From a virus (taxonomy: Duplodnaviria; Caudoviricetes): a stretch of DNA of 64,000 nucleotides. The stretch lies in the IMG/VR virus record IMGVR_UViG_3300028832_000123, positions 15,508 through 79,507 of that record; one strand, 5' to 3'. Position numbers and translations under genes: made by a program. Shown here piece after piece: positions 1 to 64,000 of this stretch (within the stretch, counting starts at the first letter, position 1; each line of letters opens with the position of its first letter). The notes below the pieces were generated by a model, which was not told where the DNA came from, made no database searches, and worked only from the letters and a program-made list of their open reading frames with translations.

Positions 1-273
1 CATAGAATCCTTCGTATTTTTCAAATGCGTATATTGTTGGTTTCCCTTTAAGCCTTACAAGCGGTTCGCTATCTGTTATTGATCTGCATTTTTCATATAT
101 TGATCGTCTGCACAGATCTTCTAACATTGTTTGCCTGTTCACCACCTTCCTGCGTCGTGTATTCCGTCACTTCTTATGCTTCCTGTACCATCTTTCCACA
201 AGAGCAATTGCATAGATCGGGAGCAGAATAAAGATAACCAGAAAAACTTTTTCCATTTTGTTTTCTCCTTTCA

Positions 274-570
274 TCAGTCGCATGATGTGCCGACATTGAT
301 GTACGCATACTCGTTATCGAACCAGAATCCATATACGCCGTATCCACGGTGCCACATTGTTGCAATCCCGCCATTTCGCCTATCAAGCATATCCATCAGA
401 GCTTCGCCGGCCTCGTGATGTTCCATGCTTTTCAGTTCGGACAACTCGCCATCAAGAAAATCGCCGATCCGCATGACTCTCATCCGGCTTCCACTCGCCA
501 GGGTCTTTGCTTCTTCGATTGACAAGGGCCTAACTTCTATCCCTTCCACGAATGCTTTATTAACCATCAT
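274..570 (-). CDS. hypothetical phage protein
   Basis: ORF co-oriented and overlapping with neighbours. Confidence 0.55.
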   Translation of the reverse strand: MMVNKAFVEGIEVRPLSIEEAKTLASGSRMRVMRIGDFLDGELSELKSMEHHEAGEALMDMLDRRNGGIATMWHRGYGVYGFWFDNEYAYINVGTSCD

Positions 571-796
571 TTTTGTTTCTCCTGTTCATAGTCTCCTTGT
601 TTAGATATTCAATAACTCCAGCGAGCAGGTAAATTCCGAGCGGATTATTCCCTGCATTTACGCTCGCATCGCCACAGTCCTGGGCCGTCTGCTTCCACCA
701 CTCGTCTGTGTCTTCCGGTGGAAAGTGCTTGTTAAGGAAATCAAAAGCTATTCTGAACATCCGAGGATGCAGAGCAGCATATTCTTCCGGTGTCAT
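560..796 (-). CDS. hypothetical phage protein
   Basis: ORF with AAGGTG-type RBS, coupled to the downstream ORF. Confidence 0.6.
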   Translation of the reverse strand: MTPEEYAALHPRMFRIAFDFLNKHFPPEDTDEWWKQTAQDCGDASVNAGNNPLGIYLLAGVIEYLNKETMNRRNKNDG

Positions 797-903
797 CCTG
801 TATCACCTTCTTGTAAACTCATCGTAAGATGCCCTCCATATTTTTCTGTGTGGTAATTATACTACATTAAACAGTATAATAAAAGTTAAAAAAATATTAC
901 AGA

Positions 904-1131
904 TCATACGTGTACGCTTTCCAGTTTGCCGTACATATTCCTGTGAAGCATTCCCTTCTCGTCACGGTAATAATCAGCGAAAGTATCCGTTACAACCATG
1001 GCGATCTTTTGTGCGTCAATGGTTAAATGCGAGGTTATCTGGTGTTCTTCCGGCACAGTCGTACCGCAGTACTCGCACTTGCGATGCATATTCAGTGGAG
1101 CGCCACAGTTTGGGCAGTTTGTTCTGGGCAT
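904..1131 (-). CDS. small zinc-ribbon protein
   Basis: CPNCG...CEYCG double CxxC motif. Confidence 0.6.
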   Translation of the reverse strand: MPRTNCPNCGAPLNMHRKCEYCGTTVPEEHQITSHLTIDAQKIAMVVTDTFADYYRDEKGMLHRNMYGKLESVHV

Positions 1132-1275
1132 GTTATCACCTCACGAATACTTTCCCGCAGTGTCTACAGCGCATGACTGTTATTGTGTTCTTTTTATCAG
1201 AAACCACAATGTCATACGTCACCGCTTCCAGATCATGACCGAACATCAGACACTCGAATTTTTTCCATAACTTCT

Positions 1276-1839
1276 TCAGCATTTTCTTACCTCCATGCAG
1301 TACATCATGCAGTCATCAGCAAATCGTCGTGCGTCAGGAAGAAGTTCGACTGCTGTGCAGAATTCTTCATCCCACTCGCCATAGGTCCTTGGTCTCTTCT
1401 CGTCACGTACGTTTTCAAGCCGGCGCACGATGTCTTCAGCAGTCAGCGCCAGATTGAATTGCATCCGGTCTTTCCACTCCTGAAACTCTGCTCTTTGTTT
1501 TTGTGCTTTTTTTAATTTTTCTGCCCGTTTTAATGTCTCGATATCAAGTGGCGCATAAATATCAATTCCAAGATTAAATGTGTCATTAAACCACTGAATC
1601 GCATTTGGGAACTGCATGTTGTAGTATTGTTGAACAAAAGAAATAACGTCACCACCACGTTTACATTGATGGCAATAAAACCCACGATTACCATGATATA
1701 ATACACAATTATAATTTTGACCACCATGCAATGGGCATTTACACCTGCCGTGTTTTATCTCTAACCCTATTGCTATTCCAACATCAATTGCAGAAATATT
1801 ATCTTTAATAATTTGTGTTGCAACTTCAAGATTGTTCAT
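1276..1839 (-). CDS. CHC2 zinc-finger (primase-type) domain protein
   Basis: CPLH...FYCHQC..GGDVISFV motif. Confidence 0.85.
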   Translation of the reverse strand: MNNLEVATQIIKDNISAIDVGIAIGLEIKHGRCKCPLHGGQNYNCVLYHGNRGFYCHQCKRGGDVISFVQQYYNMQFPNAIQWFNDTFNLGIDIYAPLDIETLKRAEKLKKAQKQRAEFQEWKDRMQFNLALTAEDIVRRLENVRDEKRPRTYGEWDEEFCTAVELLPDARRFADDCMMYCMEVRKC

Positions 1840-2285
1840 TGCTTATTACCGATTTTCCTTCCTTGATTTCCAACTGGTTGCTCAAACAATCTTTTAATAT
1901 CCCATCCTCTGTAATATCTATCATAGTATATCTTGGGTTTAATTCCTGTAATTCTTGACCATTCCATAATGGTGTGTGTTTCACCATTATATGTTAGTCG
2001 TACATTATTACATCTATTATTTTGTTGTTCTCTCATTGTTACCCATCGGCAATTAGAAGGTTCGTAATTCCCTTTTGAATCTATTCTATCAATTGATAGC
2101 GTATCATTATATCCATTTGCTAATGCCCAGTCTCGAAAATTAACAAAGCTTTTCCATTCATTACAAACAGTAATTCCTTTACCTCCATAAAATTTATAGC
2201 TATCTGTTTTTTTGTTTTTACATCTATTTAAAATACTATTCCAAATTCTATAAATTCTTGTATTTGTCATATGATGCTGCATCAT
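1836..2285 (-). CDS. HNH homing endonuclease
   Basis: YRIWNSILNRC..YGGKGITVC.EW..F..W..SIDRID..GNYEPSNCRW; AT-rich; GGAGGA RBS and ATGA overlap with the helicase stop place the start at 2285. Confidence 0.85.
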   Translation of the reverse strand: MMQHHMTNTRIYRIWNSILNRCKNKKTDSYKFYGGKGITVCNEWKSFVNFRDWALANGYNDTLSIDRIDSKGNYEPSNCRWVTMREQQNNRCNNVRLTYNGETHTIMEWSRITGIKPKIYYDRYYRGWDIKRLFEQPVGNQGRKIGNKQ

Positions 2286-3679
2286 TCCAAATACTCCTCC
2301 ATCTCTGCACCCATCTTCCTGTAACATGTCTTCCGCTTCTTATATGCCCCAAGACAGAAGCCAATGTTGTCAACGAAGTCGTACACTACTGGAGTTTCTT
2401 TTCCTTCCGCTGTTCTCCGGATCCGTCCTACAGACTGGGTAACAATGGCACTGAACTTGCAAGGCGAAGCAAGGAACAGCCGGTCAAGGCATGGGATATC
2501 CAACCCTTCTTTTGCAAGGCTGTAACTGGCAAACAGATACTTCTTCTTACCTGTCCGCATGTCTTCCAGCGCCTGGGCACGTTCTTCCTTGGCTTTCTTG
2601 CTCTGCATCTTTCCGTCAACGTATGCGCAGTCTTTCTGCATTTCTTCCGGAAGGTGACGAATCAGTTCCTTTAGCTGCTCAAGACGGTCCGAAAGAATCA
2701 GACAGCTGTGATTTTTATTATCCATAATCATTGTGGCAATCTTATAATTCCTTCTGTTCAGCGTGGTCAAGTATTCGATCAGCTTCACATAATTGATTGT
2801 ACCGTCAGGATTCAGGCAGTTATCATCAACTTCGACGCCGGTCGGAAGCGCTTTAACCTTCACGCCCATCACCCTGTCCGCAACCGCTTCCTCCGGAACC
2901 TCATACGCAATCGGTCCGATCAGTGCGAACGTTGCTTTAATCAACCCATCAGATCTTTCCGGGGTGGCAGTCAGACCAATCTTATGACGTGCGGACAAGT
3001 GGTTCAGAACCTTCTCATACATGGTAAAGGACGTGTCGGATGTGCAGCACCTGTGACACTCGTCAACAATCACAACGTCCCAGTAATCCCTGTACTGAGT
3101 CAGTTCCAGTTTGCTCATGGTCTGAACCGTAGCAAATGTAACACCTACGCCGACATTAACCCTGCCTTCGGTGATCGTACCGATCAGACTTTTGTCAATG
3201 TACTGAAGCGCACGGTCACGGCTTTGGTTCAGCAGGTCTGCTGTATGACACAGCCATAACGCCCTGCGCCGGAGTGATTTGATTATGGCAATCCCGCACT
3301 GCGTTTTTCCGCTTCCGGTTGTGGCTTTCAAAATGCCGTAAGTTTTTTCAATCATGCCACGGACAGCATCGGTCTGGTAGTCATACAGCCCCATGTCCAG
3401 TCCGCCGTAGTCGATCACCGTATCCTGCCGGAAGTCGCAGAAAATTCCGGTACCCTTCAGCATGGGCATCAGTTCCCTGATTATTCCGAACGGCAGGATC
3501 AGCGTGTTTCCATTCCATTCATACATCCGGATGGTCTTCGGCGTCTTTCCTACCCAGAAGCCCATGCGTACTTTTTTCTCGTACACGGGGTTCGGAAAGT
3601 CAAGGTTGTCTTTAGCCCATGTAATGATCTCTTTGGTTGGATCGTCTATGTAAATGCGGTTTGCAATCTTTGTGTTCAT
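2282..3679 (-). CDS. superfamily II DNA helicase (DEAD/DEAH-like)
   Basis: Walker A TGSGKT, DECH, GLTATPER, EGLDIP, QSVGRIRR. Confidence 0.92.
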   Translation of the reverse strand: MNTKIANRIYIDDPTKEIITWAKDNLDFPNPVYEKKVRMGFWVGKTPKTIRMYEWNGNTLILPFGIIRELMPMLKGTGIFCDFRQDTVIDYGGLDMGLYDYQTDAVRGMIEKTYGILKATTGSGKTQCGIAIIKSLRRRALWLCHTADLLNQSRDRALQYIDKSLIGTITEGRVNVGVGVTFATVQTMSKLELTQYRDYWDVVIVDECHRCCTSDTSFTMYEKVLNHLSARHKIGLTATPERSDGLIKATFALIGPIAYEVPEEAVADRVMGVKVKALPTGVEVDDNCLNPDGTINYVKLIEYLTTLNRRNYKIATMIMDNKNHSCLILSDRLEQLKELIRHLPEEMQKDCAYVDGKMQSKKAKEERAQALEDMRTGKKKYLFASYSLAKEGLDIPCLDRLFLASPCKFSAIVTQSVGRIRRTAEGKETPVVYDFVDNIGFCLGAYKKRKTCYRKMGAEMEEYLE

Positions 3680-4128
3680 TTATCCTCCGCCCAGATCTTG
3701 CTGGATTCAAGCCAGTCTTCAAGGTTCCATGTTTCGGTCTTCATCATCTTCGGGGTAATGCTTTTGTGCCCACGGCCCTCAAGCGTTTCAATGCGTGACA
3801 GGGACACCATGCGGATATTGGACAGTGGCGGTTTTCCATCTTCTGCCGGAAGTTTCAGTGCAAAGTAGCACAGTTCACCGCAACGCTTTGTGAACAGCTT
3901 CATGGCAGTGCGCTGATTTTCCTCGACTCTGGAGAACACGAAACCTTTCTCTGCGTCGCTGATTTCTTTACCGTCGATCAGCGTATGAAAGGATCCTTTT
4001 ACCGCAATGATATCCGCCGGCTGACCTTCCCTTTTCTGTTGCATTACATGTGCCCAGAAGCCATGCTTTGCAAGGATCTCTGCGAAGTCATTCTCGAATT
4101 TGTTCCCTGATGTTTTGTTGTTCGGCAT
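3676..4128 (-). CDS. PD-(D/E)XK nuclease, Holliday junction resolvase-like
   Basis: G..FE...PADII...LIDGK pattern; replication module context. Confidence 0.7.
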   Translation of the reverse strand: MPNNKTSGNKFENDFAEILAKHGFWAHVMQQKREGQPADIIAVKGSFHTLIDGKEISDAEKGFVFSRVEENQRTAMKLFTKRCGELCYFALKLPAEDGKPPLSNIRMVSLSRIETLEGRGHKSITPKMMKTETWNLEDWLESSKIWAEDK

Positions 4129-4314
4129 TCACGTCACCTGCTTCTCGTTTTATTCGTTGCTTTTCCCAGTATCTTTTTTCCATTTCGATCAGCTGATCGA
4201 TACAGCTTTCATGCATCGGAGTGTTGTCTTCATCGTCGAATAAATACGGCATGGCATACTCCTTATAAGGCTGGGATGTGGTCTCTCTGTACGCACTTAA
4301 TCCCAGTGGCTCAT

Positions 4315-4719
4315 TTAGAACGGCAGTTCATCGGTTTCAACAGCAGTGAATCCGCCGGTAGGTGCTGATGCAGGTTCGCTCGTGGGTTCCGCATCCTGTT
4401 CGCCACGAGGAGACAGGAACTCGACCTCGCTTGCGTTTACCTCCAGTGACGCACGGGCTTCACCGTCATTGGATGTGTACTGCCGGACGCTGACGGATCC
4501 GATAACGCTTGCCTTCTTGCCTTTGGACAGATACTTGGCGCACAGTTCACCCAGTGCGCCCCACGCAGCGATTCGGAAGAAGTCTGCGCCAGGTTCAGGA
4601 TTGCTCTGTGTCTTCCTGCGGTTCACGGCAACAGTAAAGTCGCATACGGTTGTGCCGGACGGAGTCTGCCGGACTTCAGGATTTTTGGTGACGTTGCCGA
4701 TAATAATCAGTTTATTCAT
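4315..4719 (-). CDS. ssb: single-stranded DNA-binding protein
   Basis: MNKLIIIGNVTKNPEVR.T.SG..V..FTVAVNR; acidic DELPF C-terminus. Confidence 0.95.
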   Translation of the reverse strand: MNKLIIIGNVTKNPEVRQTPSGTTVCDFTVAVNRRKTQSNPEPGADFFRIAAWGALGELCAKYLSKGKKASVIGSVSVRQYTSNDGEARASLEVNASEVEFLSPRGEQDAEPTSEPASAPTGGFTAVETDELPF

Positions 4720-4728
4720 GCTGTTACC

Positions 4729-5112
4729 TCATTTCAGATATTCGAGTTCTTTCTGGATGTCTTCCGGAATATTGTCCTGCCATACGTAGCTGTTTTTCAG
4801 CACGTATTCGTTGTAGCTTGTTGCTGTGCCGTTTGCCCTCATCTTTGCCTGGTCAGCCCAGCTTTTCTGTTCTTTGTTGTCGCTGTCTTTGTACTGTTCC
4901 CAGATCAGTTTGTCCTCGGTATAACTTGCGATCATGGAACGGCAGGTATCCTCGACTCTTTTCAGAGTCTTATAATTTGTTGCGTCATCTGTCTTCTGTA
5001 CCGCATACATATTGGTGTTCCAGATGCTCCGACCGATAGGGGTGAGAGTTATAAAGACGATCAGCCCGACAATAATGAGACCAATGGCAAACCATTTCTT
5101 TTCGCTGTCCAT
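4729..5112 (-). CDS. hypothetical membrane-anchored protein
   Basis: N-terminal hydrophobic segment. Confidence 0.7.
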   Translation of the reverse strand: MDSEKKWFAIGLIIVGLIVFITLTPIGRSIWNTNMYAVQKTDDATNYKTLKRVEDTCRSMIASYTEDKLIWEQYKDSDNKEQKSWADQAKMRANGTATSYNEYVLKNSYVWQDNIPEDIQKELEYLK

Positions 5113-5673
5113 TTAATTCACCTCGTATTTCACAACAGGGCTTTCAACTTCAAACGGGATATCGCTGTACAGGTACTCGCCGGTCCACTCGATGTAATTG
5201 CCGTTCGGTGTGAAGAAGAAAATACCGTTATCATTTTCACCGTAGCTGCCGTCTACATCGGCAAGCCATTTGTTTTCAAGGTGATAAGTACCACCGCAAA
5301 CCAGTTCGTAATATTCACTGTCCGGTGTCAGATAACTATTCAGGCTCGATACCTTACCATCAACTACGAACCTGCCGGCAACCGTATTCCCTGCAAACAG
5401 CACGATATATCCAAGAGGTCTCTTGATCGGGCACAAAACATTCTTTGCCTTTTCACGCAGGCCATTCACCCAGTACGTGCGTCTGATCAGGTTGTACCGT
5501 TCCAGTGAGTAGTCGATATCCTTTGGCGTGGGCTGGTTTCCGGAGAGGTTATTGGCAATCTCAATTGTGGACGCCTTGTCCATTTCGCTGTTGGTTGTGA
5601 CTGAATCGTCACAGCTTGCAAACACGAACAGGCACACGATGAGGACAAGAACAACAGCAATTTTCTTTTTCAT
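5113..5673 (-). CDS. putative lipoprotein
   Basis: MKKK + hydrophobic stretch + FAS-C lipobox. Confidence 0.7.
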   Translation of the reverse strand: MKKKIAVVLVLIVCLFVFASCDDSVTTNSEMDKASTIEIANNLSGNQPTPKDIDYSLERYNLIRRTYWVNGLREKAKNVLCPIKRPLGYIVLFAGNTVAGRFVVDGKVSSLNSYLTPDSEYYELVCGGTYHLENKWLADVDGSYGENDNGIFFFTPNGNYIEWTGEYLYSDIPFEVESPVVKYEVN

Positions 5674-5686
5674 ATTGATTTCTCCT

Positions 5687-6337
5687 TTACTGTTCCGCGG
5701 CAGCCATCAGCTGTCCGGCGAGATCGTTCTTGGGTTCTTCTGTATGTGCTTCTTCCTGTTTCTGCTCTTCCTGCTTTGCTTCGAGAGCTGCCTTGGCTTT
5801 CTGTCCGCATTCAATACACAGGCACTTGCCGTACTTTTTCTTGCTTACATCGGCAAGCTTTTCTGCCGTGAAGCTTTCGGTACCGACAATGTCCTTTCCG
5901 CATTCCTCGCACTTCGGGGCAACGTACTTGGCTCCGGTGGGCACCTTATCACGGATGCGGATACCGTCCACCTTTTCTCCGGTACTGGGGTCCCGCACAT
6001 CATGCACGATGTACAGCTGGATCCTTTTACCTACCAGCGTTTCGGCGTCCACTGCCTTGAACAGTTTCCGCAGGGTTTTCCGGTTTGTTGCGTTCACCAC
6101 CAGAGGACGAACGACGTTGGAAATACCGGCAACCTTTTCCTCAACGAAGGTGATCACGTCATGGTTTTCCTTGCCACGAGCCAGCGTGATCAGTCCGTTG
6201 TACAGGCTCTTGATCGTGAGGATCGGTTCAGAGCCAGGATCAAGGTCTTCAGCGCCCAGATACTCGCTGTTGCGGTGAGCGCCGAGCCGTTCCTTGCCTT
6301 TAAGTGGCGACAAGTTTTGCAGTTCCTTCGGGATCAT
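5687..6337 (-). CDS. hypothetical protein, candidate ssDNA-annealing/binding partner of the exonuclease
   Basis: immediately downstream of the RecE-like exonuclease; C-terminal CEEC/CIEC zinc motif and acidic tail. Confidence 0.55.
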   Translation of the reverse strand: MIPKELQNLSPLKGKERLGAHRNSEYLGAEDLDPGSEPILTIKSLYNGLITLARGKENHDVITFVEEKVAGISNVVRPLVVNATNRKTLRKLFKAVDAETLVGKRIQLYIVHDVRDPSTGEKVDGIRIRDKVPTGAKYVAPKCEECGKDIVGTESFTAEKLADVSKKKYGKCLCIECGQKAKAALEAKQEEQKQEEAHTEEPKNDLAGQLMAAAEQ

Positions 6338-6351
6338 AGATGTATACCTCC

Positions 6352-7167
6352 TTATTCTTCTTCCCCTTCAAAGTTGATATAGCCGGGGATGTAGGCTTCA
6401 TTGGGAATATCATCAACGTACCCAGGCCAGTAATCGATTTCTTTGCACTCATGCAGTTTGTCGATCAGTTCACGGAATACGTTCACGCCATACTGCATGA
6501 CGTCCGGAGTGACCTCGACCACGTTTACGCTGTACGGGGGTTTCTTTTCCTGTACAACAAACAGGAATACCGGACGGTAGTCAATGTCATGGTTGTGCAT
6601 GACCGCTTCTGTATAGAAAGCAGATTGGAAAGTATAGCCGAGGTCGAACATCTTCCGGATAAACTTATCCGTGTCAGCTGACAACGCTGTCTTGTAGTCC
6701 ACAACGGCGATTTTGCCGTCGAGACACTTGATCAGCCTGTCGAGCTTTGCCTTGCACTTCTCGCCTGTCTCCGGATCGGTCCAGAACAGCGGGACTTCTG
6801 TCTCGCCGTCCTCAGTCAGCAGACTGTGTGCCAGCGTACACTTGTGCAGTGCGTCTGACATTTCCTGAATCGTCTTCAGATCCTCGGCAGAGATAATGGT
6901 CTTGCCTTCACTCTGCGCAAGGAACTGCTCGTACAGGGCTTTCCCTTCCTTGGTCCGGCGGTCGCATGCAGGAGCGACTGCATACTCGTCGAAGAACGTA
7001 TCCGGTTCAAGGACCATCTTGTGCGCTGCGGAACCGAACGTCAGGGCCGGAGAAGATTCTTCCTGCGGGTGATCGAGAAAGTACTTGTACTTCTCTGGGG
7101 AATCGTGCATCAGCCACAGATCTGTTCTGCGGATACCTTCTGCCTTGTTGTACTGTTGTTCTGTCAT
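6352..7167 (-). CDS. RecE-like PD-(D/E)XK exonuclease (DUF3799-like)
   Basis: FGSAAHKMVLEP, E.PLFW.D..TG..CKAKLD, VDYKT, Y..Q.AFY. Confidence 0.85.
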   Translation of the reverse strand: MTEQQYNKAEGIRRTDLWLMHDSPEKYKYFLDHPQEESSPALTFGSAAHKMVLEPDTFFDEYAVAPACDRRTKEGKALYEQFLAQSEGKTIISAEDLKTIQEMSDALHKCTLAHSLLTEDGETEVPLFWTDPETGEKCKAKLDRLIKCLDGKIAVVDYKTALSADTDKFIRKMFDLGYTFQSAFYTEAVMHNHDIDYRPVFLFVVQEKKPPYSVNVVEVTPDVMQYGVNVFRELIDKLHECKEIDYWPGYVDDIPNEAYIPGYINFEGEEE

Positions 7168-7360
7168 GTGTTCTCTCCTTTACTCTTTTAAGTAGTGATA
7201 ATGGGGATTTAAAAACCGGCTGTCCCCTACCGGTCGGCGCATAGTCTTTCCTTGCTTTGCGTACCACCTGAAGAAAGCGAAGAGTGGATTCGCCATCGAG
7301 GAAGGACACATATAAGGAGGGATGATATGTTCAGGGTTATACCCTTCGCCGGTATGATTA

Positions 7361-7585
7361 TCACTCTTTTGTAGAGTGACGAATCGGCTGATTTCTTGCG
7401 TACCGTTTCTTCCGCCAACAGTTGCGTTTCTGTGCGTCGCTCATTACGTCTGAGCTTACCCTTTTATCACGGTCCGCCTTTTTCGCCGCTTCAAGTTCCT
7501 CCTTCCATGCTTTATATCTTACGCACTTACTATGATGCGCACCGCATCCCTGTAATGAGCATTCTATACATGGACACTTTCTCAA
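7361..7585 (-). CDS. small Cys-rich hypothetical protein
   Basis: CPC..C....CG.HH..C..Y motif. Confidence 0.6.
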   Translation of the reverse strand: MRKCPCIECSLQGCGAHHSKCVRYKAWKEELEAAKKADRDKRVSSDVMSDAQKRNCWRKKRYARNQPIRHSTKE

Positions 7586-8085
7586 TTAGCCCACTCTCCC
7601 ATGTTATACGGACAGAGAAGTCCGCTGTAATCATCGAGCGGAAGGATGGATGTAAGCAGGTTATACAACTGACATCCGGAACAGGTCTTATCGTCCTCGG
7701 TACACTCACGACACTTTGTTCTGGCAATATCGACAAGCGCTTTGAACTCATCGCATGTCATGAGTATGTTTGTCGAAAAGCTTGAAAGCTTCGGGGCTAT
7801 ACGAACATCATAATCATGCTTCGTGTTTTCCAGGGACGTACGCTGATTCATTGGAATGGTTTCAAGAACCTCGTTCATCAGATCGTCCGTTTCAGCATAG
7901 AGTTTCTCCAGACGTTTCTGACCATCCGGAATCATTTCAAGGCGCTGCGCAATGTCTGTCTTCAGCTCTCCAAGCGTTGATACAGCGTTCCCAAACCACA
8001 GCATGGCAAACCTTTCATTGCGGGTCATCCGTACCGCATCTTCACGTGATGGCAGGAGCTGTTTCTTTACAATATGCACTGTCAT
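7582..8085 (-). CDS. hypothetical phage protein
   Basis: coupled ORF with C-terminal Cys cluster. Confidence 0.65.
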   Translation of the reverse strand: MTVHIVKKQLLPSREDAVRMTRNERFAMLWFGNAVSTLGELKTDIAQRLEMIPDGQKRLEKLYAETDDLMNEVLETIPMNQRTSLENTKHDYDVRIAPKLSSFSTNILMTCDEFKALVDIARTKCRECTEDDKTCSGCQLYNLLTSILPLDDYSGLLCPYNMGEWAN

Positions 8086-8609
8086 TCCCCTTCCAGCTCA
8101 AGATATTTGCTTTGGATATATCCGCAGTTGGTTACGCACCAGTCATTACTCCACCAGAGAACCTTGACCGAAGCCTGTGGTTTCAGCCATCGGATTCTGT
8201 TTCCGTTTACCATGTTCCGTGCAGCGAGTCGTCCTTTACTGATGACGGTGGCAGACTCGTTTGCGATTATCGGCTCGTCATACACAACATAGCCGGAGTG
8301 GATCCACCCTTCGTCTGATTCGAGAGCGAGGTTTGTGCAGTGCAGGAAGCCGTTCTTGGATTTGCCGTCAAGTGTCAGTGGCTCTCCGCATTCAAACCTG
8401 CCGATCACTGTGGATTTCTTTGACGCTGTCTGCCGGATGTTCACATATCCATCGCACAGCACGTACGCTTCCTTCGTTTCTGCGTGGGCCGTGGAGATCA
8501 GCATGTTGTAACCTGCGATGAACAGGTATATGACGAGCACGATCAGCAGGATCTGGATAAAGGTCCGGAATAACTTCCAGGCTTCTGTATCACGAAAGTT
8601 CTTCTTCAT
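8082..8609 (-). CDS. SH3b-like domain membrane-anchored protein
   Basis: TM helix followed by VNIRQTAS...GWIHSGYV and a second SH3-like repeat. Confidence 0.7.
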   Translation of the reverse strand: MKKNFRDTEAWKLFRTFIQILLIVLVIYLFIAGYNMLISTAHAETKEAYVLCDGYVNIRQTASKKSTVIGRFECGEPLTLDGKSKNGFLHCTNLALESDEGWIHSGYVVYDEPIIANESATVISKGRLAARNMVNGNRIRWLKPQASVKVLWWSNDWCVTNCGYIQSKYLELEGE

Positions 8610-8790
8610 GTCTTATCTCCTTACTCTCACCTCATCAAATTCACTAAAAATTGAATACTGGCACCGAAACCAAGAATCATGACCGCAGTGCCAACAATGG
8701 CACAGAAAACAACCAGAAATGCCATAGCATCGAACTTGAATCGTTTCTTCATTGGAGCCTCCTATTTCGGCCTATTCATGGCTTCCGGTT

Positions 8791-9057
8791 TTATTTGCCC
8801 AACAGGTTTTTGTACTCTCTTAACAGTTGCAGAACATCCTTCCGAAGTGTGACCATGCACGTTGCATTGATGCCATCGTTATAAGGACATTCTTTTTTAC
8901 ATCCTGCTATCTGACTACAAAACTCCATCCCTTTGATTGCCTTGTCGAGATTCTTTGTAGCGAGTGCGTGTTTGCAATCGGTTTCCAACACATCCTTACA
9001 AGGTAAGTAGAAAACCGTACAATCTCCATTGGTGTTTATCAATTCGCATTTTGTCAT
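8791..9057 (-). CDS. hypothetical Cys-rich protein
   Basis: KGMEFC...C...CPY...C motif shared with 51964-52362. Confidence 0.6.
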   Translation of the reverse strand: MTKCELINTNGDCTVFYLPCKDVLETDCKHALATKNLDKAIKGMEFCSQIAGCKKECPYNDGINATCMVTLRKDVLQLLREYKNLLGK

Positions 9058-9412
9058 TCCTGCTCACCGTCCTTACCGCCTGTAATGCAGTATACTATCA
9101 ATTCAAGACGTTGTTTTAATGGCATTTGTTCAATCATTTGATTCCATTCGTTGACTTTCGCAAGGTATTTCTCGTAAGCTGAATGAAACAGTTTTTTTAT
9201 ATCGGTCATTCCTTTTCACCTGCCTTTTCTTGTTGCCAATACAGGGCGCTGTCAGTTCCAAAATCCACCCCACCAAAGCAGAGCAATCAGCAATCCATCC
9301 GCAATCAGTTCACGCACAACGTTATACGTTCTCGGTGCCGTTTTTCCGTGATTGATTAACTCAATGCCCAAGTCTATTGACATGATAACAACCATGATTA
9401 TTTGCGGTGCTT

Positions 9413-9796
9413 TCATTCCTTCTCACCTTCCTTTGGTGGTTCCGGCATATACTTCCAATGTGTGACAACGTGATCCATAATCCCCGGCCCTTTGTAAAAG
9501 TGACCGTCACCGAATTTGTATGTCCTTACATCACCAAATGATGTATAGCAGATAACCTCTGTATAATCGTGTGTAATGGGACTTATTTTTTCATCCGGCA
9601 ACCTCTCGCTAACAGGAATCCACTTCGGCTGTTCAGTTTTCAACCTGTCAATCTCTGCCTGTTGCTCTTTCAGCAGTTCAAGCGCATCTTCCGCAATCTT
9701 ACAGCATTTCAATCCTTCACAAGTGCTGTCGTTTTTTCTATCTTTCAGCAATTCAAGCCCTGCGATAACCTTCTCTAACTCTGCCAATTTTTTCAC
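9413..9796 (-). CDS. DUF551-like phage protein
   Basis: WIPVSERLP...VTHWKYMPEPP. Confidence 0.8.
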   Translation of the reverse strand: MKKLAELEKVIAGLELLKDRKNDSTCEGLKCCKIAEDALELLKEQQAEIDRLKTEQPKWIPVSERLPDEKISPITHDYTEVICYTSFGDVRTYKFGDGHFYKGPGIMDHVVTHWKYMPEPPKEGEKE

Positions 9797-9848
9797 CTAC
9801 CTTTTGGGGATGAATACCGTCAAATTGATTTTCAGCCTTTTCACGGCA

Positions 9849-10232
9849 TCACATAAACCGCATTATTACCCTGTGTCTTGCACAATAGGCGAACATCGTA
9901 AACCACTCGGCATATTTTTCCTTCGTGTAATCATCATCGGTCAGAGCATCAATTTTTTCACTGTGCCGTTTCATAGCGTTTTTGATCTTCCTGCACTCTG
10001 AAACTGTAAACTTACCGTCACAATCACTGTGCCAAAGGAACAAATCAAGGTCATCATCACACTTACTGTTCCACATGGCTACTTCTTCATCTGTAAGCAT
10101 CCTATTGGACATATAGGCTTTTTCGCACTCATAACCATATATGTACCTAACAACTTTCTTTCTGAACAATGCAAAATGACCGTATCCGATGTTGTAATTC
10201 CCTCTTCCGTGAATCTCTACATCAAGGCTCAT
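9849..10232 (-). CDS. hypothetical phage protein
   Basis: RBS AGGAGT; HSDCDG motif. Confidence 0.65.
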   Translation of the reverse strand: MSLDVEIHGRGNYNIGYGHFALFRKKVVRYIYGYECEKAYMSNRMLTDEEVAMWNSKCDDDLDLFLWHSDCDGKFTVSECRKIKNAMKRHSEKIDALTDDDYTKEKYAEWFTMFAYCARHRVIMRFM

Positions 10233-10238
10233 TCCTGC

Positions 10239-10484
10239 TCACCTGCCTTTGCCCCAATTAATGTTTTTTCTGACATAATCAACGGCTTCAGCGAGATACA
10301 TTTCTCTTTCAACATTGACCGTTATCATTTGTGGGTGTTTATTATGCTTTCCGAATTTATGACCACAACAGCAACAGTAATTCCCCGGAATTCCGTGAAA
10401 GTATGCCTTGCACTTCTTGCAAAACAAAAACGGTTCGTTCACTGTACCATTAGGCATTACCTGTTCAAGCCTTGCGAAAATCAC
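10239..10484 (-). CDS. zinc-ribbon hypothetical protein
   Basis: CKKC...YC.CCG. Confidence 0.55.
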   Translation of the reverse strand: MIFARLEQVMPNGTVNEPFLFCKKCKAYFHGIPGNYCCCCGHKFGKHNKHPQMITVNVEREMYLAEAVDYVRKNINWGKGR

Positions 10485-10621
10485 TAACTGTTCTCTCCCT
10501 TCATGCCGTGAATAGCTTCATAAGGTCCGCAGTAGTTGTTATTCTTAACTTGCTTTCCAACTGATTCAGAAAGCTCATTTTCGCTTCTATCGCCATGTAA
10601 ATGGCCTCCTTTAATATGTCG

Positions 10622-10885
10622 TTATATCCCGCTCCTCTCAAACGACCGGAATAACTCATTGCTTGATATAACCTGCATGACTGGGAGCATGCCCTTTGCC
10701 CAGTTGATAAATCCTTCTCGTGGGATCCTGTAACTATGACCGATCTTTGAAATCGGGAAGCCGAGGTACTTTGGATCTTTGCCGGCTTCGTCCCGTATCA
10801 GCTGCGGTTCGCAGTGAATGCAGTCCGCCACTTCCTGCACGGATAGGAAATCACGATCCAGTTTTTCTATCTCTGAAAGTTTCAT
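10622..10885 (-). CDS. HTH DNA-binding protein, excisionase-like
   Basis: FLSVQEVADCI...KIGHSYRIPREGFINW; position near the switch. Confidence 0.7.
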   Translation of the reverse strand: MKLSEIEKLDRDFLSVQEVADCIHCEPQLIRDEAGKDPKYLGFPISKIGHSYRIPREGFINWAKGMLPVMQVISSNELFRSFERSGI

Positions 10886-10897
10886 AGCTATTTACCT

Positions 10898-11194
10898 TCA
10901 GGCGACAGCGACCTGGTTTAACTGTTCCGCATGATTCTTCTTGTACTCTGCATAAAGCATTTCCGTTCGGCGCTCGTTTGTCAGGTACGGAGCAGTCAAA
11001 ACCAGATGTGTAACGGACTGTTCAAAGGTATCGGCTTTCTCTCCGATCAGTTTGTAAATTCCGTCAGCTGTCTCCATAAAGCTTTTCCAGAACGGATCCC
11101 TTCTGGGTCCGCATTTTTCGAGTGCATCGTGAATCTTCAGCAGATCACGACATGCTACGACATCCCGCAGTAATGCGTCCTTTACACTGTTCAT
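10898..11194 (-). CDS. hypothetical protein, paralog family member A
   Basis: aligns by eye to 14441-14710 and 15612-15896. Confidence 0.7.
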   Translation of the reverse strand: MNSVKDALLRDVVACRDLLKIHDALEKCGPRRDPFWKSFMETADGIYKLIGEKADTFEQSVTHLVLTAPYLTNERRTEMLYAEYKKNHAEQLNQVAVA

Positions 11195-11231
11195 TTTACT
11201 CTCCTGTTAATTTGTGCTACTCGTTTAAGTA

Positions 11232-11459
11232 TTAGTCACAGGTATAAAAAATAGACTCTTCGCTGACCCCGTAGTATTCAGCCATGATCTTACGCACTTC
11301 AGGCTTCGGGTTACGCTCTCCTGATTCATATGCGCAGAGAGAACTGTACGGGATTCCGGTTTCACGGCTGACGCCAGTCTTGGTACGGCAGCCACGCAGT
11401 TGGCGGAGTCTTTCGCCAACAACTTTCGGACTTACTTTCTTCTTCATCGTAAAGCTCAT
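11232..11459 (-). CDS. Cro-like XRE HTH regulator
   Basis: LRQLRG..TKTGVSRETGI.YSSLCAYESGER.P; divergent from the repressor. Confidence 0.85.
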   Translation of the reverse strand: MSFTMKKKVSPKVVGERLRQLRGCRTKTGVSRETGIPYSSLCAYESGERNPKPEVRKIMAEYYGVSEESIFYTCD

Positions 11460-11595
11460 GTATTCACCTCCATTTCTTGACTCTATTTTACTCTTTTGTG
11501 CAGTAATTTCAACACTTAAAATGTTAACTTTTTGTTAATTATGTGTTGATTTTTACTACATAATATGATATTGTTATTGCAGGAGGTGATAATAT

Positions 11596-11946
11596 ATGCG
11601 TACATTTGGCGAGAATTTGCGAGAATTGCGTAAAAGCAGAGGATACAGTCAGGAGAAGTTTGCGGAAGTAATAGGAACAAAGCAGGTCAATGTCAGCGCA
11701 TGGGAACTTGGCACACGTGTACCGTACCTTGCGACGATCCGTGGCATTGCCGAAACCTTTAAGGTTCCGCTTTCCTCCCTGATATCCATCGAGCAGACAG
11801 GACTTGACGAAGACTACATAAGTTCGGTTTCGGAAGCGATCAAGACCGAACCGAAACTGCGGGAGATCCTTGACAAGATCCTGTACATGCCTTCCTCTGA
11901 CCTTGACGCTTTACTCGGAATCATTAACGCAATGACAAAGAAATGA
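11596..11946 (+). CDS. CI-like XRE repressor
   Basis: FGENLRELRK..GYSQEKFAE.IG....VSAWELG.R.P; cotranscribed with the integrase. Confidence 0.88.
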   Translation: MRTFGENLRELRKSRGYSQEKFAEVIGTKQVNVSAWELGTRVPYLATIRGIAETFKVPLSSLISIEQTGLDEDYISSVSEAIKTEPKLREILDKILYMPSSDLDALLGIINAMTKK

Positions 11947-13073
11947 ATTGTATCAAATGTAAAGCCATTATTCCAGATGGATCCGCATACTGCAACTACT
12001 GCGGAAAGAAACAGTCTGTTGAAAAAAAGCGCTCCAGAAAGACCCGTGGCAATGGGATGGGATGCGCTTATCGCCGTGGGCAGACATGGACCGCTTGCGT
12101 AACAATCGGATGGAAAACTCCTGCTGACCCGTCCAAACCGAAAACACCTATCCGGCGCACGAAGGGCGGTTTCCCGTCGAAGAAGGAAGCAATCGCATAC
12201 TGTCCAGCCCTGCTTGTGGGCGGGATCGCAAAGCGACAGGAAGCCCCAAGACTGTCAGAGTACTGGAAGACATACTCTGAAGGGCGTATGCTTACACTCG
12301 GAAAGAATACACAGTCCGCATACCGTACCGCATGGAAGAAACTGAGGGCCGTACATGATATTCGTGTAGACAGTATTACTGTTGAACTTTTGCAGAACAC
12401 AATTGACGAAACGTGTCATTCACACGACACTGCCGGAGACTGCAAAAGTTTATTATCCAATTTATTTGCGCTTGCAGGGGCGGAACAAACCGCAAACAGT
12501 TCCCTGCCTTCCTTTATTGTATTGCCAGCCTATGCGGAAAAGGAACGGGAAGTCTTTACTGCTGAAGAGCAGGTCGCTTTATGGAAAGCATATGATAACG
12601 GAGACATTCGTGCAGCCGTACCGCTTCTTATGATCGCTACAGGTATGATGCCAGGTGAAATGCAACAGCTGAAGGCAGAGAACATAGACATCAACGGAAG
12701 GGTTATCGTGCGATCCGGATTGAAGACAGCTGTACGGAAAAGCACACCGATAGTTTTGTCGGACTCGATTACTCCGGTTGTGCGGGATCTGATTGAAAAC
12801 GCACAGCTGTCCGGATATCTTTGGAAACGTGACGAGAAAGCATGGTATAAAAACTACTATGATATCCTTGAGCTGTCCGGATGCCGTCGCCTGACTCCGT
12901 ACTGTTGCCGGCACACGTGCGCAAGCAATCTTTCCATTGATAAAAACATTCCATCGCAGACAATCCGTAAGGTTATGCGATGGAGCACGGCAAAGATGCT
13001 GGATCGGTACAGTCATCCGTCTACTGAGGATGCACTCGCTGCGGTGAACACGGTCACACGCCCTGATGTATAG
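11943..13073 (+). CDS. int: tyrosine integrase
   Basis: TGM.PGE (box I with Arg replaced), PYCCRHT, MRW and RYSH catalytic boxes; N-terminal zinc ribbon and arm-binding region; adjacent att site. Confidence 0.92.
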   Translation: MNCIKCKAIIPDGSAYCNYCGKKQSVEKKRSRKTRGNGMGCAYRRGQTWTACVTIGWKTPADPSKPKTPIRRTKGGFPSKKEAIAYCPALLVGGIAKRQEAPRLSEYWKTYSEGRMLTLGKNTQSAYRTAWKKLRAVHDIRVDSITVELLQNTIDETCHSHDTAGDCKSLLSNLFALAGAEQTANSSLPSFIVLPAYAEKEREVFTAEEQVALWKAYDNGDIRAAVPLLMIATGMMPGEMQQLKAENIDINGRVIVRSGLKTAVRKSTPIVLSDSITPVVRDLIENAQLSGYLWKRDEKAWYKNYYDILELSGCRRLTPYCCRHTCASNLSIDKNIPSQTIRKVMRWSTAKMLDRYSHPSTEDALAAVNTVTRPDV

Positions 13074-13129
13074 TTTACATACTGCTTACATCAACGGATG
13101 TGAACGTTGATTTTACTATATTCTTATTT

Positions 13130-13189
13130 CCTCTGCTAAGGGAGTAGACGGGTTAAACCGTGCCCGGGTTCAAATCCCGGCTTCTCCGC
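13130..13189 (+). pseudogene. 3' half of tRNA-Ser(GCT) (att core)
   Basis: CTGCTAA anticodon loop, long variable arm, CCGGG-TTCAAAT-CCCGG T arm and CTTCTCCG acceptor 3' strand; no 5' half or D arm. Confidence 0.85.
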
Positions 13190-13191
13190 TT

Positions 13192-13224
13192 AAAACCCTG
13201 CAAGATCAACGCTTGCAGGGTTTT
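13192..13224 (+). terminator. intrinsic (bidirectional) terminator
   Basis: AAAACCCTGCAAG-loop-CTTGCAGGGTTTT. Confidence 0.8.
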
Positions 13225-13302
13225 GTTATGTTGTAGTATTTATACTGTTCATTGTCATAAATTGTCGTAAGTGGTGTTCTACTGTTTACACTACTGTTTA
13301 CA

Positions 13303-14280
13303 TCATTCCTCATACCCAGCCATGTATTTTGACAGGTCAAGTTCTTCTCCTCGTGACGGGCAAAGGAACACCCCGTCATCTTCCAACCTGTCAACATATG
13401 GTGTGAATTGTTCTTTTAATAATCTGTTCAGTTCAGGAACAATTCTTACCGGCTTTGCGTTCAATATGCTATCAAGACACCATTCACAGTCTCCGAATAT
13501 CCGGCTGAATGATGATTTTGTCAAAACAACATTGCGTTCCTGAAGCAACTTGATCATGGCCCGTGGGAATTCAAGGTGCAACGCAAAGCATTCCGCTTCT
13601 GTTGTTGCTTTATCTGATCCTATAATATTGAAACCATGCCCAAGATAAATATGTCCAAGTTCAATAGCAATTGCAAGCTTTAGCTTTCCGAGAGGAGCAT
13701 TGCGCCTGACAGCAAACAGATAATGTTCGTGTTCTCTATCGTCAGCAATAACAGATGTCATGACCATGTCGCCCTGCTGACTGCTCATTACTGCGTTTGT
13801 TTCACACAGGTCATCCAGTTCCGATTCATCTTCAAATGATACAATGGAAGCACGTTCTGATGCCTGAAGAATCTGTTGAGGATATATTGGCGTTCTCGAT
13901 ACGTTGAATTTAATCAGCGCACGGGCTGCCTGTGTTGCTGCGGTAGTACAGTCTATGGTTTTCTTTCCTGTTTCTTTCCAATAGATTGTATTGTTCACCA
14001 TTTCAAATTGGTGGATCAACGGTGTACGTAATTTATCTGCAACGATTTCAAGGTTGTCTCCTGGATCGCCCAGTCTTTCGCTGGACCAGCCCATGAGGTA
14101 CGGTCTGCTTACATTAAATAAAATAGCAAGCTGATGAACACGTTCCGGCGGGATGTTCGTGATAAGACCATGTTCATACTTATATACTGTGGCTCGCTGA
14201 ATACCCAAATATGTAGCAATGTCATTGAGTGACATTCCTTTTTCTGTTCTCAATTCTCTTAATCTGTCCGCAAATGTCAT
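13303..14280 (-). CDS. XRE HTH fused to a degenerate ImmA/IrrE-like domain
   Basis: N-terminal HTH; AIELGH and EAECFA resemble AHELGH and EAN.FA. Confidence 0.75.
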   Translation of the reverse strand: MTFADRLRELRTEKGMSLNDIATYLGIQRATVYKYEHGLITNIPPERVHQLAILFNVSRPYLMGWSSERLGDPGDNLEIVADKLRTPLIHQFEMVNNTIYWKETGKKTIDCTTAATQAARALIKFNVSRTPIYPQQILQASERASIVSFEDESELDDLCETNAVMSSQQGDMVMTSVIADDREHEHYLFAVRRNAPLGKLKLAIAIELGHIYLGHGFNIIGSDKATTEAECFALHLEFPRAMIKLLQERNVVLTKSSFSRIFGDCEWCLDSILNAKPVRIVPELNRLLKEQFTPYVDRLEDDGVFLCPSRGEELDLSKYMAGYEE

Positions 14281-14360
14281 AACTGTAACCTCCTACGTTT
14301 CATATTATACTACCGCCTACATTAAAAGTCACAATGTAATAAAATTTTAATACTTTTATA

Positions 14361-14388
14361 CTTTACAAGTTACAATTATTCTGTATAA
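14361..14388 (+). promoter_or_regulatory. sigma-A-like promoter for the paralog/tRNA operon
   Basis: TTTACA...TG-TATAAT with nearby AAGT(C/T)AC repeats. Confidence 0.6.
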
Positions 14389-14440
14389 TGTGTATCGTAA
14401 TAAGTCACGTATACTAAATAAGTTACAAAGGAGAATCTGC

Positions 14441-14710
14441 ATGAACATCGAATCTGTATTTCTGAACTTGGTGGATGCTGGACTTATGGCGAAAAAGATG
14501 GACAAGGCAATGCAGGACGCTGGGTTCGATAACAACCCGTACTTTGAAATCTACGGTTGTGTGGCCCAGGCGATTATTCACATGCTTGGTGAAGCAGAAA
14601 AGGACTTTGAGAATACGGATGCTTGCTATGCTCTGTCTGATAAGATCCACGGCAGGAAGGAACGTGTGCAGTATCTCGTTGATGCTTATAATAAAGTTTC
14701 ATCTCAATGA
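14441..14710 (+). CDS. hypothetical protein, paralog family member B
   Basis: AAGGAG RBS before ATG 14441; AKKMD.AM..AG..NNPYF. Confidence 0.75.
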   Translation: MNIESVFLNLVDAGLMAKKMDKAMQDAGFDNNPYFEIYGCVAQAIIHMLGEAEKDFENTDACYALSDKIHGRKERVQYLVDAYNKVSSQ

Positions 14711-14785
14711 TGAGACTTTTTTATGCGAATACTTATTACTTTAACATTTACTTTTACCGTTATTTGTAGTACATTATACGTACAT

Positions 14786-14870
14786 GAGGGATTGGCAGAG
14801 TGGTTGAATGCACCGGTTTGCTAAACCGGAGTGGCGCAAGTCACCGCAGGTTCAAATCCTGCATCTCTCG
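14786..14870 (+). tRNA. tRNA-Ser(GCT)
   Basis: cloverleaf GAGGGAT/ATCTCTC, CCGGT-TTGCTAA-ACCGG, long variable arm. Confidence 0.9.
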
Positions 14871-14875
14871 CTTTC

Positions 14876-15092
14876 GTTACGGTGGCGGAATAGGTAGACG
14901 CTATAACATATAGCATTGACAGCCCAACATTCACTGGTACATTGAGGGTGTCCGGCAGAGTAAATATGACCGATAGGGAATGTGGCGCAGTGGATCGATA
15001 TGGCATGAGTCGGATAAAGCCATAACGTGAAAACGTCAGAAGATACTTCAATGTATGTGAGGTGACAGAAATTCAAATCCTCACCCGTAACG
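14876..15092 (+). ncRNA. tRNA-like RNA with a large internal expansion
   Basis: acceptor GTTACGG/CCGTAAC, Leu-type D arm, T arm GTGAGG/CCTCAC, 14-bp internal helix, no anticodon arm. Confidence 0.65.
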
Positions 15093-15098
15093 AATCAC

Positions 15099-15186
15099 GG
15101 TGGATTGACCGAGTGGTTTAAGGTAGCTGTCTTGAAAACAGCAGGTCCGAAAGGATCCGTGGGTTCAAATCCTACATCCACCGCCA
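15099..15186 (+). tRNA. tRNA-Ser(TGA)
   Basis: GCTGT-CTTGAAA-ACAGC, long variable arm, encoded CCA. Confidence 0.92.
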
Positions 15187-15187
15187 T

Positions 15188-15260
15188 GCTTTTGTAGCTC
15201 AATTGGCAGAGCAATCGCCTTGTAAGCGATAGGCTGTGAGTTCGAGTCTCACCAGAAGCC
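15188..15260 (+). tRNA. tRNA-Thr(TGT)
   Basis: ATCGC-CTTGTAA-GCGAT; complete cloverleaf. Confidence 0.92.
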
Positions 15261-15266
15261 CATTAT

Positions 15267-15340
15267 AGAGGTGTCGCCAAGATGGTTAAGGCATGGGACT
15301 TTGACTCCCATATTCGCAGGTTCGACTCCTGCCACCTCTG
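15267..15340 (+). tRNA. tRNA-Gln(TTG)
   Basis: TGGGA-CTTTGAC-TCCCA; AGAGGTG/CACCTCT acceptor. Confidence 0.92.
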
Positions 15341-15410
15341 CGACAGAGCGACCGCTTTGTGCGGAGCCAGGATGTGCGACCGGAAACGGCGACGGCATCC
15401 GTCCCCCTTT

Positions 15411-15482
15411 GGGGCATTAACTCAATGGTAGAGTGTCTGCTTTGCAAGCAGAATGTTGCAGGTTCAAATCCTGTATGCTCCA
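15411..15482 (+). tRNA. tRNA-Ala(TGC)
   Basis: TCTGC-TTTGCAA-GCAGA; G3:U70 identity pair. Confidence 0.93.
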
Positions 15483-15487
15483 CTTAC

Positions 15488-15561
15488 GCTCCCATAGTCC
15501 AATTGGAAGAGACATCGGATTTAAGCTCCGACATGTCAGGGTTCGAGTCCCTGTGGGAGTA
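15488..15561 (+). tRNA. tRNA-Leu(TAA), short variable loop
   Basis: TCGGA-TTTAAGC-TCCGA; discriminator A. Confidence 0.8.
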
Positions 15562-15611
15562 CTACAGTCACATAAACATGTGGCTCATAAAATAATATGG
15601 AGGGATTGCCC

Positions 15612-15896
15612 ATGAATATGGAGAAGGCTTTAACGGAACTTGTCAGCGCTGTAAAAACGGCAAAAAAGATGGACGAAGCAATGCGGGAAGCAGGATACGA
15701 AAATAACCCGTACTTTGACATCTGGGGAAACATTGCAGAAGCGGTCTATGCATTGCTCGATGAGCACACAGATACATTCGACAGCTCTGTAACAGCGCAA
15801 GTCATCAGAGATATGGCAAACGTCCCAATCAACAAAGCCGTAGATATCCTTTGGGCAGTCTTCAAGCGAAAAGAACTGTTATCCGATCCAAAGTAA
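15612..15896 (+). CDS. hypothetical protein, paralog family member C
   Basis: GGAGGG RBS; strong by-eye match to 14441-14710. Confidence 0.75.
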   Translation: MNMEKALTELVSAVKTAKKMDEAMREAGYENNPYFDIWGNIAEAVYALLDEHTDTFDSSVTAQVIRDMANVPINKAVDILWAVFKRKELLSDPK

Positions 15897-15897
15897 A

Positions 15898-15930
15898 AAT
15901 CACCCCACTCCAGTCTGGAGTGGGGCTTTT
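15898..15930. terminator. bidirectional terminator between convergent operons
   Basis: AAAAA..CCCCACTCCAG-T-CTGGAGTGGGG..TTTTT. Confidence 0.8.
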
Positions 15931-15932
15931 TG

Positions 15933-16247
15933 TTAATACCTGTACGGGGGCATCCATTCCGGATAGTGTCCTGAATAATCATATCCAGGATACATGTCAC
16001 GGCTCGTATACCTTCCCATGCTGTCACGTCCTCTGCGGTAAGAACGTCCGGATGCGTCCTTGTCTTCCCATCCGTCAGCGTCTTTCATCGCATTGTACGT
16101 GGCTGCACATTTCAGAGCATGATACAGGATATCAGCACGTTCAACATCCTGCACAGACATTTCCGGAAGATCTTCCATGTACTTCTTATCCAGTCTGTCA
16201 AGCTCTTTGCACATTGCTCTTTCGAGGTGCTCGTAATGATTTGCCAT
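15933..16247 (-). CDS. hypothetical protein (post-lysis module)
   Basis: RRGRDSMGRYTS motif; RBS GGAGGT. Confidence 0.75.
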   Translation of the reverse strand: MANHYEHLERAMCKELDRLDKKYMEDLPEMSVQDVERADILYHALKCAATYNAMKDADGWEDKDASGRSYRRGRDSMGRYTSRDMYPGYDYSGHYPEWMPPYRY

Positions 16248-16262
16248 TGCTCTTCACCTCCA

Positions 16263-17021
16263 TCACGCAGCAGGAGCGGTGGTGGTGGTGACAGGATAGC
16301 GGTTAACAAAGAACTGGGTCTGTGCGGTCAGGGCGTTCTGAATGTAGTTGTTGCTATTCAGAGCGGTGATCTGCCGTTCCAGGTCTGCGATGCGCTCATT
16401 CTTCGCATCGATCTTGTCGGCGCACATCTGATCGAGGATGCGCTGAATACCCATGTTCTGGTTGGTCAGGATGTCACGTACGCCATCGGACAGCACCTGC
16501 CGGTCCGCACAATGTTCTGCCAGGATCGTGGAGGTCTGATTGGCTGTGGCAAGCCTGTTTTCGCAACAGCAGGAGGCCAGTTGGCTCTGCATGCCGTTGA
16601 ATCCCTGCATGGTAGCCATCTGCGCCGCGAAGTTCTGTTGCATTCCTGCGATCTCACGGGCGTTGGCCCCGATCTCAGCCTGGGCAAAACCATTGGCGAT
16701 GTTGCTGTTAACGCCGGCAAAACCGGAACACAGGGAAGTCTGGAGGTCGCCGAAACCAGAAGTAACAGCGTTCTGAACTCCGGTAATACCGGAGATCACA
16801 GCGGACTGGTCAAAGCCACGCTGTACGTCGTTGTTGACCATCATCGGTCCCATGCCGTTACCGCCACCGAAACCACCGAAGTTACCGCCCCAGCCACACA
16901 GCACGATCAGCAGGAGAATAAATCCCCAGCCACCCATGTCGCCAAAGCCACCCATACCGCCGTTACCGTAACCGCCCATAGGAGCCACGGGCATCACGAT
17001 GTTGCCATTTGTGTCAGTCAT
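16263..17021 (-). CDS. Gly-rich, membrane-anchored coiled-coil protein with a CCC motif
   Basis: G/M-rich N-terminus, TM WGFILLLIVLC, SCCCEN, C-terminal coiled coil. Confidence 0.8.
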   Translation of the reverse strand: MTDTNGNIVMPVAPMGGYGNGGMGGFGDMGGWGFILLLIVLCGWGGNFGGFGGGNGMGPMMVNNDVQRGFDQSAVISGITGVQNAVTSGFGDLQTSLCSGFAGVNSNIANGFAQAEIGANAREIAGMQQNFAAQMATMQGFNGMQSQLASCCCENRLATANQTSTILAEHCADRQVLSDGVRDILTNQNMGIQRILDQMCADKIDAKNERIADLERQITALNSNNYIQNALTAQTQFFVNRYPVTTTTAPAA

Positions 17022-17205
17022 TGTTTTTGATTCCTTTCGTTTTTATTTTTCCAATCGTCTATGCGCACTCGACGAAAAGAATCAAAGTGTTTATTCCATG
17101 CATTATTTTGAACGAAAATACCTGTTTTCATTCAAAAAGCGTGAAAATAATGCACGGTATTAACATTATTAACTTGAAACCAACTTGGAAAAACTTGCGA
17201 CTTAA

Positions 17206-17318
17206 TTCCAAGTTAGTATCAAGTTTAGTATCAAACTTGGAAAAATTGGCCTGTTTTTTCCAAGTTAGTATCAAGTTTAGTATCAAACTTGGAAAAATTG
17301 GCCTGTTTTTTCCAAGTT
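17206..17318. repeat. 52-bp tandem repeat (about 2.2 copies) with internal palindrome
   Basis: TTCCAAGTT starts at 17206, 17258 and 17310. Confidence 0.9.
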
Positions 17319-17370
17319 AACTTGCCTGTAACTTGCTGAAGCTTTAATTATTCAGCATCAAAATCGCTGT

Positions 17371-17400
17371 AAGTAAAGAAAATCAACGGTTTCTTTACTT
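17371..17400. terminator. hairpin (possible terminator)
   Basis: AAGTAAAGAAA...TTTCTTTACTT. Confidence 0.55.
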
Positions 17401-17416
17401 GACGGTTACTTGATTA

Positions 17417-17629
17417 TCATCTTCCAAGCATTTGCCTTGCCCACTGGATCTGTTCCTGTGTCACGGTACCGGTCTGCTGAAGCCAGTTGAGAAGCTGCCC
17501 AGGATCATTCCGTACTTCTGCCGGCGCATTGGGAAAAATCTTTTGCACCATCATCTGCGGGTTCTGGAACTGCTGGGCCAGTTGCTGTACCTGTTGCATG
17601 GCATTCTGAATCTGAAATAAAGGATTCAT
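17417..17629 (-). CDS. Q/M/N/P-rich small protein
   Basis: MNPLFQIQNAMQQ...; coupled to the upstream gene. Confidence 0.7.
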   Translation of the reverse strand: MNPLFQIQNAMQQVQQLAQQFQNPQMMVQKIFPNAPAEVRNDPGQLLNWLQQTGTVTQEQIQWARQMLGR

Positions 17630-18078
17630 TACACTTCCCCCTTCGCTTTCCGTCCGGATATACTCAGGCTGTCTATGGTTTCCATCAGTTCTTCTTTCAT
17701 TCTGTCAAGGTCTTCCTTGCGTACATATTCGCTCAAATCAGGCTGTTTTGCCGTGCCGTCAAAGCCGGATGACTTCTCGCCCGTCTGCACTCCTTCGAGC
17801 GTGTAATGTGCCTTCTGAAGCGGATTAGGCATGCCCATCGGGTTAATGCTCTTAAGATAGATTACAGTGTCGTTCGTGTCCCACAGGGCAATCGGTTTGT
17901 TACAGGGCCATCCCTGTGGCATCTGATACGCTTTGGCTCCAACCTCTCCGTCAACCCAGATCAGTCCCTGTGCCTGCGATTCCTGGTTTGCAAAGGACAT
18001 CTGTGTCCCTTGCAGATTCGGGTATACCTGTTGCCCGTAGTTCCATGACGGCTGGTATGTTGCCGGCAGATAACTCAT
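17629..18078 (-). CDS. hypothetical protein (post-lysis module)
   Basis: Q/Y/P-rich N-terminus, WVDGEVGAKAY...LWD...IYLKS. Confidence 0.75.
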   Translation of the reverse strand: MSYLPATYQPSWNYGQQVYPNLQGTQMSFANQESQAQGLIWVDGEVGAKAYQMPQGWPCNKPIALWDTNDTVIYLKSINPMGMPNPLQKAHYTLEGVQTGEKSSGFDGTAKQPDLSEYVRKEDLDRMKEELMETIDSLSISGRKAKGEV

Positions 18079-18081
18079 AAC

Positions 18082-18459
18082 TCATTCCTTCTTTCTGAAA
18101 TAAAATGAAAGTGTTTCGTTTCCGCTGTCCCACGAATCCAGATAATCTCCATTACGTATGCATACTGCGTGGCTGCCTGTGCCTACAATGTACGTTCCTT
18201 CAGGATACATATCGCAGAACTCCCTTACGGTTATGCATTCCGGACAATGTCTCGGCAGCAGGAACGGCTCAAAACCACGGTCATACAGGTACATACCCCA
18301 TACATGGTTCACGCTGGGCATACTGCATTCCGACCTGCCAACACGGCACAGATCGTCGTACACCTTGTACCAGTCTTTTCCGGTTGCAAGGCATATCGCC
18401 CTGATCACACAGTCCGGTTCAGTCCTGCCGAGCGGATTCGGATTTGCATAGATCCACAT
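18082..18459 (-). CDS. putative papain-like cysteine peptidase
   Basis: NPNP...DCVIRA (Cys), SHAVC (His), YLDSWDSG (Asp). Confidence 0.6.
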   Translation of the reverse strand: MWIYANPNPLGRTEPDCVIRAICLATGKDWYKVYDDLCRVGRSECSMPSVNHVWGMYLYDRGFEPFLLPRHCPECITVREFCDMYPEGTYIVGTGSHAVCIRNGDYLDSWDSGNETLSFYFRKKE

Positions 18460-18461
18460 CG

Positions 18462-18641
18462 TCAGGCGCACTCCGGACTAATGCCACAGTCTGTAAGGAT
18501 CATGTCAGCAACAGAATCATCATCCGGATACAGGTCCATCAGTGTGGCTGTAAGGAGCATCATGGCATATGCAGTCTCCGGACTTGCTCCGATTGCTGAA
18601 ACTATCCTGTCAATGTTCTTTTTGCATTTGCGTGGGTACAT
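18462..18641 (-). CDS. small hypothetical protein
   Basis: GGAAGGTG RBS, coupled to the downstream gene. Confidence 0.5.
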   Translation of the reverse strand: MYPRKCKKNIDRIVSAIGASPETAYAMMLLTATLMDLYPDDDSVADMILTDCGISPECA

Positions 18642-18676
18642 CCGAAACACCTTCCTTTCGCTTAAAATTGTGCAAT

Positions 18677-18712
18677 AAAAAAGGCCTACCCACAAGTTCG
18701 TGGATAGGTCTT
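18677..18712 (-). terminator. intrinsic terminator
   Basis: GACCTATCCAC/GTGGGTAGGCC followed by a T-tract on the minus strand. Confidence 0.7.
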
Positions 18713-18829
18713 CAACGGTTCATGTTTGGTTCATTTACGGGTCATGTGAAATAGAAATGTACAATTTAACGAATAGCTTTTTCGGTCGGGAAATTTGGGG
18801 TGCAATAGCGTCCTTATCATGGCTCCGTT

Positions 18830-20407
18830 TTATTGGCTGTTCACATAAACTGTGTTGTCAAGATCACGATAGTCTGTAATATACGTTGAATCCAATCCAA
18901 ACACACAACTTGACGAACTTGAATCTACGATATTGTAATAACCGTAGATGCTTCCTTTTTGTGCTGTTGAGTGAATAACTCTTGTGTGATTTGTTTTGAA
19001 TCTGCAACTATCCAGAATCAGTTTCCCATTTGCATCAAATATCACGCTGTAACCTTGTGCAATAATATCGCACTCCTTAAATGTGACATTCGTTTTGAAC
19101 GTTGTACTGAGCGATGTGTTTACAAGCCTTCTGCCGCTCATTTTGCAATTATGGAAGAGGACATTATGAACCGCATAAGCACCAACGTTTAACCTTATGT
19201 CGCAATTTATGAACTGAAGGTTTACATTCATTTCTTGCATTGCGATCAAAGGCTTATCTGTTCCATCAACATGATAGATTGTGCAGTTTTCAAACACTAC
19301 GTTAGGAGCAGTATTTGAAGCATAATAAGTCATAATTATGGAGGAGTTACCGGAAACCATATCCTCTGAATAATGATTGTGCATGGCAATAATTGCATTT
19401 TTAATTATCATGCACGTATTCGGTTCTGTTGATGCAAAGTGAGAACATTTTGCCGTGATATTATCGACAATAACGTTTGAGTTTCCAGCTTCACCTTCCT
19501 GCTGTGTTGCACTTTCAATCAGTATCACATCATCAGAGTAAGCGTTCCCATTGAACGCTAAATTTGTAAGGTTTATGTTTTTCAGTTTTGTTGATCCATA
19601 GAACATGTGATAACCGCCCGGAGAGATAGCCATATCATCAAAAATCCAATCGGTTATGGAAAGATCACTGATGTTTTGACAATATATCCCCATTCCGCAG
19701 TTATTCATTTCTATATCGTTCATGCAGATATTACGTGTTCTGTAATCTGCTTCTGAACTTGCTGTGTTCCACGTTCCAATCGTGAAACAATAGCCGATCT
19801 GTATAAACCGTAATTTTGCAAATGTTATAAATGAGCAGTTGTCTATTGTAAAGACATGAACATTTGACAATAAAGCACCTGTCCGAACAGAATGTTCCCC
19901 CGGTGAATCAGGCGTTTTATCGTTTGTTGATTTGAATGTAAGTCCTTCAACGTGTATGTTTTCACACTCCAAGAAGTCAAACAAACGGCTGTTTGCTGCT
20001 GTTGAGTGCTTATAAATAGATCCTGTGCCTATAATCTTGATGTTTTGTTTGTTCTGTATCCTGATTTCAGAATCACAGATATATTCCCCATTCATCACAT
20101 AAACAGGAGAATCTACCGCAAACATAGCAGCTATGGCTGTGCTGTCATCTGTCACCCCATCACCTTTCGCACCGTACATTTCCGGTGTCAAATAAGGAAT
20201 AACGTTGCTTGCTATGTCAGAAACAGGAATCCCTGTTTGCGGTTTTTGATATGCCGTATCAGCAAGACCAAGAGAATCCTGCACACCGGATGATAAATCG
20301 GTGTCAGGGATGCCACCACTCGGCTTTGTGTATTTGCCCTCTATTCCGCTCTTAATATCCTCAAAATCTTTCTTGAAAAGCCCTTTTATAAATGCTAAGT
20401 CCAACAT
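18830..20407 (-). CDS. right-handed beta-helix (pectate-lyase-like) protein, putative depolymerase
   Basis: TPEMYGAKGDGVTDDS.AI motif followed by N/I/T-rich beta-helix repeats. Confidence 0.8.
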   Translation of the reverse strand: MLDLAFIKGLFKKDFEDIKSGIEGKYTKPSGGIPDTDLSSGVQDSLGLADTAYQKPQTGIPVSDIASNVIPYLTPEMYGAKGDGVTDDSTAIAAMFAVDSPVYVMNGEYICDSEIRIQNKQNIKIIGTGSIYKHSTAANSRLFDFLECENIHVEGLTFKSTNDKTPDSPGEHSVRTGALLSNVHVFTIDNCSFITFAKLRFIQIGYCFTIGTWNTASSEADYRTRNICMNDIEMNNCGMGIYCQNISDLSITDWIFDDMAISPGGYHMFYGSTKLKNINLTNLAFNGNAYSDDVILIESATQQEGEAGNSNVIVDNITAKCSHFASTEPNTCMIIKNAIIAMHNHYSEDMVSGNSSIIMTYYASNTAPNVVFENCTIYHVDGTDKPLIAMQEMNVNLQFINCDIRLNVGAYAVHNVLFHNCKMSGRRLVNTSLSTTFKTNVTFKECDIIAQGYSVIFDANGKLILDSCRFKTNHTRVIHSTAQKGSIYGYYNIVDSSSSSCVFGLDSTYITDYRDLDNTVYVNSQ

Positions 20408-20411
20408 GTTT

Positions 20412-20648
20412 TTACACCTCGCTCCACGTGCCGGCGTCAGCATTAAATGTCTTCACATCTCCGGTATCTACTTCAAGAAAACACGATCCGGAGCAGATCC
20501 GGATAACGTTGTTGCCATCATGAACCTCAGTAGGTTTTGTGTCTGTAGACAGGCCGGAGAATGAAAAGTATCTCATGTTCGGAACAAGCGCCATTGTTGC
20601 GTCACGGGCCGGTCTACTTCCTGTAATATACACACTCATGTTCATCAT
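20412..20648 (-). CDS. small hypothetical protein
   Basis: GLSTDTKPT...GS.FLEVDTG...FNA...W. Confidence 0.7.
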   Translation of the reverse strand: MMNMSVYITGSRPARDATMALVPNMRYFSFSGLSTDTKPTEVHDGNNVIRICSGSCFLEVDTGDVKTFNADAGTWSEV

Positions 20649-20708
20649 TCCTTTCTGTTGAAATAATGCGGTACACTTTCAGTTGTCCTTACTCATATAC
20701 CGCACTGC

Positions 20709-20942
20709 TTAATATTTGTTATACTCCTCTTCCATTATTCGGAATATCTTATGTCCGCCATTATGAACCTTTCGCTTTATTGTAGAATCTGACAGGTGAA
20801 ATTCTTCTTCCAGTTCGCCAATCGTTTTATCGTCTACATAAAATCTGATCAGCAGCTGTCTGTCTATATCCCCCTGTATGAATTCTTCTGTTAGCTCACG
20901 GAACCGATGGTTGCTGAATATCTCTGGTTTCTGTTTTTTCAT
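20709..20942 (-). CDS. small HTH (sigma region 4-like) protein
   Basis: DRQLLIRFYVD.KTI.EL.EEF.LS.STIKR. Confidence 0.7.
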   Translation of the reverse strand: MKKQKPEIFSNHRFRELTEEFIQGDIDRQLLIRFYVDDKTIGELEEEFHLSDSTIKRKVHNGGHKIFRIMEEEYNKY

Positions 20943-21219
20943 TCAGCACCTCCGGACTCACACCGTTCATCCTGGCGAATGTTTCCAGCCATTTTTCAGT
21001 TCGTGCAGTGTAGTTGTCAACAAACACTTTTGACTGTTCAACAGTGGCACTTGCTACCTTAATGGCAGCAATGGAAACAGCTACGACAGCAATGGTCAGA
21101 AGGATAGCGACAACAATGCACAGGTTTTTCATACTGCTGTTCATGTGCGTCAGGTGCATCTTTTCCATTTCTGACTGATGCTTTGGAACCATTGGAACAT
21201 CATTGCGATTCTCGTCCAT
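20896..21219 (-). CDS. membrane protein
   Basis: one TM segment; RBS GAGGA. Confidence 0.6.
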   Translation of the reverse strand: MDENRNDVPMVPKHQSEMEKMHLTHMNSSMKNLCIVVAILLTIAVVAVSIAAIKVASATVEQSKVFVDNYTARTEKWLETFARMNGVSPEVLNEKTETRDIQQPSVP

Positions 21220-21220
21220 A

Positions 21221-21430
21221 TTATTCCTCGTCTTTCGGCGCTTCAGGGATGCCTGTAGCCATTGCCAGGAGGATAGAACATACGAATCCGAATGCACCAG
21301 CTGACAGGGCACCAATCCAGTTCACGTCCCCCAGTACTACAGCGCCACCGCCAATGAAAGCGAGGGCGCTTTCCGCAAAAGTCCGGATACCACGAATCAG
21401 GGCTGCCTTCCAAAATTTCCAAGTGAACAT
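21221..21430 (-). CDS. holin (r1t-like)
   Basis: FWKAALIRGIRTFAE.A....G......VNW...S...G.PE. Confidence 0.88.
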   Translation of the reverse strand: MFTWKFWKAALIRGIRTFAESALAFIGGGAVVLGDVNWIGALSAGAFGFVCSILLAMATGIPEAPKDEE

Positions 21431-21447
21431 TGTAAATTCTCCTTTCC

Positions 21448-21918
21448 TTACTGTTGCCAGTCACTTTCTCTATACTCACCGTCAATGAGATAATTCCTCA
21501 TTGCGGTTTGTACATTCTTCGGGGCAGAGTCTTTCTCCAGCAGGGCAAGCATGCCATGACACAACGCTTTGTTCCCATTCTCCAGCCGGCTCACCCTGTT
21601 CTCGAAAGCGTTCAGCTGACGGGTATGCGAGTCTATGTTCTCCTTATCCGCAGCGAAGCGCTTATCGATTTCAGCGAACTTACTGTCGAGTTCCGGTTTA
21701 AGCTTTTCCATAACCTTATCCGCAATGCGATCCGTAATGTCCTGTCCATTCAGTTGCTGACGTTGCATGCGCCGTTCGTGTTCCTTCCGGAAAATTTCAA
21801 TAACCTTATACCCAAGCACAACAAGGGCAGCAAGTCCGACGAGCACAACCATGAAATTCCACAGCATTGACGGGGATATGCCTTCAATCTTCGGCAGTTC
21901 ATTTTCCATTTTCATCAC
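21448..21918 (-). CDS. membrane coiled-coil lysis-region protein
   Basis: N-terminal TM plus coiled coil; lies between endolysin and holin. Confidence 0.7.
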   Translation of the reverse strand: MMKMENELPKIEGISPSMLWNFMVVLVGLAALVVLGYKVIEIFRKEHERRMQRQQLNGQDITDRIADKVMEKLKPELDSKFAEIDKRFAADKENIDSHTRQLNAFENRVSRLENGNKALCHGMLALLEKDSAPKNVQTAMRNYLIDGEYRESDWQQ

Positions 21919-21923
21919 TCTCC

Positions 21924-22763
21924 TTAATACTTTCCTTTGCCGTCCCCGACAATGTCCAGGAACTGTGCCATCATGTACCAGCCTTTACGCTTACCGCAGT
22001 TGATCTTTGCCCATTCTTCTCCCGGGTCGATGATCGTAACCTCAGTACCGCATGGGATGCTGTCCCATGTTTTGCAACTCGTGCTCGGATATTGTCGCAG
22101 TTTCACGGGCTTTCCGTTGTCCGCCACAACAATTGCCTTACAGTCAGAAGTCGCAATCGGTTCCTTAATGATGTCTTCGGCTTTACTCGCCGTTGTACCG
22201 CCGTCTTTGCCGGCGGCATCCACAATCGGTTTTGCCTTACCGTGGTAATTCCATCCGCCGTTCAGGTTGGTGTCAACCTTCATGCGGGGGCTGGTCATGT
22301 GTGTAATTTGCAGAGGACTCACGCTCGTTACTGCCCCTACGTGATAGTAGTCATTAAGGTCGTGATTGTAGTATGCTCCGGTAGGTTTATATCGGTTCGG
22401 CAAATCATACTTGTGTGATATGGATCCGCCGTTACATGCCTTTCTTACTCTTCCGTCTTTGTCGCATGCCTTGTAAATAACATCGCCGAGTTCGAGGTCG
22501 GATACCCGTTCGATATACTCAAGGTCTACCGTCTGGTATCTGGCTGCGTAGTTACTGCCGTGGATGCCTGTCCACTTCAGGCCCATCCGCTGGATTGCTC
22601 CGATGATCAGCCCGATACAGTCGCAGGTCCCGTCCGTCCCGTCCCCTGGCTGTTTGTATGCAGGGTTTAGGGATTTGATCTTGGCGATCATGGAGAGAAA
22701 CTTCGTTACGAGTTTTTTGTAGGCGTTGATAACAGCCTGTGCCAGACTTTTGAACACGCTCAT
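21924..22763 (-). CDS. endolysin (NlpC/P60-like Cys peptidase plus SH3)
   Basis: CDCIGLI, YYHVG catalytic motifs; C-terminal VKLRQYPS...W.KI...GWYMM SH3b. Confidence 0.85.
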   Translation of the reverse strand: MSVFKSLAQAVINAYKKLVTKFLSMIAKIKSLNPAYKQPGDGTDGTCDCIGLIIGAIQRMGLKWTGIHGSNYAARYQTVDLEYIERVSDLELGDVIYKACDKDGRVRKACNGGSISHKYDLPNRYKPTGAYYNHDLNDYYHVGAVTSVSPLQITHMTSPRMKVDTNLNGGWNYHGKAKPIVDAAGKDGGTTASKAEDIIKEPIATSDCKAIVVADNGKPVKLRQYPSTSCKTWDSIPCGTEVTIIDPGEEWAKINCGKRKGWYMMAQFLDIVGDGKGKY

Positions 22764-23068
22764 CCGTTGTCACCGCCTTCCTCTTCCGGCTGATCCGGTT
22801 CGGTGCTCTTCGAGCCAAACTGGATCCGGACCTTGTCAAGCATCGCAAGTAGTCCTTTTTCATAGGTGCTGTTCCTTGTGTATGCCCATACATTCAGAAG
22901 CATGACGCCTGTAGTCATCAGACCGAGGTACACAACGTTGATGGATGTCTCCGGATGGATGAGCATAATAACGGAAAGCCACGACAGGTATACGGCCCAG
23001 AATATTGCTGTCCACCTCGCAAGCCATTTGGAAAATTGATTACGGGGATCAATGTTCTTTCCGCTCAT
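22760..23068 (-). CDS. two-TM membrane protein (holin-like)
   Basis: FSKWLA plus two TM helices; coupled to the endolysin. Confidence 0.65.
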   Translation of the reverse strand: MSGKNIDPRNQFSKWLARWTAIFWAVYLSWLSVIMLIHPETSINVVYLGLMTTGVMLLNVWAYTRNSTYEKGLLAMLDKVRIQFGSKSTEPDQPEEEGGDNG

Positions 23069-23305
23069 ACACTCACCACCTTCCTTAACTGAAAAGACAC
23101 CGAACAACAGGATTCCTCCCACCGTTCGGTGTCTACACTACTCTTCCGCTTAATAATAGCACAATATGTAGTACTTGCACAAGAGTATGTACACATTTTT
23201 GTTCGGCTGTTACCTGATCACTGGTCACTCGGCTTGCAAGGAAGCAAGCACCTCATAAAGTTAGTCACGTCAATTGCCACGAAAATAGTCCTTTTCACGG
23301 CTTTA

Positions 23306-23881
23306 TTATGTAGTCATAAACTCCACACTGATACCATAATGTTCAGCGCAAGCATCAGCAGAATCATAGGATTGATTGTCCGTGAATCTCAATGTCAACA
23401 CAAATGAGTCTGCATTTGCAGGAACAGACAGTTCCACAGGAACCTCACTACAATTAAAATCATCACGTTGGATGCCTTTTATCTTGTGAGCGTGTTCTCC
23501 TGATGCTCCGCTGTCAACGTCCTTTGTCCATACGATTCTTGCCCCTGTCCCATTGTAGAAAGCAGTTTTATCTGTTGCGTTCACTTTTACTTTTGTTGTC
23601 CCTTGTGGGAGTTTTATTGCATACGGATAATCAACATATGCTGTTGAGGCACAAGCCAACTGCCGTTCCGTTGCACTTATCCCTTTCCCAAATGCCGTCA
23701 TATATTTCGTTGCATTTGTGGATGATGGTGTTGTATATGTTGCTAAAGGGTCTGAATATGCCGCTGTCCTCCATTCCCATACTATTTCAAGCGTAGGCAC
23801 AGGCGGTACAGGATCAAAACTCACGGTTTCGATTTTATGACCGGAAAAATCAGTTCCCGGAATAATTAATGTGTTCGCCAT
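23306..23881 (-). CDS. tail-associated hypothetical protein
   Basis: MANTLIIPGTDFS start; follows tail fibre genes. Confidence 0.7.
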   Translation of the reverse strand: MANTLIIPGTDFSGHKIETVSFDPVPPVPTLEIVWEWRTAAYSDPLATYTTPSSTNATKYMTAFGKGISATERQLACASTAYVDYPYAIKLPQGTTKVKVNATDKTAFYNGTGARIVWTKDVDSGASGEHAHKIKGIQRDDFNCSEVPVELSVPANADSFVLTLRFTDNQSYDSADACAEHYGISVEFMTT

Positions 23882-23895
23882 TTCCTGCACCCCTT

Positions 23896-25386
23896 TCAAA
23901 TGCTCAACCGGATGAAATGCGCTCCGGTTGTGTTTTCACATATCACTTTGCCGATTGCGCTTGTATCGCTTGCATCAAGGCTTAATGTACCATCACTTGC
24001 AACATTCAGATAATAGCCGATTGTAGGAGAAACAAAGCCAAGCAGTTCAGCGCATACCCAGCCTTCATGTTGAACGTATGCGATATTGTTTGTTGAATCA
24101 TAGTAATAAATAATTCCAATGCAATCATCCGCACCTGTGGCAAGCTGAAGGTGATACCGACCGCTGTTTTTCATCGCAACCGCCTTTTTTGCGGTTAGTG
24201 CTGTATACTGAAGATACTGCACGGTATCCCCTGTTTCAAACAGCATACCGTCCCAACCTTCAACCATAGCACCCTTCACATTGCCGTGAATGAAAAGGTG
24301 CTGTGCTGTCCAGCTTGATCCTTTATCCTCCATGATCCAATTAAACACACAGTTGAACAGGTAATAGTGATTTTCAACAGATGAAGCGTAATCCGTTGCC
24401 GTGAAACCAAATCCACGGCAGTTTTCCATAATAACAAGATTCGACTGTCCGCTTGTGTTTGTGTGGATTGTCACAACGTCCCCAAAGTCACAATCATTAA
24501 ACAGGAACACTTTTCGCCCGTCTACACCTGCTCCGTAACTGATGTTCCCGTTACCGCCTGACGTTGTATTTGTTGCAAAGAATCGGCACTTTTCGCACCG
24601 TCTGATTTTCGGTTTTGTGGAAGAAAACGACATATCATCGTGAACAGCATACCGGATATTGTTTGCCTTGACGGTCAGGTTTTTAAGACCTGAATTGCCT
24701 TTGATGTTCAGCGTTGATACATGGTTTCTGGTTGTCTGATCGTATGTGGTTGTGTCCATTTCGGCGGTCAGCACTACATCATCACGCAGGATTCCCATTC
24801 CTTCAAGCGTGATACCGTCCGTAATTGTCAGACCGACAAAACCTTCTGCGCTGATTTCTTCGCTTGTAAACTCGGAAAGAATATCGTATGTTCCCGGTGC
24901 TATCTGAATTACAAACGGATTGTCAGCGGATGCTCCTGCTTCCTGTGCTGTTTCAACGGCAGACCGGATAGATCCGTTTGCAGCGACTTCGATGATATGA
25001 GGATTCAGTTTTTCACTGTCAAACAGTTCCGTTTTGATATGACCGTTTGCAAACCTTGCGAGAACATTTCCGTCAGGATCAGACAGGTCTAAATCAACTC
25101 CGGTTTTCGTACTTTCTTTTATATCCGGTTTGCCCTGTAAACCGCTCAATACACTGGATAACTGAGCGCCCAAGTTAGTCGGGCCTTCCTTGGTTGTGTT
25201 CGCCCAGGTCGTATTCGCAGTGTGCCCATCCGGCAAATAATAAACCTGGCCGTTATGCACTACATATGTGCCGGCTTCATTTGCAACAGACTCAACAAAC
25301 TGAGTGGCAACCATACTTTTCAGTTGGTCCACTATAATCTTTCCGTCTTTGAGTTTCATTACTTCATCCGGAATACTCACGTTCAT
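23896..25386 (-). CDS. tail fibre/spike with beta-helix domain
   Basis: VIQIAPGTYD, RYAVHDD beta-helix pattern. Confidence 0.7.
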   Translation of the reverse strand: MNVSIPDEVMKLKDGKIIVDQLKSMVATQFVESVANEAGTYVVHNGQVYYLPDGHTANTTWANTTKEGPTNLGAQLSSVLSGLQGKPDIKESTKTGVDLDLSDPDGNVLARFANGHIKTELFDSEKLNPHIIEVAANGSIRSAVETAQEAGASADNPFVIQIAPGTYDILSEFTSEEISAEGFVGLTITDGITLEGMGILRDDVVLTAEMDTTTYDQTTRNHVSTLNIKGNSGLKNLTVKANNIRYAVHDDMSFSSTKPKIRRCEKCRFFATNTTSGGNGNISYGAGVDGRKVFLFNDCDFGDVVTIHTNTSGQSNLVIMENCRGFGFTATDYASSVENHYYLFNCVFNWIMEDKGSSWTAQHLFIHGNVKGAMVEGWDGMLFETGDTVQYLQYTALTAKKAVAMKNSGRYHLQLATGADDCIGIIYYYDSTNNIAYVQHEGWVCAELLGFVSPTIGYYLNVASDGTLSLDASDTSAIGKVICENTTGAHFIRLSI

Positions 25387-25392
25387 ACCTCC

Positions 25393-28092
25393 TTAATCGT
25401 CAAATAACGCCTGTGTATGTGCGTCTGTGGCAAACGTAATCATGTCGCCGATGTTGACCTCAGTCCAGTGCGCTGCTGTCCAAGCCTCAGACGAGTTGAT
25501 CTGCGTGTTGCACTCGTACATTTTTCCGTCGTGTAGACAATGTTTCCCGACAAGGATCGGCAGAGTAAGATCGTCATAACTCTGTGCAATAACATCGGAA
25601 CTGAAATCGATAACTTCAAGCTTTGTACCGCCGGTACCATCCGGATTACAGTGAACGTAAACGTCGCCGGCAAGACGCTCATTACCGGCCCAGTCAAGAC
25701 TGCGTGCGTTGGAAAGGGAATTGTCACCGGTACCATTACCAATGATCTCTACGTAATTGTAATCGTAATCCTGAGACCAATGTGATGCAACCCACGATGA
25801 ATCTGTGTTTGCAGTACGACAAACATATCCAGTAACTGTATTTCCATTCGATATTTTTACTTTTTCTCCAATAGAATACGTCGTTCCAGCAACCCATTCG
25901 GGCCAGGTTGAATAGCTGTCAACAACATTGAATCTACCGCCAACGTGAGAGCTTGACGCAACGGCTTTTGTTGCGTTTCCTTCCGTATGTGAAAATGTTC
26001 CGTTTGCATGCGTGTATCTTCCCTCTGCGTGTGCGAATGCACCACCTGCCTCAGTACTGTCACCTTCTGCGTGGCTGTACGATCCGGAAGCTTGTGTTGC
26101 ATATCCTTCAGAATGCGAACAATAAGCAGACGCCTGTGTTTGGTTCCCTTCTGCGTGTGCGTACACATATGCTGTCGTCTGATATCCTTCTGCATGGCCG
26201 TATGAACCGGTTACATTTGTTTCGCATCCTTCCGTATGTGCCCCTGCGGCTGATGCCTTCGTCCTTATGCCTTCTGCATGAGCGCCATCGCCGTTTGTAA
26301 GCGTCTTAACGCCTTCTGTATGAGACGCACTTCCTTCCGCTTTGCTGTAATAAACAGTTCCGTTTTCTGTATAATCTCCGCCAATACCTTCCGCATGAGA
26401 ACCAGTAGAAGTGGCAGTAGTGTTCAGACCTTCAGCATGCGAATAATCGCTTTTGCTTTCAGTTCCAGAGCCTTCAGCGTGAGATGCTATGCCTGTAGAT
26501 TTTGTCTGATCACCTTCAGCGTGAGAACGGTTTCCTTGTGAACGAGTCAGGTAACCTTCAGCGTGAGATTCTATTCCGTCAGCATATGTGTCGTAGCCTT
26601 CAGCATGGGACGCTGCATATGAAGCTCTTGTTTTATGGCCTTCTGCGTGACCGCCATAAACTTCCTGGCTTCCAGCAGCGAAAACTCGTGTTTGATATCC
26701 TTCTGTGTGAGAAGCATAGCCTTGCGCTTCGGATGTTTCTGTATAGGTTCCCCTATTTACTGTTCCGCCTGTGCCTTCAGCGTGGGATGCCTGACCACTT
26801 GCTTTTGTGCTAAGGCCTTCAGCGTGGGAATTTTGGCCGGCAGATGCCGTGCTGTTTCCTTCTGCATGAGAGCAATGACCAGTAGCTAATGTGGAAACGC
26901 CTTCTGCGTGTGAATTTTCACCGCTTGCTGTAGTATAATTGCCTTCTGCATGTGATTGTACATTTGAAGCGATAGTACTAAATCCTTCCGCATGCGAATT
27001 AACCCCACTTGCAGTTGTACGATAGCCTTCAGCATGAGATAAATTCCCATCAGCTACCGTTTCGAGTCCTTCTGCGTGAGCAACTCCTCCGCTTGCTCTT
27101 GTGCCTTGCCCTTCAGCATGAGAATACACTCCGCTCGCCGTAACATTTTCACCAAACGCAAACGAAGCTTCTCCGGATGTAGTATTCTCTTTCCGTCCCC
27201 TGCTCAGGGTCGTTTCCAGTACCGTGTCCCGCTTGTCAGCTTTGCCGGTAACGTCCACGTAGGAAATATCAATGTACTGCGAGCCAGTCCAACGGTACTG
27301 GTGATTGTTTGACGTACTGATGTAGATCTTTCCGCTTTCGCCAGGATTCGGGAACTGCGAAAGTGATGGGTACTCGACAACGTCATCCACATAAGACGGA
27401 AGCTGTTCAGACGGAACACGTCCGGTTCCATCCAGGGACGCAACACCGCCGGACATTCCCTTCCGGATGTCGTCATTAAGTTCCGCCGTCTTTGCGTACG
27501 GAGAAAGGTCAATCGATCCGGGGATATTAAACGGGTCAGGGTTCGGTAATTCACCGTTATTTTTCCATGTCAGCACACCGTTCTCGTCTACGCTCGGCGT
27601 GTACACTGCGCCAGGGGCACCGTCAAATTCTCCTGACGCCTTTGCACGTTCAAGCTCAGTTTCGATCTGCTGTCCCATTCCGGAAGCGACATCATCAACA
27701 TGACCGACAGCAGTGTTAAGCGCTGCTATCAGCTGATCGAGAATGCTCTGTTCTTCCGGCGTGGGCGGATCAATCGTGGGCAGGGCCGTACGAGGATGGA
27801 CCTTGATCATGTTGGCGTACACGGTCTGCCCGTCGTTTGCCGTGTTATGCAGGAACAGCCAGAAATAGACCGTCTTTCCGGAAGTCAGCACATGATCAGG
27901 AATGCCAACACCTTCCGGATCGCCGATCATCGGAATGCTTGCGCCTTTGCTTGAGTTTGCAAAATGAACAGTATAAGAAGACGGAAGGTCAACTCCTGTA
28001 ATAAGCATTTTCTGACCATAGTCATACTGCCACAGGAAACCTTCCTCTCCTGCAATTCTGTTGAGGATCTGATAATTTACTGTTCCTGCCAT
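25393..28092 (-). CDS. long tail fibre/adhesin with YadA-head-like SHAEG repeats
   Basis: about 26 H(A/T/S)EG repeats at roughly 14-aa spacing; BppU-like N-terminus; Trp-rich carbohydrate-binding-like modules. Confidence 0.85.
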   Translation of the reverse strand: MAGTVNYQILNRIAGEEGFLWQYDYGQKMLITGVDLPSSYTVHFANSSKGASIPMIGDPEGVGIPDHVLTSGKTVYFWLFLHNTANDGQTVYANMIKVHPRTALPTIDPPTPEEQSILDQLIAALNTAVGHVDDVASGMGQQIETELERAKASGEFDGAPGAVYTPSVDENGVLTWKNNGELPNPDPFNIPGSIDLSPYAKTAELNDDIRKGMSGGVASLDGTGRVPSEQLPSYVDDVVEYPSLSQFPNPGESGKIYISTSNNHQYRWTGSQYIDISYVDVTGKADKRDTVLETTLSRGRKENTTSGEASFAFGENVTASGVYSHAEGQGTRASGGVAHAEGLETVADGNLSHAEGYRTTASGVNSHAEGFSTIASNVQSHAEGNYTTASGENSHAEGVSTLATGHCSHAEGNSTASAGQNSHAEGLSTKASGQASHAEGTGGTVNRGTYTETSEAQGYASHTEGYQTRVFAAGSQEVYGGHAEGHKTRASYAASHAEGYDTYADGIESHAEGYLTRSQGNRSHAEGDQTKSTGIASHAEGSGTESKSDYSHAEGLNTTATSTGSHAEGIGGDYTENGTVYYSKAEGSASHTEGVKTLTNGDGAHAEGIRTKASAAGAHTEGCETNVTGSYGHAEGYQTTAYVYAHAEGNQTQASAYCSHSEGYATQASGSYSHAEGDSTEAGGAFAHAEGRYTHANGTFSHTEGNATKAVASSSHVGGRFNVVDSYSTWPEWVAGTTYSIGEKVKISNGNTVTGYVCRTANTDSSWVASHWSQDYDYNYVEIIGNGTGDNSLSNARSLDWAGNERLAGDVYVHCNPDGTGGTKLEVIDFSSDVIAQSYDDLTLPILVGKHCLHDGKMYECNTQINSSEAWTAAHWTEVNIGDMITFATDAHTQALFDD

Positions 28093-28193
28093 TCAATCAC
28101 CCCCACGGTTCAAATAACAAAAGGCACCAAACGAATGATTGCTCACCGTTTGGTGCCTTGAAGTATTCTTTTACAGCTACATTATACACAAAA

Positions 28194-29168
28194 TCAGCCG
28201 GTTTTGCAACGGGTAATTATCCGGATCCAGTTAGTAAGCGCTGGCCGGTCCGGATTCAGGTACCCGCCGGTTTCCGCTTCGCTTTCGCTCGCATGCAACA
28301 CCCTGTACAGATCGTCCTTTTTAATCCGGTTCAGTGCGTCAGCTTCCTTAATGATAAACTCACGCACCCTGTCACGAAAATGCTCCCATCCGTCCGGCAG
28401 ATCCGTGCGAGTAAGGTTCACGTACGCATCCGTCAGCGTCCGTCCGGCTTGCAGGTCTGCGTCCTGATAATTGTACTCACGGAACTTATCAAGCACATAC
28501 AGGTTGCGATCAAAGTGCCCTTCCATGTTTTTCAGCAGCCGACTCTTATCGAGCGTAACACTGCCTTCCCTGTAGCACCACACGTACAACGGTGCAGGAG
28601 CCTTAATATGGCCGATGCGGGATGCGGGTGTAAGTATATTCGCAATCGCATTGAAAGCGCTGTCCTCGCTCATATACAGGTCTTCACAGAAGCGCAAATG
28701 ATTATCCTTTATGAAGTCAAGCCTGTAATACTTGTTGTGGATCCATACCAGGTCGAGCTTATCGTGCGGTTGCAACTGTATTCCTTCCGGCCCGTAACTT
28801 TCCATGACGAACCCGCCCCAGAGAATGTCGTAATCGTTCGTTCCGAGAACCTCGAATACAAACCTCAGTGCATAGATACTTGCGTACGTGTCGTCACAGT
28901 CGCAGAAGCATACCCACTTTGCGTCGGCATGGTCAATACCGTAGTTCCGTGTAGCTGACACACCTTTATGCGGGAGCTTTGTCTGTACGACCTGGCACGG
29001 GACGTGAGAAAAGTTCTTTTTCGGGAACGGATCCGTTCCGTCATGAATGAGATGTACACGCATTTGCGAGAAGTCCACACCCTTCTGGCATGAGAGCATG
29101 TCGAAGAACGGACGGACAATGCTCCAGTCCTCAGTATAGTGTGGCATAATTATCTCAAGCGTTTTCAT
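28194..29168 (-). CDS. glycosyltransferase family 2 (GT-A)
   Basis: IIMPHY, IHDG, GVSATRNYGI, CDCDD, SEDSAF. Confidence 0.9.
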   Translation of the reverse strand: MKTLEIIMPHYTEDWSIVRPFFDMLSCQKGVDFSQMRVHLIHDGTDPFPKKNFSHVPCQVVQTKLPHKGVSATRNYGIDHADAKWVCFCDCDDTYASIYALRFVFEVLGTNDYDILWGGFVMESYGPEGIQLQPHDKLDLVWIHNKYYRLDFIKDNHLRFCEDLYMSEDSAFNAIANILTPASRIGHIKAPAPLYVWCYREGSVTLDKSRLLKNMEGHFDRNLYVLDKFREYNYQDADLQAGRTLTDAYVNLTRTDLPDGWEHFRDRVREFIIKEADALNRIKKDDLYRVLHASESEAETGGYLNPDRPALTNWIRIITRCKTG

Positions 29169-29431
29169 TCTTTTCTCAGCCCCGCAGTCATAAAGTCATC
29201 GTCCTCACGTTTGACGTCAAACAGATACGTGAATCCGGTGTAGACCATTACGTCGTTTCCGTTGGTGTACGTAATGCTCGACGTGTTTTCCGGATTGTTC
29301 AGAATAAGGAACATATCCTGATAGGTAACGTTCTGATCGTATACGTATACGAACAAGTTAATCCCGCTTTTTATAACGTAGCTGTTATTGAATACAGTGC
29401 CGTCATTCAGCGTCAGGTACTGCTGTTCCAT
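29165..29431 (-). CDS. small tail-associated protein
   Basis: coupled ORF in the tail module. Confidence 0.65.
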   Translation of the reverse strand: MEQQYLTLNDGTVFNNSYVIKSGINLFVYVYDQNVTYQDMFLILNNPENTSSITYTNGNDVMVYTGFTYLFDVKREDDDFMTAGLRKE

Positions 29432-29729
29432 CCGGTTCCTCTCCTTCCTTTACTTCCATGATTCCGAATTCAGGGACAAGGGGTTCCTCGGCTGCCTTGG
29501 CTTTTTCTTTCTTTACGGCATCGGCGATGTGGCGCAGGGATTCAATGTTCATGCCGATGTCATTTGCAAACGGCATGGCAACATCAACAGGGAAGAACTC
29601 GTACAACTTGCCAATGATTGCACCAAGGTTGCGGTTGATCTGAAGCAGTGCATCGTCAACGTTTATTGTTTGATGCTGTGCTTCTTCTTTCTGGATTGTT
29701 CCTACTTCGACGATGGGTTCATTTTCCAT
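29403..29729 (-). CDS. small tail-associated protein
   Basis: RBS AAGGAGG. Confidence 0.6.
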   Translation of the reverse strand: MENEPIVEVGTIQKEEAQHQTINVDDALLQINRNLGAIIGKLYEFFPVDVAMPFANDIGMNIESLRHIADAVKKEKAKAAEEPLVPEFGIMEVKEGEEPDGTAVPDAE

Positions 29730-29746
29730 GATGATTCCTCCTTAAA

Positions 29747-32700
29747 TTATGTTATCTGTGTGTAGTAGTACTTTGTACCGCCACAACTGGAAACCTTAAA
29801 CCATACCCATCTGTTATTCTTAAAATTGGATACTTTTGTAAGGCTTGACTGTGAGCATCCCATTGCCTGTGACGCTGCTGATTTTACATTCGCCTCAGTT
29901 GCAGAGCTTGGCATATACCATGAGGAATTGGTTGAAATTGTAGGAGCGCTATGAGAAGATGTAGGGACATAATATGTTTGTCCGTAATCGCTGAACTTAC
30001 AATCTCCACCGCCATCATATCCGCCACGATTATAGCCAACACATATATACGCACCTGGTGTTAGATTTGTGTTGTTTGATCCTGGACCGTTCACATAATA
30101 TAACTTTGGAAGCGGAACATACCAAGTTTTTGATGTCTGGTTATGCCATGTATTGTTAGCGTCTTTATAACGAACATAAACATGACGTGACGTTCCAGGA
30201 ACAGAGCAGTCAATAAAGCTTGCATAGCTACCCGGTGTTGACGTATAACCGAAGTTTGCATTATTGAATACCTGAGAAACTCCAGCGTCATACCCTGTCT
30301 GGTACCTGTCCGCCGGTCCGGTGAGAGTACGTGACGCAACATTCGTTTTGCCTGATGCACCACTTGATGCTTTTGCCTGGGCATAAACCGTAACTGTTTC
30401 GCCGTATCCGAGCGTTTTTGCTGTTGTACTGTCAAGACCTACCGTCCCGTAGCAACCAGACCATCCGTTTCCATACGCACCATGCGATACACGAGCAACC
30501 GCTGTTCCTGTTGCGCTTCCCACACGGATGTACGCATAGTTATTATCAGCAGACGGATAATAGTTCGTTGTACCCTGATCTCCAACAGCAACGGAAGGAT
30601 ACTTAACAGCAATGGATCCGTTTGTAGAAGCACCGGTCGGAACACTTAATTTTGCACGGGCTGCAGCCCAACCATCGTTATACGCTTCAAGCCCGCTTAC
30701 GGATCCGCCAGAAGAAGCAACCTGCGTTCCGTCACCGTACGCATATCCATATGCCGTATACCTATGTGTACTGCTGTTATAGCTCTGGGAAGATACGCCG
30801 GCAGTGACCGTCATAGACACGTTGTTTGCGGTACCGCTCGTCGTTTTGCTCACGGTCCATACATTCGCATTATTTCCGGTACCCCAGCTTCCGGCGACAT
30901 GTGCGCTGTCATATCCAGGGACGTTAACAGAAATACTTGAAATGCCAACATTACCGCTTGTCGGCGTGTATGTGCCGTTCTCAGTAACGGTTCGTGTTTC
31001 GAGCGGTACGGCAAACTGCGGTGTACTGCCAATACGGCTTCCGCTCATGTTCTGGATCTGTACATTTGTTCCGCTCAGACCAAGCTGATAATTCAGCTGA
31101 GATCCCTGTACTGCGTTACCGCTTTGGTTATCATACGCTTCGATATAATACTGTCCGCTTGCAGCATTAAACCTGGCCTTGGCGTCTACTGATGTGACGT
31201 TAACTTCTATACTGCTAAGTCCGATATAGTTTGTGTCCGGAGTATACGTACCGTTCGCTGTAACCGTTTTTGTCTGAAGCTTGCTCGCCACGTTCACCGT
31301 CGGGCTGAACACAACACCGTCGCTATACTGTCCGCTTGAGCCATACACAGAGCTGATCGGAATGGTTGCCGTTGTGCCGTTCCATGTGACAGCGTTCGCC
31401 TGAAGCAGACGCTCAAGTGTTTCACCCTGAGGACTGGCGGTAACAGTAAGCTTGCTGCCGGTCCACGAAGCGGACAATGTTGTGCTTCCGCCGGAAGCGG
31501 ATCCGTCTGTATATCCTGCGTCGTACGCAGCGTTTGCCAGGATGCCTACTTCCTTGTGCAGAATAACCTTGTCAGCGTCGCCCCCTTCGTCCTGTGAATA
31601 AACATAGTAATCACGCTTTACGTAATGGTTATTGCCGATCTTTTCGTATGTTACCGGATCTGATGTATCCGGAACAATGCCGTCATATACCGTTCCTACG
31701 TTTACGTTTCCCTGCGGGGTTGCGGTTACTGAGTAGTTTCTGCCACTCCAGCTACCGCTCAACTGGGTGGCCCTGCTAAAAGACCATGTGTCCGTTTGAC
31801 CACTAAACTTTACAAGGGTAAGTGTATATGTATTGCCGCTTAATGTAAGGTTTGAGCCTGAATAGCCAGAAGCAACACTAAGCTTACCCATACCGTATAT
31901 AGGCTTTATGTAAACAGTATTAGCTTCAACTTCGGTTGCTGTTACCTTTGTGGCGAGAAGGTTTGAAAGTGTTTCGATTTTTGCAGCGATGTATTCTGCC
32001 GTAACATCGCTCAGGCTTGCCTTGCCGTTAATGACTGTTGTACTCTTTGTATTGCCGATGTATACCTTATCAGCGTCAATTATTGCGTTACTGCCCTCGG
32101 CGTTAATTGCAAGCGCAATCGTTGCCGGCGTAACAACACCGTCCTGACCTGCAACAGGGTAGATCTTTGCGTACCAGTCAGACGCCGTCTGATTGACTAC
32201 GCTACGCATTGAGTTTACTTCGTTAACCAGTTCAGAATGCCAATGCGACGCCGTCTGATCAACATAGCTGTGAAGGCTGTTCACCGTGTCGTCAAGCTGT
32301 GAATGCCAGTAGGACGCCGTCTGCACAACCTCGCTGTGAAGGCTCGTGATATCATTATCAAAAGACGTGCGCAGTCTGCTCTCCGTCATCTGCAATGCGC
32401 TGCGGATACTTGCGTCCGCAGACATAAATTCCAGTCGCAGATGCGATTCCGTATAGTCAAGCACACTGCGGAGATAGCCGTTCTCGTCGAACATGGCCCT
32501 GTGAATCTCTTCACTGCTCCGCATTCCGCCTGTCCCACGACGGTATTTCTTTTTGCTTACCAGGGAAATGGATTCACGTTCCTTATTACCCGTGGAGTTA
32601 ACCTGAATATGCGGGGTTCCCTTCCACACCATGCGTGTGCTGTGTACAGGGCTTGAATAATTTCTGCCGTCCTGAGTAATCGTCACGACGTCCCCGGACT

Positions 32701-32806
32701 CCATTGCCCAGTCCGCAAACGTACTTGCTTCATACGGATGATATCCGGATACGCTGTTCAGGCGTTGAAGAATAGGGGTAAGCGACGCACCTGTTACGTT
32801 TGCCAA
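29747..32806 (-). CDS. minor tail/spike protein, Ser/Thr/Gly-rich
   Basis: N-terminal baseplate-hub-like region, coiled coil, TVT.NGTYTP repeats. Confidence 0.8.
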   Translation of the reverse strand: MANVTGASLTPILQRLNSVSGYHPYEASTFADWAMESGDVVTITQDGRNYSSPVHSTRMVWKGTPHIQVNSTGNKERESISLVSKKKYRRGTGGMRSSEEIHRAMFDENGYLRSVLDYTESHLRLEFMSADASIRSALQMTESRLRTSFDNDITSLHSEVVQTASYWHSQLDDTVNSLHSYVDQTASHWHSELVNEVNSMRSVVNQTASDWYAKIYPVAGQDGVVTPATIALAINAEGSNAIIDADKVYIGNTKSTTVINGKASLSDVTAEYIAAKIETLSNLLATKVTATEVEANTVYIKPIYGMGKLSVASGYSGSNLTLSGNTYTLTLVKFSGQTDTWSFSRATQLSGSWSGRNYSVTATPQGNVNVGTVYDGIVPDTSDPVTYEKIGNNHYVKRDYYVYSQDEGGDADKVILHKEVGILANAAYDAGYTDGSASGGSTTLSASWTGSKLTVTASPQGETLERLLQANAVTWNGTTATIPISSVYGSSGQYSDGVVFSPTVNVASKLQTKTVTANGTYTPDTNYIGLSSIEVNVTSVDAKARFNAASGQYYIEAYDNQSGNAVQGSQLNYQLGLSGTNVQIQNMSGSRIGSTPQFAVPLETRTVTENGTYTPTSGNVGISSISVNVPGYDSAHVAGSWGTGNNANVWTVSKTTSGTANNVSMTVTAGVSSQSYNSSTHRYTAYGYAYGDGTQVASSGGSVSGLEAYNDGWAAARAKLSVPTGASTNGSIAVKYPSVAVGDQGTTNYYPSADNNYAYIRVGSATGTAVARVSHGAYGNGWSGCYGTVGLDSTTAKTLGYGETVTVYAQAKASSGASGKTNVASRTLTGPADRYQTGYDAGVSQVFNNANFGYTSTPGSYASFIDCSVPGTSRHVYVRYKDANNTWHNQTSKTWYVPLPKLYYVNGPGSNNTNLTPGAYICVGYNRGGYDGGGDCKFSDYGQTYYVPTSSHSAPTISTNSSWYMPSSATEANVKSAASQAMGCSQSSLTKVSNFKNNRWVWFKVSSCGGTKYYYTQIT

Positions 32807-33949
32807 TTATTCCACCCCCTTTAATAACGGATTGTCCTGAATCAGATATGTCACGCCGTCACCGAGACCATTATAAATATCATAATCGCCGTTGGACGCA
32901 CGGTTGCACACACGATCAATCTGCTGCGTTTCGTACCAGTACGGATGGAATTCATCGTACCCATGCTCGTCCAGTTCCTGATCAGTGGACTGTACCCACG
33001 TAAAGCAAAGCACACCTTCACGATTAAATTTCAGATTGCTCGCTCCGGCTTCCGCAATCCATCCCATAACCTCACGCATGGTCACTCGCCCGAAGTCCTC
33101 AGGCTCCCTGTTAATGACCGCCGTACTATTGATAAACGTACTTGTTTCATACTGTACGCCGACATAGTTGCAAAGCGCTGCGAACAGGTTGCCGATGGTA
33201 ATCGGGTAGGTAATGTTCAGATCAGCAGCTGACGGCATGTCATCCTCAAATCTCTGCATGTAATCATATGCCGTGAAATGGATATTGATAACAGACGGCA
33301 CGTTCGGACGATCCGCTGTAAAGTGCCCGAGCGGGACAAATTCATATGTCCGGAGCAGGGTGCCCTGCCAGATCCGCAGGATGTTGTTCGCAAAGTGGAT
33401 CCCTTTCCCTACCCACTTTGCCATCTGTGCGATCATAAAGTCATTCAGGGTTACACTGTTCTGATAGGTGCCTGTGCTGTCTTTATATACCTTTACTGAA
33501 TCGTTTTGCAGATAACAGTACACATAATCACCGTAAATCAGCATGCTCATAACTCTGGCCGTAGGCTGACTGTTCACCGCTGTTCCGTCCCGCTTAAGAT
33601 ACGGGCTTTCCGTATATGCCACGTACGTATGGCTTGCGGAACTCGCCTGTACAAAACCGTTTGCAGTGACTGTGCTTGCGCCGATCTGCGCTCCAATGGT
33701 TGCTTCAAAATCTCCGAACTCGTAATTGTCAAGCAACCCGTTGTCGTTCAGCAGATCAAATGTAAGCTCATTGCTCGGCGTCTGTCCGATGGCAATGTCT
33801 TCTTCGGCATTGAATAAATCCTTAAACTCAATGCCTTTTGACACATCAATATCTGCGCTTGTGAACACAGCATCCTCAAAAATAAGCAAGGGGATCTGAT
33901 GCGCCCCGTTTGCCACTGCGCTGTGGAATGCCGCGCTTGCGTTGTACAT
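32807..33949 (-). CDS. minor tail (baseplate hub) protein
   Basis: position after Dit; VPLGHF...TAYDYM motif. Confidence 0.75.
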   Translation of the reverse strand: MYNASAAFHSAVANGAHQIPLLIFEDAVFTSADIDVSKGIEFKDLFNAEEDIAIGQTPSNELTFDLLNDNGLLDNYEFGDFEATIGAQIGASTVTANGFVQASSASHTYVAYTESPYLKRDGTAVNSQPTARVMSMLIYGDYVYCYLQNDSVKVYKDSTGTYQNSVTLNDFMIAQMAKWVGKGIHFANNILRIWQGTLLRTYEFVPLGHFTADRPNVPSVINIHFTAYDYMQRFEDDMPSAADLNITYPITIGNLFAALCNYVGVQYETSTFINSTAVINREPEDFGRVTMREVMGWIAEAGASNLKFNREGVLCFTWVQSTDQELDEHGYDEFHPYWYETQQIDRVCNRASNGDYDIYNGLGDGVTYLIQDNPLLKGVE

Positions 33950-33984
33950 ACATGATCCCCTTTCTTGTACCTGCCGATGAAATA

Positions 33985-34014
33985 ATTATACTACATGTTG
34001 TAGTAATGAATCAA
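33985..34014 (-). promoter_or_regulatory. internal sigma-A-like promoter with palindromic spacer
   Basis: TTGATT-18-TATAAT containing ACTACA-N3-TGTAGT. Confidence 0.6.
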
Positions 34015-34706
34015 TACTCAATAAACTTGACCTTCAATGAAAACTGTGCGATATCCGCCTTTTCCTGTAAGTAATAATGCGCCTTGCCGGTCCGGTCACC
34101 AACGTAGTACGTTCCGGTGTAGGTGCCGTTGAACGTCCTCGGATCGATTGCGGTGAACGTGAACTGCGGAGAGTTGATCATTCCGAGAATCTGCTGAAGC
34201 ATGGCCCAGTCAAGGCTGTTCCAGCTTATCTCAAAGTTGATCTTTGTCGCAACATACGCACGGTGCAGAAGACCTGTTGCGTCACGGCTGCCGGACGTGT
34301 CGAGGTCGCCGATCTGATACGAGAACTCCGACGGATCCGGAACGTTCGTGCCGTTGATCTGGAAGCCCATTGTATATTTATATCTGCGCATAATAGGTCG
34401 CTCCGTCCTTTCCTGTGAGTAGTACCATTCCTGGCGAAGGTGAAGACGCTCGGCATAGTCGTCCGCTTCTGCGTCTGTATCGAATATGCCGAGGTATTCA
34501 CCTGTGTCCTCAAAGTACGCAATGGCGTCTTCCATACTAAGGATCTCGCCGGCACATACGGTAGGGATGAGATATACCTTATCGTCATACCCTACCGATA
34601 TCGACAGCTCTGTGCTGTACTCGCCGTCGTGATAGACAACGATTCGATTGTTCAGATCGATGTTGCCTTTACCCCATCTTCCTATGGTGTCGTCAAAGTA
34701 CGTCAT
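34011..34706 (-). CDS. distal tail (Dit-like) protein with an extra N-terminal domain
   Basis: follows TMP; C-terminal half INGTNVPDPS...GRDATG...Y.GDR; N-terminal GNIDLNNR domain. Confidence 0.7.
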   Translation of the reverse strand: MTYFDDTIGRWGKGNIDLNNRIVVYHDGEYSTELSISVGYDDKVYLIPTVCAGEILSMEDAIAYFEDTGEYLGIFDTDAEADDYAERLHLRQEWYYSQERTERPIMRRYKYTMGFQINGTNVPDPSEFSYQIGDLDTSGSRDATGLLHRAYVATKINFEISWNSLDWAMLQQILGMINSPQFTFTAIDPRTFNGTYTGTYYVGDRTGKAHYYLQEKADIAQFSLKVKFIEY

Positions 34707-37700
34707 TCAGGCGTCGCCTCCCATCCGACCATTTTCGTCCAGGCAGCATTGCTCTTTGCGTTATGCTCACCCCATCCGGAGTTCGGCGTAACGTTGATGT
34801 TCCATTCCTTCTGCAATAGCTGACTCAGCAGGGATACGCATGTAGCGAGCTGTGCAACCATGTCTGCGCTGCCACGCTGTACGCCGGCAGCAACGGTGCT
34901 TGCTTCAGCCTGAGGATCGTTCGGCTCGGTCTTGACCGTTGTGTCGGAAGGCGTGTAGTTGTTGTAGCTCGTGTCGCTGTAGTTGAAGCCTGCACTGGCA
35001 GAGAGCCGGACCGGAACAAGATTCGCTGTATTAATCTCCGGAGTAATACCTTCAAGCTTACCACTATTGTTGATGTCTTCTCCATTGTATTCACGAATCT
35101 TTTTAATCAGTTCGTCATAGGATTTGGTGACTTTTTCTATCTCTTCAGTGTACTCACCCCAGCTGAGATAATCACTCTTTGAAGGATCAATTTTTGTCCT
35201 GTACTGGAGCGCTTCCGTCTCAGCTTCACGAAGACTCTCAAAGAGAGAGGTAATTTCGGATACTTCACTTTCATCAAGCTTGCTGAAGTCAAAAGCATTA
35301 AGGATATCTTCGTAAGACCATCCAAGTGTTTCCTTGAGTTCCTGAATAATGCGAGTAGGATCTGCGAAAGCTTCTTCAAGGGCATTTACGATTTCTTTCC
35401 TTGTTTCATCCGTAAGATAATTCGGATCCTTGTTAATAAGATCCAGTTCATATGCTACAGAAAACTTTAATGCATCGTCAATATTGCCGGCCATCATTTC
35501 ATCGTAGAAGGTTTCATAAAGAGCTTCCTTAGATCCTGCGGCATATTGTTCAGCAACATCCGTTTTCCAAACTTCCTTACCGTTCCTGGCGATATACTGC
35601 TTCAGCTTTTCCGGAACAGCCAGGCCGGCTTCTTCCATTGCTTTTTCAAGCGGAACAAATACATTATCAACATAGGATTTCAATGCACGTTCGTCGCTTG
35701 AATCCAGTTCAAGATATCCAGCAACAGACTGTTCAACCAATGCAGAAAGGGCATCATTTACGGAATTATTGATTTCTTTTTTCTGATCTTCCCATCTTGT
35801 GAAATAGAAACTTTCCATACTGTCATAGAAAGCTTTCATGTCATTATATTGATCATCCTTAATGAAGCCCTTATCATGATACTTCTCAAGGTCTTTACGG
35901 CTCTGCTCCAGCGATTCCATTTCCGCATTGTATTGTGCTTCTGCAGCTTCGAGTGCAGGCTGAATAGTATCATTGCCCATGGACTTAATAAATTCAACAG
36001 CCTTGCCGATAGGATCTTCAGAACCAAAGTCGAAACGCATTCCTTCCGAAAGAGCTACCCTGAATTTGTCGAGACCGGTTTCAGTTTCTTCAGCAAGCAT
36101 TTCATACAATTCTTTGTACCGTTTAAGACCTTCTTCATCAATTGTGCCTGTGATGATTTGGTCTTCAAGCATCCGGATTTCCTTTTCAAATGCGGCATGA
36201 GCACCATTCATGATGGTTTCCATCTTGAGAGCTTGTGCCTTATATTCAATTGCAGCTTCTTTGATTTCATCGGATCCGTTCTTAATAGCTTCGTCCAGAC
36301 CGGCATACATCGTGCTATAATTTATTTCGCTGATTTCTCTCATTGTTTCAAGCACAATATCCCAGGTAGCTTTAAATGCATCAGCATCCTTTTTGCTTAA
36401 TTTTTCATTTCCTTTAATGGTTTCATTAAGTACTTTAATAGACTCAAGCGTATCATTCAGCGTTTGAGTATTTTCACCAAGGGTGATTGATGTGTTAACA
36501 ACGAGATTACTATCAGCTGTACGCCTGTCCATTTCGGCCTGCAGTTCTTTCAGATACTCATCCGGATCGATGCCGTCTTTTCCCTGTGCCGCAAAAGCAT
36601 CAATGGCCATTTGCTTATATTCAGCATCTTTTTCGGCTTTAATAGAAAGTGCAATACCGATTGTAAGGGCAATCAGACCAGTAACAACACCTGTTGCGAT
36701 AGATGCTGCAGTACATGCTCCAGCTGTAGCTGCGATAAGTCCTGCACCAATACCAGACTCAATCGCACCAAGAGCGTTAAGCATGAAGCTCCTGCCTCTT
36801 TGCTGCTGTGCAGCCGCGCCAATAGCATTCTTAATATTTACAATGCCATTAAGAGCAAGCGTAAATGCAGCTGTATAAATTCCGGAACCTGCTAATATCT
36901 TTTCTGCAATTCCTCCGGCAATGGTTGCTCCTACTGCTCCAGTAAGTGCATCAGCAATAAGCCAACCGGGATCACCAGTGTCCGTATAAAGTTGTCCGGT
37001 AAGATCCGTAAGCACAACAGACAATGCAATAGTCGCTCCAGAAGAGAAGCCGAGCGCAATCTTACTGAGTACAGGCAGAACATCAGCAACACCCTTGCTG
37101 AATCTCCACGCAAGCATGCCAGCTTCGATCAGTCCGACTGTCGTAAGAATCGTATTGAAGTTTTCCTTAACAAAGTCAACAATGTCCTTAATCTTATTGT
37201 CGAACCTGTTGACCTCCTCGAACATCTTCAGATAGTCTTCGGCTGTAGTCGTTCCGGCACCGGATCCACCGCCCGTCTGGCTCTGGATAATGTTCAGTTC
37301 ATCCCAGTCCGCAAGCAGGTCCTTAATCGCTGCGCCTGCTCCCTTGGCAGCCTTCTTCTGCTTACTGAAAGCTTCAGTCGCAACAGGAAGCGCACGAGTC
37401 CATGTCTGCTGTCCACCAAGCAGTGCGAAGAACTGGTTCGCATAGTTTACAAGTTGGATGAACCAGTTAACGACTGTGTTCAGGACTGGAACCAGAGCCT
37501 GAATAGCTGGGGCCAGAGCAGCGCCAAGGCTGTTCTTCATCTGGTTAATGGCAGTAGCAGCTGAGTCCATAGCAGGCGCAAACGAACCACCTATGGCTTT
37601 ACTGTATCCGTATACGTTCTGTAAGCCTTCCGAGAATCCGGAAGTGATATGTTTAATAACGCTACGGATCATGCGATACTTAATAATCTGTTTAAACCGG

Positions 37701-39445
37701 CCAATCAGGCTGGATATGGTCGGGAACATGGACTTGATTCCTTTGCCCATTCCGTGCCATACATCGCCAAAGGAACGTGTTGATTTAACGGTTTCCTCCT
37801 GGGCCTGTTTCAGCTGTTCTATTTTTTCAATGAGAGACTGGATAGCCATAGAACGTTCTGCAATTTGCTGTGTGTCAACCTTATTCTGGTTGATATCGTC
37901 TGCAAGAGCCTGCTTCATGCCTTCCATTTTCATAGTAAGCAGGTCAACGTTGTTATAATTATCAATAATATTCTGCACCATCTCCATGCCGTACGCACGT
38001 TGCAGATTATCGGTTGCATTTACGGTTGCAGGCACAGCGTTCAAGCTTGCAAGCTTCTGCTTTACCTCGTCCAGCGTCATACCAAATTCACGGGCCATAA
38101 TCTTCATTGCATACAACTGTTCTTCCGGAGATCCCTGACCGTGTAGCCACTGAGACATGAGCGAGTTCATGCCCATAGCCTTTTCACGTACACCATTATA
38201 AATATCCTCGAAGGAATATTTGTTCGCATAATATCCAGTAAACTTTTCTTGTGCCTTTTCTGTTGCACTTCCAAGATTGTTGGTTTCATTTACTGCTTCT
38301 TTTATTTCTTCAACAACGCCATGAATTGTCTCTTGTGCGTCAGTATATACAGTTGCAATAATAGGTTCATCTTTAATATACGGCTCCCCGACCATCTGGA
38401 AATCAGGTCTCCACCCGTTCCAGATAGAAAGTGCATTTTCTTGAGCGACACCACGGTTGATGTCTTCACCAGACATAAGTCTCATGCTTTCTTTTTTGAA
38501 CCATCCGAGTTCAGAAGAAAGCTTTGAGAACGTCTGGTACATATCCTCAAACGGATTGTATTTTATGCTTGTAACAGCATCACCGATCTCTTCCAAACGT
38601 ACTTTAAATTCGCCGGCCGCGTCGGCTGCACTGTGAATTGTTTCTTCAATCTTTACAAAGTCAGAAGAATCGGACGATGTCATACGGCTCATGGCGTCCA
38701 TGTCCATACCATAATCGTCCGGGATCCCTTTTCGTCCATGAAGCTGCAGGTTAAGTTTAAGCAGCGGTTCCCTGAAGGAAACCTTTGTCTCCTCCTGGAT
38801 ATCCTTCATCCTGTCAACAACCTGCTGATAATCAACAAGATCCTTTTTCGCCTGTTCAACCGGAGCCGTTGTGGCACTAACCATTTCATTACCATTGAAT
38901 GAACTGCTGCCCGTCACGGCCTTAATCCGTTCCATAACGTTCGCATATTCATTCAGCGCTTCAGCAAGTGCCTTGACCCCGTTTGCTTTTTTCTCAAGAC
39001 CGGAAGGAATGGACTTTGCGCCTTCACCAATGGCGGACATTGCCATTCCTGCTTTATATGCGTTATCTACATTCCACTCTCCGCCGAGAGCTTCCCTTAT
39101 TTTCGTAATCTGCGTACCGGCCTGACCGATCTTAATCCCTTCGCCGATAGCTTCCTTAATATCTTTAATCGGCTGTGCGTTAAATTTAACGCTCTCCACT
39201 TCCTTAAACGCCTTATGATAATCCTTCATGGCGTTCAGGAATGTACCGACATTTGCCAGCGCCTTGCTGTTTCCGCTGACACTCTTCGCAAATGTATTCA
39301 GGGGCTTTGAAACACCGGACAAGTTCAGCCCTGTACCGAGCGCCGTCTGAATACGAACAAGTGCGTCAGTAAGGTGATTAAGACCTTTTGATGCTGATTC
39401 AGAATCGTCATGTATTTGTAAATTCAGAACTCCAACTTCAGGCAT
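34703..39445 (-). CDS. tape measure protein
   Basis: 1580 aa, helical, TM-like middle, follows tail chaperones. Confidence 0.92.
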   Translation of the reverse strand: MPEVGVLNLQIHDDSESASKGLNHLTDALVRIQTALGTGLNLSGVSKPLNTFAKSVSGNSKALANVGTFLNAMKDYHKAFKEVESVKFNAQPIKDIKEAIGEGIKIGQAGTQITKIREALGGEWNVDNAYKAGMAMSAIGEGAKSIPSGLEKKANGVKALAEALNEYANVMERIKAVTGSSSFNGNEMVSATTAPVEQAKKDLVDYQQVVDRMKDIQEETKVSFREPLLKLNLQLHGRKGIPDDYGMDMDAMSRMTSSDSSDFVKIEETIHSAADAAGEFKVRLEEIGDAVTSIKYNPFEDMYQTFSKLSSELGWFKKESMRLMSGEDINRGVAQENALSIWNGWRPDFQMVGEPYIKDEPIIATVYTDAQETIHGVVEEIKEAVNETNNLGSATEKAQEKFTGYYANKYSFEDIYNGVREKAMGMNSLMSQWLHGQGSPEEQLYAMKIMAREFGMTLDEVKQKLASLNAVPATVNATDNLQRAYGMEMVQNIIDNYNNVDLLTMKMEGMKQALADDINQNKVDTQQIAERSMAIQSLIEKIEQLKQAQEETVKSTRSFGDVWHGMGKGIKSMFPTISSLIGRFKQIIKYRMIRSVIKHITSGFSEGLQNVYGYSKAIGGSFAPAMDSAATAINQMKNSLGAALAPAIQALVPVLNTVVNWFIQLVNYANQFFALLGGQQTWTRALPVATEAFSKQKKAAKGAGAAIKDLLADWDELNIIQSQTGGGSGAGTTTAEDYLKMFEEVNRFDNKIKDIVDFVKENFNTILTTVGLIEAGMLAWRFSKGVADVLPVLSKIALGFSSGATIALSVVLTDLTGQLYTDTGDPGWLIADALTGAVGATIAGGIAEKILAGSGIYTAAFTLALNGIVNIKNAIGAAAQQQRGRSFMLNALGAIESGIGAGLIAATAGACTAASIATGVVTGLIALTIGIALSIKAEKDAEYKQMAIDAFAAQGKDGIDPDEYLKELQAEMDRRTADSNLVVNTSITLGENTQTLNDTLESIKVLNETIKGNEKLSKKDADAFKATWDIVLETMREISEINYSTMYAGLDEAIKNGSDEIKEAAIEYKAQALKMETIMNGAHAAFEKEIRMLEDQIITGTIDEEGLKRYKELYEMLAEETETGLDKFRVALSEGMRFDFGSEDPIGKAVEFIKSMGNDTIQPALEAAEAQYNAEMESLEQSRKDLEKYHDKGFIKDDQYNDMKAFYDSMESFYFTRWEDQKKEINNSVNDALSALVEQSVAGYLELDSSDERALKSYVDNVFVPLEKAMEEAGLAVPEKLKQYIARNGKEVWKTDVAEQYAAGSKEALYETFYDEMMAGNIDDALKFSVAYELDLINKDPNYLTDETRKEIVNALEEAFADPTRIIQELKETLGWSYEDILNAFDFSKLDESEVSEITSLFESLREAETEALQYRTKIDPSKSDYLSWGEYTEEIEKVTKSYDELIKKIREYNGEDINNSGKLEGITPEINTANLVPVRLSASAGFNYSDTSYNNYTPSDTTVKTEPNDPQAEASTVAAGVQRGSADMVAQLATCVSLLSQLLQKEWNINVTPNSGWGEHNAKSNAAWTKMVGWEATPE

Positions 39446-39478
39446 AGTCTTATCCTCCTTGCTGACGCACCCGTATTC

Positions 39479-39988
39479 TTACTGCCCAGTGCTTTCCTGC
39501 TTTTGTTTCTCTGCCTTGCGGATAATGTTGCCGTTCATTCTGGCAACCATCTGCTGGAACAGAGACATCGCAAGTTTCGACTGGTCTTCTTCTTTCTTCT
39601 TCCGTTCTTCCTCTTCAGTCTTCAAAGCAGCCTTCCGTTCCTCATCAGCCTTTACCATATACGGTCTGTCCGTATACTCCGGCGGATCGGTTAGCTTTTT
39701 GACGGGTACAGCTGCAACCTGCATCTGTACCGTGTGAAGAGCTTCTCGGATGTAGTGACCCATGTTCCATGCGTTCCGGTCAGAGATCCGCATTTCATTC
39801 TCCATGCGGATCTGATAGGCTTTACGGAAAGCCCGACGTATGCCGGACTCTCCGTGCCAGAACTGTTCATAGGTCATGCCGATTGCCATATATTGCGGAA
39901 GAAGTTCATCGAACAAGTCTCCATACGGGGTTTTACTCGTCCGCCTGGATCGTTCAGGTTGTCCTTCTTCCGTCAGACAACTTCCCAC
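39479..39988 (-). CDS. tail assembly chaperone, C-terminal frameshift product
   Basis: F.E..P.Y.AIGMTYEQFW motif; -1 frame overlap with the upstream chaperone. Confidence 0.65.
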   Translation of the reverse strand: MGSCLTEEGQPERSRRTSKTPYGDLFDELLPQYMAIGMTYEQFWHGESGIRRAFRKAYQIRMENEMRISDRNAWNMGHYIREALHTVQMQVAAVPVKKLTDPPEYTDRPYMVKADEERKAALKTEEEERKKKEEDQSKLAMSLFQQMVARMNGNIIRKAEKQKQESTGQ

Positions 39989-40371
39989 GTAGGGTCGTCA
40001 TCCTCTTTCGCCCCCTTCGGGTCTTCGAGAAATTCCTTCACCGGATTCATGTACAGCGCAACCAGTTTCGCCAGCAGTTCCGGCTTGTGGGTCTGGTGGT
40101 CCCAGATCTTCTCGATCCGTTCAGTGGTGATCTTGCCGTTGTAGCGTGAACGGAATGCGCCGGAGAACAGTGCTTCAGCCGTGGTGACAGGGAAATCCAT
40201 GTCAACCTTAAAGCCGTTCCGCTCCATAGCCTTCACAACATGGGGCGTAAACTCCAGGGTGTAGCGGTTGCCCCACTCGTCCTTCACTACCAGGGCACTG
40301 ATCTTTTCCTCTTCAGGGGCGGTGTTTTCCATGTTCTCTACTGCCTTTGCAGTCTTTTCATTCGCAGCCAT
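39973..40371 (-). CDS. tail assembly chaperone
   Basis: between the major tail and TMP genes; YTLEFT...LF.GAF. Confidence 0.75.
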   Translation of the reverse strand: MAANEKTAKAVENMENTAPEEEKISALVVKDEWGNRYTLEFTPHVVKAMERNGFKVDMDFPVTTAEALFSGAFRSRYNGKITTERIEKIWDHQTHKPELLAKLVALYMNPVKEFLEDPKGAKEDDDPTWEVV

Positions 40372-40462
40372 AGTCTGCCTTCCTTTCTCGCCCGATATTT
40401 CAGGCATCGTAAATAATATTTATGGAAAGGGGGAGAAGAGGACCTCCTCCCCCTGCCATACG

Positions 40463-40909
40463 TTAGTTGGACGCAAACACAACAACCGTAGAGGGAGTTG
40501 CGCTGATGGTCATACCGACCGCTTCGTTGACGCCACCGCCGGAGACACCCGCAGAGACCTCACCAGTCCAGGTGAACTTGCCGTTGTGACCGTCGGGGAT
40601 TTCGTTACCGCCGGTACCGGAAGCACCGAACCAAATGGCGTACTCGTACTGGTGACCTTCCAGAGACACGATCTTGGCGTAGTTTTCAGGGGTGTAGTTT
40701 GCTCCCAGAGTAAACTCGGCTGTATCACCGATACCCTGAATGAAAACCCTCATGTAGTCGGACAGCGTCGTGATATCGATACGGTCCTTCGGGGGAATCA
40801 GGTCGGGGAAGTTGGTGATGTCGATGACCTTCGCAAAGGTGCCGGAAGTCGTGGAGCGGTACATAAAGTAAGTCTGATACGTGGAAATACCTTTCTGACC
40901 TGCTGCCAT
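40463..40909 (-). CDS. major tail tube protein
   Basis: IDITNFPDL...IDITTLSD....I.GI.D...FT..ANY; GGGVNEAV. Confidence 0.88.
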   Translation of the reverse strand: MAAGQKGISTYQTYFMYRSTTSGTFAKVIDITNFPDLIPPKDRIDITTLSDYMRVFIQGIGDTAEFTLGANYTPENYAKIVSLEGHQYEYAIWFGASGTGGNEIPDGHNGKFTWTGEVSAGVSGGGVNEAVGMTISATPSTVVVFASN

Positions 40910-41021
40910 AGCTTTATCTCTCCTTTCACAAAAGACTTTGGATGTAAAAACGCATGAAAGCGTGGATAAAATCCAATCCCGCAGTCATGCGTCTACAATG
41001 TGTTTAATTCGGCGGTATATA

Positions 41022-41414
41022 TCAGATCCTGTACAGGTTTCCGTCCCTGTCCACAACTGCTTCATACCGTCCAACCCACCGTTTTACTTTCGGGTTGTCG
41101 AGGTTCGGAATGAACTGTCCGCTCATCCTCGTGAAGTTCATTGCGATCATTTCCTTGTCAGCGAGCCTTGCAAGCTTTTTTGTGGTTTCCCGTTTACCCG
41201 CAAAAAACTCAAGCTGATAGGTGATCAGTGAATAATTTTCCACCGGAGTGGAAGTCTGGAGCCGACGCACAGTGGCGTTGTCCATTTCGTACAGGCATCC
41301 GGCAGGTAGCTTTGCAAGAGTCTCCGGCGTGTCGGAAATAAACTGATTATCCGCACAGTACTTGGCAACCTTGTCATAAACTCTCGTGAATATTTTCACT
41401 TCGTAGTCGTTCAT
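41022..41414 (-). CDS. tail terminator protein
   Basis: synteny; FP-like CLYEMDN...YQLEFF. Confidence 0.7.
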   Translation of the reverse strand: MNDYEVKIFTRVYDKVAKYCADNQFISDTPETLAKLPAGCLYEMDNATVRRLQTSTPVENYSLITYQLEFFAGKRETTKKLARLADKEMIAMNFTRMSGQFIPNLDNPKVKRWVGRYEAVVDRDGNLYRI

Positions 41415-41427
41415 GGTTGCTCACTCC

Positions 41428-41934
41428 TTATGGGATGTATTCAGCGATCACCTTTCCGCCTATCGCCTCGGCCTCATCCTGCAAGTCCCGCAATGTGTTG
41501 TACATAAACGGCCTTGCCGCCATACCTGCCGTCCAGTGAAACTGTCCGTCATATCCCCTGTATACCCAGCCGTCAAGTCCATGCCCTTTCGAGTCGTACT
41601 GGTAACCGTTCGGCTCCGGATGCGACTGTATCGATCCGACAACGCCGGTTCCGTATTCCACGAATACTGCGTACATGACTCCTGTGGTGATAATGCCTTC
41701 CTTGTCGTTCAGCATTGCTGCCTGAAGGCTGTCAGACAAAGCACCGGAATCGTATGCAGGGTTCCAGAACATGATCAGTTCTGCCTTGGCGATCTCCACG
41801 CCTTTTTCGATAAGCGTTTCAATCAGGTTAGTCATGGCTGAAGACAGCTGGTTCCGAAAGTCCTTAATCGCCTGAATTGCATGGGCTACAGACGCAGGAT
41901 CGAGCGTCATGTCAATGGTCTTCAGCACAATCAC
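41428..41934 (-). CDS. HK97 gp10-like neck protein
   Basis: YAVFVEYGTG..G; GMAARPFMY. Confidence 0.8.
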   Translation of the reverse strand: MIVLKTIDMTLDPASVAHAIQAIKDFRNQLSSAMTNLIETLIEKGVEIAKAELIMFWNPAYDSGALSDSLQAAMLNDKEGIITTGVMYAVFVEYGTGVVGSIQSHPEPNGYQYDSKGHGLDGWVYRGYDGQFHWTAGMAARPFMYNTLRDLQDEAEAIGGKVIAEYIP

Positions 41935-42338
41935 GGTTCATCACCGTCCGGAATCGGAATCTCTTCCTCTTCAACGTCAGGAATTGGAATCTCTTCCTGT
42001 TCAACCGTCATCATTCGCAATGCAATGTTCTTCACATTGGTAGTGTCTGCTACTGCACGAACCTCATACTTGTTCCCCTTCCACAGGATGTAACCGTCCT
42101 CTTTGATGTCGGCGCTCACGTTTGCCATGACGAGCACGTGCGTGTACCGGAGGTCCCGCCCATAAAATTGCGGGTTGGTATGCCCACTCGCTGCGGATAT
42201 CGATCCGTGGTACGTTACGGGGTTTCCGTACACGGGATTCGGCTCGCCTGTATGGTCGCCGTCTCCATTGAGATCGGAGCCACGCCCGATGCAAGGGAAG
42301 TATTTAAAGGTCTTCTGGTCTCGCCTTAATCCTCTCAT
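41931..42338 (-). CDS. head closure/stopper protein
   Basis: synteny; C-terminal IPIPD repeat. Confidence 0.7.
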   Translation of the reverse strand: MRGLRRDQKTFKYFPCIGRGSDLNGDGDHTGEPNPVYGNPVTYHGSISAASGHTNPQFYGRDLRYTHVLVMANVSADIKEDGYILWKGNKYEVRAVADTTNVKNIALRMMTVEQEEIPIPDVEEEEIPIPDGDEP

Positions 42339-42350
42339 GCCGCCACCGCC

Positions 42351-42689
42351 TTAAATGACAACCTTGGCGAATGGTACGATTTCTTTCAGCATTTGTTCAG
42401 GCACATCAGAGGAACCGTAGTTTCTGTGGACTCCGTTCTCAATATGCTGAATTTCACCTTCCGCACCACGCTTTTCAAGCCAGTAACAGCTTATGCGAAG
42501 CTGGAGGTTGTCGTACCTTGACGGCATCGTTTTGCCGTTCGCCTGTCCTTCAAAAGGATAGAGCTTTGACATGATGAGGGCTTCAGCGTCATCGAGGTAG
42601 TCTCCGAGAATATCAGGTTCAGTGAACTGATCGGGATCCACATCCTCAAGACGTCTGCGGAGCCGTTCAATCTTCTGGTCCCTTGTCAT
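42351..42689 (-). CDS. head-tail connector
   Basis: KRGAEGE..H.ENGV.R.Y motif. Confidence 0.8.
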   Translation of the reverse strand: MTRDQKIERLRRRLEDVDPDQFTEPDILGDYLDDAEALIMSKLYPFEGQANGKTMPSRYDNLQLRISCYWLEKRGAEGEIQHIENGVHRNYGSSDVPEQMLKEIVPFAKVVI

Positions 42690-42704
42690 CTCGGATCACT
42701 CCTT

Positions 42705-42944
42705 TCATTCGCTTGCTTTTTTCCGGCGGGGTGCAGCTTTCGGCTTTTCCTTGGGTTCCTCCGGCGCTTTCTCTGCTTCGACAGGCTTCTCTTCCTTTAC
42801 CGGAGCGGGCTGGGTGGCAGGTTCCCCTACCACCGCAACCATATCTCCCAGTTCAGGAACGGCAGTCTGATCGACATCGAAAATCTCGCCAGCATGGTAC
42901 CAGTCTCCGTCATACTTGACGTTGGTTTTCGCCTGGACTTTCAT
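42705..42944 (-). CDS. small head-associated protein
   Basis: VKYDG.WY.AGE.F plus an A/P/K/E-rich tail. Confidence 0.65.
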   Translation of the reverse strand: MKVQAKTNVKYDGDWYHAGEIFDVDQTAVPELGDMVAVVGEPATQPAPVKEEKPVEAEKAPEEPKEKPKAAPRRKKASE

Positions 42945-42960
42945 TCCCGTTCCTCCGATC

Positions 42961-44031
42961 TTAATAAACCTTCAGCAGGGCCACCTGGTCCATCTGCTCA
43001 TAGCTGGGCAGGATGATCTCGGACACGATGGTGTTGATGTTCACCGGATGCGGTTCGGTAATCTGGGTAACGGCGACACCGGTATCCACGATAGCCACAT
43101 CAGCCATGTTGGAGCTGATCAGGTCAGCTTCTTCAGGCGTGGTGCCCAGATAAGTGGTGCCCAGAGTGCTGTCCGGCAGGATGGCAACATAGCCATCGGG
43201 GACGAACTTGAAGGTGTGCTTGTTCTCGTTCTGGTACTTCTTGTCATAAACCAGAAGCTCCAGTTCGGCGCTGTCACGCAGGACCTTCTGCATATCGGAG
43301 TCGGTGGGGTTCGCCACTGCAACACCTGAAGTGGTGATGAACCGATTCAGAAGAGCCTTGTTGCCACGCAGGGTGCGCAGGGTGGCACTGTTCATAGCCA
43401 TGATGGCAGCCTGACCGCCCTTGTCGCTGATGGCGTCCTTACCCTGCTGAATATCAGCCAGAGGATCGGAGTGGTCCTTGTCGTCCCACTTGCTTGTGCC
43501 GGCCAGGGCAAAGTAGTTGGTGCGCTTCCAATCGCCGTCGGGGTCGTAGTTGTAGGTGTAGTCCACACCGTTTGCCACGATGGAGATACCCACGTTGCCG
43601 TTCTCGGCAAACAGGAGCTGCATGCGCATCCGCTCGCCCACGACCCGTGCGCCCTCGATCAGCTGATCGGCATCATCGAACACCTTGGCGATGATTTCAC
43701 GCACATAGGGGTTGGAGCTGTCCATCGCCTGGAGGATGTTCTGACGGTCCTTTTCCTTGATCTTGAAGCCTTCACGGAAGAAGGGCATTTCGCTCTCGAT
43801 CTTGGAAACGCCCATCCGGTCACGGTAGGTGGCCTTGGCGTCAAATGCGCTGGGCATCAGAGAAATCGGCAGTCCCTTGGAGCCTTTGAACCAGCTCAGA
43901 TCGAGACCGGCCTTCTGCTGACGGGGGAACAGAGCTTCGCCGATATATGCGTCGTTGGAAGTCTGCGCTTCAGTCCAGTGCATACTGATGGCTTCGGGGG
44001 ATACAATCGTTTTAAAAGCGTTGAAATCCAT
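42961..44031 (-). CDS. major capsid protein (Phage_cap_E-like)
   Basis: LFP...GLDLSW.KG..GLP..L.PS.FD; size and synteny. Confidence 0.9.
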   Translation of the reverse strand: MDFNAFKTIVSPEAISMHWTEAQTSNDAYIGEALFPRQQKAGLDLSWFKGSKGLPISLMPSAFDAKATYRDRMGVSKIESEMPFFREGFKIKEKDRQNILQAMDSSNPYVREIIAKVFDDADQLIEGARVVGERMRMQLLFAENGNVGISIVANGVDYTYNYDPDGDWKRTNYFALAGTSKWDDKDHSDPLADIQQGKDAISDKGGQAAIMAMNSATLRTLRGNKALLNRFITTSGVAVANPTDSDMQKVLRDSAELELLVYDKKYQNENKHTFKFVPDGYVAILPDSTLGTTYLGTTPEEADLISSNMADVAIVDTGVAVTQITEPHPVNINTIVSEIILPSYEQMDQVALLKVY

Positions 44032-44058
44032 AGTTGTTATCTCCTTTCATTGGATTTG

Positions 44059-44703
44059 TTATTCTGGCCATTGCACGTGCCGGAGCATATGTCCGCATCC
44101 AACCCGTGCATCCGCATAAATTGAAATTCCGTTGGCTCTGCACTGTGAGCAGAAGTACAGGTCTTCACTCAACATGCCACGGTTTTCGTTTCCGTAATTC
44201 ACCCAGTCATACCAGGGATACGAAAGCGTCTGGAAGATGCTTGTGCGAATAAGAGCACATCCCATTCCACCGCCGTGGATCTCAAAAGCTGTTACGCCGT
44301 TCTCCTGCATTTCGTGCAGTTCTTCCGCTGTGTATTCCGATTCAAGCGGATAGTGGTAATACTCTTTGCCGTCTGCGTCCTTCAGCTTACAGGCGCACGT
44401 TCTTCCGTGATACAGGTTATCAGACCCCCTGTGGGCGTAATAACCGATACAAACGTCTTTATCATTTTCCAGAAGGCACATCAGTGCATTCCTCGGAAGA
44501 ACAACGTCGTTATCGACCATCAACACATATCCTGCGTTCAGATTGATAGCCTTCTGTGCGATCTTGTTCCGTGCAGTGGCTACGTCATAGCCACGCACAG
44601 ACTCGAACAACACTTCATGATCGCCTTTATCCAGATCCCACAGTGATTTGTAGGTGTCCGGAAAGATGGTCTCGTACGTCGGTACGGCAATAAGTATTCT
44701 CAT
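44059..44703 (-). CDS. GT-A fold glycosyltransferase
   Basis: ILIAVPTY, ARNKI, MVDND (DxD), GMGCALI, SEDLYFC, C-terminal GH. Confidence 0.88.
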   Translation of the reverse strand: MRILIAVPTYETIFPDTYKSLWDLDKGDHEVLFESVRGYDVATARNKIAQKAINLNAGYVLMVDNDVVLPRNALMCLLENDKDVCIGYYAHRGSDNLYHGRTCACKLKDADGKEYYHYPLESEYTAEELHEMQENGVTAFEIHGGGMGCALIRTSIFQTLSYPWYDWVNYGNENRGMLSEDLYFCSQCRANGISIYADARVGCGHMLRHVQWPE

Positions 44704-44717
44704 CGGTTAACCTCCGA

Positions 44718-45092
44718 TCAGGTTTCTCCGGTTTCTCCGGTAGCACCAGTCTCGCCTTCGACAGCGCTGATGTTGGTCCGGAACACGATTCCGGGCAGTG
44801 CTTCATACAGCGCAGACACATAGGTCACACCGCTGTGAGCCTGTGCCTTGGTGGAGTCGATGACAGCCTGAACCACGGCAGCGCCATTGGGGTTCGCAGC
44901 GGTATCTACGTCATACAGCAGGATACCGACAGCGCCGGAGCCAGTAGTTGCTTCGCCGGCAGCGGTCAGGGGAGTGCCACCCTTAACGATGGTTCCGCTT
45001 CCAGGAGTAGCCACTTTGATCGGGATACTCACGGGGTTGGTGCAAGCCAGCCATTCAACGCTTCCGCCGATTACGGTCTTCGTAAATTTCAT
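44718..45092 (-). CDS. head decoration protein with a C-terminal Gly-X-Thr tail
   Basis: IVKGGTPL...AVGILLYDVD; ends GETGATGETGET. Confidence 0.8.
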   Translation of the reverse strand: MKFTKTVIGGSVEWLACTNPVSIPIKVATPGSGTIVKGGTPLTAAGEATTGSGAVGILLYDVDTAANPNGAAVVQAVIDSTKAQAHSGVTYVSALYEALPGIVFRTNISAVEGETGATGETGET

Positions 45093-45135
45093 GAAACATT
45101 TCTCCTTTCGTCAGGTTTTCATATTGGTGTCATCC

Positions 45136-45813
45136 TTACCGGATGAAACTCTGCAACTGACTACGAATAGAATTTCCTCTACCCGCCTTCTGCTGACCGA
45201 GTTCTTTTGCCAGTTTCAGGGCTTCCTGCTTTTCACGGTCCTCGGAACCGCCACCTGCTCCGGGCGGGGGCACTTTGCCGAACTCAACCCGCAGGGCTTT
45301 TTCCTTCGCATCCCATGCCTGTTTGATCAGAAGCAGAGCGTTCTCGACGTTCTCGCATCCGACCAGGCTTTCAGCGATGTTTCCGGCGGTAGCTTCATCC
45401 ACTCCGAGATTGCCCATAACGGACTTGGTCGCCTTAATACGGGACACCTCCCGCTCAAGCTCTGCCACATGCTGGGCAGCCTTTTCCTCGGCTTCCTTCT
45501 TATTCGCAGCGTCAATCTCTTCTTGAGTCTGCTTGGTGCGCAGTTCCTTTTTGTACTGGGCGGCTTCGCTGGTAGCCTTATCAAGGGCTGCCTTCTGCTT
45601 CGCCATGTCGGCTTCCATCTGCTTAATCTTCGCAGCCAGATCCTCTCCGCCACCTTCGGGCTTCGTCTCTCCGGCAGGGGACGCAGGTTCTGCACTTGCG
45701 CCAGTACTTTCGCCGGCAGGAGCTGTCTCTCCACCAGCGGTTTCTCCTCCTGTTTCAGCAAAAAACTGAAGGTTCAGAGGAAGCATTCCTTTTCGTTCCA
45801 GTTCCATTCTCAT
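45136..45813 (-). CDS. capsid scaffolding protein (DUF4355-like)
   Basis: LNLQFFAE N-terminal motif, coiled coil, P..GGG C-terminus. Confidence 0.85.
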   Translation of the reverse strand: MRMELERKGMLPLNLQFFAETGGETAGGETAPAGESTGASAEPASPAGETKPEGGGEDLAAKIKQMEADMAKQKAALDKATSEAAQYKKELRTKQTQEEIDAANKKEAEEKAAQHVAELEREVSRIKATKSVMGNLGVDEATAGNIAESLVGCENVENALLLIKQAWDAKEKALRVEFGKVPPPGAGGGSEDREKQEALKLAKELGQQKAGRGNSIRSQLQSFIR

Positions 45814-45819
45814 TCTCCT

Positions 45820-45870
45820 TTGCGGTTATAGTCTTCTCTGACTGTATTGCGGTTATAGTCTTCTCTGACT
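45820..45870. repeat. 24-bp direct repeat upstream of the scaffold gene
   Basis: TTGCGGTTATAGTCTTCTCTGACT at 45820 and 45847. Confidence 0.9.
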
Positions 45871-45896
45871 TTATGAAAACAGACTTCAGTCTGTAA

Positions 45897-47642
45897 TCAA
45901 CTCCTGAATCCGACTCCGTTGTCTTTCCGTGCCTTATTCGCACAACTGCGGGAGTCATAAATCTGATTGGCTTCGTGCTTCAGGAAACGCTTTCCGCATA
46001 CGGGGCAAATGCCATACCGTCCCTCACTGCTTCCTGTACCGCTCTTCTCCTCGCTTCCTGCCTGGGCTTCAATTCCTTCAGCGGACGCCGGATTAACGGT
46101 GTTGTTCTCGTTGAACGGCAGCCCTTCTGTCTGTGCGTTCATTTCCTTCAGCTCTTCAGCAAGCCTTTGCTGATACTCGTCATAAATGATGGCATCAGCT
46201 TCCGGATCCTTCGACAGGTGGCTATACTTGAATGCCTGAATTGCCGGCATACCCGCTGCACGAAGCACTTGGAAACTCTGATTCTTTACGAGCAGGTCCT
46301 CGTAACTCTGTCTCCAGAATCTCGGCTCAAGGTCGCTGATCTTCAGTCCTTCAAGCATGTCGTTCTGTCTGCACATCTTGAGAACGATCTTCAGGAACTC
46401 GGTCTCTGCCCGTTTCCACATCGCCTGTGTTTGCAACGCACGGGCTTCTGCATGCCACCAACCGTTCCGAAGAATCACGGCCCCGTTGTTACTGCTGTCT
46501 CCGGTATTGGCGCTCCCCTGGCTCGGCATACCAACAATCTCATACACAATCTGCTTCATTGCGCTTACGAGACTGTTCGTCTGGCTCTGATCGAGTTGCT
46601 CGTTCAGGTAATACAGTTTCTTACCACCATTGCTGTTGGTTGTAGGCGGGAGCTGAATAGCGCCGAGGTCCTTCAGAGCCAACAGCTGCTCACGGCTGAT
46701 ATCTACGCCGTCAAACACCATGAGGGCCTGAATGAATTGCTCAACACCGTCGAGCTGATTCGAGAACGTCAGGTTAATTGCGTCAAGCAATGTCAGCACA
46801 TACTCGAATGCACCAATCCGGTCCGGATTGCAGGGATACTCGACCAACGTTACCAGACCGAAGTTGTGTTTCTTCTCGTCGGTAATCTCCAGCCCTTCAC
46901 CATTTGCAGTTCCGGTAATAGTGTACGTGACGTCTTTTGTGTATACCGTGTACTCGACTTCACTTCTCGGCGGGTCTTTGAACACATAGGTAACGCCCAT
47001 TGCCGGACGCTTCTTGACGTCGTTAAATTTAACCAGGTAAGTGTTTTCAACGTCGGGCTTGCAGATCTCAAACGGGGCTTCATCGAGGAACTCGTCCCAG
47101 TCAGGATCGTCGCTGTTTGAATAGGTAAGGCGATAAGTGACACCGCAGGTAAACATGTCGTGAGCCATCTCAAGGTCAAGCGCCTGTTTACCCTCGGAAA
47201 TCATCATGTCATTTACGGAAGCGACCTTTTCGGTGATCTCCTTCACAAGCTCGCCGTTCTCGTCCTCTTCCTTCTTTCGCACGTCCTTATTGCCACGCCG
47301 GCTGACGTACTGGATCGGTTCTCCTGCGAACTCCGCTTCCTTAAACGCCGTAATCTCGCTCGCAATGTTCACGATGATCTTGTTGTTGATATCGGCGTTA
47401 TTAACCTTGGTACGGTTGATAACAGGCTGAATGCCTTTCTCGTAATTTTGAAGAAAAACGATTTCAGCTCTATTCTTCTGATGTATGCTCAACGTCTTCT
47501 GAAGTACGTCAATCACATTGTCACGGGTGATCTCCGTTTCTCCGGTATAAATGGGACGACGGCCGTGGAGTTTTCTGGAGAAATCGATATTGCAGTTACC
47601 GTCTGGGATGCATGAGTCCGCAACCTTTTCCCGTTCGGTCAT
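45897..47642 (-). CDS. portal protein (SPP1-like) with C-terminal extension
   Basis: NNKII.N....T.F..G.P.QY; LIDAINL..S...D; synteny. Confidence 0.9.
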   Translation of the reverse strand: MTEREKVADSCIPDGNCNIDFSRKLHGRRPIYTGETEITRDNVIDVLQKTLSIHQKNRAEIVFLQNYEKGIQPVINRTKVNNADINNKIIVNIASEITAFKEAEFAGEPIQYVSRRGNKDVRKKEEDENGELVKEITEKVASVNDMMISEGKQALDLEMAHDMFTCGVTYRLTYSNSDDPDWDEFLDEAPFEICKPDVENTYLVKFNDVKKRPAMGVTYVFKDPPRSEVEYTVYTKDVTYTITGTANGEGLEITDEKKHNFGLVTLVEYPCNPDRIGAFEYVLTLLDAINLTFSNQLDGVEQFIQALMVFDGVDISREQLLALKDLGAIQLPPTTNSNGGKKLYYLNEQLDQSQTNSLVSAMKQIVYEIVGMPSQGSANTGDSSNNGAVILRNGWWHAEARALQTQAMWKRAETEFLKIVLKMCRQNDMLEGLKISDLEPRFWRQSYEDLLVKNQSFQVLRAAGMPAIQAFKYSHLSKDPEADAIIYDEYQQRLAEELKEMNAQTEGLPFNENNTVNPASAEGIEAQAGSEEKSGTGSSEGRYGICPVCGKRFLKHEANQIYDSRSCANKARKDNGVGFRS

Positions 47643-47782
47643 ACCGTTCCTCCTCCCGTTGATGCTAAAAAAGGCACCGAACAACAATTTCTCGCTGTTC
47701 AGCGCCTTTTTGCAAAATTCTAAGATCCTAACTCCCCGTACATTGGTCGCTGATAAACCACATACGTAGTCCGGATAACTGA

Positions 47783-47811
47783 ATTATAACTACATATTGT
47801 GGTAATGTCAA
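47783..47811 (-). promoter_or_regulatory. consensus sigma-A promoter upstream of portal
   Basis: TTGACA-17-TATAAT. Confidence 0.75.
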
Positions 47812-47866
47812 TACTTTATGCACAATAAAAATACAGTACACAATTAAAAACACGAACGTTCGGATT

Positions 47867-48571
47867 TTACAATTTACAAAAGCGTTCATTGCGTTTCCAT
47901 TTTCTTGTCTCGTTAATCGGAACGCTTAATGCTTTATCTACGGGCCATGACATATATTTAATTCTTGCAAACACTTGTTTATACGGCATCCCGGCAAGCT
48001 CGCAAGCTTCAGCCAAAGACATATCCCGCCCATTATATGTCACGTGAAATGTCGTTCCACGGTTACGTGCCTGTTTAGGCTTACTTATCCATTTGCAATT
48101 TTCGGGACAGTAATCACCGTCATTGTCAATGCGTTCAATAGTCAGGCTATCATTATACCCATTTTCTTTTGCCCATTTTGCGAACACCGTGTAATCATGC
48201 CATTCATCGCAAACCTTAATTTCTCTGCCGGCATATCGACGATTGCGCACATCATCTTTTTTGCTCGGATCACATCTTATGCACATATGACTCCATATCG
48301 TGAACAACCGTGTTCCGGATTCTCCATGTTTCAATGCATTCTGATGATCACGGGAAAAGCATCCGCACGAGGACGTATGTCCGTTCCATACGTATTCACC
48401 CCTGTACCAGCGGACATCACCGCATTCACATTTACATTCCCACATCCATCTTAAATACTTCCCATTCTGCCTACGCTCAATAGCAAGAACAATAAGCCTT
48501 CCAAACTTCTGTCCGATAAAATTCAGATTGTTATACTTCGCATTCCACGCAACAGCACCTTTATTATGCAT
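47867..48571 (-). CDS. HNH homing endonuclease
   Basis: GQKFGRL...WECKCECG...SSCGC; LTIERIDNDGDYCPENCKW. Confidence 0.88.
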   Translation of the reverse strand: MHNKGAVAWNAKYNNLNFIGQKFGRLIVLAIERRQNGKYLRWMWECKCECGDVRWYRGEYVWNGHTSSCGCFSRDHQNALKHGESGTRLFTIWSHMCIRCDPSKKDDVRNRRYAGREIKVCDEWHDYTVFAKWAKENGYNDSLTIERIDNDGDYCPENCKWISKPKQARNRGTTFHVTYNGRDMSLAEACELAGMPYKQVFARIKYMSWPVDKALSVPINETRKWKRNERFCKL

Positions 48572-48587
48572 GACTGTACATCCTTTC

Positions 48588-50240
48588 TCATATTCCCAGC
48601 GAACGCCTGTCGATAATTTTCGGAACCATGCTCCCTATGTTTTCAAGATAAAGTGCGCTCATTGCAAGCACGTCACAAACGTCATCGTGTGGATTGCGTC
48701 CTACCATCGTATAGCTCGTAAGCATGTTCATAGCCTTTCCGTAGTCGCTGTTCGGTTTATAAAGCGATGCGTCCAGGAACAGGAAGCGTTGCTTGACAGT
48801 AGACGAATTAACTACGATCTTTGTCTCCTTATTTGCTGTCGTAGGTGTTGTTGTGATCTTCGTGTTCCCGCCAAGCTCACGGACTCTCTTCTGTACTTTT
48901 TCTGCGATATGCCAGCCAGCGCTATTGCTTTCAAACTGAGCGCTTGCAACGTGATGCTTCACCAGAATTTGTGCAAGGCGCTCCTCGACAATTTCAGGAT
49001 TGCCGTTGTCGCAGATAAAGTCAGCAACATATGCGTCATTGCCAGAGAGGTACAGAATAGGCATTGCACAATAGTCGGATCCCTTTGCTTTCGTATCACA
49101 GATAGCGACAATACCGTCAACTTTATCAGGCAACTCAAAGAACCGTCTCAGTTCGTCCGGACTGTACAGTTGTCCTTCACGCTCTATCGGCTCATTCATG
49201 TACAGGGCCTTCCAGTTGATCGGATCCATATTGTCACGTTGCTTGTGATACCGTTCAGTCGTGAACTTATCATGAATAACAGGGTAATCAAAATTGCTTT
49301 CGTCGTTCTCGTTCAGGGCCGGTATGCGAATAAACTTTGACTTTCCCGTCGGGAAGTCTTGCTCCTGACGCTCGATCCTGCCTATAACGTCCCTGACTGA
49401 CCAGCGGGTAGCAATGTGTAGTTCTTTACACTCGCCAGTCTTACGTTGCTGGATATCTGTATTGTACTGTGTCCACAATTTGTCAAGACGCTCGTTTGAC
49501 ATTGCCTGTTCGATAGATTCGCACAAGTCATCACAGAACAACAGCTGTGCAGCACGTAGCTTACCAGCATTGCCAGCACCAACGGACGAGAACTGGAATG
49601 TTTCAAAGCGCTTTCTGCTGTTCAGATCAATGCGCAGGTCCTTTGCGTTTGTACTGACAAGCTTCACGTCCGGGAACACGTCTTTCCACAGGTATTCACC
49701 TTCCGGATCTATGATTCTCAGGATTTCATCATAGAAACCACGAACAATCCCAGTGTCGTGAGAGAATGACAGGATCGGGCTGTCCGGATTCAACCCGCCA
49801 AGCCACGTAAGGTAAAAAATTGCAAGCGTACTTTTGCCAGTTCCTGGCGGAAGACTGATGGTCAACAGCTCGATATCTCCGTTGTGAAGACTCACGAGGT
49901 CATTAACAATCGGATGAAGCGTCTTCCTTCGGTACAGGTAGAATTGCTTTTCCGGAGAACGGTCTGCTTCCACGTATAACATGAAAGCGTCGAAATCAAC
50001 TTTTGCGTCAAGTAACAGACTTTTCCGATACACTTCTGTGAACCGTTCTACCGCCCGAAAATCATGCGCATTGCGTCTCATTGCTTGTCCAATGAGCTTA
50101 CGCATATCTTTGTTCTCGGAATGCATCTCGACGTGCCCGTGCTGTATCTCGTCATAAAAGATAGCCAGACCGTCCCTGTAGACACGAGGATCATCCGGAT
50201 ACTTTTCTATGCTTCGCCTGATCAATTCGAGTTCTGTCAT
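48588..50240 (-). CDS. terL: terminase large subunit
   Basis: ISLPPGTGKS Walker A, FCDD Walker B, TRW, CDT nuclease Asp, HDDVCD. Confidence 0.92.
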   Translation of the reverse strand: MTELELIRRSIEKYPDDPRVYRDGLAIFYDEIQHGHVEMHSENKDMRKLIGQAMRRNAHDFRAVERFTEVYRKSLLLDAKVDFDAFMLYVEADRSPEKQFYLYRRKTLHPIVNDLVSLHNGDIELLTISLPPGTGKSTLAIFYLTWLGGLNPDSPILSFSHDTGIVRGFYDEILRIIDPEGEYLWKDVFPDVKLVSTNAKDLRIDLNSRKRFETFQFSSVGAGNAGKLRAAQLLFCDDLCESIEQAMSNERLDKLWTQYNTDIQQRKTGECKELHIATRWSVRDVIGRIERQEQDFPTGKSKFIRIPALNENDESNFDYPVIHDKFTTERYHKQRDNMDPINWKALYMNEPIEREGQLYSPDELRRFFELPDKVDGIVAICDTKAKGSDYCAMPILYLSGNDAYVADFICDNGNPEIVEERLAQILVKHHVASAQFESNSAGWHIAEKVQKRVRELGGNTKITTTPTTANKETKIVVNSSTVKQRFLFLDASLYKPNSDYGKAMNMLTSYTMVGRNPHDDVCDVLAMSALYLENIGSMVPKIIDRRSLGI

Positions 50241-50252
50241 ATCATCACTTCC

Positions 50253-50618
50253 TTAATCGTATAAGCCTTTGATCAGCTCGGTCTCCGCCTTGTCACACGC
50301 AGTCTCAATCTTGTGAACCTGCATAGCGAACCAGTCCACAATCATTTCGTCCTGCCCCTGATCGTGTGACCAATTTTCCGCAAGGCCACTTTCGTACATG
50401 AATGCGTGGATAATCTCATGCCGTAGTACCTTCATCAGGTAACTCATCGGATATTTCATATTGCTTTCATTTCGCCGGTCGCCGATCACCATCTGCAACG
50501 CTGAAAAGTCTGTAAACCCGTCACAGTCATTAAGCCGTTCGTCCTCGCTCGGATTAATAACAAGCACCTGCCATGTACGCCCAAGAATGTCTACTTTGAA
50601 ATCCATACCTTCCTCCAA
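50253..50618 (-). CDS. small HExxH metallopeptidase-like protein
   Basis: LRHEIIHAFMYESGL...EMIVDW. Confidence 0.7.
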   Translation of the reverse strand: MEEGMDFKVDILGRTWQVLVINPSEDERLNDCDGFTDFSALQMVIGDRRNESNMKYPMSYLMKVLRHEIIHAFMYESGLAENWSHDQGQDEMIVDWFAMQVHKIETACDKAETELIKGLYD

Positions 50619-50693
50619 TAAAAAACGGGAACAAGCCCGTATAGGCTCGCTCCCGTAGTAGTACGGCTGATATTGTTCAGTTCAGACCATGCA

Positions 50694-51149
50694 TTACAGC
50701 ATGTCTTCTGTTTCGTCATGCCACGTTACGCCGAAGTTCTCCTCGCAGTATTCCAGAAATCTCCAGTCGGAAATCTTTCCATACGCATCTCCGTCCTCGT
50801 CCGGCTGGCATACAAAATCAGAAAACTTCTTCTGTTTCATTTCTTCTGTATCGACCCACTCGTTCTTTTCCTTGTCGTATTCCCTGAGAAGAACTTTGTA
50901 TGTGTATTCCTTATCAGTAAGCAGGTCCGGGCAGTTTGCTTCTACCCATTCCCTTGGCGCTGCGATACAGAAGCAGACCGACATATCAATCATCCCGGCT
51001 TTGACACAAAGCTTGTTTTCTTTGCACCAGTCTTTGTTACTGAACCGCAGTCTCAGATCGTTTCCCATCCAGGTCTTAAACGGCTCTGCATTCGGATAGT
51101 CCCGTCCGCAGAACCAATTGTCCAATTCAAAGTATATCACATCTGACAT
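50694..51149 (-). CDS. hypothetical phage protein
   Basis: RBS AAGGAG. Confidence 0.7.
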   Translation of the reverse strand: MSDVIYFELDNWFCGRDYPNAEPFKTWMGNDLRLRFSNKDWCKENKLCVKAGMIDMSVCFCIAAPREWVEANCPDLLTDKEYTYKVLLREYDKEKNEWVDTEEMKQKKFSDFVCQPDEDGDAYGKISDWRFLEYCEENFGVTWHDETEDML

Positions 51150-51161
51150 AATGTTTTCTCC

Positions 51162-51371
51162 TTATACTCCATACACTCTCGGCAGGCTTTCGTAGATTTC
51201 ATTCGGATCTTCCCCAGGATAGATCATAATGTTATGCCAGCCGTTCCATTTTATGAACCATGTGAGCTTAACAACACAGTTGTTTTCATTTGCTTTCTTC
51301 ACACATGTTTCAATATCTACAAGCGTAGGTTTCCGGTCACTTTGGAGAGCAAATTCTTTTACTTCAAACAT
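51162..51371 (-). CDS. hypothetical phage protein
   Basis: RBS GGAGG. Confidence 0.65.
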   Translation of the reverse strand: MFEVKEFALQSDRKPTLVDIETCVKKANENNCVVKLTWFIKWNGWHNIMIYPGEDPNEIYESLPRVYGV

Positions 51372-51423
51372 GTTGACCTCCTAATAATTTAAGTCCCAAT
51401 ATAAAGCGTGTAGTTTTCGATCT

Positions 51424-51807
51424 CTAAATCTTCTTCATGCAACGGAAGACGTTCACCTGCGTAATTGGCAGCATAAATGTACAGATTGACGGTTTCAATA
51501 TGTCGAGTGTAAAATGTAATCCCTCTTGATAACCAAGCTGATAATTATAAGCAACAATCTCTGAATCATACCCACAATCCGGTTCGTATGCAGGATTGAG
51601 TTCTATTTCTTCCTCAATCCGTTTCACCACATCGGCTTTTTCCTGCTTCAGCCTATCGTTTTCGGCTTTCAGTTCACGGATGACGGAAAGCGAATCATTC
51701 AACACAGGCTGAAATCTGTCCCGTTGTCTGTCTATGTCATCCCATGATGCACGGAAAATCATTTCTTGTATGCCACCGACAACCTTATCAATCCGTTCCG
51801 CTTCCAT
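51424..51807 (-). CDS. hypothetical phage protein
   Basis: RBS GGAGG; coiled segment shared with 51964-52362. Confidence 0.6.
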   Translation of the reverse strand: MEAERIDKVVGGIQEMIFRASWDDIDRQRDRFQPVLNDSLSVIRELKAENDRLKQEKADVVKRIEEEIELNPAYEPDCGYDSEIVAYNYQLGYQEGLHFTLDILKPSICTFMLPITQVNVFRCMKKI

Positions 51808-51963
51808 CGTCCGTTACCTCCCATTCGATGCGATTTTTCACACAGCTTTCGCATCCGTCTTTGTCACATCCATAAATGTCAACTGCCCCAAACGGGCAAT
51901 AATCGCTAACGCCTAATGAGATTATGATTCTTTCTTTTTCTTTGGCTTTGCAAATGATTTTCA

Positions 51964-52362
51964 TCACGCTTCACCTTCCTTCGGCGGTTCGGGATAATAT
52001 TGCCAATGTGTAACAATACCATCCATTACCTGCGGTCCATGATAAAAATGCCCGTTTCCAAATTTATATGCCCTTATATCTGTACGCTTTGGATACCCGC
52101 CAAAGTCACAGAAACAGAGAACATGTTGGAAATCATGTGTCAGCGGGTTTTCTTTTTCTTTCGGCAGTTCAGCACTTACAGGGATCCATATATGTTGTTT
52201 TGCCTGGAGTTCGCGGATGACGGACAAGGAATCAGAGCAAAGCTTTTCTCTACATTCCAACGTACTGCGATACGGGCACGGATCATTGCAGTTTTTTACA
52301 TACGGATCTTTGCAACATTCCAATCCTTTACACACCATTTCATCCTTGTTTACATTGATCAT
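51964..52362 (-). CDS. DUF551-like phage protein (paralog of 9413-9796)
   Basis: WIPVSAELP...VTHWQYYPEPP. Confidence 0.8.
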   Translation of the reverse strand: MINVNKDEMVCKGLECCKDPYVKNCNDPCPYRSTLECREKLCSDSLSVIRELQAKQHIWIPVSAELPKEKENPLTHDFQHVLCFCDFGGYPKRTDIRAYKFGNGHFYHGPQVMDGIVTHWQYYPEPPKEGEA

Positions 52363-52509
52363 TATCTATCACCTCCCATTCGCACTTTGATCCATAATAT
52401 TGCTCTGCAATTTCATTCGCTTTTTCTTCCGCTTGTGAGATATCATCTATTTCAGCATCTACATCAATTTCATCATCAACGGCAACTTGTATATATACTC
52501 TGATCTTTA

Positions 52510-52977
52510 TCATGATTCTCCTTCCTTTTCGCCGCCCCATGTCCAGGTTTGAATCTTCCCAGTATATTCTTCCTCAACAGAAACGACAGCCTGTCTTACA
52601 AAGAAACGCTGACCGTCAAGAGCTTCATCAGACAGCTTCTTCTCAAACCATTTCAGGACATCGTCACCGGTGTCCACATCACGAAGGTCACCGAAGATGC
52701 TGACAGTATACGCAGCCAGGCAGCTCTTGTCAGGATTCTCCCACACCTGCATAGAACAGGTGCCTTCAGATCCGCCCGGAAGCCATTCGTCCGGATGATC
52801 ATATGAATCCTCAACAGCCTTGCCATAAGCGGCTAAGGATTCATCATTTTCCCAGTCACACGGATAATCGTCCGTGCTCTTTCCAAAGTACGCTTTGATG
52901 TCATCCACGAATGATTCGCCATTAATCCTCAGCGCATCAAGTCTTACAACAGCAGCAACATGTACCCAGTGGCTCAT
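52510..52977 (-). CDS. hypothetical phage protein
   Basis: MSHWVHVAA...GSEG...VSIFGDLRD. Confidence 0.7.
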   Translation of the reverse strand: MSHWVHVAAVVRLDALRINGESFVDDIKAYFGKSTDDYPCDWENDESLAAYGKAVEDSYDHPDEWLPGGSEGTCSMQVWENPDKSCLAAYTVSIFGDLRDVDTGDDVLKWFEKKLSDEALDGQRFFVRQAVVSVEEEYTGKIQTWTWGGEKEGES

Positions 52978-52991
52978 TTTAACCTTCTCCT

Positions 52992-53303
52992 TTACATCAG
53001 AAAGTCTTCTATTTTCAGCTGGCCTTCCAGCTGTTCTTCTTCTTTGGTCCTGTCATGCTTCAATCTGTCTATGACTCGCTTATCACCATCCGGAAACGGC
53101 TTATTGATAAGTCCACATGCAGTATAACTTTTCCGCCAGTCAGTAGCTTCGCTATGGGAACAGCCGTACACCTTGCACTTATAATACCGCTTCCCATGGT
53201 ATTCCCCATAAACAATGTGATCGCATTCAATGCACACACGCTTATGGGGATCCATTCCGTAAAAGCGGTACATGGCTTTAATCTTCCTGATCAGTTTCGC
53301 CAT
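52992..53303 (-). CDS. hypothetical Cys-rich phage protein
   Basis: C.EC.H...YYKC.VYG...ATDW...CG. Confidence 0.7.
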   Translation of the reverse strand: MAKLIRKIKAMYRFYGMDPHKRVCIECDHIVYGEYHGKRYYKCKVYGCSHSEATDWRKSYTACGLINKPFPDGDKRVIDRLKHDRTKEEEQLEGQLKIEDFLM

Positions 53304-53304
53304 T

Positions 53305-54516
53305 TCACTCTTCCCCTGCCTTGAAGTTATACACAGGCTTCATGATATGCGACACAGTCACGGTCGGCTCAATCAGCTTGATAATCTCCCTCGCCGGTTT
53401 ATATGCCATCGGACTTTCATCCACTGTGTCCATCCCAACTGAAGTGGTGTAGATTCCCTCCATAGACCGCTTATATTCCTCAAGCGAAACCTCCTGTTTC
53501 GCCTGCGCCCTGGACATGATCCGTCCGGCACCGTGCGGAGCGGAGCAGTTCCAGTCCTCATTACCCTTACCTACGCCGATAATGCATCCGTCACGCATGT
53601 TCATCGGGATCAGCACACGCTCGCCGGCTTTCGCTGAGATCGCACCTTTCCGGATGATGTTATCCTCGTCAATGTAGTTATGGACCGTTTCAAATCCCCA
53701 GTCCCTGGCATGAAACACATACGTCCATCCCATCCGTACACATATCTCCATTGCAATCTCGTACCGGTTCCAGTGCGCCCAGAGCTGGCAGAACCGCATG
53801 TCGTTAAGGTAACGCTCCCTGCTCTTTCCTTCGAGATAACACAGTTCAGCAGGAATGCCGAGGTTTCCTACAGACGTATAAGACTCTTTCAGTAACTTAA
53901 GCGCCTTACCGATCTCACGCTCACGTCCCGAATCCTTAAGACGCTTAATCAGTTCTTCCCTGCGTTCTTTATACTCGTTCTCTTTTATGCACGAGCTTAC
54001 CGCAATGTGCTGCCAGTACTCAGCCACCTGCTTTCCGAGGTTCCGGCTTCCGGTATGAATGATCAGGCACTTTCCGCCTTCCTCGTCCTGATCAATCTCA
54101 ATAAAATGATTTCCCCCGCCAAGAGTGCATATACTTCTCTCAATCCGGTCGAGATTTTTCAGGCAGTCATAGCAGTGCAGCAGGGTATAGTCAAACCTGT
54201 GACCGCCAAACCGGTCGCTGTGTACGTTCATTCCGCTCGGGATGTTCTCCCTGATCACTTCATCGAGCTTGTCGTAGTCGATGCCAATCTTCCCGAGCGG
54301 TACCGTCAGCATCCCGCAGCCAATGTCCACGCCGACCACGTTCGGGATCACATAATCGCCCAGGTTCGCAGTAAACCCGATAACGCACCCGGCACCGGCA
54401 TGTACGTCCGGCATGATACGCACCTTGCAGTCCTTGAACACCGGTACCGACAGCAGTGCGTCGATCTGTTCACGGGCCTTATCCTCTATATTGTCGGTGA
54501 ATATCTTTAAGTCCAT
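53305..54516 (-). CDS. rtcB: RtcB family RNA ligase
   Basis: MPDVHAG.GCVIG, VGVDIGCGM, LGGGNHF, IHTGSRNLG, HNY, SAPHGAGR, DESP.AYK. Confidence 0.95.
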   Translation of the reverse strand: MDLKIFTDNIEDKAREQIDALLSVPVFKDCKVRIMPDVHAGAGCVIGFTANLGDYVIPNVVGVDIGCGMLTVPLGKIGIDYDKLDEVIRENIPSGMNVHSDRFGGHRFDYTLLHCYDCLKNLDRIERSICTLGGGNHFIEIDQDEEGGKCLIIHTGSRNLGKQVAEYWQHIAVSSCIKENEYKERREELIKRLKDSGREREIGKALKLLKESYTSVGNLGIPAELCYLEGKSRERYLNDMRFCQLWAHWNRYEIAMEICVRMGWTYVFHARDWGFETVHNYIDEDNIIRKGAISAKAGERVLIPMNMRDGCIIGVGKGNEDWNCSAPHGAGRIMSRAQAKQEVSLEEYKRSMEGIYTTSVGMDTVDESPMAYKPAREIIKLIEPTVTVSHIMKPVYNFKAGEE

Positions 54517-54737
54517 ACTTTTCACTCTCCAATGCATTTGTTGATTGCTTTAACCAGTGCTTTCCCGTCAACGGTAAACGCATAATCACCATGGTTGGTT
54601 TTAAAAACAACTATCTCAAACAGGCGTGTTTCTTACAACAACGGCTTCACTTAATGAGTCATATTTATGAACAGTACACTGAATATCCATTATTTGTCCC
54701 CTTTCATCATAATTACGTACTGCGCTCTGAATTTCCA

Positions 54738-55058
54738 TTATTCGTTCTCCTTAAAGTATCCTTCAAACGGGAATTTTGCCGGCATTACAATCCTGTTAAA
54801 ATACGTACCGCATTTCTTACATGAACATGGAACAACTTTTTCAGAATAAAAATGATCTTCTTTTATCACGTTTATCGTTTCGTCAATGGCATGCCCGCAT
54901 TTCCCGCAGACCGGCATAAACAGAATAGAGTGATCGTACTGTCTCTTCATTTCTTCATTGATCTTTTCATCCGCTATACCAAGGTACACGCTGGCTGCTT
55001 CAACAAACCACTCAGGCGCAGTTCCCCACCGAAGCTTGTCAAGAATCTCGTTGCTCAT
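54738..55058 (-). CDS. zinc-ribbon hypothetical protein
   Basis: CGKC...CKKCG. Confidence 0.6.
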   Translation of the reverse strand: MSNEILDKLRWGTAPEWFVEAASVYLGIADEKINEEMKRQYDHSILFMPVCGKCGHAIDETINVIKEDHFYSEKVVPCSCKKCGTYFNRIVMPAKFPFEGYFKENE

Positions 55059-55059
55059 G

Positions 55060-55245
55060 TCAGTCTCCTCCGTAATAAATACCGTTGTCAAAATCGGACA
55101 CAAAGTAACTGTTCATTTCGTCCCAGCACCACCGGCAAAAGCACCTTTTGCCACAAACACCTTCAACCAATACGATGTCACGCTTTTCATACATTTCTCC
55201 GCATTCTTCGCACTCGATCAGAACTTTTTTATGCATTATTTCCAC
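55060..55245 (-). CDS. small Cys-rich protein
   Basis: CEEC...FC.WC. Confidence 0.55.
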   Translation of the reverse strand: MEIMHKKVLIECEECGEMYEKRDIVLVEGVCGKRCFCRWCWDEMNSYFVSDFDNGIYYGGD

Positions 55246-55277
55246 TCCTTATTGTAATATTCAGCTTCAAAAAAATA

Positions 55278-55478
55278 TCAAATCTTATCCCAGTCAAGTT
55301 CGCATCCGCAGACGTCACACTTCTCAATGGCGAAAATAAACGTGTCTTTCGTAACCGGAGCATACGTCCCTACTATCGTTTTACACACAGGGCAGAACCA
55401 TATTCCGCTGAAGCCTTCACGCTTTACAGGTGCTCTTGCCGTAACGCTATGGTTTATTGCTTCTTGCAACCCATTCAC
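55278..55478 (-). CDS. small zinc-ribbon protein
   Basis: CPVC...CDVCG..LDW. Confidence 0.6.
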   Translation of the reverse strand: MNGLQEAINHSVTARAPVKREGFSGIWFCPVCKTIVGTYAPVTKDTFIFAIEKCDVCGCELDWDKI

Positions 55479-55669
55479 CGCTCCGGACCTCCGTCCTTCC
55501 AGTAATCCCGGAAATTGTTGTATGCCCTGGCGTTACCTCTGCCGGCGCTCGATAACGCAAGCAACAGTACAATAATTACCACTCCGACAGCCACACTGCC
55601 AAACTCGCCATTGCTTCCGGCGCTGTACATGGCAATCAGAAATATCCCGATCAGGATCGCAGTAAACAT
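55475..55669 (-). CDS. small two-TM protein
   Basis: hydrophobic segments. Confidence 0.55.
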   Translation of the reverse strand: MFTAILIGIFLIAMYSAGSNGEFGSVAVGVVIIVLLLALSSAGRGNARAYNNFRDYWKDGGPER

Positions 55670-55924
55670 TCAGGTCACTCCTATCTTATTCATTCCGTCA
55701 AAGATCATTGCAGGTACGCTCACTTTCGGCGCATTCTCAATCTCCAGAAGCGCTTCCTTCAGCTGCTCCCCGTCACGCAGCGCATCTTCACGGGTGCCAA
55801 AGCAGTAATCTACTTCGACTTCACAGCCCGTCTCGTCCTCTACCGCTACGTACCACATCCGCTGTACCTTAACCTTCAGCCCCTTCTTCCTCGGTTTCTT
55901 CGCCTGATACGACACCCGCTCCAC
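55670..55924 (-). CDS. hypothetical phage protein
   Basis: RBS GGAGG. Confidence 0.55.
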   Translation of the reverse strand: MERVSYQAKKPRKKGLKVKVQRMWYVAVEDETGCEVEVDYCFGTREDALRDGEQLKEALLEIENAPKVSVPAMIFDGMNKIGVT

Positions 55925-56102
55925 CTCCTATCCGCTCCGCAAGGATCTGCTCCGTCAGGTCCGCTTCCGCCCTGCTCACAGCGTCACGGCAAATCCGTAC
56001 TATGCACAGCGCTTCTTCGTCACTTAACACGTCAAGTCTCACCGCTGTACTTACGGCGTCATTGAGAATTTCTCTAAACTCTTCGCTCACGACCACGCCA
56101 CC

Positions 56103-56375
56103 TCAAATATCATCATCGAGGTCCGGGCGCTCTGTTTCGAGCTTCCACATCGCTTCGCCGGTCTCCCTGTCAACAATGACAATATCGTAGTCCAGGGCTG
56201 TGAGAATCCTTCCGAATACACCAAGGCTCATCCTGTCACGCCGCATGTTTCCGGACAGCGTGTTCTGCTTCACGCCAAGAGTGTCCGCCAGTTTTTCCTG
56301 CGTCACGTTCCTGGACCGCTGTGCCTTCCGCAGAATAAGCTTGTCAGTCAGTTCTGAAATGTGCTTTGTATCCAT
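56103..56375 (-). CDS. XRE HTH regulator
   Basis: VTQEKLADTLGVKQNTLSGN; divergent from the early cluster. Confidence 0.8.
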   Translation of the reverse strand: MDTKHISELTDKLILRKAQRSRNVTQEKLADTLGVKQNTLSGNMRRDRMSLGVFGRILTALDYDIVIVDRETGEAMWKLETERPDLDDDI

Positions 56376-56404
56376 GTCGATACCTCCTTTTTTTGTTTCC
56401 AGAC

Positions 56405-56627
56405 GTATAATATCACGATATCGTGATAATGTAAAGCCTTTTTTGTTTTTTTGTTATTTTGAAGTCGGGCAACAAGGGGGCCTTTTTTATTTTTTGCGGT
56501 ACGGAGAGGGGTTACGGGACATGGGTGCCTGCTCTCCGTATATCCCCGACGGGGATGCCATACCACATTTGACATCCTGCACCCGTCAACAAAAAACTTT
56601 ACATTATCGCCATATCGTGATATACTC
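56405..56627. promoter_or_regulatory. divergent sigma-A promoters with a shared palindromic operator
   Basis: TTTACA-17-TATACT (+, 56599-56627) and TTTACA-17-TATTAT (-, about 56408-56436), both with (A)TATCACGATAT/ATATCGTGATA half-sites. Confidence 0.7.
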
Positions 56628-56887
56628 ATATCGTCGAAAGGGGGACGGGAACGTCGGGACGACGTGCTCGGTCTCTTGAGTAGGCCGCCTGGTTGGATGG
56701 CGTAAAACTGCCTTCAGTGTACCTTGAAAACCGCATAGTCGAAAGGCTCGCCGGATATGGCTTTACACGTCAGCGGTGACGAACTGAGGGCGGAACTGAA
56801 ATACCGGAAAGTCAAGTACACGTTACATTGTACACACAGCGGTGTGTACAAACCGCAAGCCCTACAAAAATAAAGGAGGATCACACA

Positions 56888-57157
56888 ATGAAAAATCTGT
56901 TGGCAACTCTCACACAGTACAAAGCCTTAAAGGCACAACTTGACAGCCTTGAAGCACAGCTGAAGGAAAAGCGGACAGAGATTGAAGAGTACATGAAAGA
57001 AAAGTGTACTGACAAGCTCACGTGCGGTCAGTACATCGCAACTATTACAGAATGTACAAAACGGTCTCTTGATGAAAAATTCATCAAAGAAAATTATCCG
57101 GACATCGCAAAGGAAGCGGAAAAGGTCACCACTTACAACCGCTTCACAGTGAAATAA
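56888..57157 (+). CDS. small coiled-coil phage protein
   Basis: AAGGAGG RBS; C-terminal RFTVK motif. Confidence 0.75.
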   Translation: MKNLLATLTQYKALKAQLDSLEAQLKEKRTEIEEYMKEKCTDKLTCGQYIATITECTKRSLDEKFIKENYPDIAKEAEKVTTYNRFTVK

Positions 57158-57226
57158 AATCCAGACTCAAATGGCTTGCGGTTTGTGCATACTGCACAGA
57201 ATAAAAAAAATGGAGGATATGAAACA

Positions 57227-57928
57227 ATGAACAGCAAGATTGAAAAGCTCGCCATGGCCCTGGAAACCGCAAAAGAAGAGGTTTACAAGGCACAGCAAGA
57301 AGGAAAAGACCTTTCTAAAATGGTCTCCATCTCATCCGGAAATACCAAAATGGGAAAAGTCACGAGCGTCTCCCTTCTCCCGTTGCTGACATGCCATGGA
57401 CGTTGCGACGGAACATGCGAAGACAAGTGTTACGCCGTAAAGCTTGCGATCCTGCGCCCGTCCGTTATGAAGGCGTACGCACGGAACACAGCCGTCTTCC
57501 TTATCTCTCCCGTTGACTATTTCAAAGCGGTAGAGAGAGCCATGGCAACGTCAAGATATTTCCGGTTCCATGTATCCGGCGACATTCCGAACCAGAACAA
57601 AAGCGGATACCTTGAAATGATCGCCTACCTTTGCAACAAGTACACAACTTGTAACGTGCTGATGTTCACCAAGCAATATGAAACGGTGAACAAGTTCATA
57701 CATGACAATGGATCCATTCCGAAAAACCTTCACATCCTGTTCAGCGGATGGACAAACCTCAAACCTGAAAACCCGTACAACCTGCCGGAGACAACGGTAT
57801 ACGTAAAGGATGAAGACTTCCGTCCGGAGTGGACAGCATGCGGTGGCAATTGCCTTGACTGCGCCCTCCACTGTGGCGGTTGTTGGGATGCAAAGTCCGG
57901 CGACACTATTGCCTTCAAAATGCACTAA
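57227..57928 (+). CDS. Gp88-like Cys-rich protein
   Basis: GNTKMG...SL.P..TC...C...C...CYA; YFRFHVSGD; C.GNC..C...C..CW. Confidence 0.75.
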   Translation: MNSKIEKLAMALETAKEEVYKAQQEGKDLSKMVSISSGNTKMGKVTSVSLLPLLTCHGRCDGTCEDKCYAVKLAILRPSVMKAYARNTAVFLISPVDYFKAVERAMATSRYFRFHVSGDIPNQNKSGYLEMIAYLCNKYTTCNVLMFTKQYETVNKFIHDNGSIPKNLHILFSGWTNLKPENPYNLPETTVYVKDEDFRPEWTACGGNCLDCALHCGGCWDAKSGDTIAFKMH

Positions 57929-57981
57929 CAAACAATGGGCAGGGTGAAGGCCCTGCCCCGTTCTGAAAGGAGACAGGAGCC

Positions 57982-58134
57982 ATGTTCCCGACATACATCG
58001 ACGGATATGAAGACTATACGAGCGAGTCCGAACGTATCCGGCTGGAAAGAAACAACTACAAGCGATACGGGCTTTCAATCTTTGAAAGCTTTGAAGAGTA
58101 CATGCAGGACAGAGAAGAAGATGAGGAACGTTGA
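57982..58134 (+). CDS. small acidic protein
   Basis: AGGAG RBS; not in the supplied track (50 aa). Confidence 0.55.
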   Translation: MFPTYIDGYEDYTSESERIRLERNNYKRYGLSIFESFEEYMQDREEDEER

Positions 58135-58200
58135 CGGACGGGAGCCGGACCCTGGCTCCCGTGGTCAGCGCTCAAGCTGAAGAAAGGAAGGAACGAAACA

Positions 58201-58419
58201 ATGAAACACCTCGACAACTGCACAACATACCGCACCGGTATATCCAAACCACACACAATTGACATCGAAGGTCGGTTAACAAGCATTATCGACCGCTCCG
58301 CCCTCCCCTACTACACCCACATGAAGAAGTACGCCACCGCCACTGACACCACCGGAAATAACTATACGGTCTATGCAAAAGACTTCCCGGAAAAGGTCGT
58401 CGCCGTTCCGGAGAACTGA
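58201..58419 (+). CDS. small early protein
   Basis: RBS inside the repeat element. Confidence 0.65.
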   Translation: MKHLDNCTTYRTGISKPHTIDIEGRLTSIIDRSALPYYTHMKKYATATDTTGNNYTVYAKDFPEKVVAVPEN

Positions 58420-58431
58420 AGAAAGCGAGGA

Positions 58432-58731
58432 ATGAACATGAGAAAGATCAAACATTGGCAGGGATACGGAACCGTGAAGGCGGGAGTCGTAAAAGACGGC
58501 TCCTGCACCCTGCACATAAGGGTAGAAGGTAACCACGAATATGGTATCAACTGCGGAGAGTGGGACGAATGGAGACTCTTTGAGTGGCTCGTCAAGCGGT
58601 TCGACAAAACCATAACAGACTATGCGGAGTGGCACAGGCGAGCCGATCATGTTCGGATTGAAGAAGGACACACAACGGATCCGGTCACACACTGCTGGGT
58701 TGACACCTGCGACTACTACTTCTACTACTGA
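58432..58731 (+). CDS. small early protein
   Basis: RKIKHWQGYG.V. Confidence 0.7.
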   Translation: MNMRKIKHWQGYGTVKAGVVKDGSCTLHIRVEGNHEYGINCGEWDEWRLFEWLVKRFDKTITDYAEWHRRADHVRIEEGHTTDPVTHCWVDTCDYYFYY

Positions 58732-58807
58732 CATAGACAGACGGGAACCCGTGATCCTGGGTTCTCGTAGCCTGTGCCAGAGCACGGGAGAAAGAAGGGA
58801 AGAAAAA

Positions 58808-59032
58808 ATGAAACTGAGACTCGGAGACACACGTTACATATGCGTAAAGTGCGCATACAGAGACGGAAAGTATGCAGGGCAATTGACACTGACAGGTCAC
58901 GCCTGGGGCTACAAAGTACAGCTACATTGGAACGGCGAAGCAGGTTACCCCGTGAATGAAACGTTCCAAGACGAATACAAAGCAAAAGCTTTCTTTGACA
59001 AGACATACGAGGAGGTAAAGAAACCATGCTGA
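58808..59032 (+). CDS. small early protein
   Basis: ATG follows the repeat element. Confidence 0.55.
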   Translation: MKLRLGDTRYICVKCAYRDGKYAGQLTLTGHAWGYKVQLHWNGEAGYPVNETFQDEYKAKAFFDKTYEEVKKPC

Positions 59033-59289
59033 TCACATCCAGACGTCTCCGCACCATACTGTCCGATTGCCGAACAGAAGCCGACCTGCAAGCAACCCTC
59101 CGCCATCATCGAATCAAGTTCAAGTACGACACCTCGCCTGGTCACCTGTCCGTGCTCGTTCCTACCACAACCGGCGCAGTGAGGGTAACCAAGACAGCAT
59201 CAAAGGAACAGCCGTTCGCCATGTCACACGCAGCGCCACAGCCGTACGAGAGACCGAAACATCTGAAATACCACTACGAAAACGCTTGA
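59026..59289 (+). CDS. small early protein
   Basis: GGAGG RBS. Confidence 0.6.
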   Translation: MLITSRRLRTILSDCRTEADLQATLRHHRIKFKYDTSPGHLSVLVPTTTGAVRVTKTASKEQPFAMSHAAPQPYERPKHLKYHYENA

Positions 59290-59323
59290 TATCTACTCTT
59301 TTCTGTAGTAATATATTACTACA
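59286..59323 (+). promoter_or_regulatory. promoter with TGTAGT-N8-ACTACA palindrome
   Basis: TTGATA-17-TAATAT. Confidence 0.6.
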
Positions 59324-59361
59324 AAGAGCAGTACCCAAACAACCGAAAGGAGAGAAGAACA

Positions 59362-59679
59362 ATGACAATCGAGAGAAACAACGGACAGTACGTCATCAAC
59401 CGTGATGACGGAACAAAGGTCAGCATCACCTGCAATGAAGCGAGCTTGCTGATCAACTACTGCGGGAAGGAAGGACTCCGTCAGCAGATCAATGACCGAC
59501 TCGATGACGCCATCAAAAACGGAGATTGCGACCTGTCGAGGTACGAGTACGGCGACCGTGAGGACTTCGTGCAGGAAGTGTTCGAGAAGTTCGAGGACGA
59601 GATCGACTACGGCAACAGCGTAGACGATGAGAACATCGATACCGAGATCTACGATCTCATCGACTACTACAACCTGTGA
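59362..59679 (+). CDS. small acidic early protein
   Basis: AAGGAG RBS; very acidic. Confidence 0.7.
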   Translation: MTIERNNGQYVINRDDGTKVSITCNEASLLINYCGKEGLRQQINDRLDDAIKNGDCDLSRYEYGDREDFVQEVFEKFEDEIDYGNSVDDENIDTEIYDLIDYYNL

Positions 59680-59757
59680 CACCGACAGACGGGCGGTGAA
59701 ACGCTCACCGCTCGTAGTCAGTGCCAAGGCACTGAAGAAAGAAAGGAGAATGAAACC

Positions 59758-60261
59758 ATGATTATCAAGAATGACAAAGACCTCGCTAATCACATTGAGC
59801 TTCCCGTAGAACGTCTCGAACACTGCTCCCTTGAGTACGTTGACTACGCAACCACGCTTGAATCAGACGGATATACCGTCATCATGCGGATGTGCGACGA
59901 AGACCTTCCGTCCCATAGCATTATCATCACCTACCCTTTCACCGATGACGAGTTTGAGGAAAAGCTATCCAGTCTTCAGTGCATCGCCGATTACCTCGCC
60001 CACGAAGCAAAAGGGAAACACGGCACATGGAACGGCATCATCGACAACCTTGACAAGCCCGTCCTCCTCGAAGACGAGATCGCCGAGATACTCGACGAGC
60101 GAGCCGGACAAGAGATCTGCATTATGAAGAGTCCGACCATCGCAAACAGCTACCACTACAGCGACTATCAGACAGATAAAGGCATTGTGTTCCTCATCTA
60201 CGATGCACTCCGGAGACACTACTTCGTGACCGTAGGTGGCAAGAACATCATCGACATGTGA
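59758..60261 (+). CDS. acidic early protein
   Basis: AAGGAG RBS. Confidence 0.7.
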   Translation: MIIKNDKDLANHIELPVERLEHCSLEYVDYATTLESDGYTVIMRMCDEDLPSHSIIITYPFTDDEFEEKLSSLQCIADYLAHEAKGKHGTWNGIIDNLDKPVLLEDEIAEILDERAGQEICIMKSPTIANSYHYSDYQTDKGIVFLIYDALRRHYFVTVGGKNIIDM

Positions 60262-60274
60262 GGAGGAAAGAACG

Positions 60275-60523
60275 ATGGATTACAATCAGAAAGCGCTCCG
60301 CTATGCGGAAGAACACGGCGTGTACGAGTACAAAGTAAACGGAAAGTACATGGAATATTGGAGCCTGTACGATGAAGGCTTCTACTTCTGGCGTGTTAAC
60401 CTCGACACAAACGGAAAGTCTCTTGTCTGCCATCTTGAATGGCACAAGGATGACGGTTTCCCAATCCCTGCATTTCTCCTCACAGAGACTTGTGCAACCA
60501 AGTACAACTACTTTTGCGGATGA
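60275..60523 (+). CDS. small early protein
   Basis: GAGGAGG RBS. Confidence 0.65.
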   Translation: MDYNQKALRYAEEHGVYEYKVNGKYMEYWSLYDEGFYFWRVNLDTNGKSLVCHLEWHKDDGFPIPAFLLTETCATKYNYFCG

Positions 60524-60537
60524 AAGGAGAATGAACT

Positions 60538-60747
60538 ATGTACATTGTAGAAGCGGATGTATTATTCAACTTCAACGCAACCGGCAGGGCTGAAAAAGAA
60601 TACAAGCGTAAAGCCTGTGCCATTAAGGAAGCAAGAAAGATAAAGGACGCTGGTTTCCTTACACTTAACTGCACAAATACAAAGGTAGCAGTCACAGCCG
60701 TTCAAATTACAGACACGGCAAATCCAGACACAGTGATCGAATTCTGA
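60538..60747 (+). CDS. small early protein
   Basis: AAGGAG RBS. Confidence 0.6.
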   Translation: MYIVEADVLFNFNATGRAEKEYKRKACAIKEARKIKDAGFLTLNCTNTKVAVTAVQITDTANPDTVIEF

Positions 60748-60754
60748 AAGGAGA

Positions 60755-61093
60755 ATGAACATGGGTATGATTCTGAAAAGCGTTGTCAATGACAAGTACA
60801 CATTCGAGAACGAGTACGGCAAAATCTTCGAGTTTACATGGGAGGAGGTGCGGTCGATTGCGGCCGCACTCATGATCGAATACCTCAAGCAAGATGTCAG
60901 CGACACAGTTGACGAACTTGTAGTAGACAACGAGATCGATCCGAACAAGCTGTCTGGGATGACGCTCGATCAGTTCAAAGCTGACGTCGTTGACCTGCTC
61001 TCATACGAAACGATCAATGACCTTGCGGAGCCGAACATGGACTGCATCTACGATATGTGCCGAGACAGAGCAAGAGACCTTGGTATAATGTAA
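60755..61093 (+). CDS. acidic early protein
   Basis: AAGGAG RBS. Confidence 0.7.
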   Translation: MNMGMILKSVVNDKYTFENEYGKIFEFTWEEVRSIAAALMIEYLKQDVSDTVDELVVDNEIDPNKLSGMTLDQFKADVVDLLSYETINDLAEPNMDCIYDMCRDRARDLGIM

Positions 61094-61105
61094 GGAGGAA
61101 GCAAC

Positions 61106-61411
61106 ATGAAAAAATCCAATCTCGCCATTGGCCCTGACGAAATCCTGGGCATGCAGTTCGACAGCGGATACAAACGGTACTTTGTATTTGGTCGTGATCC
61201 TCAAAAAATGTTCGCCGAAGTAGTCAAAATGTTCAACAGCTACGCCGGAACAAAATACAACTCAAGGACATTCAAAGAGTACTGCAAAGAAAACGAGTGC
61301 TACTACTTCCTGTACCGATTCTACATCAATAACCTTATCAGCTTTGACGATGATTGCTACTCACTCGGTGAACGTAACGGAACCAAGGTTGAATACCACA
61401 GATTCGCATGA
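61106..61411 (+). CDS. small early protein
   Basis: AAGGAGG RBS. Confidence 0.7.
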   Translation: MKKSNLAIGPDEILGMQFDSGYKRYFVFGRDPQKMFAEVVKMFNSYAGTKYNSRTFKEYCKENECYYFLYRFYINNLISFDDDCYSLGERNGTKVEYHRFA

Positions 61412-61423
61412 GGAGGAATAACC

Positions 61424-61687
61424 ATGGCAAGCAACCTCAACACCATTGACGAAGTCAATAAATTCTACGATCAGTGCATTTCATTCTGGATTCGGCAGGG
61501 CGACCCTGAAGAGGTCGCCTGTGCCAAGGCTTTCTGGTGGGACATTGTCGAAATATCCAACAGCTTTGACACCTGGTCACCTGCAAAAGAACAGTTCGCA
61601 TTGATTGTTGACTATCATCCGGGAGACCCAGAACCTTCTGAAGAAGACGTAAAAACAGGTCGATGCAATTATCCTGCTTGGCCTTGA
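61424..61687 (+). CDS. small early protein
   Basis: GAGGAGG RBS. Confidence 0.7.
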   Translation: MASNLNTIDEVNKFYDQCISFWIRQGDPEEVACAKAFWWDIVEISNSFDTWSPAKEQFALIVDYHPGDPEPSEEDVKTGRCNYPAWP

Positions 61688-61721
61688 CAACCACTTATTT
61701 AAGTAGTAATATGTTACTACA
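61684..61721 (+). promoter_or_regulatory. promoter with GTAGT-N8-ACTAC palindrome
   Basis: TTGACA-17-TAATAT; near-copy of 59286-59323. Confidence 0.65.
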
Positions 61722-61763
61722 ATGAGCAGTAGCTGAACTGCTGAAAAGAAAGGGGAATACACC

Positions 61764-62093
61764 ATGAAAATGAAGACAATCCGCACATCCAAGCTCAAGT
61801 ACGCCAAGCGTGTACGCATCATGACCGCCGAGTATGCTGACGGATCCCTGTATGTTGGGATCCTCACCATGAGCGGAGAAGACTACTGTGACATCACGAC
61901 CAACCTTTCGTCAAAGAATCTCAGCACTGGCGACCATGCCTACGTGCAATGCGATTCCGAAGCTGAAGCATTCATCCTCGAACAGATGATTGCACTGCCC
62001 ACAATGGCAGTCCGTCAGTCCGGCTTCAACACCTACCGTCTGTACGACTTCACTCCCCTGCTGAACGATCCAGCCATGAAAGAGGTGGACTGA
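61764..62093 (+). CDS. DUF4313-like small protein
   Basis: Y.DGSL.VG......E.Y.DIT.NL...F......G..RQSGF.TY.LY.F. Confidence 0.65.
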   Translation: MKMKTIRTSKLKYAKRVRIMTAEYADGSLYVGILTMSGEDYCDITTNLSSKNLSTGDHAYVQCDSEAEAFILEQMIALPTMAVRQSGFNTYRLYDFTPLLNDPAMKEVD

Positions 62094-62094
62094 C

Positions 62095-62847
62095 ATGCTC
62101 CACCCTTTACCTTATCAATACATCACGCCGGAAGCGGAAGTGTACACCAAGTTCCTCCGCCTTGCCGAGCGTCCGCACCTGCTGATTGCCGGAGCCACTG
62201 GTTCCGGCAAGTCAGTGGCGCTGAACGGTATCATTCACTCGCTCCTCGTGCGATACTCCCCTTTTGATTGCCAGTTCATACTGATCGATCCGAAAAAAGT
62301 GGAGCTTCAGCAATACAGAGACCTGCCACATACTTTCCGGTATGCTGACAATCATCCGGACATTGTCCGTGCTCTTCAGTTCGCACTGGACGAGACCGAC
62401 CGTCGCTTTGAAACCATGCAGAAAGACAGTATTAAGGAATACTACGGACCGCACATGTACGTTATCATTGACGAGCTTGCGGATCTCATGGTGTCGATCA
62501 AGAACGAAACACTCCCGTTGCTTCAGCGTCTCGCACAGATCGGACGGGCTGCACGGGTACACATCATTGCCTGCTCGCAGAACGTCATGGCCCAGACGAT
62601 ACCGACCGTACTGAAGTGCAATTTCAGCACAATCCTGGGGCTTCGTACCTGCAACAAACAGCAGTCAAGGTTCCTGATCAGCGCCGGCGGATGCGAGATG
62701 CTTCCGGATCCAAAGCGTGAAGGCAAAGGCTACGGGTACCTGCGGGACGGTGCAGACCTTGAGAAAATCCTCATCTACAAATATCCGGATGAAGAAATCG
62801 AACGCATTATCAGCTGGTGGAAATCCTCCGCATGCCGTGTAGGATGA
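62095..62847 (+). CDS. standalone FtsK/SpoIIIE ATPase domain protein
   Basis: PHLLIAGATGSGKS, LIDPKKVEL, IIDELADL, GRAARVH, E.LP...GKG. Confidence 0.9.
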   Translation: MLHPLPYQYITPEAEVYTKFLRLAERPHLLIAGATGSGKSVALNGIIHSLLVRYSPFDCQFILIDPKKVELQQYRDLPHTFRYADNHPDIVRALQFALDETDRRFETMQKDSIKEYYGPHMYVIIDELADLMVSIKNETLPLLQRLAQIGRAARVHIIACSQNVMAQTIPTVLKCNFSTILGLRTCNKQQSRFLISAGGCEMLPDPKREGKGYGYLRDGADLEKILIYKYPDEEIERIISWWKSSACRVG

Positions 62848-62860
62848 AAGGAGAACAACC

Positions 62861-63025
62861 ATGAAAGAACAGATCGTACTGACATTCCTTGACGTACCGA
62901 ACGGAAAGGAACAACTCATTAAGGTTCCGCAGGACATTGCCGGACCCGTACAGATGGCTCAGTTTATCTCTGCCGGACTCGACCACAATCCTACATGGGT
63001 GCTGACCTGCATTACCATAAGGTGA
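62861..63025 (+). CDS. small early protein
   Basis: AAGGAG RBS; 54 aa, translated by hand. Confidence 0.55.
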   Translation: MKEQIVLTFLDVPNGKEQLIKVPQDIAGPVQMAQFISAGLDHNPTWVLTCITIR

Positions 63026-63037
63026 AGGAGGAACAAC

Positions 63038-63229
63038 ATGAAGACCTATTACAAAAACTTCTACGGATCAACCGCTTCCATCGAAGTCAGAAGTAACGGC
63101 ATTGCCAAGCTCATCATAAAAACCTCCGCCGGGCAGACCGTTGTCAACCGTCCGTACGATTCCAAACGTGGCGCAAAAGCTGCAATGAATCGGTTCAGTA
63201 ACTGCTGGCGTAAGCAGAAAGGAAAGTGA
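63038..63229 (+). CDS. small basic early protein
   Basis: AAGGAGG RBS. Confidence 0.65.
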   Translation: MKTYYKNFYGSTASIEVRSNGIAKLIIKTSAGQTVVNRPYDSKRGAKAAMNRFSNCWRKQKGK

Positions 63230-63307
63230 ATTAACTGACCTTGACAGACAGGATCTGCGCTGCGGATCCTGTAGCCAGGGCCAGAACCTGGAGAAAGGAG
63301 CAACGAT

Positions 63308-63559
63308 ATGCTTACATTTCAAGGAATAATGATGCGGACTCAATACATAACAGAGCAGCTCCGGCGCAATGCTATCGACGAAACGCTCGAACAGTTCAAG
63401 ACCGCAGCTCGTGCATACTACACCAACGGATATGACAATGGCGAGACCGTCAAGCTGATAAAGGAACTCGAATCTCTCGGCGCAGACATGGACGTTGTGT
63501 ATGATATCGACTATAATATCCGTGAAGAATGCAAGGAGGTACCATCATGCCCAACATGA
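63308..63559 (+). CDS. small early protein
   Basis: RBS inside the repeat element. Confidence 0.65.
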   Translation: MLTFQGIMMRTQYITEQLRRNAIDETLEQFKTAARAYYTNGYDNGETVKLIKELESLGADMDVVYDIDYNIREECKEVPSCPT

Positions 63560-63765
63560 CCCGTGCCGACTTCGGCGAAAGCGTTCCAACCAACGCCGAT
63601 GACATCATCCAGCACGTAAACAACCTCATCCTGTACCACGAGGAGTGCGTATTCTGGTCCGAGGATCACGCCGGCACCGACAAATGGGAGACCGACCTGA
63701 TCAAGCGCTGCGTATCCGGTGACAGATCCGGAGACTTATCCGCCGTCCCGTCCCCTACCTACTGA
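63547..63765 (+). CDS. small early protein
   Basis: AAGGAGG RBS before ATG 63547. Confidence 0.6.
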   Translation: MPNMTRADFGESVPTNADDIIQHVNNLILYHEECVFWSEDHAGTDKWETDLIKRCVSGDRSGDLSAVPSPTY

Positions 63766-63789
63766 CATCCAGGGTTCCCCTTTCTTTCT

Positions 63790-63826
63790 GCCCTGCTCCG
63801 GTTCGTCCGGAGCGGGGCTTTTTTTG
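63790..63826 (+). terminator. intrinsic terminator ending the early cluster
   Basis: GCCCTGCTCCGG/CCGGAGCGGGGC followed by TTTTTTT. Confidence 0.85.
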
Positions 63827-64000
63827 TGCCAATTTTTATATAAAATACCAGATATGCCATGTTGCTACCACTTGTCAAAGACGCTCGTCTTTGGCAAGCA
63901 TTTTACGTCTTCATTTTTTTGCTATTTTGTAGCACTTTTTTGTGCATTTTTTAGCCATATGCCGTGTCATATTCTACTTGCCAAAATGGGTTGAGTTTTG

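Follow-up and report, generated by a model that had tools for sequence, protein, structure and literature searches.

What are the six small genes that lie near the lysis genes of a phage, and do they belong together? The question arose from a 64,000-nucleotide stretch of Caudoviricetes DNA (the window; positions 15,508 to 79,507 of IMG/VR record IMGVR_UViG_3300028832_000123), in which a preliminary description, made from sequence alone, had pointed out six co-oriented genes comprising a small protein, a predicted Cys-His-Asp peptidase, two glutamine-rich proteins, a glycine-rich membrane protein and a protein with an RGRDSMGRY motif. We found that this observation holds, with two corrections, and that the genes are a reduced copy of a 5-8 gene cassette found beside the lysis genes of very many gut and rumen Bacillota phages, for which no function has been described in the sources we searched. 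The best, though tentative, reading is that the cassette builds a protein assembly on the host membrane around lysis.

The locus and its relatives

All six open reading frames exist on the minus strand, at 15933-18641. They do not, however, follow the lysis cassette directly, as had been stated, since a 77-aa HTH gene, a 78-aa gene and a 537-aa pectate-lyase-like gene (18830-20942) lie between. The second correction concerns the coiled coil of the membrane protein, which is inferred only from sequence pattern and weak Pfam coiled-coil hits.

Co-occurrence of the genes and the absence of a described function had been named beforehand as the points on which the proposal would stand or fall, and both came out in its favour. 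The suggestion that similar gene sets occur in gut Bacillota phages was verified: synteny holds, far beyond chance, in the 126 related loci that we retrieved, and the same order (peptidase, Q/Y/P protein, Q-rich protein, spacer, Gly-rich membrane protein, RGRD protein) recurs in about 110 of them, at 25-65% protein identity. These include Butyrivibrio phage Ceridwen, which has no integrase, is probably virulent and infects Butyrivibrio fibrisolvens, a host not known to sporulate. Lysis genes lie within six genes of the cassette in 77 of 120 unique loci, upstream in 66 and downstream in 15, so the link holds in either order. We found no described function in four family libraries, the PDB or the literature searched; no module protein gave an accepted hit to Pfam, NCBIfam, PADLOC (ten proteins tested) or PDB sequences, and the PHROG hits are all to families of unknown function.

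The genes form two tightly packed blocks. Block 1 consists of the small protein (where present), the peptidase, QYP149 and Q70; block 2 consists of Gly252, a head protein (cluster c3, where present), RGRD104 and, in some loci, a protein of cluster c9. Median intergenic distances within blocks are 0, -8, 12 and 13 nt, against 78 nt for the spacer between them.

Candidate control elements upstream of the cassette

The 77-aa protein (20709-20942, minus strand; cluster c6) resembles sigma-70 region 4, with weak Pfam hits to Sigma70_r4_2 (E 5.6e-4) and to the Mga HTH, both below cut-off, and is a candidate dedicated regulator of the cassette. In this window the 78-aa and pectate-lyase-like genes separate it from the module, but an HTH gene of cluster c6 or c14 lies within two genes upstream of the first module gene in 60 of 107 loci with enough flank. 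Three direct repeats ATGA(A/C)CC spaced exactly 11 bp, followed by a possible fourth degenerate copy, lie at 18717-18745 (minus strand); this is the only such array in the window, and many relatives have 11-bp-phased repeats of other sequence (TGCAC, TGATAC, TTGCAT) in the same spacer. The array is a candidate operator for the HTH protein, whose binding is inferred. Next comes an intrinsic-terminator-like hairpin with a 10-bp stem and a T-run (18685-18708, minus strand), judged from sequence to insulate the cassette from the upstream late genes. An equivalent hairpin plus T-run precedes the first module gene in most relatives, and FindTerm predicts a terminator at the same place in the Ceridwen record. 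An extended -10-like element, TGCACAAT (18667-18674, minus strand), lies 26 nt upstream of ATG 18641 and is a candidate promoter of block 1 by consensus match only; TGn(T/C/G)AnAAT-like motifs follow the T-run in many relatives. At the other end the cassette is closed by a bidirectional terminator-like hairpin (15901-15926), with a 10-11-bp stem containing 7 GC pairs and T-runs on both strands.

Block 1 encodes a predicted papain-like peptidase

The small protein (p77/p59) has an open reading frame at 18462-18695 (minus strand), but alignment with relatives places its start at ATG 18641, giving 59 aa (18462-18641) with a GGAAGG Shine-Dalgarno sequence. It carries the conserved pattern YP.KC...TAYAMMLLTA.LMDL.P.DD...DCG, has no family hit, and was found by HMM only in the closest relatives (13 of 127 sources), where it abuts or overlaps the peptidase gene by -4 to 0 nt.

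The peptidase candidate (pep129) has an open reading frame at 18082-18471 (minus strand), open to GTG 18471, with a likely start at ATG 18459 (MWIYANPNP), giving a stand-alone protein of about 125 aa (18082-18459) that contains the motifs DCVIRA, SHAVC and YLDSWDSG. It matches phrog_3754 (E 1e-28, unknown function). Its AlphaFold2 model is confident (pLDDT 92.3, pTM 0.87), and in a wide VIA-align structure search nearly all of the top 50 chains were papain-like Cys peptidases or amidases, including Josephin (Z 7.3, over 104 residues), the C39 domain of PCAT1 (7.2), staphopain C (7.1) and the C39 domains of LahT and ComA (6.9). These Z-scores are moderate, in the range that the tool regards as possibly a common arrangement, and Foldseek against the PDB was weak (E 0.24). 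In 35 sequences D19-C20, H100, D111, W113, S115 and C75xxC78 are invariant, with C20 at the start of a helix (20-29), and Cys, His and Asp are kept in the divergent downstream form. The protein thus has the alpha+beta fold and the Cys...His...Asp order of clan CA, supported at the level of the predicted fold and of invariant residues. It does not belong to the C39 leader peptidases by profile (no Pfam, NCBIfam or PDB-sequence hit), no ABC transporter was found in any of the 126 loci, and the longer forms that we found carry other, unidentified domains. It also has a conserved NPNP motif and a CPxC motif of its own. In four related loci (L069, L081, L084 and L124) a small HExxH protein, a putative metallopeptidase, occupies the peptidase slot, which points to proteolysis as the needed activity. 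The peptidase family, however, also occurs alone in Bacillus, Geobacillus and Lak phages, so its target need not be a module protein.

QYP149 (17629-18078, minus strand; 149 aa) has a Q/Y/P-rich N-terminus, a small conserved beta-rich core (IWV.GE.GAKAY ... LWD ... IYLKS) and a C-terminal helix. It matches phrog_21718 (E 6e-12) and was found by HMM in 93 of 127 sources, always directly after the peptidase gene (median gap 0 nt); one natural peptidase-QYP149 fusion protein, P0121, exists. Q70 (17417-17629, minus strand) is a 70-aa protein with 26% Gln and four invariant Pro; its BLAST cluster has 91 members in this slot, and it overlaps QYP149 by a median of 8 nt.

The spacer and a conserved hairpin

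The spacer of 395 bp contains three 52-nt repeat units (17182-17337, minus strand) carrying TTGGAAAAA-N9-TTTTTCCAA palindromes (5 matches against 0.5 expected). The same palindrome follows the Q70 stop in L036/L088 of the related loci, and in relatives the spacer is variable and an insertion hot-spot. In the leader of the Gly252 gene (17027-17085, minus strand) a 13-bp outer stem pairs TTGATTCTTTTCG with the Shine-Dalgarno region CGAAAGGAATCAA, and an inner hairpin at 17055-17075 shows the self-complementary hexamer TGCGCA in an 11-nt loop. The predicted RNA fold has -17.6 kcal/mol (z -3.18; 0 of 200 shuffles as stable). A hairpin presenting a GC-rich self-complementary hexamer (TGCGCA 32, GTGCAC 10, GCGCGC 5 and others) occurs upstream of the gene in 66 of 113 unique loci, against 11 (max 20) in shuffles, and the stems vary in sequence but stay complementary. 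Searches of Rfam returned only chance-level miRNA-type hits in the window and nothing at gathering score in ten loci. The purine-flanked hexamer, kept self-complementary while its sequence changes, resembles kissing-loop hairpins such as the HIV-1 dimerisation initiation site; here, however, it lies in a phage mRNA leader or intercistronic site, dimerisation would be inferred by analogy alone, and a palindromic DNA operator is not excluded.

Block 2 encodes a putative membrane-anchored stalk, with a head protein in most relatives

The central protein, Gly252 (16263-17021, minus strand; 252 aa), has an N-terminal MPVAP motif, Gly-rich flanks (residues 1-62 are 35% Gly), one hydrophobic segment (WGFILLLIVLCGW; Kyte-Doolittle 2.2 over 15 residues), GF-punctuated 11-residue-repeat helices, the SCCCEN motif, a coiled-coil-like region LDQMCADKIDAKNERIADLERQ and 7 Cys. 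It matches phrog_16490 (E 8e-21) and has at least 7,893 homologous clusters at 90% identity in public metagenomes, none named and none with Pfam domains. A low-confidence ESM Atlas model resembles apolipoprotein A1/A4/E-type helices (TM 0.66). The N-terminal motif lies about 21 aa before the hydrophobic core and reads MPVxP, followed by Gly-rich sequence, in 59 of 107 sequences, whereas 11 of 107 fit LS..D(I/V)AAV.G(G/N) and read like double-glycine leaders, e.g. LSAADIAAVTG(G/N); most do not fit the double-glycine consensus. The class of N-terminal motif tracks the class of peptidase (80/81, 13/13, 2/2), a correlation confounded by shared ancestry. RGRD104 (15933-16247, minus strand; 104 aa) has a helical N-domain and an Arg/Gly/Tyr/Asp-rich tail with an invariant R..GRY; it was found by HMM in 91 of 127 sources, downstream of Gly252, and has no family or PDB hit. 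CC/CCC motifs recur in the module proteins.

Most relatives carry a seventh gene, c3, whose modelled product (pLDDT 94.3) is a TNF/C1q jelly roll. Its best PDB matches by Foldseek are F-BclA CTD, ExsF, ExsFA, BxpB and BclA (9h38, 9h3d, 7r1m, 8d02 and 1wck; E 2e-7 to 3e-5, TM 0.6-0.74). By sequence it does not belong to this family, since three c3 proteins gave no Pfam hit (BclA_C included) and the c3 profile no PDB-sequence hit; nor did ten Gly252 N-termini, including MLVGPT forms, hit the exosporium-leader model TIGR03720 at E up to 10. c3 covaries with a Cys-rich tail on Gly252: 91 loci have both, 12 have neither and 8 are discordant (Fisher 6e-10, not corrected for phylogeny). The phage studied here lacks both; no c3 match was found in its complete 79,507-bp genome, so any analogy to a head rests on relatives.

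A tentative model and its alternatives

The interpretation offered in the preliminary description, a coherent system such as a protease-matured, disulfide-linked filament or coat, or a host-envelope or sporulation modulator, is partly supported. Coherence is strongly supported, and the papain-like peptidase is supported as above; the filament or coat gains only indirect support, from the constant presence of a peptidase or its HExxH substitute, the covariation of head and Cys-rich tail, and the recurring CC/CCC motifs; a role as sporulation modulator is not supported.

What our analysis establishes is the two-block architecture with its spacer and conserved hairpin, the terminator-like hairpin, phased repeats and, usually, small HTH gene that precede it, the predicted papain-like fold with invariant Cys/His/Asp, and the head-tail covariation in relatives. 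The rest, including expression timing, cleavage, membrane insertion, topology, oligomers and cross-links, is inferred. In this view the HTH protein, made with the lysis genes, would switch the cassette on late in the lytic cycle, and the peptidase would mature a module protein, most likely at the conserved N-terminal peptide of Gly252 or in its neighbour QYP149. Gly252 would insert into the cytoplasmic membrane by its single hydrophobic segment, its short acidic N-tail probably facing out and its large helical domain probably remaining in the cytoplasm, because every partner lacks a signal peptide. It would oligomerise through its coiled coil and Cys clusters and recruit the low-complexity Q-rich and RG/Tyr-rich proteins into a membrane-bound lattice or nap, which lysis would then expose or release. 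Disulfides, however, are not expected in a reducing cytoplasm or an anoxic gut, and the Cys clusters could bind metal instead; likewise, the terminator and sigma-A-like -10 element fit autonomous (lysogenic) expression just as well. We think that the benefit to the phage lies at or after lysis, for example in coating or holding together membrane remnants, and not in the virion, the lysogen or the spore, but that part is a guess.

The closest precedent is the BclA/ExsFA(BxpB) hairy nap and the ENA tip fibrils of Bacillus cereus-group spores, in which BclA loses an N-terminal leader by proteolysis, docking occurs on ExsF and ENA parts are joined by CC-motif connectors (PMC12357932), in parallel to the peptidase, the Pro-kinked N-terminal peptide of the stalk and the CC/CCC motifs of the module. 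The phage stalk, however, is predicted to be alpha-helical with a hydrophobic anchor and not collagen, the head is a separate polypeptide, and the system is phage-encoded beside lysis genes, in hosts that include non-sporulators.

Two alternatives, about as likely as each other, are less likely than this model. The first is a lysogenic-conversion or superinfection-exclusion cassette, a moron expressed from its own promoters in the lysogen that would place a complex at the membrane to block DNA entry by other phages or change the host envelope. In this window the genes sit in the classical slot between the late genes and the immunity/integrase region (integrase 11943-13073, repressor 13303-14280), and in Dulem virus 33 just upstream of an integrase; terminator-like hairpins flank them, sigma-A-type extended -10-like motifs precede them, and the central protein is a putative membrane protein. 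On the other hand, the cassette is conserved as a multi-gene unit over very diverse phages, is present in Ceridwen and, mid-genome, in 95-140-kb phage contigs, and is tied to the lysis genes, with the HTH gene at the end of the lysis operon. Known exclusion systems are single small proteins, whereas this is six to eight genes with a peptidase, and PADLOC gave no hit.

The second is a lysis accessory, in which Gly252 would act like an i-spanin, a membrane disruptor or a lysis-timing regulator together with holin and endolysin, to complete or time envelope breakdown, with the other proteins as cofactors. The link to lysis genes on either side, the apolipoprotein-like amphipathic helices of the low-confidence model, and the N-terminal hydrophobic anchor, coiled-coil-like region and conserved Cys, as in lambda Rz of the Rz/Rz1 spanins, favour it. 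Most hosts, however, are monoderm Bacillota, no lipobox protein that could serve as o-spanin was found in the module in any locus, no holin or spanin family was hit, a terminator-like hairpin separates the cassette from the lysis operon, as a putative separate transcription unit with 4-7 further proteins, and the jelly-roll head, the Q-rich and RG-rich proteins and the peptidase have no counterpart in known lysis systems.

Virion decoration, with Gly252 (and c3 in relatives) as a head or tail fibre docked through its Pro-kinked hook and the peptidase and low-complexity proteins as assembly factors, is improbable. TNF/C1q-like heads are common on viral fibres, a cyanophage portal-tail complex chain was among the c3 hits, MPVxP recalls the F-ENA hook M-P-psi-psi-x-P-psi (PMC12357932), and fibre, collagen-like and depolymerase genes lie nearby in several loci; but a strongly hydrophobic segment is unusual for an external fibre, the genes lie outside the morphogenesis block behind a terminator-like hairpin, and this phage keeps the hook but has no head. 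A spore-surface or sporulation role, in which the phage would add nap-like parts to the host spore or interfere with coat assembly, is very unlikely and already largely refuted as a general one, because, despite the exosporium and spore-appendage matches of c3 and Cys-, Tyr-, Gly- and Gln-rich compositions that recall coat proteins, the only cultured hosts identified (Butyrivibrio fibrisolvens, Butyrivibrio sp. and Selenomonas sp.) are not known to sporulate, Ceridwen is probably virulent, and no exosporium-leader or coat family was hit.

Implications

The cassette recurs in phages of Lachnospiraceae, Ruminococcus, Oscillospiraceae, Erysipelotrichaceae, Selenomonas and others, yet no library or paper that we could search names any of its parts, which makes it one of the commoner unexplained gene sets of gut and rumen phages. 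It brings with it a large, uncharacterised family of small phage cysteine peptidase candidates, a candidate activator-operator pair and a conserved hairpin absent from Rfam, and the full cassette is carried by Butyrivibrio phage Ceridwen and its cultured host, where its role is directly testable. A bolder reading, unlikely but compatible with the evidence, is that gut and rumen Bacillota phages carry a dedicated, separately regulated 'very late' programme that builds a spore-nap-like layer on the dying host's membrane, with a membrane-anchored coiled-coil stalk, a BclA/ExsF-like head and Cys connectors, all matured by a cysteine peptidase, and with its main operon controlled through a kissing-loop-type RNA hairpin; this would be a viral structure that acts after lysis, for instance by cloaking receptor-bearing debris or holding progeny and membrane together. 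If the cassette builds a membrane-bound assembly at lysis, it would add a stage to the phage life cycle that current models lack, and would also show that the building blocks of spore appendages are used outside sporulation.

Genomic context of the cassette

The window derives from a complete 79,507-bp phage genome with direct terminal repeats (bases 15508-79507). Reading down the minus strand, the region begins with an endolysin with an SH3_3 domain (21924-22763), a membrane/coiled-coil protein and an r1t-type holin (21221-21430), followed by a 77-aa sigma-region-4-like HTH protein (20709-20942), a 78-aa protein and a 537-aa pectate-lyase-like protein (18830-20443), after which come the six genes under study. 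The 537-aa protein is a pectate-lyase/rhamnogalacturonase-like beta-helix protein (Pfam E 7.6e-9) which, together with the 78-aa gene, is inserted between the HTH gene and the cassette, whereas in most relatives the HTH gene sits directly upstream of the cassette. The six genes end at a strong bidirectional terminator-like hairpin (15901-15926), beyond which lie six plus-strand tRNAs, a repressor and an integrase. Two paralogous proteins of about 100 aa (14390-14710 and 15597-15896, both on the plus strand) bracket the tRNA array, and their homologues sit on the opposite strand just downstream of the cassette in four of the related loci we fetched (L004, L005, L036 and L038). All sequence features listed in the preliminary description of the six genes are present, and that observation holds. 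Alignment with relatives set two of the start codons: the first gene starts at ATG 18641 (59 aa) and the peptidase gene at ATG 18459.

Conservation of the gene set

A nucleotide search of phage records found nothing. tblastn found the 252-aa Gly-rich protein (Gly252) in Butyrivibrio virus Ceridwen, Dulem virus 33 and other records, with the same neighbours in the same order. We then fetched 43 IMG/VR loci and 80 loci from bacterial genomes and MAGs, and searched the 126 loci plus the window (127 sources) with family HMMs. Gly252 was found in 125 sources (by construction, since loci were chosen through it or the peptidase), the peptidase in 110, the Q/Y/P-rich protein QYP149 in 93, the RGRD-motif protein RGRD104 in 91 and the Gln-rich protein Q70 in 52 (91 by BLAST clustering). 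The canonical string is lysis genes, HTH gene, the 59-aa protein p59 (not always present), peptidase, QYP149, Q70, spacer, Gly252, c3 (a protein cluster absent from the window), RGRD104 and c9 (a further cluster). Chance juxtaposition of these genes is refuted by this synteny.

Genes within each of the two blocks abut or overlap (median 0, -8, 12 and 13 nt), while the spacer between Q70 and Gly252 has a median of 78 nt and is an insertion hot-spot (L002:5064-5615, L035:7156-8510 and L039:7161-7748); examples are an opposite-strand endonuclease gene in Dulem virus 33 and runs of small ORFs in other contigs. In the window the spacer carries 52-nt repeats (17182-17337) with the palindrome TTGGAAAAA-N9-TTTTTCCAA. 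This palindrome also occurs once right after the Q70 stop codon in a relative with about 60% protein identity (L036:7148-7174; L088:7629-7655), and the element is therefore not private to this phage.

A second layout occurs in about 16 loci, mostly binned to Erysipelotrichaceae, Bacilli or 'Tenericutes' MAGs, in which a divergent peptidase sits last and a different Q-rich protein (c11) sits first. Homology of c11 to QYP149 was not supported (hhalign probability 2.5%), and we keep the two only as positional analogues. In several loci (L080:11270-12304, L083 and L059) a GT2 glycosyltransferase (Pfam E 2e-26) directly follows the second-layout cassette. In four loci (L069:10542-10748, L081:10304-10621, L084:10331-10546 and L124:2240-2557) a mini HExxH (HELMH) protein of 70-106 aa, preceded by an Arg/Asp/Tyr-repeat protein, occupies the slot of the cysteine peptidase, which looks like non-orthologous replacement of one protease by another.

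Lysis genes lie within six genes of the cassette in 77 of 120 unique loci, on either side of it. Hosts, by record title, include Butyrivibrio, Pseudobutyrivibrio, Ruminococcus, Lachnospiraceae, Oscillospiraceae, Acutalibacteraceae, Erysipelotrichaceae and Selenomonas; a few Bacteroidales and Proteobacteria bins are probably mis-binned phage contigs. Gly252 has at least 7,893 homologous clusters, none with a name or a Pfam domain.

Predicted protein components

Scans of all six proteins and of clusters c3, c9, c11, c22 and c42 against Pfam, PHROGs, NCBIfam and PADLOC gave only PHROGs of 'unknown function', and profile searches of PDB sequences with five family alignments (A1, A2 of Gly252, A3 of QYP149, A5 of RGRD104, and A7) gave nothing credible. 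For the peptidase, the AF2 model is confident (pLDDT 92.3), and a structure search independent of Foldseek listed almost only papain-like cysteine peptidases (Josephins, C39 leader-peptidase domains, staphopains, PeiR and others), with Z about 7. D19-C20, H100 and D111 are invariant. The same small fold is common, and uncharacterised, in many unrelated phages: BFVD holds 22 structural relatives from very diverse phages, none with an assigned function (one is labelled only 'Thioesterase domain-containing protein'). Close sequence relatives, at 30-39% identity, occur as single genes among early or unknown genes, without the rest of the cassette, in Bacillus phages Kirov, Tsamsa, Izhevsk and Thrax1-4, in Geobacillus GBK2 (L127) and in Prevotella Lak megaphages. 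An alternative reading, a transglutaminase acting on Gln-rich substrates, is weakened by the HExxH protease found in the same slot.

In Gly252, a conserved N-terminal peptide lies about 21 residues before the only hydrophobic segment; it reads MPVxP in 59 of 107 sequences, MLVxPT in 17, a double-glycine-leader-like LSAADIAAVTG in 11 and xPTVELAT in 10. Although MLVGPT resembles the BclA motif, the exosporium-leader model TIGR03720 gave no hit on Gly252 N-termini, and membership of that family was dropped. Gly-rich flanks follow, then GF-punctuated 11-residue repeats, which the ESM Atlas model renders as apolipoprotein-like helices (the Atlas added only this shape for Gly252, and nothing for QYP149), and then CCCEN, an invariant LD..C.D motif and a coiled-coil-like stretch. 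Most relatives end in a Cys-rich tail (CP.P...PVYG...C..GCGCG) that the window's protein lacks. A bacteriocin precursor is unlikely, because there is no exporter and the product would be about 230 aa, and a TOMM-like precursor, suggested by the GCGCGCG tail, is unlikely because there is no cyclodehydratase.

The c3 protein, which the window's phage lacks anywhere in its genome, is predicted (pLDDT 94) to fold as a TNF/C1q jelly roll, and its best PDB matches are the F-ENA tip fibril head, ExsF/ExsFA/BxpB and BclA. Presence of c3 and of the Cys-rich tail of Gly252 go together: 91 loci have both, 12 have neither and 8 are discordant, and several of the discordant cases look like frameshifts or divergent c3. 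Judged only by their different C-terminal sequences, and not on a tree, the 12 double losses look like more than one lineage. The window's phage, having no c3, is a headless variant. QYP149, Q70, RGRD104 and p59 have no detectable relatives of known function in the searches above, though one natural protein fuses the peptidase and QYP149.

Candidate control elements

Upstream of block 1, the window has three ATGA(A/C)CC repeats at exact 11-bp spacing (18717-18745), followed by a terminator-like hairpin with a 10-bp stem and a T-run (18685-18708), and then by TGCACAAT, 26 nt before the start codon. Relatives show the same layout with different repeat words.

Upstream of Gly252, a predicted hairpin at 17055-17075 shows TGCGCA in its loop and is nested in a 13-bp stem that pairs with the Shine-Dalgarno region (z -3.18). 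RNAalifold predicted no consensus on the window-type leaders, because MAFFT misaligned the arms, and we therefore used our own census of hairpins. A hairpin presenting a GC-rich self-complementary hexamer is found in 66 of 113 unique loci, against about 11 in shuffles, and its stems differ in sequence yet remain complementary. Many relatives (L027:5900-5995, L001:5712-5827, L048:2330-2431 and 14 more, alignment A8) have a longer leader, in which the self-complementary-loop hairpin is followed by a stem on conserved ACCGRCU...AGYCGCUNACC and by a third hairpin overlapping the Shine-Dalgarno; compensatory changes occur in 5 of 7 predicted pairs of the middle stem. Rfam has nothing like it, and this leader is a candidate new cis-regulatory RNA. 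The self-complementary-loop hairpin might act as RNA (translation control or loop-loop pairing) or, alternatively, as a DNA operator; the variable complementary stems favour a single-stranded form.

Possible role of the cassette

The above results show a self-contained cassette, separately regulated as judged from its sequence elements, in which a peptidase is always present and a predicted membrane-anchored, Cys-rich stalk protein is the hub; in most phages that hub pairs with a predicted head protein of the kind that tips spore appendages. Beyond gene order, conserved residues, predicted folds and sequence elements, what follows is inferred, including proteolytic cleavage, membrane insertion and topology, assembly, regulation and the timing of expression. 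Published work on spore appendages gives precedents in the removal of an N-terminal leader (BclA), the docking of Pro-kinked N-terminal peptides into clefts of jelly-roll trimers (ExsF, F-ENA) and CC-motif connectors (PMC12357932). No module protein has a signal peptide, and we therefore place the large domain of Gly252 and its partners in the cytoplasm, where they would be assembled on the inner face of the membrane and exposed by lysis. The interpretation in the preliminary description, of a coherent system such as a protease-matured, disulfide-linked filament or coat or a modulator of the host envelope or of sporulation, is partly supported.

Three things point to a role in the lytic cycle around lysis rather than in lysogens or spores: the presence of the cassette in the probably virulent Ceridwen, whose host is not known to sporulate; its linkage to the lysis genes on either side; and an HTH gene at the end of the lysis operon. 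We hold this reading only tentatively. Lysogenic conversion or exclusion and, equally, a lysis accessory function remain possible but are less likely, a virion fibre is unlikely, and a spore modifier is very unlikely.

The cassette is not a member of any family or system that we could test, and literature searches found no description of it. The combination of genes, its regulation as inferred here and its place in phage genomes are undescribed in the libraries and papers searched, while the cassette borrows a known fold, as predicted, for the peptidase and, in relatives, also the BclA/ExsF fold.
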